Positions 1-64,000 of a stretch of DNA of 64,000 bases are shown one piece after another. The translations under genes were made by a program, and so were the position numbers. This DNA is from an uncultured Pseudomonadota bacterium (GTDB taxonomy: Bacteria > Myxococcota_A > Polyangia > Fen-1088). Under the pieces are notes generated by a model that saw nothing but the letters and a program-made list of their open reading frames with translations, did not search any database and was not told the DNA's origin. Location: positions 32,001 to 96,000 of the forward strand of contig CAWKBC010000034.1 of NCBI GenBank assembly GCA_963847705.1, in the 5' to 3' direction. How positions within the stretch are numbered: position 1 is the stretch's first letter; each line of letters begins with the position of its first letter.

Positions 1-28
1 CTTCCTTTGTGCGGGCGGCTCCCTTGCG

Positions 29-685
29 TCAGGCGTCAATCGCCAGGTAGGCCTGGAACGCCGGCACCGACACGAGCTCGCCCGCCGGCAACACCAGCGC
101 CGTCAAGGAACGGCCGTACACGCAGCCGCTGTCGAGCCCCGTCGCGAATGGGTGTTGCTGCAGCCCACGGACCGCGTCGTGGCCGAACACCACGTGCTCG
201 GGACCCTTCCAGAGGGACGCCCAGGGCGCGCCCTCGATCCGCTTCGACGGCTCCCCGTCGGCGGTGATGCTGCGGAGGTTGAGCAGATGAGCGCGCGTCT
301 GCTGCTCGATCGGAGTCCCCGGGACCACCCCGCCGTGAACCACCAGGTAGGGGCGGTCGCCGACCCCGTCGAGACGCAGAAAGAGCGGGCGGGCCTCCAG
401 CCAGGCGACGTCGGCGGCGCTCAGGCTCTCGGCGACTGCGCGGTGCATCGGGCTGACCCGCCGATCGCCGCGGACCGCGTGAAGCACATGCGCGTCGTGG
501 TTGCCGAGGACCGCGTCGGCGTTCGATTCGCGCGCCCAGCGCACGACGCCGGCCGAATTGGGGCCCTTGGCCACCAGATCGCCGACCAGCACCACGCGAT
601 CGTCGGGCGTGCGGCGTGCGGCCGCCAGCAGCGCCAGCAGCTCGTCGAGGCAGCCGTGCACGTCACCGACGACCAGCGTGCGCAT
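29..685 (-). CDS. Metallophosphoesterase (ApaH/PrpE-like calcineurin-family phosphatase)
   Basis: Motifs GDVHG, GDLVAKG, GNHD, HGG, GH and LDSGCVYG. ATG at 685 (MRTLVVGD). Confidence 0.9.
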   Translation of the reverse strand: MRTLVVGDVHGCLDELLALLAAARRTPDDRVVLVGDLVAKGPNSAGVVRWARESNADAVLGNHDAHVLHAVRGDRRVSPMHRAVAESLSAADVAWLEARPLFLRLDGVGDRPYLVVHGGVVPGTPIEQQTRAHLLNLRSITADGEPSKRIEGAPWASLWKGPEHVVFGHDAVRGLQQHPFATGLDSGCVYGRSLTALVLPAGELVSVPAFQAYLAIDA

Positions 686-706
686 GACCGCCACGCCCAG
701 GCCGGC

Positions 707-1222
707 CTACGACTCCGAGACGGAGATCTTGAACATCTTGACCGGCGTCTTCGGGCGATCGCCCCCGTCGCGCGGCGTCTTCGAGATCTTGTCGACCACG
801 TCCATCCCCTCGATCACCTTGCCGAACACCGGGTGCTTGGAGGGACCGGCCGAGAACCAGTCGAGGTAGGGGTTGTCGACGACGTTGATGAAGAACTGGC
901 AGCTGCCGCTCTGCGGCCCCTTGTTGGCCATGGAGAGCGTCCCGCGCGCGTTCGAGATCTTGGCGTTGGCCGGATGCTCGTCGGGGATCGTTCCGCTGGG
1001 GGAGTCGCCGGTTCCGGCGCGCGGGCTCTGGGGATCCTTGCTGTACGGGCAGCCGAACTGCACCATGAACTTGTCGATCACGCGATGGAAGTGCAGGCCG
1101 TCGTAAAAGCCGCTCTTGGCGAGCTTGACGAAGTTGCCGGCGGTGATGGGCATCTGATCTGCAAGCAGCTCGATCTTGATGTCGCCCAGGGAGGTGCTGA
1201 GGGTGGCAGTGGGGTTGGACAT
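707..1222 (-). CDS. Cyclophilin-type peptidyl-prolyl cis-trans isomerase
   Basis: FYDGLHFHRVI, GTLSMAN, QFFIN and HPVFGKV cyclophilin motifs. Start trimmed to MSNPTA. Confidence 0.95.
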   Translation of the reverse strand: MSNPTATLSTSLGDIKIELLADQMPITAGNFVKLAKSGFYDGLHFHRVIDKFMVQFGCPYSKDPQSPRAGTGDSPSGTIPDEHPANAKISNARGTLSMANKGPQSGSCQFFINVVDNPYLDWFSAGPSKHPVFGKVIEGMDVVDKISKTPRDGGDRPKTPVKMFKISVSES

Positions 1223-1233
1223 GGGCGGGGAGC

Positions 1234-1854
1234 TTAACGCACTTCCAGCGCCGCGACGACCTCGTCGAGCCGGTCGAACAGTCGCGCGCGCGTGCAAAGC
1301 TCCGCCAGCCGGGTGCCGCGCACGGCGAAGACTTCGTCGCAGGTCTCGGCGGCGGGAAGATCGAGCCGACCGTCGCCCAGATAGACGGTCGCATGTCCGG
1401 GATGTCGGCGGCGGAGATCCGCGACGACGTGGCTCTTGAAGTCCTCCCCGGGCGGCAGGCGCATGCCCTCCGGCAGCGAGACCTGCCATCTGCGTCCGTC
1501 GAAGGTGCCCGTGAAGGCGACGATCGGGATCTCGGGCGGCAACAGATCCTGGATGTAGAAGGTGAGCCCGTGGCTCAACACCACGAACGGCCAGCCGCGC
1601 GCGCGGCAGAGGGCGACCAGCTCGGAGAGGCCTGGGCGCAACCGCGTGTGCGCCCGGGCCTGGGCCAGCAGCGCTTCCGGCGGCTGCGCCACGTCGCCAT
1701 AGCCGCGCGCGATCATCTCGAGCGGCGTCGCCCGCCCCGCGTACGTGTCGGGGAGCAGCTCGCGCCTCCAGTCGTAGGTCAGGTGCGCGTCCCAGAACAG
1801 CGTCGTGACGTCGTCGATCGTCAGGGTCCCGTCGAAGTCAGAAACGACGATCAT
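1234..1854 (-). CDS. HAD-IB family phosphatase (MtnX-like)
   Basis: DFDGT motif I and GDGRLD motif IV. Start overlaps the xth stop (ATGA). Confidence 0.85.
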   Translation of the reverse strand: MIVVSDFDGTLTIDDVTTLFWDAHLTYDWRRELLPDTYAGRATPLEMIARGYGDVAQPPEALLAQARAHTRLRPGLSELVALCRARGWPFVVLSHGLTFYIQDLLPPEIPIVAFTGTFDGRRWQVSLPEGMRLPPGEDFKSHVVADLRRRHPGHATVYLGDGRLDLPAAETCDEVFAVRGTRLAELCTRARLFDRLDEVVAALEVR

Positions 1855-2600
1855 TTGAAGGTCGCCACCAAGGGCGCGTGATCGCTGGTGCCGATCTCGC
1901 GCTGCGAGACACAGCTCAGCACCGACTCCCAGAGGTCGCCGCTGGCGAGCAGGTAGTCGATTCGCCAGCCGATGTTGCGCTGGCGGAGGTTGCGCCAGGG
2001 GGCCCACCAGGTGAAGAGCGCCTCGTTGTCCGGCTCGCGCTCGCGCGCGACGTCGTGCAGCCCGCCTTCGGCCAAGACCCGCTCGAACAGCGCCCGCTCC
2101 TCGGGACGCTGGCCGATCGCCCGCTCGTCGCGATCCCGGCTGTTGACGTCGATCGGCGCGCGCGCGACGTTGAGATCGCCGCAGAGGATCACCTTGGTCC
2201 CCACCGCGCGCAGCCCGCCCGCGTAAGCGGCCATCGCCTCGAGAAAGCGGACCTTGGCCGCGAAGTCCTTGCCGCCGTTGGGGACGTAAATGGACGCCAC
2301 CAGCACGCCGCCGACGGTCGTGGCGGCGATGCGCGTCTCGTGGTCGAACTCGGGATGGACGAAGAGCGGACGGTCGGGGGCGAGCTCCTTGCGCACCAGC
2401 AGCGCCACGCCGGAGTACCCCTTGGTCCCGTGCCAGTAGGACCAGTATCCAGGGATGTCGCCCACGGTCTTGGGGATGTGGTCGACGGCGGCCTTGATCT
2501 CCTGCAGGCACAGCACGTCCGGCTGCTCGCGCGCCACCAGCGCGGCCACCTCATCCTGGCGCGCGCGGATGCCGTTGACGTTCCAGGTGGCGATCTTCAT
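1851..2600 (-). CDS. xth: Exodeoxyribonuclease III
   Basis: MKIATWNVNGIRAR, LQEIK, GYSGVA, GDLNVA, GWRIDY, SDHAP. Confidence 0.95.
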   Translation of the reverse strand: MKIATWNVNGIRARQDEVAALVAREQPDVLCLQEIKAAVDHIPKTVGDIPGYWSYWHGTKGYSGVALLVRKELAPDRPLFVHPEFDHETRIAATTVGGVLVASIYVPNGGKDFAAKVRFLEAMAAYAGGLRAVGTKVILCGDLNVARAPIDVNSRDRDERAIGQRPEERALFERVLAEGGLHDVAREREPDNEALFTWWAPWRNLRQRNIGWRIDYLLASGDLWESVLSCVSQREIGTSDHAPLVATFK

Positions 2601-2657
2601 CGCCGGACGATTTCGCCTGTCGTCGAAGCGGAGAACATGTGCATGCTCTTCTAGCAG

Positions 2658-3929
2658 ATGAGCGTTCCCGCCGACGAGCCCGCACCGCCGGTCGCCGCCT
2701 TCACGCCGTCACCGCGGAGCCTGATCGCGGTGATCGCGGCCGGCATCTTCGTCACCGGCTTCGGCTGGCCCGGCTCCTTCGGGCGGCTGCCGTTCAACGT
2801 GCTGTTCAAGAACCAGCTGCACCTCTCGGCGCTCGACGTCTCCGAGTTCTGGGCCGTCTCCCTGCTGGTCTGGTACGTCAAGCCGTTGGTCGGGTTCGTC
2901 TGCGACGCCTATCCACTGTTCGGGACCCGGCGCCGCGGCTACCTGCTGGTCGGGACCACGCTCACCGGGCTGTTCTGGCTGATGTTTGCGATCGTCCCAC
3001 GGCACTACGTGCCGTTCATGCTGGTGATGACCGTCCTCAACATCGCCATGGTGGCGGTCAGCACCGTGGTCGGGGGGCTCCAGATCGAGGTCTCGCAGCG
3101 CCATGCCGCGAGCGGCCGGCTCGCCTCGCTCCGCACGGGCCTGGAAGGGGTGATGAACCTGCTCGGCGGGCCTGTCGGTGGCTGGTTGGCCGTCCGCGCC
3201 TTCGGTTGGACCACGGTGACCGGCGCCCTGGTGATGTTCTCCTTTCTCCCTGTCGTCGGCTGGCTCTATCGCGAGCCACGCGGAGCGCGCGCGAACACGG
3301 CGGTCTGGGCCACCGCGCGCAGCCACCTCAAGACGATCGTCGCGTCGCGGGCGATGTGGGGAGCGACGGGACTCCTCTTTCTCACTTACCTCGCGCCCGG
3401 GTTTCAGACGCCCATGTTCTATTACCAGCAAGACGTCCTGAAGCTGGATGCCCGCTTCATCGGATTCCTGCAGCTCCTGGGCGGTGCCGGGGGGATCATC
3501 GGCGCCGCCGCCTACGGGTATCTTTGCCGGCGCCTCCCCCTCAAGGTCTCCTTGGTCGCCGGGATCTTGCTCAACGCCGCGGTCACCCTGCTCTACCTGC
3601 GCTACGACTCGGCCCGGGCAGCGGCCTGGATCGACAGCTCGGCGGCCCTGCTGGGGACGATGGCCACGCTGCCCATCTACGACCTCGCCGCGCGCGCGAC
3701 GCCGGCCGGCAGCGAGAGCTTCGGCTTCGGCCTGATGATGAGCATCCGCAACATCGCGCTCTTCGCCATCTCCGACCCGTTCGGCTCCTACCTCTACGAT
3801 CGCCACCACGTCGGGTTCAAGCAGCTGGTCTGGCTGAACGCCGGTTCATCGGCCGCGGTCTTGCTCTTCGTCCCGCTGCTCCCGCGGGTGCTGCTGGCCG
3901 CGCGCGAGGAGGAGCGCCGCGCGGCCTGA
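2658..3929 (+). CDS. MFS transporter (BT1/folate-biopterin-like)
   Basis: About 12 hydrophobic segments; WYVKPLVGFVCDAYPLFGTRRRGY resembles the BT1 family signature. Confidence 0.8.
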   Translation: MSVPADEPAPPVAAFTPSPRSLIAVIAAGIFVTGFGWPGSFGRLPFNVLFKNQLHLSALDVSEFWAVSLLVWYVKPLVGFVCDAYPLFGTRRRGYLLVGTTLTGLFWLMFAIVPRHYVPFMLVMTVLNIAMVAVSTVVGGLQIEVSQRHAASGRLASLRTGLEGVMNLLGGPVGGWLAVRAFGWTTVTGALVMFSFLPVVGWLYREPRGARANTAVWATARSHLKTIVASRAMWGATGLLFLTYLAPGFQTPMFYYQQDVLKLDARFIGFLQLLGGAGGIIGAAAYGYLCRRLPLKVSLVAGILLNAAVTLLYLRYDSARAAAWIDSSAALLGTMATLPIYDLAARATPAGSESFGFGLMMSIRNIALFAISDPFGSYLYDRHHVGFKQLVWLNAGSSAAVLLFVPLLPRVLLAAREEERRAA

Positions 3930-3985
3930 GCTTAAGAAGCTGCGTCGGCCGCCGAGATTGAAGGTCGTACCTTGATGGAGGCTCC

Positions 3986-4492
3986 ATGCGTCTAGCTCTG
4001 CGCTTCGCCGGCTTCGGCCTGGCGCTCTCGCTCTCGTGTGCGTCGACCCCCTGGCCGGACGAGCCCGGGCTCCCCGTCGCGGTCGGGCTCGCCGCCAACG
4101 TCGACGCAGGCGACTCGTTTCTGACCGCGCTCACCGCCGCGCGCGCCACCCGGAGTCTCCCCGCACCGCTGGTGACCCCGCGCTACCAGTCAGAGATCCG
4201 CAACTTCGCCGAAGATCTTCAGGCCGGAAAAACCTCGGCGGCAGGCGCCCGGCGCGCGATCGAGAGCTGGGGGCGCGTCGCCTACCGGCGGCAGGTCACG
4301 AGCTGGGTGGTCGACTGTGGGGCGGGACAGCCGCCCCAGATCCCGTCGGCGCTCGCCGAGCTGCCGACCGCGGTGGTCTCCTACTCGGCGGCGCACTTCC
4401 GCCCCCGCTCGCTGGCCAGCGAGCAGTGCGCGGTCTTGGTGGTGGCGCTCAACAGCGGCGACGAATCCCTGAGCCCCGAGCCGGTCAAATGA
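3986..4492 (+). CDS. Hypothetical lipoprotein
   Basis: GGAGG RBS, signal peptide ending LSLSC, GC3-rich codons. Confidence 0.65.
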   Translation: MRLALRFAGFGLALSLSCASTPWPDEPGLPVAVGLAANVDAGDSFLTALTAARATRSLPAPLVTPRYQSEIRNFAEDLQAGKTSAAGARRAIESWGRVAYRRQVTSWVVDCGAGQPPQIPSALAELPTAVVSYSAAHFRPRSLASEQCAVLVVALNSGDESLSPEPVK

Positions 4493-5330
4493 CGCAGCCG
4501 ATGCGCGCGCTGTCGATGGCGATCTCGTCGAGCCACAGCTCGAACGGCTCCGTCGTCGGCTGATACTCGTACCAGCCGAGCCAGACGTTGGTGAACGTCG
4601 GCAGCGTGAACGGCACCGTGGCGTTCCCCTGGTGCGGCGTGGTGGGGAGGGTGCCCAGCGACGGGTGCTCGACGCCGTCCCACCAGAGACGCGTCTGGTT
4701 GTGCGCGCCGTCGTGCATCCACTCGATGCAGAGCCACTGCCCGGTCGGCACCGGCGAGGGGGTGCCGTTCGGACCGGGGTCCTGATCGGCGTTGGTCCAG
4801 TCCCCGGTGCCGTTCGGGTCGGTCAGGCTGTCGGTCCCCACGCCGAACAGGTTGACCCCGGCTTGCATCTGGCCGCTCACCCGGACCTCGCCAGTCACCC
4901 CCGTCCCCGAGGCGGCGATGAACGTCCAGTGCGCATAGTCGAACGACGCCGCCGGCGTGGGGAGCGACTGGAAGTAGACGAAGGCGCGACCGTAGTAGGT
5001 GTCGTTCGCCGCGGGGAAGGTCCTGGTCTCGTCGATGTACGACGCACCCTTCCCGGTCACCGCGATGTGCAGCGCGTGGGTGCCGCGCGCCGCCTGCAGC
5101 GTGTCGACGACAGGCGGGGTCCCATTCACGGTCCAGAGGGTGGGATCGAGCGCGCCGCTCTCGAAGTCCTCGCAGAGCTGGAGGTGGGCGGCGGCGCAGC
5201 GGCTCGGGCCGAAGAAGGCGGCGCGATCTGACGACAGGTTGCGGCCGCTGCCCGTCGAGCCACAGCCCGAGCTGGTGACCAGCGCTGTCGCGACCGCGAC
5301 GCCGACGAGCCGCGCCGCGGCCCGCGCCAT
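4485..5330 (-). CDS. Secreted/lipoprotein beta-sandwich protein (Cip1/ConA-like fold)
   Basis: Lipobox-like SSGC; CEDFESG start, WLCIEW, and LWLDEIAID..RIGC C-terminus. Confidence 0.6.
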   Translation of the reverse strand: MARAAARLVGVAVATALVTSSGCGSTGSGRNLSSDRAAFFGPSRCAAAHLQLCEDFESGALDPTLWTVNGTPPVVDTLQAARGTHALHIAVTGKGASYIDETRTFPAANDTYYGRAFVYFQSLPTPAASFDYAHWTFIAASGTGVTGEVRVSGQMQAGVNLFGVGTDSLTDPNGTGDWTNADQDPGPNGTPSPVPTGQWLCIEWMHDGAHNQTRLWWDGVEHPSLGTLPTTPHQGNATVPFTLPTFTNVWLGWYEYQPTTEPFELWLDEIAIDSARIGCVI

Positions 5331-5894
5331 CTAGAGCCGCACCTGGATCTCGTAGCGGCGGTTCTTGGCCTTCTTGGCGGGCGTGTTGTCGGGCGTCACC
5401 AGCGGGTGCTCGGAGCCCATGCCGACGGAGATGATCTCCTTGGGGGACACGCCGCGCGCCACCAGCTCGCGCTCGATCACCGCCGCGCGCTTGGCCGACA
5501 GCTCCTTGTTGTGCTCCGGCTTGCCGGCCGAGTCGGTGTGCCCCGACACCTCGAACTTGAAGCCGCTCACGCCCGCCGCCTGGAGCTTCTTCTTGGCGTC
5601 GATCAGCGTGTCGGCGAGCTTCTTGATCTTCTTGTCGCATCCGGGCGCCAGCTGGTCGCTGTCGCTCTTGAAGCTGCACTGATTCTTGCGCCCTTCGGCC
5701 AGCAGCTTGGCGTTGACCTCCTTGACCGCCTTGTCGCGGGCCGCGCCGCCAGCCTTGCCGGCCAGGCTGTGGAAGTCGAGCGCGAAAGCCGGCGAGCTGA
5801 AGGGGCCGGTGAGCAGAAGCGCGGCTCCCACGATTCCCAGCGTCAAGGCGAGCCACGACCCACGGCGATCTGTCAGGAACGTTGAACGTGTCAT
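5331..5894 (-). CDS. OmpA-family peptidoglycan-binding domain protein
   Basis: Signal peptide; GHTDSAG..HNKELSAKRA..V and KNRR OmpA_C motifs. Confidence 0.85.
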   Translation of the reverse strand: MTRSTFLTDRRGSWLALTLGIVGAALLLTGPFSSPAFALDFHSLAGKAGGAARDKAVKEVNAKLLAEGRKNQCSFKSDSDQLAPGCDKKIKKLADTLIDAKKKLQAAGVSGFKFEVSGHTDSAGKPEHNKELSAKRAAVIERELVARGVSPKEIISVGMGSEHPLVTPDNTPAKKAKNRRYEIQVRL

Positions 5895-5920
5895 CCCGAC
5901 ACAATAACGCGAACCGCGCC

Positions 5921-6937
5921 CTACCGGCGCAGCGTCAGATCGAGGACCGTCGCCAGCCCGGGCGCCGCCAAGATGACGGCCGGGATGGCGTTGAGCACGG
6001 TGCCGACGGTGGCGCGGTCCCCGTGGGTGCCGCCGCGAATAAGGAGATCGAGCGGCGGGTCGCCCTCGATCACCACGCGATCGTGCGGCTCGGGCGCGCC
6101 GACCGACATCTCCAGCTCGAGCCGGACCAGCTCGCGTCCGCCGTGAAGGCCGATCGCCGACTGCCGCAGCCCGGCCACCTGTCCGGGCTCGATCCCCGGC
6201 CGCACGTCGGTGACCGGACCGATCGTCGAGCGGATCTCGTCGAACGAGAGCCCCAGGCCGAGCCCGAGGAGCGCGCACGACTCGGCCAGCCCCCGATGCC
6301 CGAGCTTCTTGGCCGCGACGCCCGCTTCGAACTCCCCGACGGTCATTCCGGCGCCGACCTTGGCGCGCAGCGGAGCGCGACGCTTGGCGGCGTCGACCAC
6401 CCGGGTGACCGCCACCCGGTCGACGCGCACGCAGGCCGCGGCCAGCGTGAGCGGCAGGCGATCCATCACCAGGCCGGGGTTGACGCCGGTCCCGACGACG
6501 GTGATCCCGGCGGCGCGCGCGTGCGCGTCCAGCTGCTGCGCGAGCTCGGGCGTGGTCAGGTTGGCGTAGGCGAGATCCTCGCAGGTCGAAACCACGTCGA
6601 CGCCCGCGGCGCCCGCCGCCTCGACGATCGGCAGCATCTCGGCGACGCCGGAGAGGGTCAACACCAGCGCGACGTCGGCGCCGGCCAGCGCCGCCGACAG
6701 CGTCGGCGCCACCTTCACGCCGAGCGGACCGACCCCGGCCACCTCGCCAGCGTCCTGGCCGACGAAGGCCGGATCGGCGACACCGGAGAGCTCGAGCGTC
6801 GATCGGGCAAGAACCGCCTTCAGGACCTCGCGGCCGATCGCCCCCAGCCCGACGATCGCCACGCGCACGGCGCCGGCCACCCGGACGCTGCCCGTCGTGC
6901 GGGTGGTGCTGGGCGAACCGATGTTGCCGGCGCTCAC
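5921..6937 (-). CDS. Dihydrodipicolinate reductase-like / 2,4-diaminopentanoate dehydrogenase-family oxidoreductase
   Basis: GLGAIG Rossmann motif, VSTCEDL, GTGVNPG, GGTHGDRAT. GTG start overlaps the upstream stop. Confidence 0.8.
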   Translation of the reverse strand: MSAGNIGSPSTTRTTGSVRVAGAVRVAIVGLGAIGREVLKAVLARSTLELSGVADPAFVGQDAGEVAGVGPLGVKVAPTLSAALAGADVALVLTLSGVAEMLPIVEAAGAAGVDVVSTCEDLAYANLTTPELAQQLDAHARAAGITVVGTGVNPGLVMDRLPLTLAAACVRVDRVAVTRVVDAAKRRAPLRAKVGAGMTVGEFEAGVAAKKLGHRGLAESCALLGLGLGLSFDEIRSTIGPVTDVRPGIEPGQVAGLRQSAIGLHGGRELVRLELEMSVGAPEPHDRVVIEGDPPLDLLIRGGTHGDRATVGTVLNAIPAVILAAPGLATVLDLTLRR

Positions 6938-8979
6938 CCCCCGAGCTCCGCCAGATCCTCGCCCAGCTCCTCGAGGAAGCCCGAGATCTCCGAGGGCGAC
7001 AGCGATTCGAGGCGGCGCCGGATCCCTTCGAGATCGTCGCGCAGCCGGCTGGCCCGGCGGCGGTAGTTGTCGAGGGTGTTCTCGAGCCGGCTGGCGTCGG
7101 TGGACGACGCGCCCACGCGACCGACCTCCGCCCGCAAAGTGGCCTCCACCGCGTCGAGATCCCGCGCGATGGCCGCGGCGCCCGCGTCGTGATCGTCGTG
7201 ACCGTTGTTCTTGCCGTTCTGGCCGTTCTTGCCGGCCCCGGCGGCCGCCGACGCCTCGAGCTCGCCCACCCGCAGGCGCAGGCGATCGCGCTCCGCCTCG
7301 AGCGCGTGGAGCCAATCGACCTCGGCCCCGTCGCGACCCGCGGCCGCCTTGCGTTCGTGCTCGAGCCGCAACAGCTTCCCCTCGAGCTCGGCCAGCCGCG
7401 CCCGCCGGGTTCGATCGGCCTCTTCCAGGTCCTTGGCGGTCTTGCGCAACGTCGCCGCCTCGGCGCCCGAGGAGGCCGCGCGCGCTTCGGCGGCGGCCAG
7501 CGCGTCCTCCAGCTCGGCCACCAGCGCCGACTGTTCGGAGACGGACGCCTTCAGCTCGGTGAGCTCATCGACGTGCGCCGTGGAGGCCCGATGAAACTCC
7601 TCGAGCGCACGTCCCCGCGCCGCGGCCAGATCATCGCTGTCCTGGCCCGTGGCGCGTCCCCCCGCGGCCGGAGCCCCCGCCTGAACCTGCCCCTGCCCAC
7701 CTTCGGCGCGCCCCGCGCTCCCCTGAACCGCGCGCGCGATCGCCTGCCGCAACTTGTCCTCCAGCTCGGCGAGGCGCCAGGTCAGATCCTGCTTTTCGCC
7801 TTCCAGACGCAGGATCCGCTCGTCGCGCTGGGCGACGGCGCGCGACCGCTCCTCGAGCGCGCTGTCGTCGACCACCACCGTCCGTGCGCCGTTCTCGAGG
7901 CGCGCCACCTCGCGCCGCGCGCGGCCGAGCTCGCTCTCTGCCAGCCTCTGCCGCTCGAGCGCATCCTCGACCTGCGCCTGTCGCTCGCGGGCAAGCCCCC
8001 CAAGCTCTTCCAGCCGCTGCTCCGCGGCCGCGGCCCGGGCTTCGCTCTCGGCCAGCTTGACCCGCAACCGATCGGCCTCTTCGCGCGCCGCGGCCAGCGC
8101 CGCCGCCGACGCGCGCGCCTCCGCCTCCAGCGGCGCGCGCAGCCCTGCCGTCAGCCGCTCGGCGACCGCCGCCATCTCCTCCGTCGTGCGGCGGGTGAGG
8201 GTCATGACCGATTCGTTGGCTTCGGCCAGCGCCCGCCGCAACTTGGCGTTCTCCGCGTCGAGCGACGCGCGATCCTCGGCCGCCCGGCGGAGGCGCGCGC
8301 GCATCTCCTCGAGCTCCTCGGCCTGCAGGTGCGAAACGCGGGCCGCCGCCGGCGCTCCGGCCTCGCCGGTCTGGGCAGGCGGCGGAGGCAGAGACGGCAG
8401 CTGAACCAGCGCGTAGCCGAGGCCCGCCACCGGCTCGGTCCCCGCGACGGCGACATAGGCGACGGGGGCCTCTGGCTCCTTGACCAGCCGCGAGTCGATC
8501 CGCAACGCTTCGATGGTTCCGTCGAACTCGACCACGCCGATGCCCGAAAACGGGGTCATGCCCAGCATCTGGACCAGCGGAAGGAGGGGGGCGACCGCGC
8601 CGTGCAGATCGTAGTAACCGACGCCGCCGGTGGCGCCGGGACGCTCGGCGTTGCCCGCCGCGACCACCAGGCGCCCCCCCGCAGCGACCAGCTTGCGGCA
8701 GGCGGCGACCGCGCCCGGCCGGCGCACCAGCGCCTCCCCCTCGGGGATCACCACCACGTCGAAGCGCTCGGTGAGGCTGGCGAGATCGCCGTCGGAGACC
8801 ACCACCTTGGCGGCGCCCAGCGATTTCAGGAGCTCGGCGGTCCCGTCGATGCTGGGCCCGATCTCGAGCACGCGGCGGCCCAACCAGATGGGTTCGAGGA
8901 AGGCATAGAGAGACCGGCGGCGGTCGCGGGATTCAGCGGGCGAGCGGTCGCGAGATTCAGGGGCGGAAAGGTCGGGCAT
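6934..8979 (-). CDS. Methyltransferase-like N-terminal domain fused to a long coiled coil
   Basis: N-terminal RRVLEIG...FDVVV...GGRLVV, followed by >400 aa of E/R/A/L-rich heptads. Start uncertain. Confidence 0.65.
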
Positions 8980-9003
8980 GGCGGGCTGCACTATATACCC
9001 GAC

Positions 9004-9032
9004 TTGCATCCGGACGCTTCGCCCACTATAAA
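9004..9032 (+). promoter_or_regulatory. Putative sigma70 promoter of rpmE-prfA
   Basis: TTGCAT-17 nt-TATAAA, 24 nt upstream of the rpmE ATG. Confidence 0.5.
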
Positions 9033-9056
9033 CCCCGGTTCCCAGGACCCAACACC

Positions 9057-9281
9057 ATGGCAAAAAAAGGCATTCACCCGGTCTATAAGCCCTCGACCAT
9101 CAGCTGCGCCTGCGGCAACAAGGTCGAGACCTTCTCGACGCGCGGCGCGTTCTCGGTCGAAATTTGTTCTGCTTGCCACCCGTTCTACACGGGGAAGCAG
9201 AAGTTCGTGGACGCGGCCGGCCGCATCGAGCGCTTCCAAAAGAAGTACGGCAAGACCGCGCCTCCGACGACGACGACCTAA
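9057..9281 (+). CDS. rpmE: 50S ribosomal protein L31 (Zn-binding type)
   Basis: [31 protein letters not shown]. Confidence 0.97.
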
Positions 9282-9287
9282 GCCGTC

Positions 9288-10348
<1,061 letters not shown>

Positions 10349-10352
<4 letters not shown>

Positions 10353-11332
10353 GCGCGGCGCGCATCGTCGTCCTCGACAGCTTCGCCATCGATCAAGGAG
10401 AGCCGGACGTCACCTGGCCCGAGCTGGCGGCGCTGGGCGAGCTGGCGGTCTATCCACGGACGGAAGCCGCCGAGCTCCTCGCGCGCGCTGGAAACGGCGT
10501 CCTGGCGCTGCTCACCAACAAGGTGCCGCTCGACGCCGCCGAGCTCTCGGCATTGCCGGCGCTGCGCTACGTGGGCGTGACGGCGACCGGGACCGACATC
10601 ATCGACCTCGAGGCGGCCCGCGCGCGCGGGGTCGCGGTCACCAACGTTCCCGGCTACGCCACCGAATCGGTCGCCGAGCTGGTGTTCGCGCTCATCCTGC
10701 ATTTTTCCTACGACGTCGCCGGGCACAACGCCGCGGTGAAGGCCGGCGTCTGGGCCGCCTCGCCCGATTTCTGTTTCTTCCGCCAGCCGCTGGTCGAGCT
10801 GGCGGGCAAGACGCTGGTGCTGGTGGGCTCCGGGGCGATCGGTGGCGCCGTCGCCCGCATCGGCGAGGCGTTCGGGATGCGCGTGGTGCGCGCCGCCGTG
10901 CCGGGCGCACCGGCGCACCGGGAAGAGCCCCGCACGCCGCTTGCCGAGGCGCTGCCGCTGGGCGACTTCGTCTCGCTGCACTGCCCGCTCACCCCGGCGA
11001 CGCGCGGGCTGGTCGGCGCGGGGTTCCTGGCCGCCATGAAACCAGGAGCGATCCTCATCAACACGGGGCGCGGCGCGCTGATTGACGATGCTGCGCTGGC
11101 GGCGGGGCTCGCCAGCGGGCACCTGGGCGGCGCCGGGCTCGACGTCCTCGCGACCGAGCCGCCGCCCCCCAACCACCCACTGACCGATCCGCGCGCGCCC
11201 TGGGCCGGACGGATCGTCAACACGCCGCACATCGGCTGGGGGACGGTGGAGTCGCGGCGCCCGTTGGTCACCGAGGTCGCGCGCAACCTGGCGGCCTTTC
11301 TCCAGGGGCAGGCGCGCAACCGGGTGGTCTGA
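10349..11332 (+). CDS. D-2-hydroxyacid dehydrogenase (glycerate dehydrogenase-like)
   Basis: [33 protein letters not shown]. Confidence 0.9.
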
Positions 11333-11391
11333 GCGAGGCGCGCAGGCGGGTGGTCCGAACGCCGCTGCTCGGTCCCCGGTTCCTCGTCTCC

Positions 11392-11838
11392 CTACTGGCC
11401 CTGCAGCGTGACGACCACCGTTCGCGCGCCGCCCTGATCGCGGTGCTCACCGAGGTAGATCCCCTGCCAGGTCCCGAGCGCCAGCCGCCCGTCGCGGATC
11501 GGCACCGTCACCGACGCTCCGAGCAGCGTCGCCTTCACGTGCGCCGGCATGTCGTCGGCTCCCTCGGCGGTGTGCTGGAAGTAAGGCGCGTTCTCGGGGA
11601 CCGCGCGGTCGAACCAGCGCGCCAGATCGCCGCGGACATCCGGATCGGCGTTCTCGTTGACGGCCAGCGACGCCGAGGTGTGCTGGATGAAGAAATGCGC
11701 CAGGCCGATCTTGAAGCGTGCTAGATCGGGCAGCGCCGCCACCAGCTCGCTGGTGATCAGGTGAAATCCGCGTGGGCGCGGCTTGAGGCGAATCTCGCTT
11801 TGATACCAGCCAGTGCGGTCGGACGTGCGATCGGACAT
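11392..11838 (-). CDS. yjbQ: YjbQ/UPF0047 family protein
   Basis: RGFHLIT, HTSASL..NENADPDV, DDMPAHVK, LGTWQGIYLGEHR. Confidence 0.9.
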   Translation of the reverse strand: MSDRTSDRTGWYQSEIRLKPRPRGFHLITSELVAALPDLARFKIGLAHFFIQHTSASLAVNENADPDVRGDLARWFDRAVPENAPYFQHTAEGADDMPAHVKATLLGASVTVPIRDGRLALGTWQGIYLGEHRDQGGARTVVVTLQGQ

Positions 11839-11975
11839 GCGATCCGTGCGTTTAGCACGTCGCGCGCCTGGTGACGCCGGCCACCGCTTTTCATCGGAAA
11901 AATTTGCGATAGTCGAGTTTCGCCACTTAATGGATCGTTGAAGGATGCTTACACATCCATCGAACAAGGAGACCC

Positions 11976-12605
11976 ATGAGCCATCGAAAAAACCTGATCC
12001 TCGCACTCGGCGTCACGCTGCTGACGGTGCTGGGCTCCGTCTCGGCCGCCGAGGCCCAAGGATACCCACCCCCTTACTATCCGCCGCCGCCGCCCCCGCC
12101 TCGCGGCGTCTATCGCTCCGGGCTCGTCTTCGGCTTCTCGGGCGGCATCGGTGCGATCCACGTCGATGGCTGTGGCGATGCTTGCGGGGCGGCGGGCGTG
12201 CTGGAGGGTCACATTGGCGGCATGATCAGCCCGCGCGCTGCGGTGATGTTGGAGATCTGGGGAGCTGACCACCCCTGGAGCGCCAGCGGCAACAGTTACG
12301 AGACGATCAACACCTTCTTCACCGGCGCGCTGCAGTACTGGGTCAACGACATCGTCTGGATCAAGGGAGGTCTCGGGCTTGCGGAGATCCGACAGGACAT
12401 CAACGATGACTATGCCGGCTACAGCTACACCTCCAACAGCAGCACGGGCTTCGCGCTGTTCGGCGCGGCGGGGGTCGAAGTGCTTCAGTCGTACAACTTC
12501 GCGCTCGACATCCAGCTGCGCATTGGCAACGGATTCTACAGCGACAGCGGTGGCAGCTTCAGCGCGCAGAACTACGCGCTGATGGTCGGCTTCAACTGGT
12601 ACTGA
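11976..12605 (+). CDS. Small outer-membrane beta-barrel protein with Pro-rich N-terminus
   Basis: AGGAG RBS, signal peptide, amphipathic beta strands, C-terminal aromatic GFNWY. Confidence 0.7.
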   Translation: MSHRKNLILALGVTLLTVLGSVSAAEAQGYPPPYYPPPPPPPRGVYRSGLVFGFSGGIGAIHVDGCGDACGAAGVLEGHIGGMISPRAAVMLEIWGADHPWSASGNSYETINTFFTGALQYWVNDIVWIKGGLGLAEIRQDINDDYAGYSYTSNSSTGFALFGAAGVEVLQSYNFALDIQLRIGNGFYSDSGGSFSAQNYALMVGFNWY

Positions 12606-12655
12606 AAAAAACCACGCCCGAAGATCTCGCCGGGGACCCTGGAGGGTCCCTGGCC

Positions 12656-13957
12656 CTACAGCGAGACGATCTTGTCGGGGTACTGGGCGCGCAGGGCGCG
12701 GGTGGCGTTGCGGGTGTCGACCACCAGCTGGGCGCGCTCGACGAGCGCGGCGTAGTCGACGTTGCGGTGATCGGTGGTGATCACCACGCAGTCGAACCTC
12801 CCGGCCTCTTCCAGCGGCGTGTGCTTCAGCTGGAGCTCGCCGACGCGGATGCTGGGCGCGTACAGATCGCTGTAAGCGACCTCCGCGCCGCGCCGCTGGA
12901 GCAGCTCGATGATGTCCAGCGCCGGTGATTCGCGCACGTCGTCGATGTCGCGCTTGTAGGCCACGCCGCAGATCAAGATCCGCGATCCGCGCACCGCCTT
13001 CCGCCGGGCGTTGAGCGCGTCGGCCACCATGACCGCGACGACCTCGGGCATCGCCGAGTTGATCTCGTCGGCCAGCGTGATGAAGCGGGCGTTGTACTTC
13101 AGCGTCTTCAGCTTCCACGACAGATAGAGCGGATCGATCGGGAGGCAGTGCCCGCCCAATCCGGGGCCGGGATAAAACGGCATGAAGCCAAACGGCTTGG
13201 AGGCCGCCGCCTGCAGCACCTCCCAGGTGTCGAGGCCCAGGCGCCGGCACATGATCGCCACCTCGTTGACGAGGCCGATGTTGACGGCACGGAAGGTGTT
13301 CTCCAGCAGCTTGACCATCTCGGCGCTGTCGGTCGAGGACACCGGGACGATCGTCTCGATGAAGTGCCCGTACATCGCCTGCGCCACCTCGAGGCTCGTG
13401 GGCGAGATGCCGCCCAGCACCTTGGGGGTGTTGTGGGTGAAGAATTTGGGGTTCCCCGGATCGACCCGCTCCGGCGAGAAGGCCAGAAAGAAGTCCTCGT
13501 CGGGCTTGCGGCCGGCCTGCACGAACCGGGGGAGCAGCACCTCGCGGGTGAAGCCGGGGAAGGTGGTGCTCTCGAGGACCACCAGCTGCGGCCGCTTCAT
13601 CCGCGGCGCCAGCATCTCCGCGGCGTCCAGGATGAACGAGTTGTCGGGGTCCTTGGTCTTGTTGAGCGGCGTGGGAACGCAAATGATGACGACGTCCGCG
13701 GCCCACAGCACGTCGGGGTCGGTCGAGGCGTCGAGCGTGCCCGCCTCGACCAGGGGGGCCAGGCTCGCCGACGAGACGTCGTTGACGTAGGAGACGCCTC
13801 GGCCGAGCGACTCCACCTTGTCGACCGACTTGTCATAGGCGGTGATCCTGAAACCGGCCTTGGCCACCTCGACCGCCAGCGGAAGACCGACGTAGCCAGC
13901 GCCGACCACCACGACCTTCGCCGCGCGCGTCTTGATCCGTTCGAGCAGCGTCGTCAT
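12656..13957 (-). CDS. UDP-N-acetylglucosamine 6-dehydrogenase-type nucleotide sugar dehydrogenase (WbpA/TviB-like)
   Basis: GAGYVGLP, CVPTP, ESTTFPG, FSPER, KLLEN, GGHCLPIDP. Confidence 0.92.
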   Translation of the reverse strand: MTTLLERIKTRAAKVVVVGAGYVGLPLAVEVAKAGFRITAYDKSVDKVESLGRGVSYVNDVSSASLAPLVEAGTLDASTDPDVLWAADVVIICVPTPLNKTKDPDNSFILDAAEMLAPRMKRPQLVVLESTTFPGFTREVLLPRFVQAGRKPDEDFFLAFSPERVDPGNPKFFTHNTPKVLGGISPTSLEVAQAMYGHFIETIVPVSSTDSAEMVKLLENTFRAVNIGLVNEVAIMCRRLGLDTWEVLQAAASKPFGFMPFYPGPGLGGHCLPIDPLYLSWKLKTLKYNARFITLADEINSAMPEVVAVMVADALNARRKAVRGSRILICGVAYKRDIDDVRESPALDIIELLQRRGAEVAYSDLYAPSIRVGELQLKHTPLEEAGRFDCVVITTDHRNVDYAALVERAQLVVDTRNATRALRAQYPDKIVSL

Positions 13958-14475
13958 GAGTTGGACTCCAGCTACATTCGCCCGGGCCGCCCGTCAATGC
14001 GAGCGGCGCCGCCCTCACCGACCTCAGTCCGTCCGATGAGAAAGGCCGGCCGGGGATCGCAGATCGAACCCGGGACGACGCGGGACCAGCGCGCGGCCGG
14101 AGGTGTAAGAAAAACAGACAACCTTGGAATATCTATCCATTTTTCGTGCGGAATCTCACGTTGGAGGCGTGCCCACGTTCGGTGAATGATGAAGGCATTT
14201 ATCCCACATATGCGGGAAACTCCTACGAATCGACCAGCGCCGCTGATCGGTCACTTGCCTTGTGATTCTGGCGGAGCTTATGTTCACGGACGCAGGGTGT
14301 TTTTGTGTGGGCAGGGCGCCGTCCGTCCGCGCGGGGTTGGGGTCTTCCGGAATCCGTGGGCGAAGTCCGTTGGGGCGCGCGTCGGCAGTTCGAAACGCTC
14401 CGGTGTCGTACAGGAAGTCTTGACCGCGGGCTCGGCCCGCGGAGTTTCCGTCTAAATTGAAAAAATAAGGAAGCG

Positions 14476-16338
14476 ATGCTTCGGAAACAACCCTACGCGA
14501 TCCTGGCAATTCTTTCGGCGCTCACGGTCGTTCCCGCGTGCGGCAAGGGGAGCTTGAGTGGCGGGTCAGGAGGGAGTGGCAGTGGAAGCGGCGGCCGCGG
14601 CGGTGGCAACGGAACGGGCAGCGGCACCGGCAACGGCGGAAGCAGCTCCGGAGGATCCGGTGGCGGCGTCGACGGCGGCATGGTCACGCAGCCTCCCGTC
14701 TCGGGCCTCAGCCTGTTCGCCGGATCGTCCTGCGGCGGCCCGATCACCGTCGGAAGCTCTCCGGTGCGGCGCCTGTCGCGCATCGAGTACGACAACATGG
14801 TTCGCGACCTCGGGGTCGATCCGAACAACACGCAGCCGGCCACCCAGTTCGTCACGGAGCAGAAGATCGACAACGGCAAGGCCGGTAACTTCAACACCAA
14901 CGCCTATGCCACGATCTCCGGGACGCTGATCAACCAGCAGTATCTGGAAGCGGCCGAAGCGCTGGCGGCCGCCGCGGTCGCGAACAGCAACGTGCTGGCC
15001 GCCCTGCTCCCTTCTTCTTCCTGCGGGACGAAGAACGCCGCCTGCGCGTCGGCCTTCATCACCACCTGGGCCAATCGCGCCTTCCGCGGGCAGCTCGACG
15101 CTGGCGAGACGACGGCGCTCAACACGCTCTACGCCACCGTGAGCGCCCAGTTCGACTTTCCGACCGGCATCCAGGCGGTGATCGAGGCGGTGCTCACCTC
15201 GCCGCGCTTCCTCTTCGTCCTCGAGTTCGGTCAGCCGAGCTCCGACCCCTCCGCCGCCGCGGTTCCGCTGACGCCGATGGAGCTGGCCACCCGCCTGGCG
15301 CTCTACCTGTGGCGCTCCATTCCGGACCAGACCTTGCTCGACGCGGCCAACGGCGTGAACGGCGGCAGCCTGGTCAGCGCCTCCGACGTCGCCACGCAGG
15401 CGACGCGGATGCTCGCCGATCCCAAAGCGACGAGCGCGCTCTCCGACTTCGCCGACCAGTGGCTGGACATCGAGAACATGAACTCGGTCACCAAGGACAC
15501 GCAGTTCACGAAATGGACGTCCAACGTCGCCGCCGACCTCCACACCGAGAGCCTGACCACCTTCACCCAGGCGGTGCTGGGGAACAGCAGCTTCACCTCG
15601 CTGCTCACCTCGGGATCCTCCTACATCAACGGCGATCTGGCCTCGTTCTACGGCCTCTCCGGCAGCCCCACCTTCAGCACCGCGACGACCGTCAACACGG
15701 CGGCCAATCCGCGGATGGGGATCTTGAGCCAGGGGAGCGTGCTGGCCATGCACGCGCACACCTCGCTGCCCTCGCCCACCAAGCGCGGCCGCCTGATCCG
15801 CCAGCAGGTCCTGTGCGAGGAGGTCCCCGACCCGCCCGCCTCGGTCGGGGGCGTGCCGATCCCGCCGCCGCCCGCCAGCATCAGCAGCGGCACGACACGC
15901 GCCGCCTACCTTCAACACGTGTCGGGGAACACCGTGTGCAACAACTGCCACCAGTTCATGGACTGGATCGGGTTCGGCTTCGACAACTACGACGCCACCG
16001 GCGCGTACATCACGCAGGAGAATGCGACCAACGTCGACCCGAGCGGACAGTTCATCCCCTACCCGAACTCCAGCGACATCAGCGGAACCTTCACCGGCAT
16101 GACCGACATGATGACCCAGCTGTCGAAGAGCGAGCAGGTCGACCAGTGCTTCGCGCTGGAGGAGCTTCGCTACGCGCTCCTCCGCTCGGAGACCACCGAA
16201 GACGCCTGCTCGGCGCAGCAGATCTACCAGGCCTTTTCGGGAAGCAACTTCAGCATCTCGAAGCTCCTCGTCGCCGTGGTGAGCAGCAATTCGTTCATGT
16301 ACCGCACGCCGGTGAGCGCGGGCCAAGCCTGTCAATAG
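14476..16338 (+). CDS. DUF1592/DUF1588/DUF1595-type lipoprotein with a single CxxCH heme-c motif
   Basis: Lipobox VPAC, Gly-rich linker, RRLSRIEYDN, LTSPRFLF, SPTKRG, CNNCH, FDNYDATG. Confidence 0.85.
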   Translation: MLRKQPYAILAILSALTVVPACGKGSLSGGSGGSGSGSGGRGGGNGTGSGTGNGGSSSGGSGGGVDGGMVTQPPVSGLSLFAGSSCGGPITVGSSPVRRLSRIEYDNMVRDLGVDPNNTQPATQFVTEQKIDNGKAGNFNTNAYATISGTLINQQYLEAAEALAAAAVANSNVLAALLPSSSCGTKNAACASAFITTWANRAFRGQLDAGETTALNTLYATVSAQFDFPTGIQAVIEAVLTSPRFLFVLEFGQPSSDPSAAAVPLTPMELATRLALYLWRSIPDQTLLDAANGVNGGSLVSASDVATQATRMLADPKATSALSDFADQWLDIENMNSVTKDTQFTKWTSNVAADLHTESLTTFTQAVLGNSSFTSLLTSGSSYINGDLASFYGLSGSPTFSTATTVNTAANPRMGILSQGSVLAMHAHTSLPSPTKRGRLIRQQVLCEEVPDPPASVGGVPIPPPPASISSGTTRAAYLQHVSGNTVCNNCHQFMDWIGFGFDNYDATGAYITQENATNVDPSGQFIPYPNSSDISGTFTGMTDMMTQLSKSEQVDQCFALEELRYALLRSETTEDACSAQQIYQAFSGSNFSISKLLVAVVSSNSFMYRTPVSAGQACQ

Positions 16339-16356
16339 ATCAACGAAAGCCTGTCT

Positions 16357-17904
16357 ATGAACAAACGCAAAATACAGCTTGAACGGAGACACTTCCTGCA
16401 GCTGGTGGGCGCCTCCGCCCTCACCTATCCCTTCCTGCGCGGTGTCCCCAGCTACGCCGCCGCCAGCGGAAGCGCGCCGACCTACCTGGTCTTGGTGTTC
16501 ACCCCTTGTGGCTGCGTCCGCCCGGTCTGGGGTGCCACCGACATGAGCGGGGCGTCGATCCCCCGTCCGGCTTCCGGCGCGGCGCCGACGCTCACCAGCA
16601 ACTTCAAGTTCCGCAGCACGCTCGCCCCGTTCGCCACGGGGGGGACCGTCGGGGGCAGCTCCTGGACGACGAACTTGCAGTCCAAGGTGCTGGTCCTCGA
16701 CGGCCTCAACAACAAGGCGGCCCAGGGATCGCACGAGGCGGGCATGGCGTCGCTCTGGACCGGTCAGATCTCCACGGGCAATCAGGCGACGAGCATCAGC
16801 ATCGATCAGCAGATCAGCGCCCTGCTCAAGGCCGGCACGGCGCTCCCGTCGATCCAGCTGATGGTCCGCGACCCCGCCGACTTCACCGATCGCGAGGTGA
16901 AGACGCGCATGCTCTACAACGCGGCCGGCGTCTTCGTCGATCCGATCGACGATCCGACCACCGCGGCGTCGACCTTCTTTCCGGCCATGTCTTCGACCAA
17001 CACGGGGCCGGACAAGACGACGTTCATCCGGCAGCAGCTGTTCGGCAGCGGGACGCAGGCGGGCGAGCTCAACAGCGAGCTGAACAATCTGATGCCCAAG
17101 CTCTGCACCCAGGACCGCACCCAGCTGCAGGCGTTGCAGGACGGCTGGAACAACCTCTACACGCAGCTGCAGGCGGCGGCGACCGCGTCGGCGAAGTGCA
17201 CGCCGCCCGGGGCGATCAGCGTCAGCACCGACTTCCCCACCAACGCCAAGCAGCAGATGGACATCCTGGCGCTGGCGCTGGCCTGCGATCTCACCCGGGT
17301 GGCGAGCCTGCAGTTCTCCACGTCCACCAGCCAGGTGACGCACAGCTGGCTCAGCACCAGCCAGAACCCCCAGAACAACAGCCACCACAACTTCTCGCAC
17401 ATGGGCCCGACCTACCTGGGCGCGCTCGCCATGTGCCAGGGCTACAACAACATGGGCCAGTGCACGGGCGTCACCGACATGTACAGCGCCAGCAACGTGA
17501 ACCTCTATCAGAGCGCTCCCCAGCAGGAAGCGATCGACCAGTTTTACGCCACGCAGGTCGCCTACCTGGCGCAGAAGCTCAATGGGCTCTCGGGTGCCAA
17601 CGGCGGCTCGCTGCTCGATCAGTCGGTGCTCTGCTGGGGGAACGAGCTCGACATGGGGGCGGCCCACAACCACGACGACACGCCGTTCGTCCTGGTGGGC
17701 GGCGCCAATGGTCAGCTCAAGACCGGCAACCTGGTGACCTTCCCGCTCGATCTCGTCGACGGCAGCGAGGCCACCGCCGCGATGAACGACCGGTCGCACA
17801 ACGATCTGCTCCTCACGCTGGCGAAGGTGATGGGCACGCCGATGACCACCTTTGGCGAGCCGACCTACTGCACCGGTCCGATCACGCAGATCCTGAACTC
17901 GTAG
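16357..17904 (+). CDS. DUF1552 (HXXSHH) family protein, Tat substrate
   Basis: ERRHFL Tat motif, SIDQ, LALACDLTRVAS, HHNFSH, SLLDQS. Usual partner of DUF1592. Confidence 0.85.
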   Translation: MNKRKIQLERRHFLQLVGASALTYPFLRGVPSYAAASGSAPTYLVLVFTPCGCVRPVWGATDMSGASIPRPASGAAPTLTSNFKFRSTLAPFATGGTVGGSSWTTNLQSKVLVLDGLNNKAAQGSHEAGMASLWTGQISTGNQATSISIDQQISALLKAGTALPSIQLMVRDPADFTDREVKTRMLYNAAGVFVDPIDDPTTAASTFFPAMSSTNTGPDKTTFIRQQLFGSGTQAGELNSELNNLMPKLCTQDRTQLQALQDGWNNLYTQLQAAATASAKCTPPGAISVSTDFPTNAKQQMDILALALACDLTRVASLQFSTSTSQVTHSWLSTSQNPQNNSHHNFSHMGPTYLGALAMCQGYNNMGQCTGVTDMYSASNVNLYQSAPQQEAIDQFYATQVAYLAQKLNGLSGANGGSLLDQSVLCWGNELDMGAAHNHDDTPFVLVGGANGQLKTGNLVTFPLDLVDGSEATAAMNDRSHNDLLLTLAKVMGTPMTTFGEPTYCTGPITQILNS

Positions 17905-17992
17905 TCGGGAGCTCCGGGGCAAGTGCGCGGGCCGCTCCGGTGCCGGCGCGGGCCCGCGAGGATCAGGGAACCTGGATCCTGTCAGGTGCCCG

Positions 17993-18733
17993 TCAGGTGC
18001 CACCACCCCGCAGCATCACCAGCGGGGTGCGGAGCAAGACCGAGACCTCGAGCTGCACGAAGGTGCGCAGATCCTCCATCGCCGCCGTGTAGGCCAGGTC
18101 ATAGAGCAGCTTCATGCGCATGTGATCGGCCAGGGCGTCCTCCGCCCCGTCCACCTTGAAGGGGTTGGTCAGATCGTGCTCGAACAGATCGAGCTCGCTG
18201 CCGGGCGGCGGCTTGCCGCTATAGCCCAGCGTCACCTGCGCCAGGCCGGTGATGCCGGGCTTCACGTCGCGCATCCGTTCCTCGAAGTAGGGGATGGCGT
18301 GCGCGAGCTGCTGGGCCAGCTCCGGGCGTTCCGGGCGCGGGCCGACGATGCTCATGTCGCCGAGGAAGACGTTGATGAACTGCGGCACCTCGTCGATCCG
18401 CGTCTTGCGCAAGAACCGACCGACGCGGGTGACGCGGGGATCGTCCTCGCTGGCCAGGACCGGCCCGGTGAGCTCCTCCGCGTCGGGGCGCATCGAGCGG
18501 AACTTGAGCATCGAAAATTCCCGGAACTTGGGGCTGTCGTCCTCCTCGGAGGAGGAGTCGTCCGATGTGCGCACGAGCTGCCCGGCGCGGCGCTGGCGAA
18601 TAAAAATGGTTCCCGGCGAATCGAGGTAGACTGCCGCGGCGATCAGAGGGAAAAAGGGTGCAGTGATGGCCAGGCCGAGAAGCGAGCCCGCGACGTCGAT
18701 CAGTCTTTTTACGACGCGAACCGACCGGACCAC
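17993..18733 (-). CDS. Bacterial sugar transferase (priming phosphoglycosyltransferase)
   Basis: [38 protein letters not shown]. Confidence 0.9.
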
Positions 18734-18809
18734 GCCGTTAGGCTACACCGAAACGCCAAGCCTCCGATATGACACGGAAGATGGAGCGCCCGCCGACGAG
18801 GCTGCCGCC

Positions 18810-19322
18810 TTGATTCGCCTCCAGCTGCTCGGAATATTGGAGCACCGGGACGTTGCCCTTCGTGCGGTGTCGACGGCGTGCAAGTTGGTGACGCCCCGCC
18901 CGCAGGGGCGAGCATGGAACAATTTTCAAATGCAGGTGGTCTCCGCCGTCGGCGAGGCATTCAACAACATCGTTCTCCACGGGTACGCGAACCGGCAGAC
19001 AGCGGTGCGGGCCCCGGAGCAGGTCCCGCGGCGGCAGCTCCGGGAACAGCAAGTCCGGGAACAGATCGGCAGCATCGATCTGCGAATCCAAACCCGCCGC
19101 GGCCACATCAGGATAGAGCTGCGCGATTGGGGATCCGGCTTCGATCCGACGCGGGTTCCCCCTCCGGCGTTCGACACCCTCCCCGAGTCCGGCCTCGGCC
19201 TCTTCATCATGCAATCCTTCATGGAAATGGCGTACCGTCCCGGCCGCCCCAACCTGCTCACCCTGAGCAAGCGCTACGTCGAACGCTCGAGCGCCGTCCG
19301 CAAGAGCGAAGGTGCAACATGA
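18810..19322 (+). CDS. Anti-sigma factor / RsbW-like Ser/Thr kinase (HATPase_c_2)
   Basis: EAFNNIVLHGY N-box, DWGSGFD G1, ESGLGLFIM G2. TTG start with GAGG upstream (start uncertain). Confidence 0.85.
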   Translation: MIRLQLLGILEHRDVALRAVSTACKLVTPRPQGRAWNNFQMQVVSAVGEAFNNIVLHGYANRQTAVRAPEQVPRRQLREQQVREQIGSIDLRIQTRRGHIRIELRDWGSGFDPTRVPPPAFDTLPESGLGLFIMQSFMEMAYRPGRPNLLTLSKRYVERSSAVRKSEGAT

Positions 19323-19669
19323 GATTCGAGATCAAGGCAGCCACTGGCGTCACGCACCTCGCCATCGAAGGCGAGCTCGATGCCGTCAGCGTGTCGGAGC
19401 TGCGCCCCGATCTCGAGAAGCTGGTCAAGGGCCGGCCGACCGTCGTGGAGGTCGATCTGTCTTCGCTCCGTATGGTCGACAGCTCTGGAATCGGCGCGCT
19501 GGTCTCGCTCTACAAGCGCGTCAGGGCACAGGGCGGAACGGTCGTCATCAAGGGGCTGCGCGACCAGCCGCTGGCGATCTTCCGGCTGCTTCGTCTCGAT
19601 CGCGTGATGCTGGGCGCTGACACCCGGAGTCCGCCTCCGGCGCACAAGCAATCCAAATCCCGCCACTAG
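19319..19669 (+). CDS. STAS-domain anti-sigma factor antagonist (RsbV-like)
   Basis: GELD, DLSSLRMVDSSGIGALV phosphorylation-site motif. ATGA overlap with the RsbW-like gene. Confidence 0.9.
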   Translation: MRFEIKAATGVTHLAIEGELDAVSVSELRPDLEKLVKGRPTVVEVDLSSLRMVDSSGIGALVSLYKRVRAQGGTVVIKGLRDQPLAIFRLLRLDRVMLGADTRSPPPAHKQSKSRH

Positions 19670-19750
19670 AAACTCCCACCACTAGAAGCTCCCACCACTG
19701 GAAGCTCCCACCACTGGAAGCTCCCACCACCAGACACTCCCACCACTGGA
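19663..19750. repeat. Tandem array, 16-bp unit CCACT(A/G)GAAGCTCCCA, ~5.5 copies
   Basis: Units start at 19663, 19679, 19695, 19711, 19727 and 19743 (partial). Confidence 0.95.
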
Positions 19751-19934
19751 CTTCGCCTCCTCCAGAACCATCTCCTGGTGGTGCGCTGCAACACCGTGAA
19801 ACCACGACGCACTTTGGCGAAAAATCTGTCGTTCCTGAACTGTCACCCAGGATACGGTTTTGAATGGCGTAGGATCATGGGCTCGGCTACCTTAGGCACA
19901 CGGTGGGTTTGCGTATCAGGTGTCGGGGATATAG

Positions 19935-21203
19935 ATGAAAATGGACTCCAGTCCGATGGCCGTGACCTCGCCGCTTCTCGTCGACGCATCGCTCAGTGAG
20001 CCGACCGGGCCCAACCCGGTCAGCCAGGCGGTCGCCGCGCTCGGCGATCCGGAGTCACCGTCAGAGCTCGCCCAGCGGCTCGCGGTCGTCGTCGCGATGC
20101 TCTGGCCGCAGATCGCCGATGCGGATCTGTTCCTGCCCGAGAAAGGGCGTCCGCTGCGCGGCGTCCGTGACGCGCGCGCTGGCGCCGGGCTGCTGGCCAC
20201 CTTGAACGCGGTGTGGGGACCGATCGCCGCGCGCGGCCTCATGCCGGTGACCCCCACCCTTCTTCCTGGCGACGCCGCGACCGGACGCGGTTCGACGATG
20301 TCGACGCCGATCTTCGCCGGCAAGTCGCTGGAGGGGTTCCTGGTCGTGCAGCGGCAGGCCGACGGACCAGCCTTCACGATCGCCGACCTCGAAGGTCTCG
20401 CCCTGCTGGGTGAGGGGGTGGGCGGCATTCTCCCGCGCTGCCGCGCCCATGTTTCGTCGGCGACGATCTCCTGGCTGGAACAGGACCTGGCGGCCGCGGG
20501 AACGGTCCAACGGACCTTCTTGCCAGAACCAATCGGCGAGAACTCGGCCGGTGTTCGCGTCGTGACCGAGTACATGCCGGCCTACGCGGTCGGCGGCGAT
20601 TTCTACGACTTCATCGATCTGGGCAACGGCCGGGTGATGGGTGTCATCGGCGACGTCTCGGGCAAGGGCGTCACGGCAGCCCTCACCATGGGGCGCGTCA
20701 GCGCCGACATCCGCCGGATGGCCACCGAGGTCTCGGGCCCCGCGGAGCTGCTGGAGCGGCTCAATCACACCCTCTCGGTCCGCATGCAAGACGACCGCTT
20801 CGTGACGGCGCTCTGCGTGCTGCTCGACGCTCCGAACAAGAAGTGGATCTTCGCCAACGCCGGCCACGTGCTGCCGCTCTTGCGCCGTTCGACCGGGGTG
20901 GTGTCGCGCGTCGCGTACTCTTCGGGGCCGCCGCTCGGCATCGTGGCGCACGCGCAGTACCGCGAGGAGACGATCTCCGTCGCCGCCCGGGACATCCTGC
21001 TGCTCGCCACCGACGGCGTGTTCGAGATCCTCTCGGCGCCGCGGCGCCCCTGCTCGACGATGGGGCAGTGCCAGTTCACGGAGCTGGTCGGCAGCGCCCC
21101 CCACGACATCGGCGAGATCAGCCGGCGCATCGTCGCCACGGCCCAGGAAGCGACCAACGGCCGCGACGATCTGGCGCTGCTTGGCATGCAGATCGCCGGC
21201 TGA
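19935..21203 (+). CDS. PP2C/SpoIIE-family phosphatase (RsbU-like) with degenerate GAF-like N-terminus
   Basis: VGGDFYD, IGDVSGKG, NAGH, TDG, DD motifs. Confidence 0.9.
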   Translation: MKMDSSPMAVTSPLLVDASLSEPTGPNPVSQAVAALGDPESPSELAQRLAVVVAMLWPQIADADLFLPEKGRPLRGVRDARAGAGLLATLNAVWGPIAARGLMPVTPTLLPGDAATGRGSTMSTPIFAGKSLEGFLVVQRQADGPAFTIADLEGLALLGEGVGGILPRCRAHVSSATISWLEQDLAAAGTVQRTFLPEPIGENSAGVRVVTEYMPAYAVGGDFYDFIDLGNGRVMGVIGDVSGKGVTAALTMGRVSADIRRMATEVSGPAELLERLNHTLSVRMQDDRFVTALCVLLDAPNKKWIFANAGHVLPLLRRSTGVVSRVAYSSGPPLGIVAHAQYREETISVAARDILLLATDGVFEILSAPRRPCSTMGQCQFTELVGSAPHDIGEISRRIVATAQEATNGRDDLALLGMQIAG

Positions 21204-21259
21204 AGCCAGCCCAGCGCCGACCGCGGCCAGGGACCACCAAAACGCGGCTTCCCGGCCGC

Positions 21260-22198
21260 TCAGGCCCGACCGGCGTACCAGGCGACCGTGCGCCGCAGCC
21301 CCTCGCTGAACGAGATCGCGCCGCGGTAGCCGAGGCGCTCGCGCGCGGCGCTGACGTCGGCCAGCGAGTGCTTGACGTCGCCCACCCGCCCCGGGACGTA
21401 GGTGATCGGAACGGCGTGCCCCACGATCTCGCCGACCAGCCTGATCACGTCGTTCAGATTGATGGCGGCGCCGCAGGCGACGTTGAAGACGCTCCCTGAA
21501 ACACCGGAAGCCGTCGCCGCCGCCAGGTTCGCCTCGACCGTGTTGTCGATGAAGCAGAAGTCGCGCGACTGCGTGCCGTCGCCGTAGATGGTGACCCCCT
21601 GGCCGGCGAGCGCGGTGGTCACGAAGCGCGGGATGACGGCGGCGTACTCCGAATTCGGATCCTGGTGAGGGCCGAAGACGTTGAAGTAGCGCAGGCAGAC
21701 GGTCTCGAGGCCGTAGGCGCCGGCGAATACCTGGCAGTAGTGCTCGCCCGCAAGCTTCGAGACGGCATAGGGAGAGAGCGGCATCGGCCGCATCGTCTCG
21801 ACCTTCGGCAGCGTCGGCGTGTCGCCGTAGGCCGACGAAGAGGCCGCGTAGATGACACGCCGGACGCCCGCGCGCTTGGCGGCCTGGAGCAACTGGAGCG
21901 TCCCGGTGGCGTTGGCTTGGTGGCTCCTGATCGGATCGGCCAGGGAGCGCGGCACGGAAGGGACGGCCGCTTCGTGAAACACGAGCTCGATGCCGGCCAG
22001 CGCGCTGGCGAGCGCCGCCTCATCCCGGATGTCGGCCTCGATGAGCTCGATGTCTTTGCTGATGTCGGCAAGGTTCTCGCGGCGCCCCGAGGAGAGGTCG
22101 TCGATCACACGCACCCGCTCGCCACGGGCGACCAGCGCGCGCGCCAGGGACGACCCGATGAAGCCGGCGCCACCGGTGACGAGACAGGGGGTGGGCAC
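21260..22198 (-). CDS. NAD-dependent nucleotide-sugar 4-epimerase (WbpP-like)
   Basis: TGGAGFIGS, SVPRS, YAVSK, RYFNVFGP, SRDF. Confidence 0.92.
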   Translation of the reverse strand: MPTPCLVTGGAGFIGSSLARALVARGERVRVIDDLSSGRRENLADISKDIELIEADIRDEAALASALAGIELVFHEAAVPSVPRSLADPIRSHQANATGTLQLLQAAKRAGVRRVIYAASSSAYGDTPTLPKVETMRPMPLSPYAVSKLAGEHYCQVFAGAYGLETVCLRYFNVFGPHQDPNSEYAAVIPRFVTTALAGQGVTIYGDGTQSRDFCFIDNTVEANLAAATASGVSGSVFNVACGAAINLNDVIRLVGEIVGHAVPITYVPGRVGDVKHSLADVSAARERLGYRGAISFSEGLRRTVAWYAGRA

Positions 22199-22295
22199 GC
22201 GGCAAACGCTAGCTGATGCTCCGGCCGATTCCCAGCGCCCAACCTGGCGCGCGCAACCGGGCGCCTGGTCACTCCGAAGACGCCGGGTGGGTCCC

Positions 22296-24725
22296 GTGCG
22301 TCTGGTCTCCTGGGCCGTGGCTTTTGCCGTCGGAGACGCGCTGGGAGCGAGCGGCGTGGCCGACTGGCGAGCCGCAGCCGCGGTCGCGCTCGTCGCCGTC
22401 GCCTCACTGGGCCTGCGGCGGGGCCGGGCGCTGGCCGGTCCGCTTCTGTTCCTCGCCCTGGGGGGCCTGCTCGGGGGCCGCGCGGCGCGGGTGCCGGCGC
22501 TCGCTCCCGCGCTCGCCGCAGCCGTCGATTCCGAGGAGCCGCGGGTGATCGAGGCGGTCGTCGTTCACGGCCCCGAGGAGACCGCGAACGGGACGCGCCT
22601 CATCGTGACGCTCGCCGCGCTCGACGGCGCGCCGGCCGAAGGGACGCTGGCCCTGTCGGTCGCCAGCGGTTGGCCCGACTTCGGCCCCGGCGAGACGATC
22701 GCCTGCCGGGCGAAGCTGCGGGCGCTGCGGGGGACGCGCAACCCCGGACTGCCCGATCCGGCGCTGGCGTTGCGGGCCGTCGGGATCGAGGTGCTCGCCG
22801 GCGTGCCGACCGCGGGGTCCATCCGCCGCCTGGCCGAGCCTGCGGGTCTCGGGCCGCGCCGCGCGGCGTACCTGGCGCGGCGGGCGCTGCGTGCGGCGAT
22901 CGATCGGGTGGTCGCGGGAGAAGCAGGCGCCTTTCTCAAGACCGCGGTGCTCGGCGATCGGCGCGGCGTCTCGCCCGACGTCGAGGAGGGGTTTCGCGCC
23001 GCGGGCGCCACCCACGTCCTCTCTGTCTCCGGGCTCCACCTGGCGGCGGTGGCCGCGCTCTTCTTTCTGCTGGTGCGCGGCCTGGCCGCGCGCGTGCCGG
23101 GGCTTCCTCTCTACGTCGACCCGCGGGCGATCGCCGCCGCAGCTTCGCTGCCGGCCATCGCGCTCTTCACCCTGCTGACCGGCGAGGCGGTGGCCACCGA
23201 GCGCTCGGCCCTGATGCTGGCGCTGGGGATGGGGGCGCTGCTGGTCGGGCGCACGGCGTCGGCGGGCCCCACCATCGCCGGCGCGGCGCTGGTCCTCCTC
23301 ATCGCACGACCGCTGCAGATCTTCGACGTCTCGCTGCAGCTGTCGGTGGCCTCGGTGGCGGGGATCGCCCTCTGCGCGCGGCGGCTCGGCCCCGGCGGGC
23401 GGCCCGGAGACTCGGTGGGACAGCGCGGCCTGCGCTGGCTCGGGCGTTTCGGGGCGGCGACGCTGGCCGCGACGGTCGCCACCGCGCCGCTCGGCGCGCA
23501 CGTCTTCGGCGAGATCGCGCCGCTGGCGCCCCTCGGCAACCTGGCGCTCGTCCCTCTGTGCGAGATGGTCGTCGTCCCGGTCGGCCTGGCGGGCGCCGCG
23601 GCGGCCGCGATCTGGGCGCCCCTCGGCCGGTGGCCGCTGGCGCTGGCGGCCGCCGCCGCGCGCCTGGCACTGGCGATCGCCGCAGGCTTCCGCGCGCACG
23701 CGCCCATCTGGGTCTGCCGCGCCCCGAACGTCTTCGAGACCTTCCTGCTGATCGCCGCCGGCGCACTGGCGCTCGTCGCCCCCACGGTGAGCGGCGGCGG
23801 TCGCCGACTGGCCATCGGGGCTGCGGTCGCCTGCGCGGTCGCCGCCTCCTCCAGTCTCGTCATCCGCGACCTCCGCCGGCGGTTCGCCGACACGCTGACC
23901 GTGACCTTCCTCGACGTCGGGCAGGGAGATTCCGCGGTCATCGAGGCGCCGGGGGGCGCGGTCATGCTGATCGACGGCGGCGGCACGCGCGACGGGCAGT
24001 TCGACACCGGTGCGCGCATCGTCGAACCGTTCTTGCGGGCGCGGGGAATCTCCCGCCTCGACGTGGTCGCGCTGTCCCACCCGCACCCGGATCATCTGAA
24101 CGGTCTGTTCCGAATTCTCCAGCGGTTTCCAGTCGGCGCGTTCTGGTCGAGCGGCGACGACGGGCGCAATCCCGACTACCGCCGCCTCATCGCGCTGGCC
24201 GAGGCGCGCGGCGTCCCCAGGCCCGAGATCACGCCGGCGGCGCTGGGCGGCGCCCGGGTCGAGCCGCTGGGGCCGTTCCTCGACGGACGGATCGCCGCCC
24301 CGCCGGGCCTCACGGTCAACGACGCGTCGTTGGTCCTGCGCGTCGCCTTCGCGGGACGGTCGGTGCTGTTCGCGGGCGATCTGGAGGCCGACGGAGAAGG
24401 GGAGCTCTGTGGCCAGCGGTCGCTCGGTCAGACGGTGAGGTCGGACGTGCTCAAGGTTCCGCACCACGGCAGCCGGACGTCGTCGAGCGACGAGCTGCTC
24501 GACGCCGTCGAGCCCGAGCTGGCGGTGATGTCGCTCGGCTGGCGCAACCAGTTCCACTTTCCCGCGCCGGAGGTCGTGGCCCGCTACGCGGCGCGCGGGG
24601 CACAGACGCTGCGGACGGACCGCGACGGAGCCGTGACGGTCACCGTCGCGCCGAGCGGTGCCCTGAACGTGACCTGCGAGCGCGGGTGCCCCACCACGCA
24701 ACCACCCCTGCCCGGCGACCGATGA
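22296..24725 (+). CDS. comEC: DNA internalization competence protein ComEC/Rec2
   Basis: HVLSVSGLH competence domain, LDVGQGD, HPHPDH metallo-beta-lactamase motif, KVPHHGS. Start uncertain. Confidence 0.92.
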   Translation: MRLVSWAVAFAVGDALGASGVADWRAAAAVALVAVASLGLRRGRALAGPLLFLALGGLLGGRAARVPALAPALAAAVDSEEPRVIEAVVVHGPEETANGTRLIVTLAALDGAPAEGTLALSVASGWPDFGPGETIACRAKLRALRGTRNPGLPDPALALRAVGIEVLAGVPTAGSIRRLAEPAGLGPRRAAYLARRALRAAIDRVVAGEAGAFLKTAVLGDRRGVSPDVEEGFRAAGATHVLSVSGLHLAAVAALFFLLVRGLAARVPGLPLYVDPRAIAAAASLPAIALFTLLTGEAVATERSALMLALGMGALLVGRTASAGPTIAGAALVLLIARPLQIFDVSLQLSVASVAGIALCARRLGPGGRPGDSVGQRGLRWLGRFGAATLAATVATAPLGAHVFGEIAPLAPLGNLALVPLCEMVVVPVGLAGAAAAAIWAPLGRWPLALAAAAARLALAIAAGFRAHAPIWVCRAPNVFETFLLIAAGALALVAPTVSGGGRRLAIGAAVACAVAASSSLVIRDLRRRFADTLTVTFLDVGQGDSAVIEAPGGAVMLIDGGGTRDGQFDTGARIVEPFLRARGISRLDVVALSHPHPDHLNGLFRILQRFPVGAFWSSGDDGRNPDYRRLIALAEARGVPRPEITPAALGGARVEPLGPFLDGRIAAPPGLTVNDASLVLRVAFAGRSVLFAGDLEADGEGELCGQRSLGQTVRSDVLKVPHHGSRTSSSDELLDAVEPELAVMSLGWRNQFHFPAPEVVARYAARGAQTLRTDRDGAVTVTVAPSGALNVTCERGCPTTQPPLPGDR

Positions 24726-24732
24726 GGGGTTC

Positions 24733-25827
24733 ATGAAATGCAGGACGCTTCGGGCGGGCCCTCGGTCCTTCGGCGTCGCCGTGGCGTTCATCGCCGTCGG
24801 GGCCGGTGGTGCGACCGCCGGTTGCGCAACCGCGCCTTCTCACCGGCACCCCCGGGCCGTGGCCCTGCAGGCCGCGGGGGTCGAAGCGCTCGGGCGCGGC
24901 GAGCTGGAGAGCGCCGCGGGACATTTCGCGCTGGCGCTGGAATACGACCCGGGCCTGGCCGAGGCGGAGAGCGGCCTCGGGTTGGTCGCGCTCCGGCGGG
25001 GCGACCTCCCCCGCGCCGAGGAGGATTTTCGCACCGCGCTGGCGCTCAACGAGGATCTGGCCGAGGCGCACGTCAACCTGGCCGACCTGCTGATGCGCCG
25101 CGCCGACGACGAGAGCGCGCTCGGCGAGGCGCGCGCCGCCCTGGCGATCGATCCGGGCTACGCCGATGCGCGCCTGCTGGCTGGCGAGCTGCTGTTGCGA
25201 CTCGGGCGCGCCAGCGACGCGCACTGGGAGCTGGAGAAGCTGTGCGCGGCCTATCCACGCCGCGCCGACGCGCACGCGGCGAACGCCCTGGTGCTCGTCC
25301 GTCTGGGCCGCCCTGTCGCCGCCGGGGAGCAGGCCGACCTCGCGCTGGCGATCGATCCCGATCTGCCGGCCGCGCACCGGGCGCGCGCCGAGATCCTCCG
25401 CCGGTCAGGCGAGCTCGAGGAGGCGACCCGTGAGATTGAGCTGGCCATCGCCGCCAACCCCGGCTCGGTCGAGGACCGCCTGGTCCGCGCCACCATCCTG
25501 GCGGCGCGGGGGCTCTGGGACGAGGCGGCGCGCGCGCTTGGCGATCTGGTGGCGGCGGCGCCGCGGAAACCAGAGGTCCGCTTCGTGATGGCCTTCGTCG
25601 CGCTCAACCGCGGTCAGGCCGAGGCGGCCGTGCGAGACGCCGACGATGCGCTGGCGCTCCGCGCGCACTATCCGGAGGCGCGTCTGATCCGTGCCGAAGC
25701 GCTGCTCCGATTGGCGCGCGCCAACGAGGCCCGCCGCGAGCTCGAGAGATTTCTCGACGAGGCACCGCCGACGATGGTGGCCGAGCGCGCGCAGGCCGCG
25801 CAGACCTTGGCCAGCGTTCCGAGATAG
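24733..25827 (+). CDS. Tetratricopeptide repeat lipoprotein
   Basis: Signal ending TAGC; repeated AL..DP..A.A TPR pattern. Confidence 0.8.
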   Translation: MKCRTLRAGPRSFGVAVAFIAVGAGGATAGCATAPSHRHPRAVALQAAGVEALGRGELESAAGHFALALEYDPGLAEAESGLGLVALRRGDLPRAEEDFRTALALNEDLAEAHVNLADLLMRRADDESALGEARAALAIDPGYADARLLAGELLLRLGRASDAHWELEKLCAAYPRRADAHAANALVLVRLGRPVAAGEQADLALAIDPDLPAAHRARAEILRRSGELEEATREIELAIAANPGSVEDRLVRATILAARGLWDEAARALGDLVAAAPRKPEVRFVMAFVALNRGQAEAAVRDADDALALRAHYPEARLIRAEALLRLARANEARRELERFLDEAPPTMVAERAQAAQTLASVPR

Positions 25828-25838
25828 AGTCAGCGCCG

Positions 25839-26858
25839 ATGCCGCTGCGGCTGCGCATGCTTCCCGCCCCTTCTCCCGGCGCCAGCCCTGGCCAGCCCGC
25901 CGGGCCGACGGAGGAGCGGGCCATCGAGCTCGGCGACGACACGAACGAGGTTCGGATCGGGCGCCGGCCCGACCTGGAGCTTCCGCTCCCCTACCCGGCG
26001 CTGTCCGGGCTTCACGCGCAGCTGGTGCGCGTCGATGGCCGCTGGCAGATCGAGGACCTCGGCAGCACCAACGGGACGCGCGTCGACGGCGAACGGCTGG
26101 CGCCCCGTCAACCACGCCCGATCGCCCCCGGCGCGCAGATCAAGCTCGGTCAGATCACCCTGGTCTTCGATGGCACCGTCGGAGCCGTCGCAGGCGCCGA
26201 ACGGACCGCGACCATCGCGCGCCGGCTGGTGAGCGATCTGTTCGCCGCCTCGTCCGACATGGCCGTGCCCAGCTTGGCCGTCGTCGGGGGAGTCCCGGCG
26301 AAGCCGCCCCTGCGGCTCGAGGCGGCCGAGCGCCGCTACGTCGCGGGGCGGGGCGAGACCTGCGATCTGCAGCTCCTCTCGGAGGAGATCTCGCGCGAGC
26401 ACGCGGAGATCATCCGGCTGTGGGACGGCGTCGTCGTCAACGACCTCGGCTCCAAGAACGGCGTGCGGGTGAACGACGTCGTGGTCAGCGGGCGGCGCCA
26501 GCTGCGCGACGGGGACCTCATTCAGATCGGTCCCGCCACGCTCCGGCTGTCGGACCCGGCCGATCGTTATCTGCGAGATTTCGAGGCGCGGGCACCACGG
26601 GTGCCACCGACGGAGGATGAGGCGGTCCGGCCTCCCGACGCGGCGGCGGCGGCGGCCGCCCAGCCGTCGGAGGTGGCGACCAGCGCGCCGCCGCGTCCCC
26701 TCGCACCTTCGACACCGGCGGCGCCGTCGGTGACCCAACGATCGACCGACTCGACGCGGAAGCAGCGCGCCCGCAGCTCGCGGACCGCGATCGCCGTGGC
26801 CGCCATCGTGCTGATCGCCATCGGCGCCGCGATCGTGGCCTTGGCCTTCGGCGGCTGA
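25839..26858 (+). CDS. Double FHA domain protein with C-terminal membrane anchor
   Basis: Two GR...S..HA...DLGS.NG motifs, Pro/Ala linker, C-terminal TM helix. Confidence 0.9.
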   Translation: MPLRLRMLPAPSPGASPGQPAGPTEERAIELGDDTNEVRIGRRPDLELPLPYPALSGLHAQLVRVDGRWQIEDLGSTNGTRVDGERLAPRQPRPIAPGAQIKLGQITLVFDGTVGAVAGAERTATIARRLVSDLFAASSDMAVPSLAVVGGVPAKPPLRLEAAERRYVAGRGETCDLQLLSEEISREHAEIIRLWDGVVVNDLGSKNGVRVNDVVVSGRRQLRDGDLIQIGPATLRLSDPADRYLRDFEARAPRVPPTEDEAVRPPDAAAAAAAQPSEVATSAPPRPLAPSTPAAPSVTQRSTDSTRKQRARSSRTAIAVAAIVLIAIGAAIVALAFGG

Positions 26859-26889
26859 AGCCCCTCGAACCGCCAGAGCCAGCGGTGTC

Positions 26890-28485
26890 TCAACGGTTCT
26901 TGCGGGCCTTCTTGCGCGCCTTGCGGGCGTCCTTGCGCTTCTTCTTCTCTTTGACGCGATCGACGTTCCGCTTGGGCGCCTGGAAGTTGCCGCGCTCCGC
27001 CGACGGGGTCTGCATCATGTTCGCCAGCTGGTTCATGTCCATCCCCATCATCTTCTTGGCCTGCGCGATCTGCTTGAAGCCGGGGATCTTGCCGAGCAGC
27101 CCGGTCGACTGTCCGATCTGCATCATCATCTGGCGCATCATCCCGAAGCGGTTCAGCAGATCGGCGACCTCCTGCTCCTTGTGCCCCGAGCCCTGCGCCA
27201 CGCGCTTGAGGCGGCCGGTGTCGTAGAACGCGCTCCGCTTCTTCTTGCGCTTGCCGTTGTCGACGATCTCTTCCCAGCTGGTGACGATGAAACGCTCGGG
27301 ATGCCGGCGCTCGTCGCCGGTCATCGAGGAGATCATGGACCCGATGCGCACCAGCTCCCGGTCATCGACCTGGGCGCCCTCCGGGATGGCGTCGGCGATG
27401 CCGGGGATCTTGTCCATCATGTCCTTGAGCGGACCCATCTTCTTGAGGACGCCGATCTGCTCGAGGAAGTCGTTCATGTCGAACTTCCCCTTGAGCATGC
27501 GCATCGCGTCCTGCTCGGCCTTCTCCTCGTCGACCACCTCCTCGAACTGCTGGACCAGGCCGACCACGTCGCCGCGCCCCAGGATGCGGCTGGCCATGCC
27601 GTCGGGGCGGAACTCTTCCAGCCGATCGGACGACTCGCCCATCCCGACGAACTTGATCGGCTTGCCGGTGACCGCCTTCACCGACAGCGCGGCGCCGCCC
27701 CGGGCGTCGCCGTCGAGCTTGGTGAGGATCACCCCGTCGATGTTGAGGCGATCGTTGAACGCCTTGGCCGTGCCGACCGCGTCCTGACCGATCATCGCGT
27801 CGACGATCAGCAGGATGTTGCCGGGGTGGACCCGCCGAACGATGTCGGACAGCTCCTGCATGAGCGGCTCGTCGATGGCCAACCGGCCCGCGGTGTCGAA
27901 CAGGATGACGTCCCGCCCGGTCTCGGAGGCCACCTTCAGGGCCCGCTCGCAGATCTCCGGCGGCTTGCCCCCCACCTCCGAATAGACCGGGATCCCCAGC
28001 TTTTCGCCGATGATCTTCAGCTGGTCGATCGCGGCCGGGCGGTAGACGTCGGCCGCCACCAGCAGCGGACGCTTGTGCTGCTTCTCGAGGTAGCGGGCCA
28101 GCTTGCCCACGGTGGTCGTCTTGCCCGATCCCTGCAGGCCGACCAGCATGATCCCGGTCGGGCCCTTCTTGGCGAACTTGATGCTGGTGTCGACCGGCCC
28201 CATCAGGTCGACGAGCTCGTCATGACAGAGCTTGACGAAGTGGTCCTCCGGACTGACCCGGCGGACCTTCTCCTTCGTCGAGGCCTTCACCTTGACGATG
28301 ACGCCGACGGCCTTCTCTTTGACCCGCTTGCAAAAATCCTGGACCACGTCGAAGCCGACGTCGGCCTCGAGCAGCGCCGTGCGGACGTCCTTGAGCGCCT
28401 CGTCGACGGTCGCCTCGTCCAGCTCTGCCAGCCCCTGAAAGCGCTGCTTCGCGCTGCGGAATCCCTTGGTGAGCGTCTCGAACAT
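26890..28485 (-). CDS. ffh: Signal recognition particle protein Ffh
   Basis: ALLEADV, GLQGSGKTT, DTAGR, TKLDGDARGGAALS, Met-rich M domain. Confidence 0.97.
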   Translation of the reverse strand: MFETLTKGFRSAKQRFQGLAELDEATVDEALKDVRTALLEADVGFDVVQDFCKRVKEKAVGVIVKVKASTKEKVRRVSPEDHFVKLCHDELVDLMGPVDTSIKFAKKGPTGIMLVGLQGSGKTTTVGKLARYLEKQHKRPLLVAADVYRPAAIDQLKIIGEKLGIPVYSEVGGKPPEICERALKVASETGRDVILFDTAGRLAIDEPLMQELSDIVRRVHPGNILLIVDAMIGQDAVGTAKAFNDRLNIDGVILTKLDGDARGGAALSVKAVTGKPIKFVGMGESSDRLEEFRPDGMASRILGRGDVVGLVQQFEEVVDEEKAEQDAMRMLKGKFDMNDFLEQIGVLKKMGPLKDMMDKIPGIADAIPEGAQVDDRELVRIGSMISSMTGDERRHPERFIVTSWEEIVDNGKRKKKRSAFYDTGRLKRVAQGSGHKEQEVADLLNRFGMMRQMMMQIGQSTGLLGKIPGFKQIAQAKKMMGMDMNQLANMMQTPSAERGNFQAPKRNVDRVKEKKKRKDARKARKKARKNR

Positions 28486-28525
28486 GGGCGCGCAATCTAG
28501 CACGGCGCCCCCGCAGGGTGCGGCG

Positions 28526-29617
28526 CTAGCCCGGCGGCTTGGTTCGGCGCTCAGTCCACCAGGACTGCCAGCGGGCGCGGGCCGCCTCGCGGGCGCCCCG
28601 GGGGAGATCGAAGGCGTAGCCGAAGTACTCGCCGGTGAGGACGCGCAGCTCCTGCTCGGCGGCCTCCCGGATCTCGGCGGTCTTGTGGGAGAGCCCCTCG
28701 AACAGCCAATCGATCCGCTCGTCGTCCTCGTGCTGCCTCCACCAGGCGGCCCAGCGCTTGGGTTTGGGCCCGAAGTCCTGCTTGGTGATCGCCACCAGCT
28801 CGGCGTGCGCGGCCTCGACATCGTCCCCCTCCTCGAGACGTTCGATGAGGCCGGGGACCTCGCGCTTGTCGCGTGACGCCGGCGGCGACGACAGGGTCGA
28901 CAACGGGGTCGACGACGGGGTCGACGACGGCTCCCGCGGTGGGGCTCGAAGCGGACTGGGAGCCGCCTGCGCCGCCGGCGCAGGGGCGGCGACTGGCGCC
29001 GGCGCAGGGGGGCGCGCCTCGGAGACCGGCGGGGGAAGCCGGGGCGGGGGGATCTCGACGGGGGGCTCGGGCGGGGTCGGCGGCGGAACGGGCGTGTGCG
29101 CCGCTTGCCAGCGCCGCACCGGCTCGGCTCCCACCACCCGGGCGAAGAGGCGCACCAGCCGGGGCTCCATCGGTCGCCCGTAGATCGCCTGCTGAACGGC
29201 GGCGATCCGAATCTCCGGCGCGACGAAGAGCGCGAACGGGATGGCCAGCGCGCGCGTCGCCGCCTCGATCTCGACGCGGGCCACCGGCTCGCCGCACAAG
29301 ATCTGCACCGCGCCCTCCTTGAGCCCCACCGGCACCGCCCGGCAACGCGCCGACCAGTCTGCGTCGAGGTCGAGCGCGTCCGAGCCGTCGGGCTTCACCA
29401 GCTTTTGGGGCGCCTCGCAGAGCGTGCGATCCGGGATCCCCAGCTCGGTCGCCGCCGCGAGCTCGCCCCAGAGCGTCCCCTCGGCGATGGCTTCCAGCTC
29501 CAGCAGCGCCGTGTCGAGCGCGCCGCCGTAGACCGCCTGACGTGCGACCGCCGCGCGCACAGCGGCCAGCGGGACCAGTCCCGTGGCGAGCAATCGATCC
29601 GAAAGGCGCGACGCCAT
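28526..29617 (-). CDS. FrgA-like protein: degenerate MshEN/T2SSE_N N-terminus, Pro-rich linker, HEAT-like C-terminus
   Basis: RLSDRLLATGLV...ARQAVYGGALDTALLEL and CRAVPVG resemble T2SSE_N; C-terminal W..WW repeats. Confidence 0.6.
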   Translation of the reverse strand: MASRLSDRLLATGLVPLAAVRAAVARQAVYGGALDTALLELEAIAEGTLWGELAAATELGIPDRTLCEAPQKLVKPDGSDALDLDADWSARCRAVPVGLKEGAVQILCGEPVARVEIEAATRALAIPFALFVAPEIRIAAVQQAIYGRPMEPRLVRLFARVVGAEPVRRWQAAHTPVPPPTPPEPPVEIPPPRLPPPVSEARPPAPAPVAAPAPAAQAAPSPLRAPPREPSSTPSSTPLSTLSSPPASRDKREVPGLIERLEEGDDVEAAHAELVAITKQDFGPKPKRWAAWWRQHEDDERIDWLFEGLSHKTAEIREAAEQELRVLTGEYFGYAFDLPRGAREAARARWQSWWTERRTKPPG

Positions 29618-29639
29618 GTCGTCCTCCCGCGCTCGCCGG

Positions 29640-30257
29640 CTAGTCCTCGTCGACGATCACGTACGTGCCGGCCAGGTGATCGTGGAGCGCGCGGTGCTCG
29701 CGATCGAACAGCGCCCACAGCCAACCGAGCGCCGCCGGTCCCACGCTGGGCGCCAGGGCCAACAGCCGAAGGAGCCCGCGCGCGGGCCCGGGCGGACGGC
29801 CGCGCCGGTCGATCAGGCGAATGCCGACGAGCCGCATGCCCAGCGTCTGTCCCGCCATCCCCGCAAAGTAGAGCTGGTAAAGACCGGCCATGCCAAGCAG
29901 AAGGCCGATGGCGCCGACCGCCATCGGGTTGCGATCGAGGATGCCGGCCACCAGCAGGTCGGGGCCGATCTCGCGCAGCCCCGGCATCGGCACGTGCAGC
30001 CCCAGGGCCACCGCCGCCGTGACGGCCAGGGTGAAGGCGAACAGCAGCACCAGATCGCACAGGGCGGCGAAGGCGCGCCGCGGGAACCCGGTCACCCGCA
30101 CGCGCAGCACGCGCTCCTCGTGCGGGCGTGACGGCGACGGATTCGGCTCTGTGGCGGGCATCATGGCGGCGAACGCGGTCACGACCCCATTGTGCGGAGC
30201 CGTTTGCGCGCCAGCAAGTTTAACGCCTGCAAGTTTACGTCTGGCGGCCCGCTTCAA
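29640..30257 (-). CDS. RDD family membrane protein
   Basis: RRAFAALCD, GQTLGMRLVGIR, RALHDHLAGTYV. Start is either TTG 30257 (overlapping the rsmE stop) or ATG 30164. Confidence 0.85.
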   Translation of the reverse strand: MKRAARRKLAGVKLAGAQTAPHNGVVTAFAAMMPATEPNPSPSRPHEERVLRVRVTGFPRRAFAALCDLVLLFAFTLAVTAAVALGLHVPMPGLREIGPDLLVAGILDRNPMAVGAIGLLLGMAGLYQLYFAGMAGQTLGMRLVGIRLIDRRGRPPGPARGLLRLLALAPSVGPAALGWLWALFDREHRALHDHLAGTYVIVDED

Positions 30258-30994
30258 TCCAACATGCCGTACGCGCCCGCCACCAGCGCGACAGCCACGA
30301 TCGCCGCGGTCTCGACGCGCAGGATCCTGTCACCGAGCCCGACCGCTTCGAACCTGGCGGCCTGAGCCACCGCCAGCTCGGCCGGTGCGAATCCTCCTTC
30401 GGGCCCGACCAGCAGTGCGGTGGCGGCCGGTTCAGCTCCTGCGAGGGCCGCCCGCAACGAGCGGGTGCGCTCACCCTCGAACAGAGCCAGCCGCCGTGCG
30501 GGAAGCTCGGGACCGGCCAGCGCCTCCGCCAACCGGACGGGCGGGTCGACGATCGGGAGGTCAGCCCGACCGCACTGGCGGGCCGCCTCTCGGGCGATCT
30601 TCTCCCAGCGGGCCCGCTTGCCGTCGGCCCCTTCGGCGTCGGGCCGGACCACCGAGCGCTCGGTGACCACCGGAACGATCCGCGCCACGCCCAGCTCGGA
30701 GGTCTTCTGCACCAGGAAGTCCATCCGTGGACCGCGCGGGATCGCGCAGAGGAGCGTCAGCGACGCCGCCGGACCAGCCACCAGGCGGCGCGCGCCCAGC
30801 GCCAGCTCGGTCTCCCCGCGCTCCACCCGGATGACCTCCGCCTCCACCTCACCGCCGGCGCCGTCGAACAGCGTCAGCGTGTCGCCCGGGCGGGCCCGCA
30901 GGACGAGGCCGATGTGGCGATGCTCGGGTCCGGTCAACGTCAGCCGAGGTCCGCCCAGCTGCGCGCCGGGGACGAACAGGCGCCGCTCGCTCAT
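30254..30994 (-). CDS. rsmE: 16S rRNA m3U1498 methyltransferase
   Basis: H...VLR, QKTSELGV, EAARQCGR, VGPEGGF, LGDRILRVETA. Confidence 0.95.
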   Translation of the reverse strand: MSERRLFVPGAQLGGPRLTLTGPEHRHIGLVLRARPGDTLTLFDGAGGEVEAEVIRVERGETELALGARRLVAGPAASLTLLCAIPRGPRMDFLVQKTSELGVARIVPVVTERSVVRPDAEGADGKRARWEKIAREAARQCGRADLPIVDPPVRLAEALAGPELPARRLALFEGERTRSLRAALAGAEPAATALLVGPEGGFAPAELAVAQAARFEAVGLGDRILRVETAAIVAVALVAGAYGMLD

Positions 30995-31893
30995 GACGGG
31001 CGGAGACGCAGCGCGGCCCACTCGTCTTCGTCGCGACGGGCCTCGAGCGTGAAGCCCGCGGCGCTGAACGCGCGCAGAACGACGTCGGCCTGGTCGGCCA
31101 GGATGCCGGAGAGGATCACGGTCCCCCCGGGCGCCACGCGCGCCGGAAAGTCAGCGGCCAGCGCCGCCAGGACGCCCGCCTCGATGTTGGCCAGCACCAG
31201 ATCGCTGGCGCCCGAAACCCCGTCGAGGCTCCCTGCCCGCGTGGTCACCGTGGTGACCCCGTTGAGCGCCAGGTTCTCGTCGGTGGTCGCCACCGACTCC
31301 GGATCGACGTCGACCGCCAGCCCGCGCGCGGACGGCCAGAGCCGCACGGCCGCGATCGACAAGATCCCCGAGCCGCACCCGAGATCGAGAAAGGCCTCCA
31401 CCGGCCGGTCGGCGATCTCCTCGCTGAGCGCGATCACCAGGCGCGTGGTCGCATGCCCGCCGGTGCCGAACGCCCGTCCCGGATCGAGATCGATCACCCG
31501 ATCGCCCTTGGCCGCCGGCTTCAGATCCCAGCTCGGCCGAATCAGGAACGTCCGCCCGACGCGCGTCGCCCGGAAGTACTGCTTCCAGACGTCCCGCCAC
31601 TCGTCTTCGTGGGCCTCGCGCCGGCGCACCGACAGCGGGTCGACCGAGACACCGGCCTCTTTCATGCGCGCCGCCGCGGCCTCGATCTCGGCCAGAACGG
31701 CGGCCTCCAGCTCGGGCGCGCACTGGGCCACCAGCACGGCGCGCCCCGCCCCGGCCCGAATGATCGTCTGCGCGTCGCGGATCTCGACGCCGCCGGTCAG
31801 CTCGCCGACGGCGTCCGCCATCACCTCGGCTGCCGCGAAGGGCAGCTCGAGCACGATTTCGATCCAGAGGGGGTCGGCCCCCACGGGGGTCAA
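30991..31893 (-). CDS. prmA: Ribosomal protein L11 methyltransferase
   Basis: W...WKQYF, LDPGRAFGTGGHATT, DLGCGSGILSI, ANI, LSGIL. Confidence 0.93.
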   Translation of the reverse strand: MTPVGADPLWIEIVLELPFAAAEVMADAVGELTGGVEIRDAQTIIRAGAGRAVLVAQCAPELEAAVLAEIEAAAARMKEAGVSVDPLSVRRREAHEDEWRDVWKQYFRATRVGRTFLIRPSWDLKPAAKGDRVIDLDPGRAFGTGGHATTRLVIALSEEIADRPVEAFLDLGCGSGILSIAAVRLWPSARGLAVDVDPESVATTDENLALNGVTTVTTRAGSLDGVSGASDLVLANIEAGVLAALAADFPARVAPGGTVILSGILADQADVVLRAFSAAGFTLEARRDEDEWAALRLRPS

Positions 31894-32105
31894 CGCGGTA
31901 CGCGGCGCTTGGCTTCGCGGCGCCGGCGCTTCCGGGCCTCGCGCATCTTGCGTTTCTTTTTGACCGACGGCTTCTCGTAGTAACGGCGCCGCTTGATCTC
32001 CTGCAGGATCCCCTCTTTGGACATCTTCTGCTTCAGGATCTTGAGCGCTTTATCTACAGAATCGCGAACTTCGACCTCGAGCGGTCGTCCGAGCAGTGTC
32101 TCCAA
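31890..32105 (-). CDS. rpsU: 30S ribosomal protein S21
   Basis: VDKALKILK..MSKEGILQEIKRRRYYEKPS. TTG start preceded by AAAGGAG. Confidence 0.93.
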   Translation of the reverse strand: METLLGRPLEVEVRDSVDKALKILKQKMSKEGILQEIKRRRYYEKPSVKKKRKMREARKRRRREAKRRVPR

Positions 32106-32295
32106 GCGTGGGCTCCTTTGAGGAGGGGGCATTTGACACGCCCAAAGGGGCGCAGTCAAGGCGCTTCGGCCCTCTAAAGGAGTCTTTGCACAAGACGCAT
32201 GATCGGGGTATGTAACGCTGAACTTTCGGAATATTCCGTAGGTTTTCCTCCGGGAAGACCTTTCGGGATTCCTCGACCAAAAAGGAGCGATCAGA

Positions 32296-32484
32296 ATGGT
32301 CATGGGGGCTAAGGTCTTCACCGCGACGAAGGCCAAGGACCGGGAGGAGCTCGGCGAGGTGATCACCCGTTGGATTGCGAACAACCCGCGCGCGAAGATC
32401 ATCGACAAGATCGTCACCCAGAGCTCGGACAGTGAGTTCCACTGTCTGTCGATCACGATTTTCTACGAGCTGTCGCCGCAGTAG
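32296..32484 (+). CDS. Small conserved hypothetical protein (62 aa)
   Basis: Strong AAAGGAG RBS and GC3 bias; KVFTATKAKDREELGE..TRW..TQSSDSEFHCLSIT is a pattern I recall from myxobacterial small proteins. Confidence 0.75.
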   Translation: MVMGAKVFTATKAKDREELGEVITRWIANNPRAKIIDKIVTQSSDSEFHCLSITIFYELSPQ

Positions 32485-32506
32485 TCGTCGTCTCTGATTC
32501 ATCTCG

Positions 32507-33370
32507 ATGCGTTTCGGCTTCCTGCTCAAGCGCGGTAAGCCCGAAGCACGGGAGCTGGCCGAGACCCTGGGCAAGGTCTTGCTGGGGCGCGGCGCGACAC
32601 TGTTCGCTCTCGCCGAGGACGCGAGCGCGATCCCTGGCGCGACGGTGGTCGCCCCCGAGGAGTTGGCGGCGTCAATCGACGTCCTGGTCGTGCTGGGCGG
32701 CGACGGGACGTTCCTCTACGGCGCCGCGCTGGCCGGCGATCGCGGGATCCCCATCTTCGGCGTCAACCTGGGCAGCCTGGGGTTCATCACCCCCTACGCC
32801 CGCGGTGAAGCGGCCGCCGCCATCGACCAGGCCTGCCGCGGCGGCCTGGTGATCGAGGAGCGAATCCGGCTGGCGGTCTCCCTCCGTCGGGCGGACGACA
32901 GCGCGCCCCAGCCGCCCCGTTCGGCGGTCAACGACGCCGTGCTGACCCGTCCGGCCGCCCGCCTGCTCGATCTCGAGGCGCGCCTCGACGGCGCCGAGAT
33001 CACCACCTACAAGGCCGACGGGCTGATCGTGGCGACGCCGACCGGCTCGACCGCCTACTCGCTGGCGGCGGGGGGCCCCCTGCTCACGCCCGACCTGGAG
33101 GCGATCGTGCTGACGCCGATCAGCCCGCACACGCTGACCAACCGGCCGCTGGTCTTCCGCCCCGATTCCCGCCTCTCGATCCGCAACGCCTCCGACGGCC
33201 CGGTCTCCCTGACGATCGACGGGCAGTGGACCGAGACGCTGCCCAGCGACGCCTGGATCGACGTGCGCCGCGCCGAAAAGCCGCTGCGCCTCTATCAGGC
33301 CCCCCGCGGTTTCTTCGGCATCCTGCGCGAGAAGCTCTCCTGGGGGTCGCGCAGGGTCGAAGAGAAGTAG
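32507..33370 (+). CDS. nadK: NAD kinase
   Basis: GGDGT, GVNLGSLGF, ND, DGLIVATPTGSTAYSLAAGGP. Lies upstream of recN, the usual arrangement. Confidence 0.95.
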   Translation: MRFGFLLKRGKPEARELAETLGKVLLGRGATLFALAEDASAIPGATVVAPEELAASIDVLVVLGGDGTFLYGAALAGDRGIPIFGVNLGSLGFITPYARGEAAAAIDQACRGGLVIEERIRLAVSLRRADDSAPQPPRSAVNDAVLTRPAARLLDLEARLDGAEITTYKADGLIVATPTGSTAYSLAAGGPLLTPDLEAIVLTPISPHTLTNRPLVFRPDSRLSIRNASDGPVSLTIDGQWTETLPSDAWIDVRRAEKPLRLYQAPRGFFGILREKLSWGSRRVEEK

Positions 33371-33491
33371 AGGCAGACAGAGTGCGTGAGGTCGAGACGG
33401 GCTTCGCCGGCTCGAGCTCTTCGCCTGGGGTGCGGGACCCTTTCGAGGTCCCGACTAGAAACGAAGCCACGTTCCTGGCGATAATGCCGGG

Positions 33492-35157
33492 GTGCTGACC
33501 CTGCTTCGCATCTCGGGCTTCGCGCTGATCGACGAGCTCGAGCTGCCGCTCGGACCTGGCCTCACCGCCGTGACGGGCGAGACGGGCGCCGGGAAGAGCA
33601 TCCTGGTCGACGCGCTGGGGCTGCTGCGGGGCGGGCGCGCCGGCGCCGACGTGATCCGCACCGGCCGCGACGAGGCGCGGGTGGAGGCGATCCTCGAGCT
33701 CCCCGCCGGCTCGGCGACGCGCGCGCGTCTGGTGGCGGACGGGCGGGAGGTCGAAGAGGGGCTGGTCGTGCGGCGGGTGATCGCGCGCGGGGGGCGCGGC
33801 CGCACGCACCTGGGCGGCGGGCTGGCGACGGCCGCCGACCTGGCATCGACGGTGGCGGGCCTCATCGACATCGCCTCGCAGCACGATCAACAGTCGCTGA
33901 CCGATCCGGAGAGCCAGCTGGCGATCCTGGACGCCTTCGCCGAGAACCAGCCGCTGCGCGACGAGATGACGGCGGCGTACGCGGCGCGGGCGGCGACGGC
34001 GGCGGCGCTGGCCTCGTTTTCGGCCGACGCGCGGGCGCGCAGCGAACGGGAAGATCTGTTGCGGTTTCAGCTGGCCGAGCTGGAGGCGGCGGGGCCGGCG
34101 CCTGGTGAGGACGGCGCGCTCGCCGCCGAGCGGGAGCGCCTCAAGGGGGCGGAAAAATTTCTGGCCGCGACCGCGCGCGGCGAGGAGACGCTGTACGCCG
34201 GCGACGGCGCCGTGGCGGAGCGCCTGGCCAGCGTGGCGCGGGAGCTGACGCCGCTGGCGGCGCTCGATCCCGCGCTCGGGCCGCTGGTCGAGCGGCTGGC
34301 CGACGCGCAGGCCGCGATCGAGGATGTCGCGCGCGAGCTCGGCCGCTATGTGCGGGGGATCCGCTCGGACCCGGCCCGACTCGAAGAGGTCGAAGAGCGG
34401 CTCTTCCTGCTGCAGAAGCTCTGCCGCAAGCACGGCGGGACGGTCGCCGATTCTGGCCGCCAAGCAATCGGCACTGCGCGCCGAGCTGGGCGAGCTCGGG
34501 TCCTTCGAAGAGGGGATGGCGGCGCGGCAGGCGGCGGCGAGCGCGGCCGAGGCGCGCGCCAGCGCGGCAGCGGAGGCGCTCAGCGCCTCGCGGCGGCAGG
34601 CGGCGGGCAGCCTGGAGAAGAAGGTCACCGCCGTCCTGCGCGAGCTCGGCTTTGCCTCGGCGCGTCTGCCGGTGGCCGTCGAAGCACGCGACCTCGGTCC
34701 GAACGGCGCCGACCGCGTCCGACTGCTGTTCGCCCCCAACCCCGGCGAGGAGGCGCGTCCGCTGGCCAAGATCGCCTCGGGGGGCGAGCTGTCGCGGGTC
34801 ATGCTGGCGGTCAAGCAGACGCTGGCGCGCACGGACGAGGTGCTGACCTACGTGTTCGACGAGGTCGACGCCGGGATCGGCGGCGGCACGGCCGAGATCG
34901 TCGGGCGTAAGCTGAAGCGCCTGGCGGCTGAGCGGCAGGTCATCGTCATCACGCACCTCCCCCAGGTCGCCGCCTTCGCCGACGCGCACGTGCGCGTCAC
35001 CAAGACGGCTGCGCGCGGCAAGACGCGCGTCGAGATCACCCGCCTCGACGACGCCGACCGCCCCGGGGAGATCGCGCGCATGCTGGCGGGCGCCGCCCCG
35101 TCGGCTCAGGCGACGGCCCACGCGGAAGAGATGCTCCGCAACGCTCGCGCCGACTAG
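33492..35157 (+). pseudogene. recN: DNA repair protein RecN, split by a 1-nt frameshift near 34451 (sequencing error or pseudogene)
   Basis: Walker A TGETGAGKS in ORF 33492; signature ASGGELSR, FDEVD and ITHLPQVA in ORF 34324. GAT-T-CTG contains an extra T. Confidence 0.9.
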
Positions 35158-35241
35158 GAGGGCATCGCCGAAAGGCGACGGTGAGCGAAGCGAACGATGG
35201 ACACTGGCCCGACGACGCGCCGCCCGGTAGGCGGCCTCAGG
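35157..35241. repeat. Structured REP-like dispersed repeat, copy 1
   Basis: Reverse complement matches 56925-57003. Hairpins TCGCC-GAAA-GGCGA and GCCGCC-CGGTA-GGCGGC; core GTGAGCGAAGCGAAC. Confidence 0.85.
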
Positions 35242-35312
35242 CGGCCTGGCCCGCCCGAGCCCAGCCAGTGGGACCGCGAACGAGCCTTCGATCTTCCTTC
35301 GACAGCGCTTAA

Positions 35313-35341
35313 TTGATTGGGCCGGCAGCGCGTGCTAGTTG
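35313..35341 (+). promoter_or_regulatory. Possible sigma70-type promoter of the M23 peptidase gene
   Basis: TTGATT-17 nt-TAGTTG, with TG before the -10 hexamer. Confidence 0.35.
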
Positions 35342-35393
35342 AAGAGAAGCCGCGAGAACACGCCGGCTACGGCTCCCGCCCCCCCGAGGTCGA

Positions 35394-37121
35394 GTGGCAC
35401 GCAGACGACGCAGACGGCAATCCGGTGAAATGAAGAACTCGCTCAGGCTGAGCGTGCTCTTGGTGGGGTTGGTCGGGATCAACGTCTACGTCTTCTTTTT
35501 CAACCACAAGACGGCGCCGCGCGACGTCCTGAACCTCCAGTCGACGACCAAGACCATGGAGACGACCCGCCGGGAGGTCTTGGCGGCGGACGCCCGTGAG
35601 GCCCGAGAGGCGCTGACGGCCGAGGCTGCTGCCAGGACGACGAGCAAGCCGGCGACAAAGAACAAGCCCCCTGAATCCCGCGCGGAGACGGCCGCGACTG
35701 CAGCGACCAAATCAACCGCGCTGGTGGCCGAGCGGACCGCGCCGGCGGTCGAACCGGCTGTGCCGACGGCCGAAGCGGCCGTGCCGACGGCGGCCGAGGC
35801 CCCGCTGCCGCCACCCGCCCCCCCCAAGCTGCTCTCGCCCAAACCTGATCTCGCCGCGCGAACGTTCGCCGCCAACACCCCCCCACCCCGCGCGGCCTTT
35901 CAGGTCCCCTATGCGCCGCCGCCCGAGCCGATGACGGCCCGCGCCTCGACGCCTCCCCACGCGGCGTTTCAGATCCCCTTCGCGCCGCCGGCCGAGGACG
36001 ACGGTGACGCGCACGAGGACTCGGTCGAGAAGAAGTTCAACAACGCCGACACCCTGGGCCAGGTGCTGGCGCGCGAGGGGTTCGGCCCCGCCGGCCCGCA
36101 GGTGACGGCCGCGCTCGCCAAGCTCTGCGATCCGCGCAGCATCCGCGGCGGGCAGAAGTACGTCGTGCGGCTCGGCGAGGACGGCGCGCCCGCGTCGTTC
36201 GAGTACCAGTCGTCGGCGATCCTCCGCTACCTCGTCGAGAAGGACGAGGAGACCGGCTCGTGGAAAGGCCGCAAGCTGGAGGCGGCGGTCGAGATCAAGA
36301 CCGTCGCGGCCGGCGGCGTCGTCGATTCGTCGCTCTACGAATCAGTCCAGAAGGCGGGCGAGTCGACGGCGCTGGTGAGCCTGCTGGTCGAGCAGTTCGC
36401 CTGGGACGTGAACTTCTATACCGACACCCACCCGGGCGATCACTGGAAGGTGGTCATCGAGAAGCAGTATCTCGGGGGGCAGTTCTACAAGTACGGGCGT
36501 CTCCTGGCAGCGGAGTACGGCGGCAAGGTCGGCACCTTCCGCTCGTTCTTCTGGGCCGGCAAGGGCGCGCCGCGCGACAAGCCGGGCAAGTACTACGACG
36601 ACCACGGACTGGCGATCTCCAAGACCATGCTGAAGACGCCGCTGCGCTACGTACGCATCAGCTCGAAGTTCGACCGCAAGCGCTTCCACCCGATCCTGCA
36701 CGTCGAAAAGGCGCACCTCGGCATCGACTACGCGGCGCCGCAAGGCACGCCGGTCTGGGCCTCGGCCAGCGGGCGCGTGGTCGAGGTGGGCCTCAAGCGC
36801 GGCTCGGGCAACACCATCGTGCTGGCCCACGCCAACGGCCTCTCGACCCGCTACTACCACCTGTCACGCTACGCGCGCGGGCTGCACGTCGGGCAGCAGG
36901 TGAAACAGAAAGAGGTCATCGGCTTCGTCGGAATGACGGGCCTGGCGACGGGACCGCACTTGCACTTCAGCGTCACCAAGAACGGCGCCTTCGTCGATCC
37001 GAGCAAGCTGAACGTGAGCCGCGACGCCCCGGTGCCGGACCACGGCGCCTTCATGGACGCCATCCGCCCCCGCATCGCCGCGCTGAAGGCCATCCAGCCC
37101 GGCGCCGTCGCCGGCAACTAA
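35394..37121 (+). CDS. M23 family peptidoglycan DD-endopeptidase (MepM-like)
   Basis: HLGIDYAAP (HxxxD), YYHLS and TGPHLHF (HxH); N-terminal TM and Pro/Ala-rich linker. Confidence 0.92.
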   Translation: MARRRRRRQSGEMKNSLRLSVLLVGLVGINVYVFFFNHKTAPRDVLNLQSTTKTMETTRREVLAADAREAREALTAEAAARTTSKPATKNKPPESRAETAATAATKSTALVAERTAPAVEPAVPTAEAAVPTAAEAPLPPPAPPKLLSPKPDLAARTFAANTPPPRAAFQVPYAPPPEPMTARASTPPHAAFQIPFAPPAEDDGDAHEDSVEKKFNNADTLGQVLAREGFGPAGPQVTAALAKLCDPRSIRGGQKYVVRLGEDGAPASFEYQSSAILRYLVEKDEETGSWKGRKLEAAVEIKTVAAGGVVDSSLYESVQKAGESTALVSLLVEQFAWDVNFYTDTHPGDHWKVVIEKQYLGGQFYKYGRLLAAEYGGKVGTFRSFFWAGKGAPRDKPGKYYDDHGLAISKTMLKTPLRYVRISSKFDRKRFHPILHVEKAHLGIDYAAPQGTPVWASASGRVVEVGLKRGSGNTIVLAHANGLSTRYYHLSRYARGLHVGQQVKQKEVIGFVGMTGLATGPHLHFSVTKNGAFVDPSKLNVSRDAPVPDHGAFMDAIRPRIAALKAIQPGAVAGN

Positions 37122-37150
37122 CCCCCTCCTGCTCGCTCCGCTCCGCTCCG

Positions 37151-37720
37151 CTCCGCTCCGCTCAACTCTTCGGCGAGGGCGAGGGGGCCGGGAGTTCGGT
37201 CGGCCTCCGCACCCGAGGGGTTGGAATCGGCAGGCGGAACAACAGAGCCGCCTGCCTCAGCTCCGGCCGACCGAACTCCCGGCCCCCTCGCTGGCCGAAA
37301 GAGCAGCGCTCCACTCCGCGCGAAGTCTGACCCTGCCTCCGCGCGAAAGTCTGCACCCTGCTCCGCGCGAAGTCTGCACCCTGCTCCGCGCCGAAAGTCT
37401 GCACCCTGCTCCGCGCGAAGTCTGCACCCTGCCTCCGCGCGAAGTCTGCACCCTGCCTCGCGCGAAAGACCGGACCCCACTCCGTCCGAAGGGCCCGCGC
37501 AGGAAGCGCATCCGGTGGCGGGGAGCGGAGCTCTTTCCGGGGGGCTCGTGCGCAGCGGAGACGAGGTTGAACGCGCGTGCGGGTGGGGCCGGGGAGCTTC
37601 TCGGCCGGAGCTAAGGCGGGCGGCTCTGTTGTTCCGCCCGCCGCTTCCAACCCCTTGGGTGCGGAGGCCGAGGAGCTCCCCGGCCCCGCCCGCCCCCGCC
37701 GGAAACTGAGCGGAGCGGAG
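37151..37720. mobile_element. Composite inverted-repeat element (REPIN/MITE-like) with ~140-bp arms at 37151-37291 and 37579-37720
   Basis: The arms are diverged reverse complements and each folds internally. No ORF with coding signal. Confidence 0.6.
37314..37468. repeat. Tandem array, 23-25-bp unit CTCCGCGCGAAGTCTGCACCCTG, ~6.5 copies
   Basis: Units start at 37314, 37337, 37361, 37384, 37409, 37433 and 37457 (partial), with 1-nt indels between units. Confidence 0.95.
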
Positions 37721-37744
37721 AGCCCGGGGGGAGCTAAGGAAGAG

Positions 37745-39712
37745 CTAAGGAGAAGCCGGGGTGAGCTGGGTGTAGTCGAGGAAGTTGCCGGTCATCATGA
37801 GGAGAGACATGACCGTCCACGACGACTCGTAGTACTCACCGCCGACGAACAGGTTGTCGCCCTTGACCAGGCCGTACGCGCTGTTGAGGAAGGCCTGGTT
37901 GGAGGCGCTGTTCATGGCGCCGACCGCGGCCGGGCCGATGAAGGCCGCCGACTGTCCCTGCGAGACCGTATGCGCCCCCGAGTTCACCGTGCCGTCCATG
38001 TTGTAGCCGTCGACGATGCTGGCGGCCCCGACGCCGCTGAAGAAGCTGCTGGTCAACGCCACGTATTGCTGAGCGCGCGAGGGGTTGAGCGCCGCCGCCG
38101 CGCCCGACGCGCTGGCGCCGTTCAGGCACCAGTCGATCCCGATCCGGAACGGCGTCCGGCAAGCGTCGTACTGGTAGTAGTAGGGACCTGCGCTCGACAT
38201 GCCGCCGGTGTTGGTGGACCAGCCGGGGACCAGCCCGTTGGTGGTGTTTTTGTTGCCTGTGTTGAGCACGTTGCAGAACGTCGTGCCCGACTTGTCGCAG
38301 AGGATCGTGTCGTAGACCGTCTGGGTGACGGCGTCCCAGGTGTGCGTCGAATCGGTGTCCACCTGCTTGAACACGCGGTAGTAGGCCGGCGCAAAGTACG
38401 AGACGTTGACGTCGTTGAAGAGATTGCCCGGCCAGCTGTCGCCGGGACCGGCCAGCTTCGAGCTGTAGACCTCGTGGTTCCAGATGTTCTGGATCTGCGT
38501 CTTGGCCAGGCCGGCGTAGTTGAGTCCGCCGCTCGACCCCCACTGCTTGTCGGCCATCACCAGCGCCCAGGCCATGTCCTCGTCGGCGTCGGTGGCGGCG
38601 CCGCTCTCGGGCTGCCCGTTCACCACCGGCGCGTTCCCACTCGCGTCGACCACCCAGTTCATGAGGCCGTTCGAGTCGGTGTGGAGCTGCTCGTACTTCC
38701 AGAGGTTGTCGAACAGCGTGTGATCGCCCATGTAGACGGCGATGACCATTCCGTAGCCGATCCCCTCGGAGACGGTCGAGTTGAGCGGGGTGGCCCCGGA
38801 CGGGCTGCCGAGCCCGTCGGACGACGTCCGCTGCACGCGCTGGAAGTTGCCCGCCCCGCTGGAGGTGACCAGGTCCGCCTTCCACTTGGTGTAGGCGGCC
38901 ATGACGTCGTTGTTGTCGTAGGCCGTCGGGTAGGTGCAGCCCGACATCTGGCGGTTCTGGGGGAACGGAAAGTTCGTTCCGTTCGAGGGCGGCGTCGGTC
39001 CGCGCGAGAGGCCCCCCGTCCCGGAGACGCCACCCGTGGCCCCCCCGGCGCCGCCGGCCCCCGCGCCGCCGGCCGAACCGCCCGTGCCGGTGCTGGCGGT
39101 CGCGCAGGTTCCGTTGCTGCAGGTCTGGCCGCTGGCGCAGGCGTGACCGCAGCTGCCGCAGTTGCCTGCGTTGGAGGTGGTATCGATGCAGCTCCCGCCG
39201 CACAGCTGCTGGCCGGAGACGGTGCAGCTGCAGATCCCGCTCACGCAGGAAGAGCCGGAGCCGCAGGCGGTGCCGCACGTTCCGCAGTCGGCCGCGTTCG
39301 ACGGCCCGCTGCAGGTGCCGTCCGTGCATTTCGTCCCCGACGTGCAGGTCGACGAGCAGGTCCCCGTGCTGTCGCAGACGTCGCCGCTCGCGCACGCCGC
39401 GCAACTGGCGCCGCAGTGGTCGGGGCTCGACTGGACGCAGGTGCCGCCACAGCTCACGAAGCCGCCCGTGCAAACGCAGGAACCCGCCGAGCAGGTGCTG
39501 CCGCTCCCGCAGGCCTTGCCGCACGTCCCGCAGTTCTGGCTGTCGCCCTGCAGGTTGACGCAGGTGGTGCCGCACTGCATCTGACCGGAGCTACAGGAAG
39601 ATCCCGTTCCCCCGGACCCGCCCCGTATCGGCGGCGTGCACGACGCCAGCGACCCCGCGGCCAGGCCGCCGACCAAGAGAACAAAGAGAGTCCTGAGGGG
39701 TGTGAGCTTCAT
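37745..39712 (-). CDS. Glycoside hydrolase family 8 lipoprotein with N-terminal Cys-rich repeats
   Basis: Lipobox LASC; NCGxCGxAC repeats; GH8 motifs TVSEGIGYGM, ATDADEDMA, SYFAPAYY, YDACR. Confidence 0.9.
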   Translation of the reverse strand: MKLTPLRTLFVLLVGGLAAGSLASCTPPIRGGSGGTGSSCSSGQMQCGTTCVNLQGDSQNCGTCGKACGSGSTCSAGSCVCTGGFVSCGGTCVQSSPDHCGASCAACASGDVCDSTGTCSSTCTSGTKCTDGTCSGPSNAADCGTCGTACGSGSSCVSGICSCTVSGQQLCGGSCIDTTSNAGNCGSCGHACASGQTCSNGTCATASTGTGGSAGGAGAGGAGGATGGVSGTGGLSRGPTPPSNGTNFPFPQNRQMSGCTYPTAYDNNDVMAAYTKWKADLVTSSGAGNFQRVQRTSSDGLGSPSGATPLNSTVSEGIGYGMVIAVYMGDHTLFDNLWKYEQLHTDSNGLMNWVVDASGNAPVVNGQPESGAATDADEDMAWALVMADKQWGSSGGLNYAGLAKTQIQNIWNHEVYSSKLAGPGDSWPGNLFNDVNVSYFAPAYYRVFKQVDTDSTHTWDAVTQTVYDTILCDKSGTTFCNVLNTGNKNTTNGLVPGWSTNTGGMSSAGPYYYQYDACRTPFRIGIDWCLNGASASGAAAALNPSRAQQYVALTSSFFSGVGAASIVDGYNMDGTVNSGAHTVSQGQSAAFIGPAAVGAMNSASNQAFLNSAYGLVKGDNLFVGGEYYESSWTVMSLLMMTGNFLDYTQLTPASP

Positions 39713-39784
39713 TTTAAGCTTACCGGAGCTCCACCGCCCGCCGGTCCCCGCCCACGGCCATCTGACCGCCCCGACGCCGATCGG

Positions 39785-41059
39785 TCAAGCTCTTTCGTTT
39801 TCTGGAAATGAAATCGCTCCGAAGCTGACCACGCTGGCCTCGTCGATGTTCCACTGGTCGTAGCCGAGCAACCGTCCGCGCGCCTCGGGAAGAGCGCGCA
39901 GAAACGTGTAGATCGGCGACGTGCCGCACCACTTGAGATCGTCGTAGCCGGCGCTGTCGTCCGCTTCGTCGCCGCGTTCGGCCACCAGCTCCCAAAAACC
40001 GTCGGCGTCGCCGGCGCCGATCCGCTCGACCCGCGCCCGATCGCGCGCGGCGACCGTCACCAGCGGACCGACGTTCGCGCGCGCGGCGAGCGCGTCACCG
40101 TAGCGGCGGCCGACGTGCGCGAAGTCGACCCCCAGCACGAAGGAGAGCCGCTTCCCCTCGCGCGCCGCCAGCTCGCCGAGCGCGCCGGCGAACCGGGCCA
40201 CCTGGTCGTTCGTCTCGGGGCGCCTTCCGGTGCGCGGGCCGTCGGCGAACGCACCGCAGAGCACGGGGAGAATGCGGACGGCCGGACCGAACAGGTACTG
40301 CAGGAAGACCACCTGGAATTCGATGGCGTGCTCGACGAAGTGACACGGGTCCTCGAGGGCCACGGCCCCCGGCGCCTTCTTGGCCAGCGCGTCGACCAGG
40401 GCGACCTCGGTCCGCGCCGCGCCGAACGGTGTGGCGAACGGTTTGCGCGTGAGCCCGTAGCGATCGGGCTCGCCGTAGTGCGAGGTCCCGAGGATCACGA
40501 ACACCCTGTCGCCCCCCGCGAGGTCGACGGGGAGCGCGCCGTAGGCCCGCGCGTAGGTGGCGCTCCCGGCGAAGGGGCTGACGTGCGGTGCGGCGATCGC
40601 CCGCGTGGGCGCGGTGGCGCGCGCGGCGCCTCCCTCGGGCGGCGCCTCACCGAAGTAGCCGCGCAGCGTCTCCGTCAGCGCAGCCGGCGCGGCGGGATAG
40701 GCCCCGCCCACGTGCGCAGCGGGGCGCTCCGGCGACGCGGCGATCTCCCGGAGGCGCGCCGCGCGCAGCTCGGCGAACCGTTCGTCGTCGAGAAAGCCGG
40801 CCTCGCGCAGGGCCTTGACCAGATTCTTGGCCGCCTCCCCGACCGTCACCCGGCCCGCCAGCTTGACCAGCTTGGCGCGCAGATCGCCCTCGTCTTGGCG
40901 GCCGTCGAAGCAGCCGAGACAGCGGGCCAGCAGCGGCGGGACCACCAGCGTCGCCGTCGAATAGCGGTAGGGATCGCGGATGACCAGCCCCGGCTGCTCC
41001 GGCAGCGGCGACGGCATCACGTCGAGATCGGCGCGCAGACGCGGCAGGGGGGCTGCCAT
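39785..41059 (-). CDS. amrB: AmmeMemoRadiSam system protein B (MEMO1 family)
   Basis: APH, GTSH, EHAIEFQ..FLQ, DFAHVG.RYGD, WCG; carries an N-terminal extension. Confidence 0.88.
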   Translation of the reverse strand: MAAPLPRLRADLDVMPSPLPEQPGLVIRDPYRYSTATLVVPPLLARCLGCFDGRQDEGDLRAKLVKLAGRVTVGEAAKNLVKALREAGFLDDERFAELRAARLREIAASPERPAAHVGGAYPAAPAALTETLRGYFGEAPPEGGAARATAPTRAIAAPHVSPFAGSATYARAYGALPVDLAGGDRVFVILGTSHYGEPDRYGLTRKPFATPFGAARTEVALVDALAKKAPGAVALEDPCHFVEHAIEFQVVFLQYLFGPAVRILPVLCGAFADGPRTGRRPETNDQVARFAGALGELAAREGKRLSFVLGVDFAHVGRRYGDALAARANVGPLVTVAARDRARVERIGAGDADGFWELVAERGDEADDSAGYDDLKWCGTSPIYTFLRALPEARGRLLGYDQWNIDEASVVSFGAISFPENERA

Positions 41060-41121
41060 GACCCTCTTTCATCATGCCACGCAGCTGGCGTCTGGGACAC
41101 CCGCGCGCCACAATCACCCGC

Positions 41122-41766
<645 letters not shown>

Positions 41767-41782
41767 TCAGCGGATCGCGTGG

Positions 41783-41849
41783 GCGGAGCGAGGCTTCGCC
41801 TCGCGGAGCCCTTCGCGGGAGGGGGTGGGAACCCTCCCAGGGTTCCCAT
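41783..41849. repeat. Multi-hairpin intergenic element (REP-like or terminator) between convergent genes
   Basis: Stems GCGAGGC-TTC-GCCTCGC and TGGGAACCCT-CCC-AGGGTTCCCA. Confidence 0.55.
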
Positions 41850-41851
41850 TA

Positions 41852-43489
41852 CTACTGACCCGCCACGTGGCCGCGGCTCCAGTCGGCGAGGCGGTGCTGG
41901 GCGCGGCGGAGCTCGTCGAGCTGCTCGCGCAGCCTGGCGACGTTCGAGCGGTAGACACGGTTCTCGGGGGCCAGCGCGGCGGCCCGCTCCCAGGCTTGCA
42001 GCGCCTCACCGTAGCGCCCCGCCAGGCGCAGCGCGATCCCCCGGTCGAACAGCTCGACCGCGCGCTGGAGCGGCGAACGGTGGCTGTCGTGCGGCGGCTG
42101 GTCCGGCGTGCGTCGCCACCCCAGCAGGCCGGGCGCCGTTCCGCTCGGACCGCCGAACACCCGCTCGAACAGCTGGCCGGGCGGGCTCCAGTGCGGCGCC
42201 GACGGATCGGCGCGGCGGGACTGCGGCGGCGGCGACGGCGGCGGCGCGATGTCGGCGCGCGCGCGGCTGGGGATCGGCGGCAGCGGCGGCGGTCCCTCCG
42301 GACGTTCGGCAAAGCCGTTTTCCGTCCGCGCGCCCGCCATCTGGATCGGCCCCGAGGCTTCGATGATCTCGACCTCGCAGAGCGCGACGTCGGCACCCGA
42401 GGAAGGATCGGCGGCGATCTCGACTGACTCCGGCACCGCCTCGACGGGCGCGAGCAGGATCGGCACCGGCTCGGGCGTCTCCATGAGTGCCGCCAGCGAC
42501 GCCGTCACGTCGTGCTCCCGGTTCGACGCACCAAATCCATCGAGGCAGCGGGTGAGCGCCTCCCGCATCTGCCGCGCCGTCGCGAACCGATCGGCCGGAG
42601 CGGCCGCCATCGCCCGCATCACCACCTCGGCCACCGGCGCCGGCAGCGACGGCAAGCGGTCGCGCGGATCGTAGAGCCGCCCCGAGGCGACCGCCTGGAT
42701 GATCACCGGGTCGGGACCGTCGTAGGGCCGGGCCCCGGTGAGGCACTCGTAGAGGATCACGCCGGCTGAATAGAGATCGCTGCGGCGATCCTCGGAGGTG
42801 CGACGGACCCGCTCGGGCGCGGCGTAGCGGTACTTGCCGACGAAGACCGACGGGACGGCGGTGCGGGTGGTGGCGCGCGCGGCGCCGAAGTCGATCAACT
42901 TCGCCGCGCCGCTGGTCGAGACGATGACGTTGTCGGGGCTGAGATCGCGGTGAATGAGGCCCAGCGCGCCGCTGCCGTCGCAGAGCTCGTGGACCTCGTG
43001 CAGGGCCTCGCAGACGTCGATCATCACGTGCAGCGTGGTCGCCACGGGGAGCAGCTCGCCGCGCGCCAGCATCCGCTTGTGCGCGAAGCGCAGCGTGACG
43101 CCCGGGACGTACTCCATGCCGATGAAGTAGCGCCCCTCGAGCTGACCGAAGTCGAACACGTGCGCGATGTTCGGGTGGCTGAAGGCCGAGGCCAGCGTCG
43201 CTTCGTTGATGAACATCTCGACGAGATCGGGGCGCCCGGCCAGCTGGGGCAACATCGTCTTGATGACGATCCGCTTCTCGAACCCGCGCACCCCTTTCAG
43301 CTTGGCCCGCCAGACCTCGGCCATCCCCCCGGTGGCCAGCTTCGAGTCGATCTCGTAGCGGCTGAAGTGGGTGCCGGCCTGCCAGTCCGACGTGACGCCG
43401 CGGGTGTCCGGAAGCCCGACGGTGGTCGAGCCGGTGACGTTGGTGGACGTCGTCATCCGGACGCCCTGGAAGCGGAGGTCATTCGCCAT
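41852..43489 (-). CDS. Ser/Thr protein kinase with Pro-rich linker and C-terminal TPR
   Basis: GGMAEV, VIK, IHRDLSPDN, DFG, YAAPE, DLYSAG. Confidence 0.92.
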   Translation of the reverse strand: MANDLRFQGVRMTTSTNVTGSTTVGLPDTRGVTSDWQAGTHFSRYEIDSKLATGGMAEVWRAKLKGVRGFEKRIVIKTMLPQLAGRPDLVEMFINEATLASAFSHPNIAHVFDFGQLEGRYFIGMEYVPGVTLRFAHKRMLARGELLPVATTLHVMIDVCEALHEVHELCDGSGALGLIHRDLSPDNVIVSTSGAAKLIDFGAARATTRTAVPSVFVGKYRYAAPERVRRTSEDRRSDLYSAGVILYECLTGARPYDGPDPVIIQAVASGRLYDPRDRLPSLPAPVAEVVMRAMAAAPADRFATARQMREALTRCLDGFGASNREHDVTASLAALMETPEPVPILLAPVEAVPESVEIAADPSSGADVALCEVEIIEASGPIQMAGARTENGFAERPEGPPPLPPIPSRARADIAPPPSPPPQSRRADPSAPHWSPPGQLFERVFGGPSGTAPGLLGWRRTPDQPPHDSHRSPLQRAVELFDRGIALRLAGRYGEALQAWERAAALAPENRVYRSNVARLREQLDELRRAQHRLADWSRGHVAGQ

Positions 43490-43647
43490 CACGTCGCCTC
43501 GAACTCGAAGAGAACGGATCAACGGCGCACTGCCGGAAAACTTAACTGGCGCGTCAAGAAATGCAGGCCAGCTTGCATTTCGCTCTGCCGCCGATTGGGC
43601 AAGCGCCCGTTTGCCTTGGGATAGGACAGCCGGCATTCTGTCCGACG

Positions 43648-44010
43648 GTGTCGTCGCTCCGCGCGCTCTTCTCGACCGAGATCTTCATGCCCCGCGGGCA
43701 CGACTACTTCTGGACGCCGACGCTGCTGGTGCTGGAGGGCGTCTCGAACCTGGTCCTGGCGCTCGCCAGCTTCGTGCTGGCGGCGGCGTTCCTGCGGCGA
43801 CGTGCGGGGCGAGCCGTTCTGGCCGGGCGGACCTGGGCCGTGCTGGCGCTGGGCGTCGGTCTCGCGGCCTTGACGCACCTGCTCGATGTCTGGCTGATCT
43901 GGGCGCCGCTCTACTGGCTCGATGCGCTCGTCCGATGCCTGGCCGCGCTCGTCGCCATCGTGGCCGCCGTCCTCTTGCTCAACGACCGTGGTGCACGTGG
44001 CGATCGCTGA
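43648..44010 (+). CDS. Stand-alone 3-TM protein resembling an ethylene-receptor-type N-terminal sensor domain (degenerate)
   Basis: FMPRGHDYFW.P..L...SN..LALA...THLLDVW.IW.PLYWL mirrors the FMPHGHCYLW...SD..IA.AY...CG.TH...W..W.P.YW family pattern. Confidence 0.65.
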   Translation: MSSLRALFSTEIFMPRGHDYFWTPTLLVLEGVSNLVLALASFVLAAAFLRRRAGRAVLAGRTWAVLALGVGLAALTHLLDVWLIWAPLYWLDALVRCLAALVAIVAAVLLLNDRGARGDR

Positions 44011-45565
44011 GTACGGCGCGCTCGACGCGCTCGGCCTGGCGGAGCTGGTCCGGCAGCGACAGGTCTCGCCCACCGAGCTGCTCGAAGAGGCGATCGGCCG
44101 CAACGAACGGGTGAACCCCAAGCTCGGCGCGGTCATCACGACGGTCTACGAGGAGGCCCGGCGCGTCGCCGGCGCGCTGGGCCAGGTTGGTGCCGCCGGC
44201 GGCTCCGTCGACCGCTCTGTCGCCGGATCGTTCGCCGGGGTGCCGTTTCTGGTGAAGGACATCTACTGCGACATGGCGGGCGTGCCGGCGACGAGCAGCA
44301 GCCGCTACCTCCTCGGACACAAGCCGGCGCGCGACGCGACCATCGTCGAGCGCTTCCGCACGGCCGGTCTCGTCATCTTCGGCCGCACCAACACGCCCGA
44401 GCTGGGCCTTCTCCCGGTCACGGAACCCGCGCTTCACGGACCGACCAGGAACCCCTGGGATCCGGCGCTCACCCCGGGCGGCTCGAGCGGGGGCGCAGCC
44501 GCTGCCGTGGCCGCCGGGATCGTCCCGCTCGCGCACGCCAACGACGGCGGCGGCTCGATCCGCATCCCCGCCTCCTGCTGCGGCCTCTTCGGCCTGAAGC
44601 CCACGCGCGCCCGCACACCGGCCGGCCCGGAGCACTCGCAGCTCTGGAACGGGTTCACCATCGCGCACGCGATCTCGCGCAGCGTCCGCGACAGCGCGGC
44701 GCTGCTCGACGCGATCGCCGGCCCCGAGCCGACCTCGCCCTACTGGGCGCCACCGCCCGCGCGTCCGTTCCTCGAGGAGGTCGGGACACCGCCGGGGCGG
44801 CTGCGGATCGCCCTCACCAAGCGGCCGCAGGTGACCTCCGCCCCGCTCCACCCCGACTGCGCCGCGGCGGCCGACGACGCCGCCCGGCTGCTGGCCGGGC
44901 TCGGCCATGAGGTCGAGGAGGCCGAGCCCGAGCTCGACGCCGAGGCGTTCGCCCGCGACTTCTTCACGCTGGTCTGCGTGGAGACCGCGGCTTTTCTGGC
45001 ACGCGCCCAGACGATCCTCGGCCGCCGGCCCCGGCGCGGCGAGCTGGAGAGCGCCACCGCCATCACCGCGCTGCTCGGCCGGCAGCGCTCGGCCCTCGAG
45101 GCGGCGCGGGCCCGCGAACGACTGGAGGCGAGCGCGCGCAAGACGCTGACCTTCTTCGAACGCCACGACCTGCTGTTGTCGCCCACGCTGGCGCTCCCCC
45201 CGCCAGCTCTCGGCGCGCTCAAGCCGCGGGGGCTGGAGGCGTTCGGACAAGAGCTGCTGCTCGGCCTGCACCTGGGGGCCTTGCTGCGCATCCCGGGTGT
45301 CATCGACGCGTCGGTCCGGCGGGTCTTCTCGTTCATCCCCTTCTCGCCGCTGGCGAACGTGACCGGCCAGCCGGCGATGAACGTCCCGCTCCACTGGAAC
45401 GCCGCCGGGCTGCCGATCGGCAGCCAGCTCGTGGCGCGCTTCGGCGACGAGGCGACGCTGTTCCGGGTCGCCGCCCAGCTCGAGTCCGCTCGCCCCTGGC
45501 GCGATCGCCGCCCGGGGATCCACGCCGATGCGGCGGCGGGCCAGCTCACCCCCGACCGACGTTGA
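43997..45565 (+). CDS. Amidase signature family protein
   Basis: [31 protein letters not shown]. Confidence 0.93.
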
Positions 45566-45731
45566 CGGTCACGTCGCCGTCGGGCGAGACCCGCACGGTG
45601 ACCGTCCAGGGGTTGCAACAGACGGCGCAGTCCTGCACGAACACCTGATCACCCACGGCGTCGGGATCGTAGTCGTCGGCGATCTCGCCCGGCTCGCCAC
45701 AGAATGGACACTGAACCTCGTCGAGCATCAC
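45546..45731 (-). CDS. CPXCG-motif small Cys-rich protein
   Basis: CPFCGE and QDCAVCCNP; GAGGAGG RBS. Confidence 0.85.
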   Translation of the reverse strand: MMLDEVQCPFCGEPGEIADDYDPDAVGDQVFVQDCAVCCNPWTVTVRVSPDGDVTVNVGRG

Positions 45732-45747
45732 GCCTCCTCGGCCCGCC

Positions 45748-45984
45748 TCACACTTCGTAGTCGGGCGCGGGCGGGACGCGGCCGTAGTTGATCTTGTCCC
45801 AGACGCGCTCGTGCAGAAAGTAGATGAGCAGCTTCACCGCGGTGTCGATGAGGCCGACCTTGGCGGCAAAGTCACCCTTGCCGGTGATCGCGAAGACGAC
45901 GCAGCTGGTGATGACGGCGGCGAAGACCCGCCAGGAGATCGACTTGACGATGCTGCGGCGGCGGAGCTCGTAGGTCTGCGCCAT
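45748..45984 (-). CDS. DUF2061 family small membrane protein
   Basis: RSIVKSISWR...YFLHERVW; coupled to cysK. Confidence 0.88.
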   Translation of the reverse strand: MAQTYELRRRSIVKSISWRVFAAVITSCVVFAITGKGDFAAKVGLIDTAVKLLIYFLHERVWDKINYGRVPPAPDYEV

Positions 45985-46928
45985 CAGCGCGCCTCGGTTC
46001 CCACCTTGCGCGCGATGTCGGCGAAGACGGCGTTGTTGGCGTAGCGCTCGCCCCCGTCGGGGAGGATCACGACGATCCGCTTGCCGGACATCTGGGGCCG
46101 CCTGGCCAGGACCAGCGCCGCGTGCAGCGCCGCCCCGCTCGACATCCCGGCGGCGATCCCCTCCTGACGCGCCAGCTGAAGCTGCGCGCGGACCGCCTCT
46201 TCCTCGGTCACGGCAATGACCTCGTCGATGACGGCCCGGTTGAGGATCTCCGGGACGAACCCGGCGCCCAGGCCCGGCAGGTGGTGCGTGCCAGCCGCGC
46301 GGCCCGACAGCACGGCGGCGCCCGCCGGCTCGACCGCCACCACCCGGCATCCCGGGCGACGCGCCTTCAGCACCTCGCCGACGCCGGTGATCGTCCCGCC
46401 GGTCCCCACGCCCGAAACGAAACCGTCGATCTCGCCGCCCAGATCGGCCCAGATCTCCTCGGCCGTCGTGCGGCGATGAATCTCCGGGTTGGCCGGGTTC
46501 TTGAACTGCTGCAACATCACCGCACCGGGCGTCGCCGCTACCAGCTCTTCGGCCTTGGCCACCGCCTCGCGCATCAGCGAGCCCGGCGTGAAGACGATCT
46601 CTGCGCCCAGCATCCGCAAGAGCGCCACCCGCTCCTGCGAGATGCGCTCCGGCATGACCAGCGTGAGGGGATATCCCTTGGCTGCGGCCACGAACGCCAG
46701 CGCGATGCCGGTGTTGCCGCTGGTCGGCTCGACCAGCTTGGCGCCCGACTTGATGACACCGCGGCGCTCGGCGTCCTCGATCAGCGCCACACCGACGCGA
46801 TCCTTCACGCTGCCGCACGGGTTGCGGGACTCCATCTTCACGAAGATCCGCCCGCCGCCCGTGTCGAGGTGGCCGAGCTCGACCATCGGAGTCCGCCCGA
46901 CCGACTGAACGATGTCCGCGAACAGCAT
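45984..46928 (-). CDS. cysK: Cysteine synthase A
   Basis: NPCGSVKDR PLP lysine, EPTSGNTG, QQFKNPAN, GVGTGGT. Confidence 0.93.
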   Translation of the reverse strand: MLFADIVQSVGRTPMVELGHLDTGGGRIFVKMESRNPCGSVKDRVGVALIEDAERRGVIKSGAKLVEPTSGNTGIALAFVAAAKGYPLTLVMPERISQERVALLRMLGAEIVFTPGSLMREAVAKAEELVAATPGAVMLQQFKNPANPEIHRRTTAEEIWADLGGEIDGFVSGVGTGGTITGVGEVLKARRPGCRVVAVEPAGAAVLSGRAAGTHHLPGLGAGFVPEILNRAVIDEVIAVTEEEAVRAQLQLARQEGIAAGMSSGAALHAALVLARRPQMSGKRIVVILPDGGERYANNAVFADIARKVGTEAR

Positions 46929-46993
46929 GCGCCTCTCATAACACGGTCCGTCGCGACCGCGCATCGGGGCGGGGTCTGGTCGAGGGGCCGTCG

Positions 46994-47572
46994 TCAGTTG
47001 CGCTTCATCTTTCCCATCAGATGATGTCGCGGCACCAACCCGCCCGACTCCGGGAGCGGCGGCTGCAGGGGCGGACGTGGGCCAATCAAGCCCATCATCC
47101 GCGACTCATCGATGTCCCACGGCAAGACCCCGGGGCGCCCGACTTTGGGCGCCAGAAGGGCGGGCGGCGGCGGCCCTCCGGCGAGGAGGCTCCGCAGCCG
47201 GCAAAGGCCCGCCCCGATCGCGATGATCTCCGTCAGCCCGACCAAAACCATCATCCCCAGGAACGGCAGGAACCCGCGGCGCCGCGCCGCGCGAAGCCGC
47301 GCCCAGCAGTCGGCCGTCACCACCGTCCCGTCGGGGCGGCGCAGGATACGCACGCAGACGCGCCCCTCGCGCGCCGTGATCAGGCGATGCGCTTCGACGC
47401 GGCTCATCGCCTCGACGTTGTAGACGTTTTGCCGACATTGTCCGCAAAACCGCACCCTTTCATCTCCCCCCGCCCCACCCGCGCCCCGCGTCTCGTCCCA
47501 GGAGACGGTGCAAGGCGAGCTGATCTCGATCCGATCGATCGTGTCGCGCGAGGCGCAATCGGGCTGGCTCAT
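46994..47572 (-). CDS. Hypothetical membrane protein with N-terminal Cys-rich (putative Zn-binding) domain
   Basis: PC..SWD...RFCGQC...VYN...CVR...DGTVVTADC, followed by a TM helix. Confidence 0.7.
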   Translation of the reverse strand: MSQPDCASRDTIDRIEISSPCTVSWDETRGAGGAGGDERVRFCGQCRQNVYNVEAMSRVEAHRLITAREGRVCVRILRRPDGTVVTADCWARLRAARRRGFLPFLGMMVLVGLTEIIAIGAGLCRLRSLLAGGPPPPALLAPKVGRPGVLPWDIDESRMMGLIGPRPPLQPPLPESGGLVPRHHLMGKMKRN

Positions 47573-47634
47573 GGATCAACAGACGCACGAGCCGCCGAAA
47601 AGTTCTGGGGAACCGGCGGCGATTTCTGGTGCCG

Positions 47635-48597
47635 CTATTTCTTGTGCTTCGCTTTCGCCTTTTCCGCCCCGGCCGGCGCGGCCGGGTGCGTCTTGACGAC
47701 GGACTCGATCACGAAGTCGGCCTTGACGAAACCCTGGCCCCACTTGGCGTCGAGATCCGCGAGCGGCTTGGCGGCCTTGATCTCGTCGACCGTCTTCTTG
47801 GCCGAGAGCAGCTTGCCCGTCCGGTCGCGCACGTCGATCAACATCTGGCGGTAGGCGACCAGGTCGGCCTTGGTCATCAGCGGGCCGTGGCCGGGGATGA
47901 TCTTGGTGTTGTCGTCGCAGAGGGAGAGGATGCGATCGGCGGCGGCGATGAAGCCTTCGAACTGACCGCCGCTGTCGACGTCGACGATCGGGTAGCCGGC
48001 GGTCACGGTGTCGCCGGTGTGGATCACGTTGGCGGTCTTGAAGTGGACGATCGAATCGCCGTCGGTGTGCGCCGGCGGGACGTGGATGACGTGCACGTCG
48101 TCGCCGTTCAGGTGCAGCGTGACGTCGTCCGTGAAGGTCACCACCGGCAACGCCGCGGGGGGCTGCGCCTTGATCGCCATCTCATGCCCGCCCATGTGCA
48201 AGACGTTGTCGACGCTGAGGCGCTTGCGGACGTTCTCCTGCGCGACGATCACCGCCCCGGCCGCGGCCATCGCCGGGTTGCCGCCGGTGTGGTCCATGTG
48301 CCAGTGGGTGTTGATCACGAAGCGCACCGGCTTCTTCGAGAGCGCGCCGAGCGCGGTCTTCAGCTTGGCGGTCATCGGCTCGATCTCGTCGTCGATGATG
48401 AAGAGGCCGTCGGCGCCGACCGAAACGGCCACGTTGCCGCCGGCGAAGCCATTGGCCCCCTCGATCATCGAGATAGCGGCGGTGACCGGGGTGGTCTTCA
48501 GCGTGACCTTGGTGGGGTCTCCCATCTGCGCGCGCGCCGAAGCGGCGACCAGCGAAAGACCGAGGAGAGCGACCGTGCGGCAGAGCGTCTTCTTCAT
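47635..48597 (-). CDS. Secreted MBL-fold metallo-hydrolase (cyclase-like)
   Basis: THWHMDHTGGN, AHTDGD, GD, PGHG; signal peptide. Confidence 0.9.
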   Translation of the reverse strand: MKKTLCRTVALLGLSLVAASARAQMGDPTKVTLKTTPVTAAISMIEGANGFAGGNVAVSVGADGLFIIDDEIEPMTAKLKTALGALSKKPVRFVINTHWHMDHTGGNPAMAAAGAVIVAQENVRKRLSVDNVLHMGGHEMAIKAQPPAALPVVTFTDDVTLHLNGDDVHVIHVPPAHTDGDSIVHFKTANVIHTGDTVTAGYPIVDVDSGGQFEGFIAAADRILSLCDDNTKIIPGHGPLMTKADLVAYRQMLIDVRDRTGKLLSAKKTVDEIKAAKPLADLDAKWGQGFVKADFVIESVVKTHPAAPAGAEKAKAKHKK

Positions 48598-48651
48598 GCG
48601 GCGGAGCTTGCCCAACCGCCGCGAGCGCCGCAAGGGTGTCGTCGAGGAGCT

Positions 48652-49257
48652 TCACGTCGGCTGCTGCAGCCCGCCACCCGTCGGAAGCTCGTCGCTCTTG
48701 TGTGCGTGCAGGTAGCCACGCAGGCGGAACCCCAGCACCGTGATCGCGATGCCGTAGACCATGGCGTAGGCGCCCAGCCACCAGACGACGGCCAGCGCGC
48801 CGACCAGGGGGCGAAAGAGGAGCAGCGCACCGAACGCGATCGAGACCGCGCCTGCCAGCGCGAGCGTCCACTCATGCGCGATGATCTTGCGCAGACGGAT
48901 CGCGCTGGCGATCTCCATTCCGCCCGTGATGATCGCCCAGAAGGCGAGCACCCAGAGAAACGCCAGCGCGAAGGAGGCCGGCCAGAACACCGCCGCCATC
49001 CCGGCCGCGACGTAGAGCAAACCCTCCAGCAGCAGCATCCCCCAGCGCGAATCACCTTCACGCCCGCCGCGCGCCGCGCTCACCAGCGCGGCGATTCCGC
49101 TGATGAACGAATAGGCGGCGAACATCAACACGACGGTCAACCCGATCGTCCCCGGCTGCGCGATGGCGAGCACCCCGAAGAGAATCGCGACCACGCCGCG
49201 CAACACCACCCAGCCCCACCGCGACGCCAAACCCAGCTCGGCCTTTTCCGCCAACAT
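48652..49257 (-). CDS. HdeD/DUF308 family membrane protein
   Basis: W.WVVLRGVVAILFG, 6 TM segments, AIRLRK.I. Confidence 0.9.
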   Translation of the reverse strand: MLAEKAELGLASRWGWVVLRGVVAILFGVLAIAQPGTIGLTVVLMFAAYSFISGIAALVSAARGGREGDSRWGMLLLEGLLYVAAGMAAVFWPASFALAFLWVLAFWAIITGGMEIASAIRLRKIIAHEWTLALAGAVSIAFGALLLFRPLVGALAVVWWLGAYAMVYGIAITVLGFRLRGYLHAHKSDELPTGGGLQQPT

Positions 49258-49356
49258 GGTTCTACCTCCCACTACCTGGAAGCTAGGGTCGGCGGAGGCG
49301 CGATGACAGGGGCGGCCCGAGTCGACAAGGGCGAACGCTCGAGTCGGCCGGCGGCT

Positions 49357-50619
49357 CTACCGGCTGACTGACTGCTGCCATGAGACGACCTCGCCGTCGC
49401 GGTTGGCGACGAAGGAGACACCGCCGTCGTGGGAGATCACGATGGCCAGCCCCCGCGGGTGCTGGCGGACGAAGCGGTAGGCGGCCCGGTGGCGGGTGCC
49501 GACGTCCTCGACGGCGTTGACCTCGCGCCGCTGCCCTTCCGGGTCCAGCGCGCGCCAGATCTGCGGCGGCGCCGGGATCTCGCTCGACACCTCGGCCCCG
49601 AAGCCGAGCAGCGCGAACCCTTTGTCCAGGACCACCGCGCCGTCGATGGCGGCCAGGCCGGCGATCACCCGGCTCATCTCGAAGATCGACTGCTCCAGCT
49701 TGTCGAGATCCATGCTGGTGTCGCCCGCGAAGTCGGACCAGTCGACCGAGGCGTTCGTCGTCCCCGCCGCCAGACGATCGAGCATCTGCAGGAGCAGCGT
49801 TCGATAGCGGCGCGACGGTTCGTTCTGATCGAAGCGGTACTTGAGGTTCAGCCCTTGCAGCCCCGCGAAGGGCGCGCCCGGGAGCACGTCGGCGACCAGG
49901 ATCAGACCGCCATGGCGGGCGCCCAGGACCAGCTGGATCGCGCGCCGGAGCAGGTCCTGCCCGACGCGACCAACCAGCGACGGCTCGGCCGCCGTCGGAA
50001 CCGGCGCCTGGGCCTGCAGCGCGGCGTGCTCGCGGCGCACCTCCTCGCGCTCGTGGTCGAACATCGCCGGCAACCACTCGGAGTCGAACACGTCCATGAG
50101 CGCGTCGACCATCGCCCCCTGCTCGAGCCCGCCGATGAGCTTGCCGGCGCAGCGCACCGCGATGTGCCCCGGGCCGGTCACGTGAACGATCGGATCGAAC
50201 GTCCAGTTCGGCACCAGGACGCGACCGCCCCAGGTCGGCGCCAGCCAGGCCGGCCCCGAGTGCGCCAGCCCCCAGATGCGCAGCTTCCCTTCGAACGGAT
50301 AGACGCCGATCAGCGTCGTCTCGAACGGCGCCGACGGGCTGAGCTGGCGAAGCTCGTCGGCCGTCGCGGCGCGCGTGCGATCGAAGGCCAGGCGAAGGAC
50401 ACCCTGGTTCGGCGCGCCGCTGACGGGGAGCGCGTCGGGCGACATGATCAGCAAACGAAACCGCGTGGGCCGCGTCTCCTCGGCGGTCATCGAGGCGTGA
50501 AAGGCGATCGAGAGGGCCTCGCAGAGGAGATCGTGGGAGATGGTGAGCGTCCGACCCTCTGGCCAGTGCTCCCGGACGTAGCGCGCGAGGTCGGGGGGGT
50601 ATCGATATCCCGGCGTCAT
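49357..50619 (-). CDS. Sensor-domain (DACNV-like) diadenylate cyclase-domain protein
   Basis: C-terminal DisA_N motifs IDGAVVL, GTRHRAA and ISHDG. Confidence 0.75.
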   Translation of the reverse strand: MTPGYRYPPDLARYVREHWPEGRTLTISHDLLCEALSIAFHASMTAEETRPTRFRLLIMSPDALPVSGAPNQGVLRLAFDRTRAATADELRQLSPSAPFETTLIGVYPFEGKLRIWGLAHSGPAWLAPTWGGRVLVPNWTFDPIVHVTGPGHIAVRCAGKLIGGLEQGAMVDALMDVFDSEWLPAMFDHEREEVRREHAALQAQAPVPTAAEPSLVGRVGQDLLRRAIQLVLGARHGGLILVADVLPGAPFAGLQGLNLKYRFDQNEPSRRYRTLLLQMLDRLAAGTTNASVDWSDFAGDTSMDLDKLEQSIFEMSRVIAGLAAIDGAVVLDKGFALLGFGAEVSSEIPAPPQIWRALDPEGQRREVNAVEDVGTRHRAAYRFVRQHPRGLAIVISHDGGVSFVANRDGEVVSWQQSVSR

Positions 50620-50681
50620 CCCCTGAGCATGCCTCGATTCCGGGATGTGGGCCGCTCCGAACCGGCGAGCCGGGATTTCGG

Positions 50682-51419
50682 CTAGATCTGCGCCAGGCCG
50701 CCGTCGACGGCGAGCTCGGCGCCGGTGACGTAGGCCGCGTCGTCCGAGGCCAGGAACAGCACCGCGCGCGCCACATCCGTCGGCGTGCCCCAGCGGCCGA
50801 GCGGGACCATCCCCTCGACGGCGGCCCGCACCTCGGCCGAGCCGTGCGCGCGCGCCGTCAGCGGCGTCTCGACCGCGCCCGGGCTGACGACGTTGACCCG
50901 GATCCGCCGGCGCAGGACCTCCTCGTCCGCAGCCAGCGAGCGGGCCAGGCTCCGCACGGCGGCCTTGCTGGCCAGGTAGAGCGGATCGCCTGGGCGCCCC
51001 CGCGCGTGGGTCGCCGTCGCGGTGAACACGACCGAGGCCCCCGGACGGAAGAGCGGCAGCGCCCGCAGAAAGGAGAAGAAGACCCCCTTGAGGTTCACCG
51101 CGACGATCCGATCGAAGAACGCACCGTCCGTCTCCGCGAGCGGCGGACAGTCCGACATCCCGGCGTTGGCGAAGAGAACGTCGATCCCACCGTAATTCCG
51201 CTCGACCTCGCTCATGAGGCGCTCGATCTCCGAAACCTCCCCCACGTCGGCCGCGATGGCGAGCGCGGTGGGGAGCTCCGCGCGGACCGACGCCAGCGCG
51301 TCGGCGCCCCGCCCCACGATCGCCAGCTTGGCCCCCTCGCGCGAAAACTCCCGGGCGGCTGCCAGGCCGATCCCGCTCGTCCCCCCGGTGATGACGACGA
51401 CCTTGTCCTGGAATCTCAC
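50682..51419 (-). CDS. SDR family oxidoreductase
   Basis: TGGTSGIG, FANAG, YLASK, SPG; GGAGG RBS before GTG. Confidence 0.92.
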   Translation of the reverse strand: MRFQDKVVVITGGTSGIGLAAAREFSREGAKLAIVGRGADALASVRAELPTALAIAADVGEVSEIERLMSEVERNYGGIDVLFANAGMSDCPPLAETDGAFFDRIVAVNLKGVFFSFLRALPLFRPGASVVFTATATHARGRPGDPLYLASKAAVRSLARSLAADEEVLRRRIRVNVVSPGAVETPLTARAHGSAEVRAAVEGMVPLGRWGTPTDVARAVLFLASDDAAYVTGAELAVDGGLAQI

Positions 51420-51439
51420 CGGGGGCCTCCTTCCTGGCC

Positions 51440-52102
51440 CTAAGTCTCGGGCGCCGTTCGCTTGCGTCCCAGGAAGGCGCCGAAGAGCCCGCCGGTGGTC
51501 AGGATCGCCACCGAGGCCAGCAGCGTCCCGTAGGTTGCCAACACCACCGCCGTCCGAAACGGCTCCCGAAAGGGTGACGGCGGCGCCACGTGGACCGAGA
51601 GGACGCCACCCCGGACCGACGCGCGATCGCGCAGATGCTCGAGCTGCGTTTGCAACTTGTGCTCCCGGTCCTTTTGCGTCGAGAGATCGGCGAGGAGCGC
51701 CAGCGAGCCGACATACTCGCCGTTCGGATCGAACACCGGGTTGGCCGACCCGAGCACCCAGACGGTCGAACCGTCCTTGCGCAACAGCTCGACCTCCTGC
51801 CGATCTTCGATCCCCAGCGCGCGCCGTCTCAAGTTGCGCTGCGCGGCGGGCCATCGCGCGCGATCGATGAAGGAAAAGATCGAAGTCCCGAGCATCTCCC
51901 GCTCCGTGTAGCCGAGCAGATCGGCCAGCCGGCGGTTCACGAACGTGGTTCGGGCCTCGGCGTCTATCAACCAGATCCCCTCGGTGGTCGTCTCCAACAC
52001 CAGATCGGCCACCATACGGCGAACCGTCGCCGAGACGGGCGGGAGATCGCCCGTCGCACCGAGTGAACCTGGCCTGAGCCGCGAGCTGCTGTCGTCGTCC
52101 AT
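51440..52102 (-). CDS. PAS domain protein with C-terminal TM and no output domain
   Basis: EGIWLID..ARTTFVN..LADLLGY, RKDGS.VWV, DLSTQK. Confidence 0.8.
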   Translation of the reverse strand: MDDDSSSRLRPGSLGATGDLPPVSATVRRMVADLVLETTTEGIWLIDAEARTTFVNRRLADLLGYTEREMLGTSIFSFIDRARWPAAQRNLRRRALGIEDRQEVELLRKDGSTVWVLGSANPVFDPNGEYVGSLALLADLSTQKDREHKLQTQLEHLRDRASVRGGVLSVHVAPPSPFREPFRTAVVLATYGTLLASVAILTTGGLFGAFLGRKRTAPET

Positions 52103-52169
52103 GCGCCGCCCCGATGATGACACATCGGATCAACCTGGGCGCTCCAAGGATTTCGGTGAGCGCGGTGGC

Positions 52170-53651
52170 TCAGACCTTCAATTGGATCTGGGTGACGAAG
52201 ACGGTGGCGCTCTGGGTGAACACCCCTGGCGGTGTCGTGTTGGGAGGGAGACCGGAGCTGAGCTGATCGCGCGTGAGGTCGAGCAGCAGGCGCACGTGCG
52301 CGGTGAAGTCGAGGTTGAGCGCGCCGGACAGGAGGTAGCGCTGCCCCCCCGACTGCTGGCGATCGGCGTCCAGCCATTCGAAGCGCACCGTGGGCATGGC
52401 CAGGACGTGGGCGACGGGGAACCGCACCGCGACGATCCCCCAGGCGGCCATGAACGTGCGGGCGTCACCCCGATAGGAGATGTCGGTGCGATCTCCCCAC
52501 AACCACTCCCCGCGCAGCTCGAGGAGCTCGTTGGAGTAGGTCGCGTCGGCGCTGGTGGCCCTGCCCGACGACACCTGGCTCTGCGGCGGAAGATCGACCG
52601 CCGGGGTGCCGTTGGGGCGCCAGGCGACGTCGGCGCCGAGCGAGAGGTGCTTGAGCGGCCGCGACATCAGCCGCGCGGTCAGCAGCAGCGACGGCGCCGC
52701 CAGGTCGGGGCCGGTGTTCGCGTTGCCGGTGGTCCCGGGCAACCCCTCGGCGCCCTCGCCGGCGCCGCCGAACGCGCCCAGATAGACGTGCAACCAGCGC
52801 CGCTTGGGGAGCGGGTTGACGCGCACCATCGCGCCGGCGTCGCGGCCGCCGAACTGCGTGTCCTTGATCAGATTGTCGGTGGGACCGGTGTCGGCCAGCT
52901 CGTACTCGGCGATGGGGAGCAGCTCCAGCAGCGAGTAGGTCCGCTTGAACAGGCCGAAGGTGAGCTCGAAGCGCTTGATCGGCTTGATCTCGCCGTAGGC
53001 CAGCTTCAAGGCCTGCTGCGGGTTCGAATAGGCGAACTCGGCGAAGTCGACCAGCAGCTTGGCCGAGAGCCACCTGTAGGGGTGCACCACGGCCCGCAGG
53101 AAGGCCCGGTTCAGCGCGAACCCGTCGTTGGTCTCGGCGTCCGTGACGCTGGCGTCGTCGAAGACGCGCGTGTACCGGGTCTGCAGCAGCAACCGAAAGG
53201 CGAAGCCCTTCGTCTTGGGGCCGTTCTCCGGCTCGTCGCCGAACGCGTCCCCCTTGGCGTTCGGCCGGGGCGCCAGCTCCTGGTATTCCTCTTCCTCTTC
53301 GTCCGCAGCGGCAGCGTGCTTCTTCTTGCTCTCTTTCGAGATCGCCTTGGCGCTCTCGGTGCTGCTCTCCTCGGTGCTCTCTTCGGGGGCCTCGATCACC
53401 GTGGGCGCCAGTGCCGGTGTCGCCGCAGGCGGGGAAACAGGCGGGACGGGAGGCGGGACAGGCTCCGTCGGCGGTGGGCCCGCGTCGGGCTCCGAGGCCA
53501 CGCCTCCGTCTGGCGCAGACGGCTGCAACGGAGGTGCTCCGAGGTCGGCGTCGGGGGGCGCGCTCGAATCGGCGTCGTCTCGCGCCAGCGCCGGCCCGCC
53601 GAACGCCACCATGGAAGTGAGCAGGAACACAACCTGAAGCAAGAGGCGCAC
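52170..53651 (-). CDS. Porin (OprO/OprP-like beta-barrel)
   Basis: Signal peptide, acidic/Pro-rich linker, LQTRY, F.LNRA.L, GRDAG, C-terminal TQIQLKV. Confidence 0.7.
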   Translation of the reverse strand: MRLLLQVVFLLTSMVAFGGPALARDDADSSAPPDADLGAPPLQPSAPDGGVASEPDAGPPPTEPVPPPVPPVSPPAATPALAPTVIEAPEESTEESSTESAKAISKESKKKHAAAADEEEEEYQELAPRPNAKGDAFGDEPENGPKTKGFAFRLLLQTRYTRVFDDASVTDAETNDGFALNRAFLRAVVHPYRWLSAKLLVDFAEFAYSNPQQALKLAYGEIKPIKRFELTFGLFKRTYSLLELLPIAEYELADTGPTDNLIKDTQFGGRDAGAMVRVNPLPKRRWLHVYLGAFGGAGEGAEGLPGTTGNANTGPDLAAPSLLLTARLMSRPLKHLSLGADVAWRPNGTPAVDLPPQSQVSSGRATSADATYSNELLELRGEWLWGDRTDISYRGDARTFMAAWGIVAVRFPVAHVLAMPTVRFEWLDADRQQSGGQRYLLSGALNLDFTAHVRLLLDLTRDQLSSGLPPNTTPPGVFTQSATVFVTQIQLKV

Positions 53652-53706
53652 GCATCCGAACTAAGAATCAGCGCCGCCGAAGCAAGGGGCTCCTCGCTCC
53701 GGTTGG

Positions 53707-55164
53707 TCAGAATCGAACCAAGAACTGCGCGGGCACCAGCAGGCCGGTCTGCCCGGAGCTGTAGACATAGAGCGCGCTGGTGTAGGGGCAGTTCTTGATC
53801 CCGATCGCCTCGACGCTGAGCCAGACCTGCCGGGTGGCAAAAGGGTACCAGTGGGCGCCGACCGCACCCTCGACGGCGGTGGCGAACGGACCTGCCACCA
53901 AGGAGCTCCGGAGGTACGGCTCCAATCTCTTTGGAAGGGCGAAGTATCCCAGCGAGGCGTCGAAGCCCCAGTCGAACATGCTGGTGATCGGCAGCGGCCC
54001 GTCGGCCTCGAAGTTGTCCAGCCAACGAAACGCGAACTCGGCGTTGAGCGCGAAGCCCCGATATTTGAGACCGGCGTCGACGGCGTAGAGGTAGTAGCTG
54101 GCCAGCGAGACGGTGACGTTGGGCGCCAGCGTGCCCGTTCCGAACAGCAGGGTGCCGTCCGATATGTACGTCGAGTTGTTCTCCGGGTTGGCCTCCGACA
54201 GATCGGAGAGGCGATCCTCGCGCGCGTAGGTGAAGGCGGTGCCGAGGCGCAAGGAGGGCGACTGGTGGTGCTCGTAGTCGTTCCAGGCCTTGCCGAAGCT
54301 GTTGATGTCGTACCAGAGCGAGACGGCGTAGGCGAACCGGTAGTCGATCCGCGAGGCGGCGATGTTGAGCGTGTTGAGCGAGTTGCCGATCATCGCGATG
54401 TAGTTGAGGCCGGGAAGCGGCTCGCCGGTGGCCCAGACGCCCTGGGTAAATCCGGGACGAAAGTAGTTCACCTCCATGCTGCGATCGGTGCCTGCAAAAT
54501 AGGGGTAGGTGCCGGTCATGGCGCGCAGGCTGGGCAACGAAAAGAAACCCGCCTGGAGCGCGAAGGCCTTGTGGAACCGATACCCGACAAACCCGGCCGC
54601 CGCGGCCGTCAGGTCAGCCGACGAGGTGTAGAGGATGATGTTGTACTCGAGCCGTTTGTCGAAGACGTAGCCCGAGAAGTAGAAGACGTCGCGCGTGAGC
54701 TGAAAGTCGTTGCGCTTGTTGACGTCCTTCACCTCGCCGAGGTGGGTGACGTAGGTCGGGTGCACCGCCAGCGTGTTGGTGTACTTGAACTGGGACACGT
54801 GATTGAGCTTCAGCAGATAGGGCAGCGGCGCCGAGTCCGGGCTGGAGACCAAGACGAACCCTTCGTCGTAGTGCGGTGGCTGCCAGATCCCGACCGGCTT
54901 GTTGACGTCGGCAGGCTTCTGCTCTGACGGCGCCGGCGAAGGCGCGGCCGGCAGTGCCTGCGTGGAGATGCCGGACGTCGTGGGCGAGGCGGGCGCCGCG
55001 GGCAACGGACTCGCCACCGGCGCGACGGGTCCATCCGCTGGCGCGCCAGCATCGGACGTCGCCGCCGGAGGGCTCGTCGGCCTACCTGCGTCGAGATCCC
55101 CCGGCGCTCCCGCTTGCGCCACCATCGCCGAGAGCAGCAGCGCGGCCCCCAACGCCGCGGTCAC
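53707..55164 (-). CDS. Putative outer-membrane porin-like protein
   Basis: Signal peptide, aromatic-rich beta strands, C-terminal Phe. GTG start overlaps the patatin stop (GTGA). Confidence 0.65.
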   Translation of the reverse strand: MTAALGAALLLSAMVAQAGAPGDLDAGRPTSPPAATSDAGAPADGPVAPVASPLPAAPASPTTSGISTQALPAAPSPAPSEQKPADVNKPVGIWQPPHYDEGFVLVSSPDSAPLPYLLKLNHVSQFKYTNTLAVHPTYVTHLGEVKDVNKRNDFQLTRDVFYFSGYVFDKRLEYNIILYTSSADLTAAAAGFVGYRFHKAFALQAGFFSLPSLRAMTGTYPYFAGTDRSMEVNYFRPGFTQGVWATGEPLPGLNYIAMIGNSLNTLNIAASRIDYRFAYAVSLWYDINSFGKAWNDYEHHQSPSLRLGTAFTYAREDRLSDLSEANPENNSTYISDGTLLFGTGTLAPNVTVSLASYYLYAVDAGLKYRGFALNAEFAFRWLDNFEADGPLPITSMFDWGFDASLGYFALPKRLEPYLRSSLVAGPFATAVEGAVGAHWYPFATRQVWLSVEAIGIKNCPYTSALYVYSSGQTGLLVPAQFLVRF

Positions 55165-56363
55165 GACGGCCGTCCCGAGCCGATCTGCGCGCCGTCGTCG
55201 GCCACCTCGTCCGCGAACGGTTGATCGAGCGGGAGCCCGACGCCGTCCATCTCCGCGAGGAAGGCGGTGGCCCGGGCCTCTCCGTCGGCGATCAACCGGT
55301 CGATGTGCGCGGGGAGGCGCGACATCTTGCTCGGGTAGTCCAGCGTCTCCTGCAGCTCCTGCGACATGCGGATGAAGCGCACGGTGATCCGCTCCGTCGT
55401 GTCGAGCCCGAAGCTGGTGCGGAAGCCAGGCGTGAGCGCGCCTTCTTTCAGCAGCATGTTCACCATGTCGATCACCTCCAGCTCGTGCTGGAGGCTCAGG
55501 TTTCCGGCCAGATCGTTGCGGCGATCGGAGATCTCGCTCGGTGCCTCGGGGACCCCCTGCCGCTTCGTGCGATTGACCTGAATGACCCAGATCTCGTCGG
55601 GGATCTTCCCCTTCCCCATCAGCGCCGCCCGCAAGAAGGAGATCACGGGTGGGTTCGAGGCGAAGATGCCGTCCCAGTAGGCGTGCCCTCCGATCTGCAC
55701 CGCCGGAAACAGGTTCGGGATCGCGGCCGAGGCGAGCACGGCCTCGACGGAGATCTCGCTCAGCGCGGAGCTGAAGATCTTGAAGCTCCCTTCGAGAATG
55801 TCCCCCGCCCCGAGCAGCAGCGTCGGGCTCTCCGAATCGACGAGCCCGGGGAGCGCCTGGAAGTCGATGTGCTTGGCCAGCAACGCGCGCAAATCTGTAA
55901 ACTCCTGACGACCGATCAGCAGCGAGGTTGCCCCCGCCCACAGCTGGAACTGCAGCGACGAGGGGCTCCTGGCGATGGTCGGCAAGAGCCCATGCTCGGC
56001 CAGCCGGACCATCTGGGTGCAGACCCCGTCGAGGAGGACCTCGCGCGGCGTCTGCGCCGACAGATCCTTCCAGCAGGCGATGATCCGATCTTCGATGGGC
56101 GTCCGATCGCCGCGCGCCCGCAGCAGAAGTCCCACCCAGGCCAGGGCCGCCGTGAGGGCGCCGCCCGAGGTTCCGCTCAGCCCGACGATCTTGAATCGAT
56201 CCTGAACTCCCCGCCCGAACAGGGTCTTGAGCGCGCCGGCGACGAAGGCGCACTGACTCCCCCCGCCCTGACAAGCGATGGCGATACGTTTGTTTCCCAC
56301 AGGTCTCCTCTGTAAGCCGTCGGATGGACCGTTCCCTTGTGGGGTCGCCACCCGCTCTGTCAA
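55161..56363 (-). CDS. Patatin-like phospholipase (candidate PHA depolymerase, PhaZh1-like)
   Basis: IACQGGG, GTSGG nucleophile, SAAIP, YWDG; divergent from the pha genes. Confidence 0.85.
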   Translation of the reverse strand: MTERVATPQGNGPSDGLQRRPVGNKRIAIACQGGGSQCAFVAGALKTLFGRGVQDRFKIVGLSGTSGGALTAALAWVGLLLRARGDRTPIEDRIIACWKDLSAQTPREVLLDGVCTQMVRLAEHGLLPTIARSPSSLQFQLWAGATSLLIGRQEFTDLRALLAKHIDFQALPGLVDSESPTLLLGAGDILEGSFKIFSSALSEISVEAVLASAAIPNLFPAVQIGGHAYWDGIFASNPPVISFLRAALMGKGKIPDEIWVIQVNRTKRQGVPEAPSEISDRRNDLAGNLSLQHELEVIDMVNMLLKEGALTPGFRTSFGLDTTERITVRFIRMSQELQETLDYPSKMSRLPAHIDRLIADGEARATAFLAEMDGVGLPLDQPFADEVADDGAQIGSGRPS

Positions 56364-56509
56364 CGCGGGCGGGTGACATTGCGCCGAAGGATGACGTTAG
56401 CGGTGGTTGCCCTACTGGTCGTTGGGCAGGTCCGACGCCATTGTTTGGCGGGCCAGCTGATCCACGGAAGTCGTGAGCTCCCGAGAGCCCTAATGACAAG
56501 GAGGGGTAC

Positions 56510-56929
56510 ATGAGTGACCAAATGTTCGACACGTTTCGCAAGGCGTCCGAGTCCTGGGTGAAGATGCAGCAGGACCTGTTTCAAACCGGCGCGCCGGCGT
56601 CGTTTTTCACTCCGCCCCAGGGGGCGGGCGTCGCGCCCGAATGGGCCCGCAACGCCCAGAAGAAATGCATCGATCTGGCGGCGGAGATCCTGGAACGGCA
56701 GCGTGAGTCGGTCGACGCGCTGTTCAAGTCGTCGATCAACCTGCTGCAGCAGACATCGCAGATCTCCGAAGCGAAGTCGTCGGAGGACTATCGCCGCGCG
56801 GCGGAGGATCTCTGGCGCAAGTGGTTCGAGAGCGTCAAGAGCCACTCTGAGACCCAGTTCCGGGACGTTCAGACGTTCGCGGGGAAGTCGCTGGAGATCG
56901 TTCAAAGCGCGCAGAATGCGCAGGCCTGA
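56510..56929 (+). CDS. Phasin-like helical protein 1
   Basis: AGGAGG RBS; amphipathic helical 139 aa; pha context; paralog of the next ORF. Confidence 0.6.
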   Translation: MSDQMFDTFRKASESWVKMQQDLFQTGAPASFFTPPQGAGVAPEWARNAQKKCIDLAAEILERQRESVDALFKSSINLLQQTSQISEAKSSEDYRRAAEDLWRKWFESVKSHSETQFRDVQTFAGKSLEIVQSAQNAQA

Positions 56930-57003
56930 GGCCGCCTATCGGGCGGCACCTCGTCGGGGCATGGTTCGCTTCGCTCACCGTTCGCCTTTCGGCGACGCTC
57001 TCC
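56925..57003. repeat. Structured REP-like dispersed repeat, copy 2 (inverted relative to copy 1)
   Basis: CCTGAGGCCGCCTATCGGGCGGC...GTTCGCTTCGCTCACCG.TCGCCTTTCGGCGA matches the reverse complement of 35157-35241. Confidence 0.85.
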
Positions 57004-57102
57004 CAGGAAATCGGTAGTTCTCCCTAATTGCGGTCCCACTTCCTGCCCTTACCATCCGAGCCGCCAACGACGATCACCCACCGCAAACGAATCGGAGAGG
57101 CC

Positions 57103-57513
57103 ATGGACGACCAACTTTTCGACAGCTTCCGCAAAGCTTCGGAGTCCTCGCTGCACATGCAGCAGGAGATCCTGAAGCACTGGACCGAGCGCTGGGCCGC
57201 CGGCGCTCTCCAGACCCCGAACGCCTCCAGCGAGGCGAGTCAACGCGCTCAGAAACGCTGGCTGGCGCTGGGGATCGAGCTGCTCAACAAGCACCGGGCG
57301 GCGCTCGATGGAACGTACGCCGCCGGCATCCAGCTCATCGAGCGCTCCTTTGCCGCGGCGGAGGCCAGATCGCCCGAGGAGTACCGGCGCCTGACCGAGG
57401 AGCTCTGGCGCAAGTTGTTCGACACCTACAAGAGCCAGGCCGAAGCGCAGTTCGACGCCTTCAAGAACTGGTCCACCAAGTCGGCCGAAGCCGTTCAAGA
57501 TGCCCGAACGTAG
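57103..57513 (+). CDS. Phasin-like helical protein 2
   Basis: GGAGAGG RBS; shares DQ.FD.FRKASES...MQQ and S.E.YRR..E.LWRK.F with ORF 56510. Confidence 0.6.
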   Translation: MDDQLFDSFRKASESSLHMQQEILKHWTERWAAGALQTPNASSEASQRAQKRWLALGIELLNKHRAALDGTYAAGIQLIERSFAAAEARSPEEYRRLTEELWRKLFDTYKSQAEAQFDAFKNWSTKSAEAVQDART

Positions 57514-57760
57514 CCACCCCGCTGCCTACGTCGAACAGTGGTTCGACTCGTGGCGCAACGCCAGCGCACTCGGGTGGGACTACCTGGAGACGCTGTGCGG
57601 CCTTCGCCCGCCGCAACGCCTGCGAAACCGCCTGCTCGCGGAGGCCAGGCAGACGGCGGCCGAGTACCTGAGGTCCCCCGCCTTCCTCGAATTGATGCGC
57701 GTGAACTTGAGCGCAATGACCATTTCCAGCCGTTTGATCCAGCCATTCCGAATCCACTAG
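57500..57760 (+). CDS. Small protein, possible minimal PhaE/PhaR-subunit-like
   Basis: 86 aa filling the gap before phaB; EYLRSPAFLELM resembles a segment of short PhaE-type subunits (from memory). Confidence 0.45.
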   Translation: MPERSHPAAYVEQWFDSWRNASALGWDYLETLCGLRPPQRLRNRLLAEARQTAAEYLRSPAFLELMRVNLSAMTISSRLIQPFRIH

Positions 57761-57770
57761 GAGTCTTTCC

Positions 57771-58562
57771 ATGACCGTCGCGTTTCGAGAAGCCGCATCG
57801 AACCTGCTTCCGATCTTCAGTGTGTTGGGGAAGAAGGCCTTCGTCACCGGGGGCTCGCGCGGCATAGGCCGGGCCTGCGCCCTGACCCTGGCCGCCGCCG
57901 GCGCCGACGTGGCCATCGGCTCGAGCGCCGCCGGCGTCGAGTCGGCCGAGGCGGTCTGCCGCGAGATCCGCGAGCTGGGACGGCGCGCCGACGCCTACCC
58001 CTGCGACGTGGGGACCCGCGGCGCGGTGAAGACGATGTGCGCCCGCGTGACCGAGGAGTTCGAGACCATCGACATCCTGGTGAACAACGCCGGCGTCACC
58101 AGAGATGGCCTCTTTCGCAAGATGGACCGCGAGGCCTGGGACACGGTGATCAACACCAACCTCAACAGCGTCTTCGAGATCACGCAAAACTTCATCGAGC
58201 CGATGGCCGCGCGCGGATGGGGGCGGGTCATCAACATCTCCAGCATCGTCGGCCAGATCGGCAACTTCGGTCAGGCCAACTACGCCGCCGCCAAGGCCGG
58301 GCTCATCGGGCTGACCAAGACGCTGGCCCGCGAGTACGCCCGCAAGGGCGTCACCGTGAACGCCATCGCGCCCGGCTTCGTCAAGACGCGCATGCTCGAC
58401 GGCGTCCCCGACAAGGCGCTGCAGTCGGTCCTCGACATCACGCCGGTGGGGCGGCTGGGGGAGCCGATGGAGATCGGGGCCAGCGTCCTCTACCTCGCTT
58501 CGCCGTCGGCCAGCTTCGTCACCGGTCACGTGCTGGACGTCAACGGCGGCATGGCGATGTAG
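57771..58562 (+). CDS. phaB: Acetoacetyl-CoA reductase (PhaB/FabG-type)
   Basis: TGGSRGIG, NNAGVTRD, GNFGQANYAAAK, NGGMAM; adjacent to phaC. Confidence 0.85.
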   Translation: MTVAFREAASNLLPIFSVLGKKAFVTGGSRGIGRACALTLAAAGADVAIGSSAAGVESAEAVCREIRELGRRADAYPCDVGTRGAVKTMCARVTEEFETIDILVNNAGVTRDGLFRKMDREAWDTVINTNLNSVFEITQNFIEPMAARGWGRVINISSIVGQIGNFGQANYAAAKAGLIGLTKTLAREYARKGVTVNAIAPGFVKTRMLDGVPDKALQSVLDITPVGRLGEPMEIGASVLYLASPSASFVTGHVLDVNGGMAM

Positions 58563-58616
58563 CGACGGAACCATCGGGACGCACTCGGGCGAGGGGAAAG
58601 CCAGCTGGCGACGACG

Positions 58617-59771
58617 ATGGCGACGACGACGGCGACGACAGAGCCGACGGCGAAGGACGACCAGGGTCCGCCTCCGCTGTTCGCCGAACAGCGGAAGATG
58701 TGGAGTCGGCTGTGGAGCGTTCCCAGCGTCTTCCGGCAGGCGCGCGAGACGCGGGTCGGCACCTCCGCCGCGGAGGTGGTGCTCAGGGAGGGGACGCACA
58801 AGCTGCTCCACTACCGGCGGGAGACGCCGGCCAGCTACGCCGAGCCGGTGCTGTTCTGTTACGCGCTGGTCAACCGCCCTTACATCCTCGACCTGCAGCC
58901 GGACAAGAGCGTCGTTCAGCAGTACTTGAAGCAGGGCTTCGAGGTCTACCTGATCGACTGGGGCGTCCCCACCGACGCCGACCGCGGCCTCGGCCTCGAG
59001 CACTACGTCTGCGGATTTCTCCAGCGCGCGGTCGAGTGGATCCGCGAGCGCCAGGCGAGCGAGCGCCTGCATCTGCTCGGCTACTGCATGGGCGGGACGA
59101 TGGCCGCGCTCTTGACGGCGCTGCGCCCCGAGCTGGTCCGGTCGCTCACCTTGCTGGCGGCCCCCATCGACTTCGTGGGGCAGGAGGCGCTTCTCAATCT
59201 CTGGACCGACCGGAGCCACTTCGACGTCGACGCCCTGGTCGACGCCTACGGCAACTGCCCCGCCTGGTTTCTCCAGGCCTGCTTTCTCTTCATGAACCCC
59301 ATCGCCAACCTGATCGAAAAGAACCTCTCGTTCTACGAGCAGATGGACGATCCGCGCAGCATGACCAACCACTTCGCGCTCGAGAGCTGGGTCAACGACG
59401 GCATCCCCGTGGCCGGCGCGGCCTTTCGCGAGTTCGTCAAGAGCCTCTACCAGCGCAACCTGCTGGTGAAAGGCGAGCTGTCGCTGGGCGGCCGGCGGGT
59501 CGATCTCGCCCGCATCACCTGCCCGCTGCTGCTCTTGACCGCCAAGAACGATCACCTGGTCAACCCGGCGTCGACGGAAGGAATTCGCCCCCACGTCGGG
59601 ACGTCCGACATCGAATCGATGGAGATCGGCGCTGGCCACGTCGGCCTGGTGGTCAGCAGCCGTGCACACAAATCCTTCTGGCCTGCGGCGACGCGCTGGC
59701 TGGGCGACCGCTCGACACCGCTGCGCGGCGGCCGCGAACGCCACACGAACGCCAGCCAGACGAACACTTAG
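58617..59771 (+). CDS. phaC: Class III polyhydroxyalkanoate synthase subunit PhaC
   Basis: YALVNRPYILDLQP..S, DWG, lipase box GYCMGG, catalytic D (NDHLV) and H (GHVG); ~380 aa. Confidence 0.93.
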   Translation: MATTTATTEPTAKDDQGPPPLFAEQRKMWSRLWSVPSVFRQARETRVGTSAAEVVLREGTHKLLHYRRETPASYAEPVLFCYALVNRPYILDLQPDKSVVQQYLKQGFEVYLIDWGVPTDADRGLGLEHYVCGFLQRAVEWIRERQASERLHLLGYCMGGTMAALLTALRPELVRSLTLLAAPIDFVGQEALLNLWTDRSHFDVDALVDAYGNCPAWFLQACFLFMNPIANLIEKNLSFYEQMDDPRSMTNHFALESWVNDGIPVAGAAFREFVKSLYQRNLLVKGELSLGGRRVDLARITCPLLLLTAKNDHLVNPASTEGIRPHVGTSDIESMEIGAGHVGLVVSSRAHKSFWPAATRWLGDRSTPLRGGRERHTNASQTNT

Positions 59772-59782
59772 GAGCATCAGCC

Positions 59783-60772
59783 ATGAGCATTCGGATTTCG
59801 GGCATCGGGGGGTACGTGCCAAGCAAGACGGTGACGAACCACGAGCTGGCGATGCGCATCGACACCTCGCACGAGTGGATCGCCGCCAAGACCGGGATCG
59901 TCGAGCGCCGGGTCTCGGACGAAAAGGAGGCGCCCAGCGACATGGGGTGTGAGGCGGCCCGGCGCTGCCTGGCCCACGCCGGAGTCGAGAAGTCGGAGGT
60001 CGACCTCATCGTGGTCGCCTGCGCCACCCCCGACCAGTCTCAGCCCGCCGTCGCCTGCATGGTCCAGGAGAAGCTGGGCGTGGCCGACCGCCAGTGTCCC
60101 GCGTTCGACGTGAACTCCGTCTGCGCCGGCTTCGTCTTTTCCCTCAACGTCGCGCAGAGCATGATGCTGACGGCGCCCACCAAGTATCGCCACGCGCTGG
60201 TGATCGGCACCGACGCCTTCTCCAAGATCATGAACTGGCACGATCGGCGGACCTGCGTCTTCTTCGGCGACGGCGCCGGGGCGGTGCTGCTGTCGCAGTC
60301 CGACGCGGGGCACGCCCGCATCCGGTTCCACCTGGGGAGCGACGGGCGCGGCAGCCGCCACATCGAGGTGCCGGGCGGCGGCACCCGGATGCCGATCAGC
60401 CCGGAGGTGCTGGAGAAGCGCCTCAACACCTTCGTCATGAACGGCCCCAAGGTCTGGGACTTCGCCGTCGACACAGTCCCGCGCGTCGTTCGTTCACTGC
60501 TGGCCGAGCACGACCTGACGCCCTCCGATCTCGACCTCATCGTCCTGCACCAGAGCAACCTCCGCATGCTGGAGGCGATCATGCGCTCGCTGGAGATCCC
60601 CATGGACCGGACGGTCACCACCGTCGAGACCTACGGCAACACCGCGGCGGCCAGCATCCCGTTGACGCTGCAGAAGGCTTCCCAGGCCGGGAAGCTGGTG
60701 CCGGGGTCGAAGGTCATGCTGTGCGGGTTCGGCGGCGGTCTCTCCTGGGGCGCGGCGCTGCTCGACTGGTGA
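59783..60772 (+). CDS. KAS III family condensing enzyme (FabH/NphT7-like; candidate acetoacetyl-CoA synthase)
   Basis: Catalytic C-H-N triad in VCAG, HQSN and YGNT; FGDGAGA; GFGGGLSWG. Confidence 0.9.
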   Translation: MSIRISGIGGYVPSKTVTNHELAMRIDTSHEWIAAKTGIVERRVSDEKEAPSDMGCEAARRCLAHAGVEKSEVDLIVVACATPDQSQPAVACMVQEKLGVADRQCPAFDVNSVCAGFVFSLNVAQSMMLTAPTKYRHALVIGTDAFSKIMNWHDRRTCVFFGDGAGAVLLSQSDAGHARIRFHLGSDGRGSRHIEVPGGGTRMPISPEVLEKRLNTFVMNGPKVWDFAVDTVPRVVRSLLAEHDLTPSDLDLIVLHQSNLRMLEAIMRSLEIPMDRTVTTVETYGNTAAASIPLTLQKASQAGKLVPGSKVMLCGFGGGLSWGAALLDW

Positions 60773-60783
60773 AGGAGGCCACC

Positions 60784-61542
60784 GTGCACAGCGTTCTCAT
60801 CACGGGCGCCGGCAGCGGGATCGGCGCCGGGCTGGCCACGGAGCTGGCCCGTGCCGGCCACCACCTCCTGGTGAGCGACCTCAACCTCGATGGCGCCGAA
60901 GCGGTGGCCGGTCGCATCCGCGCCGCCGGCGGTTCGGCCCAGGCGGTGCCGCTCGACGTGACCTCCGAGAAGAACGTCACCAGCGCGGTGGCCTCGTTTG
61001 CGCGGCCGGTCGACGTCCTCATCAACAACGCCGGCCTGCAGTTCGTCGCCCCGCTGGAAGAGTTTCCGCTCCCCCAGTGGGAGCACCTGATCCACGTCAT
61101 GTTGACCGGGGCCGTGGCGCTCACCCGCGCCGTGCTGCCGGGGATGCGCGCGCGCGGCTTCGGTCGCATCATCAACATGGGGAGCATTCACGCTCTGGTG
61201 GCCAGCCCCTTCAAGAGCGCCTACGTCGCCGCCAAGCACGCGCTGGTCGGGTTCTCCAAGGTCATCGCGCTCGAGACCGCCAACACGGACATCACGGTCA
61301 ACACGCTCTGTCCGAGCTACGTCAAGACGCCCCTGGTCGACAAGCAGATCGCCGATCAGGCGCGCATCCGGGGGATGCCGGAGTCGGAGGTGATCTCGCA
61401 GATCATGCTCAAACCGATGCCGAAGGGGGTCTTCATCGGCATCGACGAGCTGGCCGGCGCCACCAGCTTTCTCGTCTCACCGGCCGCGCGGAACATCACC
61501 GGACAGACGATTGTCATCGACGGAGGTTGGACCGTTCAATGA
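60784..61542 (+). CDS. bdhA: D-3-hydroxybutyrate dehydrogenase
   Basis: NNAGLQFVAP.EEFP, SIH.LVASPFKSAYVAAKH, CPSYVKTPLV..QI. Confidence 0.92.
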   Translation: MHSVLITGAGSGIGAGLATELARAGHHLLVSDLNLDGAEAVAGRIRAAGGSAQAVPLDVTSEKNVTSAVASFARPVDVLINNAGLQFVAPLEEFPLPQWEHLIHVMLTGAVALTRAVLPGMRARGFGRIINMGSIHALVASPFKSAYVAAKHALVGFSKVIALETANTDITVNTLCPSYVKTPLVDKQIADQARIRGMPESEVISQIMLKPMPKGVFIGIDELAGATSFLVSPAARNITGQTIVIDGGWTVQ

Positions 61543-61649
61543 ACGCGGCAGCTCGACCGCAAATGTGCAATGTGGACGACACCCGGGTGATCGTTTGTGA
61601 AACTGCACTGCTGAGCCGCAGTTCTTAGAAGTCCTTCGGGGAAATCGCC

Positions 61650-61679
61650 TATAATCCGTTTGTCGCAATTGCGCGGCAG
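61650..61679 (+). promoter_or_regulatory. Putative phaZ promoter/operator region
   Basis: Perfect TATAAT at 61650-61655, followed by palindrome CGCAATTGCG and a TGC-N3-GCAG motif; -35 is weak. Confidence 0.4.
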
Positions 61680-61693
61680 AACGGATTACTCGA

Positions 61694-62944
61694 GTGCTGT
61701 ACCGACTCCACGAGTACAACCGCGCGCTGTTTGCGCCCGCGGTCGAGCTGGCTGAGGCCGGCGCCCGAATGTTCTCAGAACCAGGAAGCTGGCTGGCGCG
61801 GCTCCCCGGGGCCAGCAACGTCGCTGCCGGCTACGAGCTGCTCTACCGGCTCGGCAAGAGCTACGAAAAGCCAGCCTTCGGCATTCACGAGGTCACCGTG
61901 GGCGGCGCCCGGGTGGCGGTCATGGAGCAGACGGCGCTGGCGAAGCCGTTCTGCCGCCTCATCCGCTTCAAGCGCTACAGCGATCAGGGCGACGTCGTGG
62001 CCGAGCTCAAACGGGATCCGGCGGTCCTGGTGGTGGCCCCGCTCTCGGGTCACCACTCCACGCTCCTCCGCGACACCGTCCGCACCCTCCTCGTCGACCA
62101 CAAGGTCTACGTCACCGACTGGATCGACGCGCGTGACATCCCGGCCGACCGTGGCCCGTTCACGCTCGACGACTACGTCGGCTATATCCGCGAGTTCATC
62201 CGCCACATCGGCGCCGATCGCCTGCACGTGCTGGCGGTCTGTCAGCCGGCGGTGCCGGTGCTGGCGGCCACGGCCCTGATGGCAGCGGCCGACGAACCCC
62301 AGCCGCGCAGCCTCATCATGATGGGCGGGTCGATCGACGCCCGCCGCAGCCCCACGCGGGTCAACGAATTCGCCACCGGCCACCCGATGAGCTGGTTCGA
62401 GAGCAACCTCATTCACAAGGTGCCGGATCCCTATCCGGGGCGTGGCCGCCGGGTCTATCCGGGCTTCCTGCAGCACGCGGGCTTCATGGCGATGAACCCG
62501 GTGCGCCACATCGGCTCGCACTGGGACTTCTACCAGCACCTGATCGAGGGGGACCTCGCCAGCGCCGAGGAGCATCGCCGTTTCTACGACGAGTACAACG
62601 CCGTGCTCGACATGCCGGCCGAGTACTACCTGGACTGCATCCGCATCGTCTTCCAGCAGCATCTGCTGCCGCGCGGGCTCTGGCACGTCTCCGGCGAGCG
62701 GGTGGCGCCCGAGGCGATCACGCGCTCCTCGCTCCTGACCATCGAAGGGGAGCTGGACGACATCTCGGGCATCGGTCAGACGCGGGCGGCGCACGATCTC
62801 TGCGTCGGTATTCCCCCGGAGCGCAAGCACCACCTGACCGTCATGGGGGCCGGTCACTACGGTATCTTCAGCGGACGGCGCTGGCGCGAGACCATCTATC
62901 CTCAGGTGCGCGACTTCATCGCGACGGCCGACTTGGCGGTCTGA
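61694..62944 (+). CDS. phaZ: Intracellular PHB depolymerase
   Basis: VAPLSGHHSTLLR, VCQP, GRRVYPGFLQ, EYNAVLDM, EGELDDISG.GQT, GHYGIFSG. Confidence 0.95.
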   Translation: MLYRLHEYNRALFAPAVELAEAGARMFSEPGSWLARLPGASNVAAGYELLYRLGKSYEKPAFGIHEVTVGGARVAVMEQTALAKPFCRLIRFKRYSDQGDVVAELKRDPAVLVVAPLSGHHSTLLRDTVRTLLVDHKVYVTDWIDARDIPADRGPFTLDDYVGYIREFIRHIGADRLHVLAVCQPAVPVLAATALMAAADEPQPRSLIMMGGSIDARRSPTRVNEFATGHPMSWFESNLIHKVPDPYPGRGRRVYPGFLQHAGFMAMNPVRHIGSHWDFYQHLIEGDLASAEEHRRFYDEYNAVLDMPAEYYLDCIRIVFQQHLLPRGLWHVSGERVAPEAITRSSLLTIEGELDDISGIGQTRAAHDLCVGIPPERKHHLTVMGAGHYGIFSGRRWRETIYPQVRDFIATADLAV

Positions 62945-63321
62945 CGCTCGGCGATCATCGTCAGCCAGACGTCGATCACGAACAGCGCCACCGCCACGTC
63001 ATTGAAGAGCGTCGCCCGGGGAGAGTCGGGCCAAAATTGATTGGCCGCCCAAAACAGAAACGCCGCCGCCAGCACGAGCGCGCGCCCGAGCTCGGCGCGC
63101 GTCGCCCGCTCGGCCAGGCGATGCGCCAGCCAGGCGACCGCGATCAGCGCCAGCGGCAGCGCCGCCAGCGTGTCGTGCGCCTTGGGCGGAAATCGCTGGG
63201 GAGAAAGATCCCAGACCAGCAGCAGCGCGACGGTCGCCAGCGTGATGACCCCCAGCGCGGCGGGAATGAAAGCGGCGGCGGCAGAGCGGCGTGAGGCTCC
63301 GGTGGAGCGAGCGGAGAACAT
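62902..63321 (-). CDS. Hypothetical 4-TM membrane protein
   Basis: Hydrophobic helices, AFLFWAANQ...FNDVAVALFVID; 3' end overlaps the phaZ end; start uncertain. Confidence 0.6.
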   Translation of the reverse strand: MFSARSTGASRRSAAAAFIPAALGVITLATVALLLVWDLSPQRFPPKAHDTLAALPLALIAVAWLAHRLAERATRAELGRALVLAAAFLFWAANQFWPDSPRATLFNDVAVALFVIDVWLTMIAERQTAKSAVAMKSRT

Positions 63322-63598
63322 CCGCCGAAGCTACGCGGGGCGATTGGACTCCGCAACGCCGACGGCCCGCAGGCGCTCACGATGCAAGCCGACCGTGCAG
63401 TTCGCAACCTGGCAGCGCGCACCTGATCGTTTTTCGGGAGCCTCGGCCGCCGGTCGGCGCCACCGACGGCGTGGTCGCCTCCGGCAGCGCCTGCGGACGC
63501 GACGGCTGGGACATCGACGGGATCCGCTGGAGTCGCCAGCCACCACCCGCCGGCCACGACGACGCCGCGGGCGCCAGGGAGGCAGAACCTCTGAGCGG

Positions 63599-64000
63599 CT
63601 AATCGCGGCTGTGACCGGCGCCGGCGATCTCGGCGGCCACCGCCTGGGCGCGGAGGGCGATCTCGCGCAAGTGGCCGGTCGGGACGATCTCGTAGCCGAC
63701 GAAGAACAGGTTGGGGCAGGCGCCGCCGGCGCGCCAGTCGCGCGGAGAGCCGCGTTCGTCGAGGACGCCTGGGACGGCCACGAGCTCCTCCAGCGCCGCC
63801 CGGAAGCCGGTGGCCAGCACGACGGCGTCGAGCTCGGCCACGCTGTCGTCGGCGAACACGGCGCCCGTCTCGGTGAGGCGCGCGACGCCCGGCTTCACCG
63901 CGATCTCGCCCCGCTTGATCGCGGCGATGGTGCCGACGTCGATGAGCGGGATCCGCTGCCGTTGTTTGATGGCCGAGATCGGCCCCATCGCCGGCCGCGG
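63599..64000 (-). CDS. Flavin-containing monooxygenase, C-terminal part (truncated by window edge)
   Basis: PLIDVG, DAVVLATGF, NLFFVG, LREIA..A. Confidence 0.85.
   Translation of the reverse strand, partial: PRPAMGPISAIKQRQRIPLIDVGTIAAIKRGEIAVKPGVARLTETGAVFADDSVAELDAVVLATGFRAALEELVAVPGVLDERGSPRDWRAGGACPNLFFVGYEIVPTGHLREIALRAQAVAAEIAGAGHSRD

Follow-up and report, generated by a model that had tools for sequence, protein, structure and literature searches.

The DNA analysed here is a stretch of 64,000 nt (the window) from a genome of 69% GC and 85% completeness (G000), in which two inverted structured repeat arms lie between the ends of two convergent genes. On the left, an M23 peptidase gene (Csd3/MepM-like; 35394..37121, plus strand) stops 29 nt before the left arm, and on the right, a GH8 glycoside hydrolase gene (Stig1-repeat; 37745..39712, minus strand) has its stop 24 nt outside the right arm. 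The left arm, of a type termed L, folds on the minus strand and occupies 37151..37320; the right arm, of type R and inverted with respect to the left one, folds on the plus strand and occupies 37551..37720. Both arms are therefore ~170 nt long and not ~140 nt, as a previous sequence-only reading of this DNA had stated. Its observation that the arms share a common start just past the convergent stops was corroborated, as the 14 outermost bases are identical and lie 29 and 24 nt from the respective stops. A run of six CTCCG pentamers (37134..37163, plus strand), which reads (GCGGA)n on the other strand, contributes its inner copies to the left arm, whose outer end they form.

The outer stem P1 of the left arm (37179-37205 with 37265-37291, overall 37179..37291, folding on the minus strand like all elements of this arm) comprises 27 nt on each side with the 100% complementarity claimed before. 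This outer helix extends via a 3x3 internal loop with GGA facing GGA (37206-37208 and 37262-37264) and two further pairs (37209-37210 with 37260-37261) up to a three-way junction. Along the folding strand, P1, the 3x3 loop and the two pairs are followed by the junction with P2 (a 9-bp stem with a conserved, pyrimidine-rich 10-nt loop, 37229..37256), the unpaired GATTCC of a conserved junction strand (GATTCCA, 37222..37228) and P3 (a 4-bp hairpin with a 3-nt loop, 37211..37221, in which two of the four pairs change on both sides). The right arm shows the same arrangement on the plus strand, with P1 at 37579-37606 and 37666-37693 (overall 37579..37693), the GGA/GGA loop at 37607-37609 and 37663-37665, P2 at 37615-37642, the junction strand at 37643-37649 and P3 at 37650-37660. 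The differences between the arms were found as described in the earlier reading: the inner hairpin at 37229-37256 is present with its stem and loop, the loop is retained in the right arm together with an exchange of one stem pair from A-T to G-C, and the 28-bp outer stem of the right arm contains two non-Watson-Crick pairs, each a G·T when read on the strand that bears the CTCTGTTGTT loop. Compared with 200 shuffles, folding z-scores ranged from -7 to -10 for either strand of each arm, whether treated as RNA or DNA. The arms are separated by a 227-nt spacer (37321..37550), the longest among 57 doublets (the shortest measures 9 nt). The tandem repeat of the window, a 23-nt unit in 6.5 copies (37314..37466, plus strand), is an expansion of the L-arm tail and the short linker that is found in compact doublets.

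Profile searches of the genome of the window revealed 12 full arms and one fragment, arranged as four inward-facing doublets and four singlets. Of 26 genomes from the genus, 14 contain arms according to a covariance model, which detected none in 63 other genomes of the family and none in 145 other genomes of the class, and a DNA search of 300 genomes of the phylum returned two short, weak matches only; one weak match of 32 nt was recorded outside the genus. Pattern searches gave 43 matches in the genome collection and 72 matching stretches in metagenomes, no match in viral contigs with three patterns and none in plasmids and phages. The check for further copies that had been proposed was positive. 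Three arm types were distinguished, namely L, R and a shorter type S2. No Rfam family reached its gathering score, the only hits being chance matches to miRNA hairpins far below the cut-off, and Rfam searches of eight loci returned no match. No ribozyme family scored either, in line with the sequence-only reading, which had recognised no known ribozyme core. No paper on the family was found in the literature, where subscription journals and supplementary repeat catalogues could hold one. The family is real and apparently undescribed, and it represents a structured repeat restricted to one genus. Copies, covariation and the missing Rfam match support the assignment as an uncharacterised structured repeat family of REPIN/MITE-like kind; of the two options offered originally, the REPIN/MITE reading stood, and the ncRNA-motif or ribozyme alternatives proved weaker in view of unrelated neighbouring genes, often-empty orthologous sites and the lack of any ribozyme score.

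Covariation was evaluated on 43 equal-length cores out of 76, with three shorter ones that passed the filter left out. RNAalifold on a first MAFFT alignment had produced a wrong structure with misaligned stems of L, R and S2 arms, and the equal-length alignment was used instead. Among the 43 cores, pairing was retained in 98.3% of the cells, 20 of 33 pairs vary in both partners and all four helices covary. None of 500 shuffles came near these values, a count that is not a probability because the copies are related, and a slid control was likewise nowhere near the observed covariation. The supposition that structure is kept over sequence, for which a covariance model had been suggested, was hereby substantiated. 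The sole covariation outside the helices is an exchange from G·A to A·C at columns 25 and 56, across the junction end of P2 (113 and 12 of 129, respectively). The P2 loop covaries with no other segment, and the invariance of its columns is partly built in, since the loop served as search anchor.

The mismatches tolerated within the helices are distributed unequally between the strands. On the strand carrying the pyrimidine-rich loop, 98 G·T mismatches were counted versus 13 A·C (138 of 150 cores), the counts being non-independent as 38 of the 98 G·T cells belong to one position, and same-strand G·A (33) exceeded C·T (4) in the same cores. Within the inner 19 positions, G·T was found 87 times and recurrently, and A·C five times, each as a single case. 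The tolerated mismatches point to one folding strand, the purine-rich one, which was calculated to be the more stable strand in 135 of 170 arms as DNA and in 120 of 170 as RNA. This strand is antisense to the nearest gene; consequently, deamination of the non-template strand would be expected to bias the mismatches in the opposite direction. Of 138 cores, 96 have GNA/GNA in the 3x3 loop of P1 next to the junction and 20 have nothing but Watson-Crick pairs there, which fixes the register of this loop.

A related motif occurs at the foot of the arms, whose ends, resembling direct repeats, read GC-GNA-GC on the folding strand. These ends could pair with each other and thereby close the foot of the arm via G·A motifs. 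The middle base of the motif and a bulged base vary as expected from this terminal-pairing model, N being G in 92 of 108 leaders; in the examples shown, no such terminal G·A pairing emerged from energy folding. A reading of the UGA/GAU pairs as k-turns was compared with the k-turn consensus and rejected, as the motif is not retained in the G013 and S2 subfamilies. Guanine zippers arise in DNA where GGA is opposed to GGA, and duplexes of this kind are favoured by GNA with N = G (PMC11014236). In the human satellite III zipper, built of the pentamer repeat (ATGGA)n, GGA faces GGA between self-complementary dinucleotides and on the purine-rich strand only (PMC11014236), an arrangement that the present arms would share. 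Judged by this likeness, (GCGGA)n may be regarded as a GC analogue of the satellite-III repeat, the analogy between (GCGGA)n and (ATGGA)n (PMC11014236) being a structural one that concerns few units of a bacterial repeat.

Neighbouring arms face inward in all 57 pairs, 48 of which combine an L with an R arm, and 52 further arms are singlets. In 31 of the 57 doublets the linker measures 9-27 nt and has a recurring sequence, and the unit is likely the doublet rather than the single arm. The partner of the L arm in genome G013 is often a different structured module of 190 nt, which has similar ends and no three-way-junction core; this module was seen at G013 loci only (L018, L029, L032, L033, L035, L036 and L290). 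Of 193 outer ends, 160 have a stop codon of the same strand no more than 50 nt away, a closeness for which short convergent gaps (median 37 nt) partly account. For stops within 8 nt of an arm, TAG amounts to 45 of 65, versus 233 of 608 at the convergent junctions of the window's genome, with the stop counts being non-independent since sites are common to several genomes. Among these close stops, 12 of 65 read GTAG and 27 of 65 CTAG, and the outer flanks vary. The neighbours are housekeeping genes without functional relation to one another (scanned: 81 of 107 and 92 of 102 ORFs in the flanks), and no reverse transcriptase (RT) was present among the 173 flanking proteins scanned. Neither a promoter nor an intrinsic terminator was found at the arms, a U-tailed terminator included. 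No target-site duplication was evident in the arm flanks, and the empty sites are too diverged for comparison.

At the orthologous M23/GH8 site, the end of the M23 gene was located in 23 genomes. In 12 of them, the GH8 gene follows within ~20-65 nt without any arm, and eight of these 12 carry arms elsewhere. When occupied, the site differs from genome to genome: the window's genome has L/R, G001 a half L followed by R/L, and G021 a half R followed by S2/S2. Half-arms stacked before full arms are common. Furthermore, 50 of 83 arms have their nearest neighbour within their own genome, compared to 12.4 expected; this applies to 20 of 20 arms in G013, 11 of 11 in G019 and 1 of 12 in the window's genome. 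Movement within genomes is thus supported by an orthologous site that is empty or refilled and by within-genome expansions (50/83). Some copies of the window's genome are located at the identical site in G021 with compensatory changes kept, and a third locus there holds another type. The low same-genome score (1/12) together with the sites common with G021 implies that the copies in the window's genome are old and inherited, and the sharing of sites along with the differing type at the third locus indicates persistence of the family as well as replacement at the same site.

With respect to a mobilising enzyme, no gene enclosed by arms was detected at any locus examined, except for IS110 elements inserted into arms. 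The RAYT/IS200 transposase that the sequence-only reading had suggested to look for was not encountered between arms at 59 Y1/GIY-YIG loci or 30 Y1 loci, which at a genome completeness of 68-95% does not prove the absence of an arm-flanked RAYT; likewise, none of 30 loci with GIY-YIG genes in 25 genomes carried arms. Family searches in the window's genome with PF01797 (Y1), PF04480 (DUF559) and PF01548 (IS110) gave no match, and neither did PF04986, which is uninformative as its control matched nowhere. By tblastn, however, a Y1/HUH protein that PF01797 had overlooked was identified in three copies in this genome (C47:43530-44760, C29:169386-170558 and C2:31361-32330; further Y1 elements at loci L305 and L310-L339). 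The protein, encoded at C47:43829-44521 in one of the copies, comprises 231 aa, matches a RAYT model weakly and has no sequence match in the PDB. Each copy sits in an IS-like element with outer terminal inverted repeats (TIRs) and inner inverted repeats. TIR-only remnants were noted at C19, C21, C30 and C34 of the window's genome.

The Y1 family occurs in 17 of 26 genomes of the genus with up to 48 matches (G020), and TAG is located immediately outside 16 of 26 TIR matches of the Y1 element. The TIR abuts arms at nine metagenome loci, on both L and R ends, seemingly in one lineage; by score, TIRs were found at 7 of 194 flanks versus 3 of 4232 controls. A general TIR remnant at every arm end was rejected, as 187 of 194 flanks, those in the window included, are without TIR. 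The distributions of enzyme and arms do not coincide: G003 and G018 have arms without a Y1 match, G004, G015 and G022 have Y1 without arms, and G020 with its 48 matches has three arms. The TIR-flanked Y1/HUH family of the genus is nevertheless the best candidate for the enzyme. A distant low-copy Y1 clade of ~50% identity, without TIRs and with a conserved upstream motif, lies beside nuoN or a tRNA gene in some genomes (L099, L100, L101, L104, L109, L322-L326 and L338).

Other enzymes were considered as well. Three IS110-family elements reside inside arms of metagenome contigs (L229:706-2146, L276:700-1997 and L257:175-1635). Two of them represent one IS1111-like element, which carries sub-terminal inverted repeats and has inserted at two similar sites. 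The third belongs to the IS110 group and sits at an AG core; short stretches of the non-coding region upstream in this element match the flanks of target and donor. No intact IS110 and one short remnant were found in the window's genome. As IS110 elements are known to target REPs (PMC1525189), those within the arms are better read as parasites. The three insertions resemble such REP targeting (PMC1525189) but comprise three positions and two IS groups, all on metagenome contigs. The sole RT match in the window's genome (L052:940-2742, on C12) is a low-GC defence RT of UG9 type, distant from any arm, and was rejected as cognate enzyme for these reasons. With no adjacent or cognate RT found, the arms were not assigned to retron or group II intron derivatives.

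Among known systems, the REPINs of Pseudomonas fluorescens with their RAYT are similar, as they are extragenic inverted doublets described as the likely replicative unit, with singlets as remnants, a variable spacer and a patchy, lineage-bound spread (PMC3116915). The REP arms described there are short, usually identical and form one hairpin per doublet (PMC3116915), whereas the 170-nt arms of the present family self-fold into a three-way junction, 48 of 57 pairs are L+R and no RAYT flanked by arms was found at the 59 Y1/GIY-YIG and 30 Y1 loci. The family is REPIN-like in its working, but with 170-nt self-folding arms, no fixed foot and no flanked RAYT it stands outside REPIN membership. The GTAG/CGTC REPs and the TIRtrons/TIRYT have several features in common with the arms, namely heterodimers next to the 3' ends of convergent genes, an outer TAG, stems containing G·T pairs and, for some families, the lack of a known transposase (PMC3733652, PMC6006769). 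Their stems, as given in PMC3733652, measure 5-13 bp and have an invariable foot, either GTAG or CGTC, in contrast to ~27 bp, no fixed foot and GC-GNA-GC ends in the arms studied here. TIR-flanked Y1 genes, which occur in the same genomes, are a described category (PMC6006769), the available text of which does not contain 'Myxococc'. The bcr1 repeat of the Bacillus cereus group (~155 bp) corresponds in size, in a long stem with two inner stem-loops, in compensatory changes and in non-conserved genomic positions (PMC3184786), and a multibranch fold of ~150-170 nt kept by compensatory changes, as in bcr1-like repeats, was found in the arms. This likeness is one of description: bcr1 belongs to another phylum, and the published account gives it 5-bp direct repeats and transcription and does not present it as an obligate inverted heterodimer (PMC3184786).

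On balance, we slightly favour a non-autonomous REPIN-like doublet whose arms fold as ssDNA, with a Y1/HUH enzyme acting in trans to cut and reinsert them. According to this proposal, the L and R halves would constitute one gene-less doublet spreading as a whole between the ends of genes, each arm would fold on its purine-rich strand as ssDNA, and a RAYT-like Y1/HUH transposase encoded elsewhere would recognise and cut the folded arm. The fold may be pictured as a rod of ~170 nt, its foot presumably closed by the G·A motifs (GC-GNA-GC versus GC-GNA-GC) and its cap being the three-way junction, which would display GATTCC and the P2 loop. Copies would insert just past stops, preferably TAG, and often into older copies, leaving half-arms, and spacers would probably lengthen by slippage. 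A further-reaching version is rather unlikely, namely a new ssDNA mobile element with unequal three-way-junction ends and satellite-III-like guanine zippers, the TIR-flanked Y1 of which aims at TAG stops and at its own older copies.

A bias towards G·T and G·A is equally compatible with RNA and with DNA. G·T pairing in REPs has been taken as a sign of RNA function (PMC3733652), and the bcr1 repeat is transcribed (PMC3184786). Each convergent transcript would then receive a folded arm at its far 3' end, serving as a two-way processing signal, stabiliser or read-through barrier that is kept by the host and whose copies spread via recombination or gene conversion. We consider this doubtful, albeit with a real chance, and it may coexist with the ssDNA doublet. 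It would explain the outer ends past stop codons, the one-strand G·U and G·A bias and the orthologous-site copies kept with compensatory changes; the non-helical exchange at columns 25/56, from G·A to A·C, would suit a tertiary pair in RNA, and short RNA-library contigs overlap arms, although these contigs from two soil RNA runs are unstranded, possibly DNA and uninformative on expression. The antisense orientation of the folding strand relative to the nearest gene, the majority of relatives without arm at the M23/GH8 site and the missing U-tailed terminator argue against it, and the L+R rule and the stacked half-arms stay unexplained. A self-cleaving or otherwise catalytic arm that spreads via an RNA intermediate would agree with the strand bias, with a three-way junction bearing conserved unpaired bases and with the many fragments retaining the 3' part of the folding strand. 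It is nonetheless very improbable, since no ribozyme family appeared at E<=10 or at gathering score, the hammerhead core (CUGANGA and GAAA) is absent, the P2 loop lacks a covarying partner, the sole RT of the window's genome is the UG9 defence type and obligate inverted L+R pairs are not expected from such an RNA.

The arms could also be MITE cargo of the TIR-flanked Y1 transposon or of IS110 recombinases, the fold not being what the enzyme reads. The TIR-like ends beside arms at nine loci (7/194 flanks compared to 3/4232 controls) and the three IS110-family elements inside arms (L229, L257, L276) are in favour of this explanation, which is unlikely given the 187 of 194 flanks without TIR, including the window, the lack of an intact IS110 in its genome, the better reading of the IS110s as parasites and the selection on the fold that would be left unexplained. 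Hardly credible is finally a mutational by-product, in which template switching perfects quasi-palindromes and gene conversion homogenises the arms with no selection on the fold. The outer stems are indeed near-perfect palindromes and both arms of one G021 doublet share one change, but neither the one-strand excess of G·T and G·A nor covariation in helices of 2 and 4 bp with conserved unpaired junction bases is predicted by such a process.

How REP-like repeats without linked transposase spread, and whether they fold as DNA or RNA, is an open question for the CGTC repeats (PMC3733652). The present family is a good test case, as it combines a large covarying fold of four helices with a clear strand bias, two fixed end types, a candidate enzyme and sites found empty or refilled. 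Should its G·A motifs form in DNA, the family would represent a guanine-zipper fold put to natural use in bacteria; if they do not, it would be one more genus-specific structured repeat of an uncultured lineage.

Besides the arms, two further repeats and one gene oddity were noticed. An intergenic repeat of ~75 bp with GC-GAA-GC motifs is located at 35156-35237 and 56929-57003 of the window and gave 46 BLAST hits in its genome. A third repeat family, consisting of GAGC(A/G)AAGCTC and a GGGAACCC...GGGTTCCC hairpin and often arranged in tandem, was observed at C14, C16, C18, C32, C35 and others of the same genome. Furthermore, recN (33492-35157 of the window) is split over two frames covering the profile positions 1-326 and 330-562, which may reflect a frameshift or an assembly error.

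Follow-up and report, generated by a model that had tools for sequence, protein, structure and literature searches.

A KAS III family linked to PHB gene clusters in Polyangia and some Acidobacteria: candidate acetoacetyl-CoA synthases for a thiolase-free route

Textbook polyhydroxybutyrate (PHB) synthesis begins with a reversible thiolase. Which enzyme, then, would supply acetoacetyl-CoA in a PHA gene cluster that carries a KAS III gene and no thiolase? Such a cluster lies in a window of 64,000 nucleotides (the whole stretch of DNA analysed) from an uncultured soil bacterium of the Polyangia, and a sequence-only reading had proposed that an NphT7-like KAS III stands there in the place of the thiolase PhaA. 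To our knowledge, malonyl-CoA entry to PHB is otherwise confined to strains built by engineering, and among the articles searched, mostly open-access main texts, none was found that describes a KAS III occurring naturally within a PHA cluster. The cluster comprises the following features.

55161..56363, minus strand: patatin-like hydrolase, divergent to the cluster (PF01734, E 8.5e-16; GTSGG lipase box)
56510..56929, plus strand: putative phasin-like ORF 1, 139 aa (label inferred; paralog of ORF 2, 37.5%, tblastn)
57103..57513, plus strand: phasin-like ORF 2, 136 aa (weak Phasin_2 match, E 7e-4, under the cut-off)
57500..57760, plus strand: conserved 86-aa ORF (motif Y-M/L-R-S-P-A-F-L-E-L-M in a 17-row alignment)
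57771..58562, plus strand: phaB-type acetoacetyl-CoA reductase, SDR (TIGR01829, 281.8 bits, cut-off 302.1; YxxxK, TGGSRGIG)
58617..59771, plus strand: phaC, class III/IV-type PHA synthase (TIGR01836, 345.7 bits, E 2.7e-103, below the cut-off of 365.3; GYCMGG box)
59783..60772, plus strand: KAS III of a PHA-cluster-specific family (TIGR00747, 332.1 bits, above the cut-off of 292.1; triad C114/H256/N286)
60784..61542, plus strand: bdhA, 3-hydroxybutyrate dehydrogenase (TIGR01963, 348.7 bits, above the cut-off of 307.05)
61694..62944, plus strand: phaZ, intracellular PHB depolymerase (TIGR01849, 584 bits, above the cut-off of 300.75)

The sequence-only reading described phaB, phaC, KAS III and bdhA as co-oriented with 11 nt on either side of the KAS III gene, and all four ORFs and both gaps were confirmed on the plus strand; the phaB-phaC gap is 54 nt. 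Its KAS III motifs were also recovered (WIAAKTGI at residue 32, TPDQSQP at 82, FDVNSVCAG at 108 and VPGGGTR at 196), as was the lack of a thiolase or ACP gene in the locus, the contig giving no match except a weak Thiolase_N match to the KAS gene itself. The cluster extends beyond these four genes, which are flanked by the two phasin-like ORFs, the 86-aa ORF, phaZ and the divergent patatin gene. Phasin-like ORF 1 matched no family in profile searches. The PhaB assignment is based on gene context, because the SDR scores below the cut-off for TIGR01829 and likewise for TIGR01830 (291.2 bits). The patatin-like hydrolase is likely a granule PHB depolymerase or esterase, judging by its likeness to haloarchaeal PhaZh1 (PhaZh1/bdhA analogy from PMC7137286). 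A promoter and terminator scan found nothing exceeding chance (0 versus 0.3; 7 versus 4.8). In five soil RNA runs just 5-7% of words were present; of four soil RNA runs, two gave contigs of relatives that cover parts of the KAS gene, two runs resembling one data set, and, with no silent control, this supports no expression claim.

The KAS III belongs to a tight family, with 67-98% identity within it and at most 47% to the next relatives. The best 120 matches share 72-94% identity, and a 50%-cluster library contained one full-length cluster at 75%, the next full-length one being at 47% or less. Members occur in Polyangia and a few Acidobacteria. At 61 of 63 family loci, which include some duplicates and often lie on short contigs, a PHA-cluster neighbour is present, with phaB or phaC at 45, a homolog of phasin-like ORF 2 at 37 and a thiolase at none; since it recurs at 61 of the 63, the linkage is not due to chance. 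It is also kept across relatives, as the sequence-only reading requires: among 37 genomes of the host family, KAS III and an orthologous phaC lie within ~1.1 kb of each other in 19, neither is found in 17, phaC alone in none and KAS III alone in one, on a 3.4-kb contig. These are given as counts with no Fisher test, because kin genomes are not independent. Wider surveys recovered the family in a single genome (G530) out of 400 others searched from the host phylum and in none of the 300 other genomes searched from the acidobacterial class. A KAS III from the phylum survey (G490) was rejected as a member, having 41% identity and grouping with FabH; another, adjoining a phaC-like gene (G515), was rejected as a second recruitment, being of a different type with the triad His and Asn missing. 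No KAS III lies within 1.5 kb of the eight phaC loci from 401 Bacteroidota genomes, three of which are arranged as phaC-phaB-thiolase.

The notion that the KAS III sits where PhaA would be holds in part. The cluster has no thiolase, but neither do any of 11 other Polyangia phaC loci, and the host genome encodes three, none of them on the cluster contig. All 25 genomes of the genus that were searched have 2-4 thiolase matches. Because the cell keeps thiolases, the KAS III would be a dedicated PHB entry route, not the sole possible one.

The best explanation, to which a probability of about 0.55 is assigned, is that the cluster KAS III is a CoA-dependent acetoacetyl-CoA synthase of NphT7-like action that feeds PhaB. 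The acetyl group of acetyl-CoA would be loaded on Cys114, His256 and Asn286 would decarboxylate malonyl-CoA, and acetoacetyl-CoA would be released; PhaB next door would then reduce it to (R)-3-hydroxybutyryl-CoA, the substrate for PhaC. We infer that acetyl-CoA is the primer and malonyl-CoA, not malonyl-ACP, the extender, with carbon flowing into PHB. The benefit may be an irreversible entry step, paid for with ATP, that would draw carbon towards PHB at acetyl-CoA/CoA levels too low for thiolase. Among family members, 139 of 139 have the triad, and AccA is present. NphT7 itself condenses acetyl-CoA with malonyl-CoA, with no thiolysis and no KAS III activity on ACP according to PMC5509993 and PMC5432608, and NphT7 with PhaB and PhaC yields PHB in engineered P. 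putida (PMC11539682, in part). Against this explanation count the retained Arg249, the K/R at position 211, the rarity of strict (A/G)GGSR, the rejection of an exclusive NphT7 clade, the thiolases kept, the usual lack of a thiolase at Polyangia phaC loci, the frequent bdh, phaZ or patatin neighbours, the survival of the KAS III after phaC deletions and a second host copy with no phaB or phaC beside it.

The resemblance to NphT7 was assessed with seven syntenic orthologs, not the Streptomyces sp. CL190 sequence itself, and residues were counted over 139 family members, these seven and 14 FabH. In the tree the family forms its own clade (100/100) on a long stem, beside an actinomycete specialised KAS III group holding NphT7 (95/78) and apart from FabH-like rows (95/84); with an SH-aLRT of 78, the sister placement is not strongly supported. 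An exclusive clade of the family and the NphT7 orthologs was rejected (p-AU 0.0014), and identity to these orthologs (39-43%) is no higher than to FabH (37-46%). Conserved positions common to the family and the NphT7 orthologs against FabH number 18, versus nine common to the family and FabH against NphT7. Q87 occurs in 138/139 members and 7/7 orthologs, the position being mostly F in FabH, and VP(A/G)GG(S/T)R in 128/139, 7/7 and 0/14 FabH. Strict (A/G)GGSR is found in only 2/139, the host protein having GGGTR. The AGGSR motif has been suggested to recognise CoA, but it does not guarantee activity, because two homologs bearing it gave no significant gain in yeast (PMC5432608). As for the motifs that the sequence-only reading gave for NphT7, K36, Q87, N-x-V-C and (A/G)GGSR are each found in 7/7 orthologs, whereas its KTGI is KTAI or KTEI there. 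"NphT7-like" applies only loosely; with its own clade, its Arg249 and its low identity, the cluster KAS III is, by sequence comparison, not NphT7 proper.

The surface that docks ACP in FabH may bear on the choice of extender. Relative to FabH, F213 is replaced by W and K214 by D/E, each in 138/139 members, K257 is mostly S/A, and K256/K257, presumably also part of the ACP-docking patch of FabH, are mostly lost. Summed over K214/R249/K256/K257, the mean net charge is +0.35 for the family, against -0.43 for NphT7 orthologs and +3.43 for FabH; over the two whole helices it is +1 in both the cluster KAS III and the host FabH. These alignments suggest that most of the basic patch with which FabH docks ACP is gone from the family, R249 being retained. 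This Arg, which in E. coli FabH numbering is presumably the ACP-binding Arg missing from NphT7, is kept in 139/139 members (HQSNLR in the host protein), a feature overlooked in the sequence-only reading, and is V in 7/7 NphT7 orthologs (HQANGV). Loss of the ACP-binding Arg is the published reason why NphT7 ignores ACP (PMC5432608, in part). Arg249, the equally invariant R151 (139/139) and a new K/R at the E211 position (137/139), whose equivalent binds ACP in Acinetobacter KAS III (PMC8036411, in part), support an ACP-dependent bridge, in which the enzyme would condense acetyl-CoA with malonyl-ACP like FabH and/or transfer 3-ketoacyl/3-hydroxyacyl groups from ACP to CoA. PHB synthesis would still be malonyl-driven and thiolase-free but would depend on the fab operon for AcpP and FabD. 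The structural model (pLDDT 97.2) has FabH as its top matches (TM 0.93, Foldseek), with no NphT7 entry among the PDB matches listed, although a fold match does not distinguish the extender. A route from ACP to CoA that yields PHA monomers has been ascribed to FabH (PMC8231600, in part), and fabH overexpression increased PHA in E. coli (PMC11539682, in part). No family locus examined has an ACP gene or fabD, however, the charge at K214 is reversed, and in the tree FabH is more distant from the family than the NphT7-holding group is. The bridge is thus a possible but unlikely alternative to the CoA-dependent synthase.

A broader primer range is less probable still. The enzyme would be CoA-dependent but would join propionyl-CoA or a longer acyl-CoA with malonyl-CoA, giving 3-hydroxyvalerate or longer monomers, with a thiolase elsewhere supplying C4 units. 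Thiolases are indeed encoded in the genome and its relatives, the NphT7-holding group includes KAS III beside crotonyl-CoA carboxylase/reductase and hydroxyacyl-CoA dehydrogenase genes, and position 87, where F restricts the E. coli FabH to acetyl-CoA (PMC12625853, in part), is Q in 138/139 members. Yet the same Q87 is found in 7/7 NphT7 orthologs, the pocket has a bulky F at L142 and V at L191 with G306 kept, and residue 87 is a poor predictor of chain length (PMC12664062, in part).

The neighbours of the KAS III could also point to a role alongside PhaZ, patatin and BdhA, in PHB turnover or in a cycle of 3-hydroxybutyrate and acetoacetate, the enzyme acting, for example, as an acyl-CoA transacylase and not in polymer synthesis. 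Genes for bdh, phaZ or patatin lie beside it at 54/63 loci (patatin at 31/63), at least as often as phaB or phaC. In Acidobacteriaceae the KAS III is intact despite three different phaC deletions, one of them in a genome that lacks a full match to phaC; the other two carry another class III phaC. Second KAS III copies sit in phasin-patatin-KAS units, that of the host, a 72% paralog, having only phasin-like and patatin neighbours, but genomes with such copies retain the full cluster. The invariant Cys-His-Asn triad is of the decarboxylative condensation type, and genes for CoA-transferases and thiolases that would use acetoacetate lie elsewhere, which leaves this role improbable.

The KAS III is also not the genome's only or housekeeping FabH. 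Another gene, 39.6% identical to it, fills that slot in a yceD-plsX-fabH-fabD-fabG-acpP-fabF operon elsewhere, whose fabG is separate from the cluster PhaB-type SDR, and grouping of the cluster KAS III with housekeeping FabH was rejected (p-AU 0.0099). It is very improbable that the enzyme serves membrane fatty acids as an ordinary FabH paralog and stands in the cluster accidentally, even though it passed generic FabH models and shares 44-46% identity with some FabH proteins, given this second fabH, its absence from the 17 related genomes with no phaC ortholog and the contradicting linkage at 61/63 loci.

The PHA synthase may differ from known types as well. PhaC, the sole phaC match in the genome, is small as in class III and has an invariant Cys-Asp-His triad (C157/D312/H341, alignment). 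For PhaE, no PF09712 match was found in the genome (84.7% complete), a search whose control was positive in just 3/14 genomes, none over the cut-off; two other Polyangia phaC loci do have PhaE. The 86-aa ORF has no Pfam family, and its matches in an atlas search, none above 0.90, were all clusters without a name. It matched the C-terminal stretch of one Polyangia PhaE weakly (E 0.011, probability 3.9%) and a second not at all, and its predicted complex with PhaC scored 0.51 against 0.00 for the best control. These data hint that it might be a miniature PhaE/PhaR-type partner of PhaC.

Taken with the CoA-dependent synthase, a wider account can be proposed, on which we would place even odds: a native thiolase-free PHB module arose in soil Polyangia and passed to some Acidobacteria, its new acetoacetyl-CoA synthase family having been recruited independently of NphT7 to mevalonate and having switched to malonyl-CoA while keeping Arg249, and its PHA synthase may use the 86-residue partner in place of PhaE. 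If so, nature uses the engineers' irreversible malonyl-CoA entry design for carbon storage. More than 100 new candidate acetoacetyl-CoA synthases would become available, the efficiency of NphT7 having been reported as limiting in yeast (PMC5432608, in part), and the Arg249-keeping family would offer a direct test of which residues set CoA versus ACP use in KAS III.

Compared with known systems, the cluster KAS III shares with housekeeping FabH (E. coli and host) the fold, the triad, R151, R249 and G306, but differs by F87Q, F213W, K214D/E and K257S/A at 37-46% identity, by the lack of ACP/fab neighbours and by a patchy occurrence tied to phaC. With NphT7 of Streptomyces sp. CL190, as represented by the seven orthologs, it has in common the KAS III fold, the Cys-His-Asn triad, K36 (106/139 of the family), PDxxQP with Q87, FDVNxVC, the VP(A/G)GG(S/T)R loop and a seemingly weak ACP patch; in sequence it differs from them in having GPKVW(D/E) for GRGVR and GGTR for GGSR. 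Both lie beside enzymes consuming acetoacetyl-CoA and away from ACP genes, NphT7 as the last gene of a mevalonate cluster and the present enzyme in a PHA cluster instead. PhaB, a small PhaC with a GxCxGG box, phasin-like genes, PhaZ and BdhA are shared with the canonical PhaA-PhaB-PhaC pathway whose synthase is PhaC-PhaE of class III (Allochromatium, Synechocystis) or PhaC-PhaR of class IV (Bacillus); here, a KAS III is present with no cluster thiolase, and an 86-aa ORF instead of any PhaE match in the genome. The engineered NphT7-PhaB-PhaC pathways (P. putida, PMC11539682; Synechocystis, per PMC5509993; both in part) follow the same three-step logic as the explanation preferred here, whereas in this case the genes are native, conserved across two phyla and of a different enzyme family.

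The sequence-only reading had described a PHA operon with a KAS III gene where the thiolase gene phaA would be, and an ORF check confirmed the positions of phaB, phaC, the KAS III gene and bdhA, together with the gap of 11 nt on either side of the KAS III gene. The cluster extends beyond these four genes in both directions:

patatin gene, divergent to the cluster
two phasin-like ORFs, paralogs of each other
57500-57760, +, 86-aa ORF, overlapping the second phasin-like ORF, upstream of phaB
57771-58562, +, phaB, acetoacetyl-CoA reductase-like SDR
58617-59771, +, phaC, class III-type, 54 nt from phaB
59783-60772, +, KAS III (the query)
60784-61542, +, bdhA, 3-hydroxybutyrate dehydrogenase
61694-62944, +, phaZ, intracellular type

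In family scans, KAS III and the dehydrogenase scored above curated cut-offs, and the SDR and PhaC slightly below them. The four KAS III motifs were recovered at residues 32, 82, 108 and 196, and the gene is preceded by a GGAG ribosome site and has a GC3 (0.94) in line with its neighbours. Upstream of the cluster lie unannotated ORFs at 49357-50619 (-), 52170-53651 (-) and 53707-55250 (-), two of which encode porin-like proteins; one of the three presumably encodes a DisA/diadenylate-cyclase-like protein (motifs DGAVVLD and VGTRHRAA).

The KAS III family of this PHB module is new, real and conserved. The best 120 homologs of the query share 72-94% identity with it, and the 50%-cluster library contains the family as one full-length cluster, the next full-length protein reaching at most 47%. 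Of the 43 genome loci returned by homology search, 19 hold family members; they come from five Acidobacteriota and from soil genomes that are titled Polyangia or unclassified. Each of the 19 lies beside PHA-cluster genes, and no thiolase match was found in the 21 genome loci examined. The linkage recurs in a pooled set of these 19 loci, 41 metagenome loci and three more, with neighbours called under stricter identity limits: among these 63 loci, some duplicated and many short, 61 have a PHA-cluster neighbour (phaB or phaC in 45; bdh, phaZ or patatin in 54) and none a thiolase. The other two are a 1.3-kb contig and a locus with little upstream sequence. Within the host family, 18 of 37 genomes carry a full KAS gene and orthologous phaC on one contig about 1.1 kb or less apart, in one more the contig breaks off early in the KAS gene that follows phaC, another has only KAS, on a contig of 3.4 kb, and the remaining 17 lack both; no p-value is given for this co-occurrence because the genomes are kin and partly incomplete. 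Elsewhere the gene turned up seldom, in 1 of 400 genomes drawn from the phylum and in none of 300 belonging to the acidobacterial class. In the genome with locus L006 the entire cluster occurs a second time (L038), and this copy carries many frameshifts, representing pseudogenes or long-read errors. PHA genes have been noted in Myxococcota (PMC11821767), and searches of openly available papers showed no report of a KAS III naturally housed within a PHA cluster.

NphT7 was represented by seven syntenic orthologs rather than its own sequence: four are plasmid genes directly 3' of HMG-CoA synthase in annotated mevalonate clusters, and three adjoin HMG-CoA synthase matches. In a 60-row LG+C20 tree, reduced from 95 rows by removing near-duplicates and several distant or compositionally unusual rows and read as unrooted, the family forms its own clade (100/100) at the end of a long stem. 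Its sister (95/78, short of strong support) is a 16-row group (99/91) made up largely of specialised KAS III from actinomycetes, with the NphT7 orthologs nested inside it, and both together split at 95/84 from FabH-like rows, labelled by similarity except for three with fab or plsX context. The label 'NphT7-like' holds only loosely: forcing the family together with the orthologs was rejected (p-AU 0.0014). Grouping it with host-type FabH was likewise rejected (p-AU 0.0099, for a group picked after the tree was seen). With both forced groupings rejected, the family is distinct from NphT7 and from the host's FabH, and comes out as a cousin of the group containing NphT7. In actinomycete loci L025, L121 and L124, the KAS III gene has an aminotransferase gene and an acyl-CoA dehydrogenase gene as neighbours; L025 branches in the sister group and has the family's GPKVWDFA motif.

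The housekeeping fabH of the host genome (6.1 Mb; completeness 84.7%, contamination 6%) shares 39.6% identity with the query and sits in yceD-plsX-fabH-fabD-fabG-acpP-fabF; a more remote KAS III-like gene is 25% identical. The host FabF, at 92% identity to a Polyangia protein and 56% to one from Acidobacteriaceae, places the genome by inference among the Polyangia myxobacteria. An intact second family member (72%) lies on contig C20 behind a phasin-like gene and patatin, in a unit lacking phaB and phaC (L049:6340-8949); second copies also occur in genomes G708, G710, G726 and G728. A second phaZ (72%; L054:6330-7505, contig C21) has a frame break near codon 380, which may be an assembly error. 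Besides AccA and CoA-transferases, the host encodes three thiolases, of which one stands alone, another accompanies a FadJ-like gene and the third is grouped with genes for hydroxyacyl-CoA dehydrogenase, crotonase and acyl-CoA dehydrogenase.

That KAS III takes the place of PhaA is only partly borne out: family loci lack thiolase, but so do all 11 phaC loci, 6.5-20 kb long, from other Polyangia, so its absence says little in this class, and each of the 25 genus genomes searched has 2-4 thiolase matches. The order phaC-phaB-thiolase occurs in three of eight class III phaC loci of Bacteroidota, and none of the eight has a KAS III within 1.5 kb. In three Acidobacteriaceae loci (L014, L015 and L017, about 5500-5970) the linked phaC is deleted, with differing ends, and KAS, phaB, patatin and phaZ are intact; in two of these genomes a different class III phaC lies elsewhere, and the third lacks any full phaC match. 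Such deletions might indicate that free 3-hydroxybutyrate is produced or that another synthase is used. In G515 (L209:7257-11060), genes for an acyl-CoA ligase, a PhaC-like protein and a KAS III-like protein that lacks the triad's His and Asn form one run adjoining a PhaR-type regulator; at several other Polyangia loci an acyl-CoA ligase gene is flanked by two phaC-like genes.

A PhaE search of the host genome, 84.7% complete, gave no match. The 86-aa ORF, assigned to no family, is kept in 31 of 63 family loci; of two Polyangia PhaE proteins compared with it, one gave a weak alignment (E 0.011), between its C-terminal part and the R-S-P-x-F motif of the ORF. Its predicted complex with PhaC scored 0.51 (best control 0.00), with at least 63% of contacts common to the runs and partner pLDDT of at least 61. 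Of 157 solved complexes 116 reach the score mark, against 2 of 215 mismatches, and scores between it and 0.60 comprise only 18 solved complexes and both mismatches. The prediction supports the pairing weakly and possibly owes its score to likeness to PhaC-PhaE structures; the ORF might, tentatively, be a miniature PHA synthase partner.

Residues were compared among 139 family, seven NphT7-ortholog and 14 FabH-like sequences. The Cys-His-Asn triad is invariant in the family, which shares 18 conserved positions with the orthologs against FabH and nine with FabH against the orthologs. Q87, N111, V113, M262, mostly K36, and I194-x-V-P-(A/G)-G-G-(T/S)-R resemble NphT7, whereas R261 (the Arg249 equivalent), present in 139/139, resembles FabH; we take R249 to be the ACP-binding arginine missing from NphT7. 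At FabH ACP-site positions the family has W213, D/E214 and mostly S/A257, but K/R211. Loss of an ACP-binding arginine presumably explains the lack of KAS III activity in NphT7, and AGGSR may recognise CoA; for two AGGSR-bearing homologs the same study reports no significant gain (PMC5432608). R36, F213, R249 and the K214 equivalent lie near the ACP site, as do basic residues at 210/211 in Acinetobacter (PMC8036411). Net charge at 214/249/256/257 is +0.35 in the family, -0.43 in the orthologs and +3.43 in FabH; summed across both helices, the query and the host's FabH are each at +1. Overall, surface residues lean towards CoA use without settling it. The structure model (pLDDT 97.2) best matches FabH structures, which only confirms the predicted fold.

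The leading alternative, itself unlikely, is an ACP-dependent bridge from fatty-acid synthesis, equally thiolase-free: FabH-supported PHA synthesis is already known (PMC8231600, PMC11539682). The window's contig has no ACP, both ACP-domain matches of the host genome being on other contigs. CoA-dependent condensation with a broader primer range seems less probable still, and a role in turnover is the most doubtful of the three. The simplest and likely reading, with a probability of about 0.55, is that KAS III makes the beta-ketoacyl-CoA that PhaB needs, because a decarboxylating enzyme is kept with a reductase-synthase pair, away from ACP genes. In engineered Pseudomonas putida, NphT7-PhaB-PhaC performs this conversion (PMC11539682).
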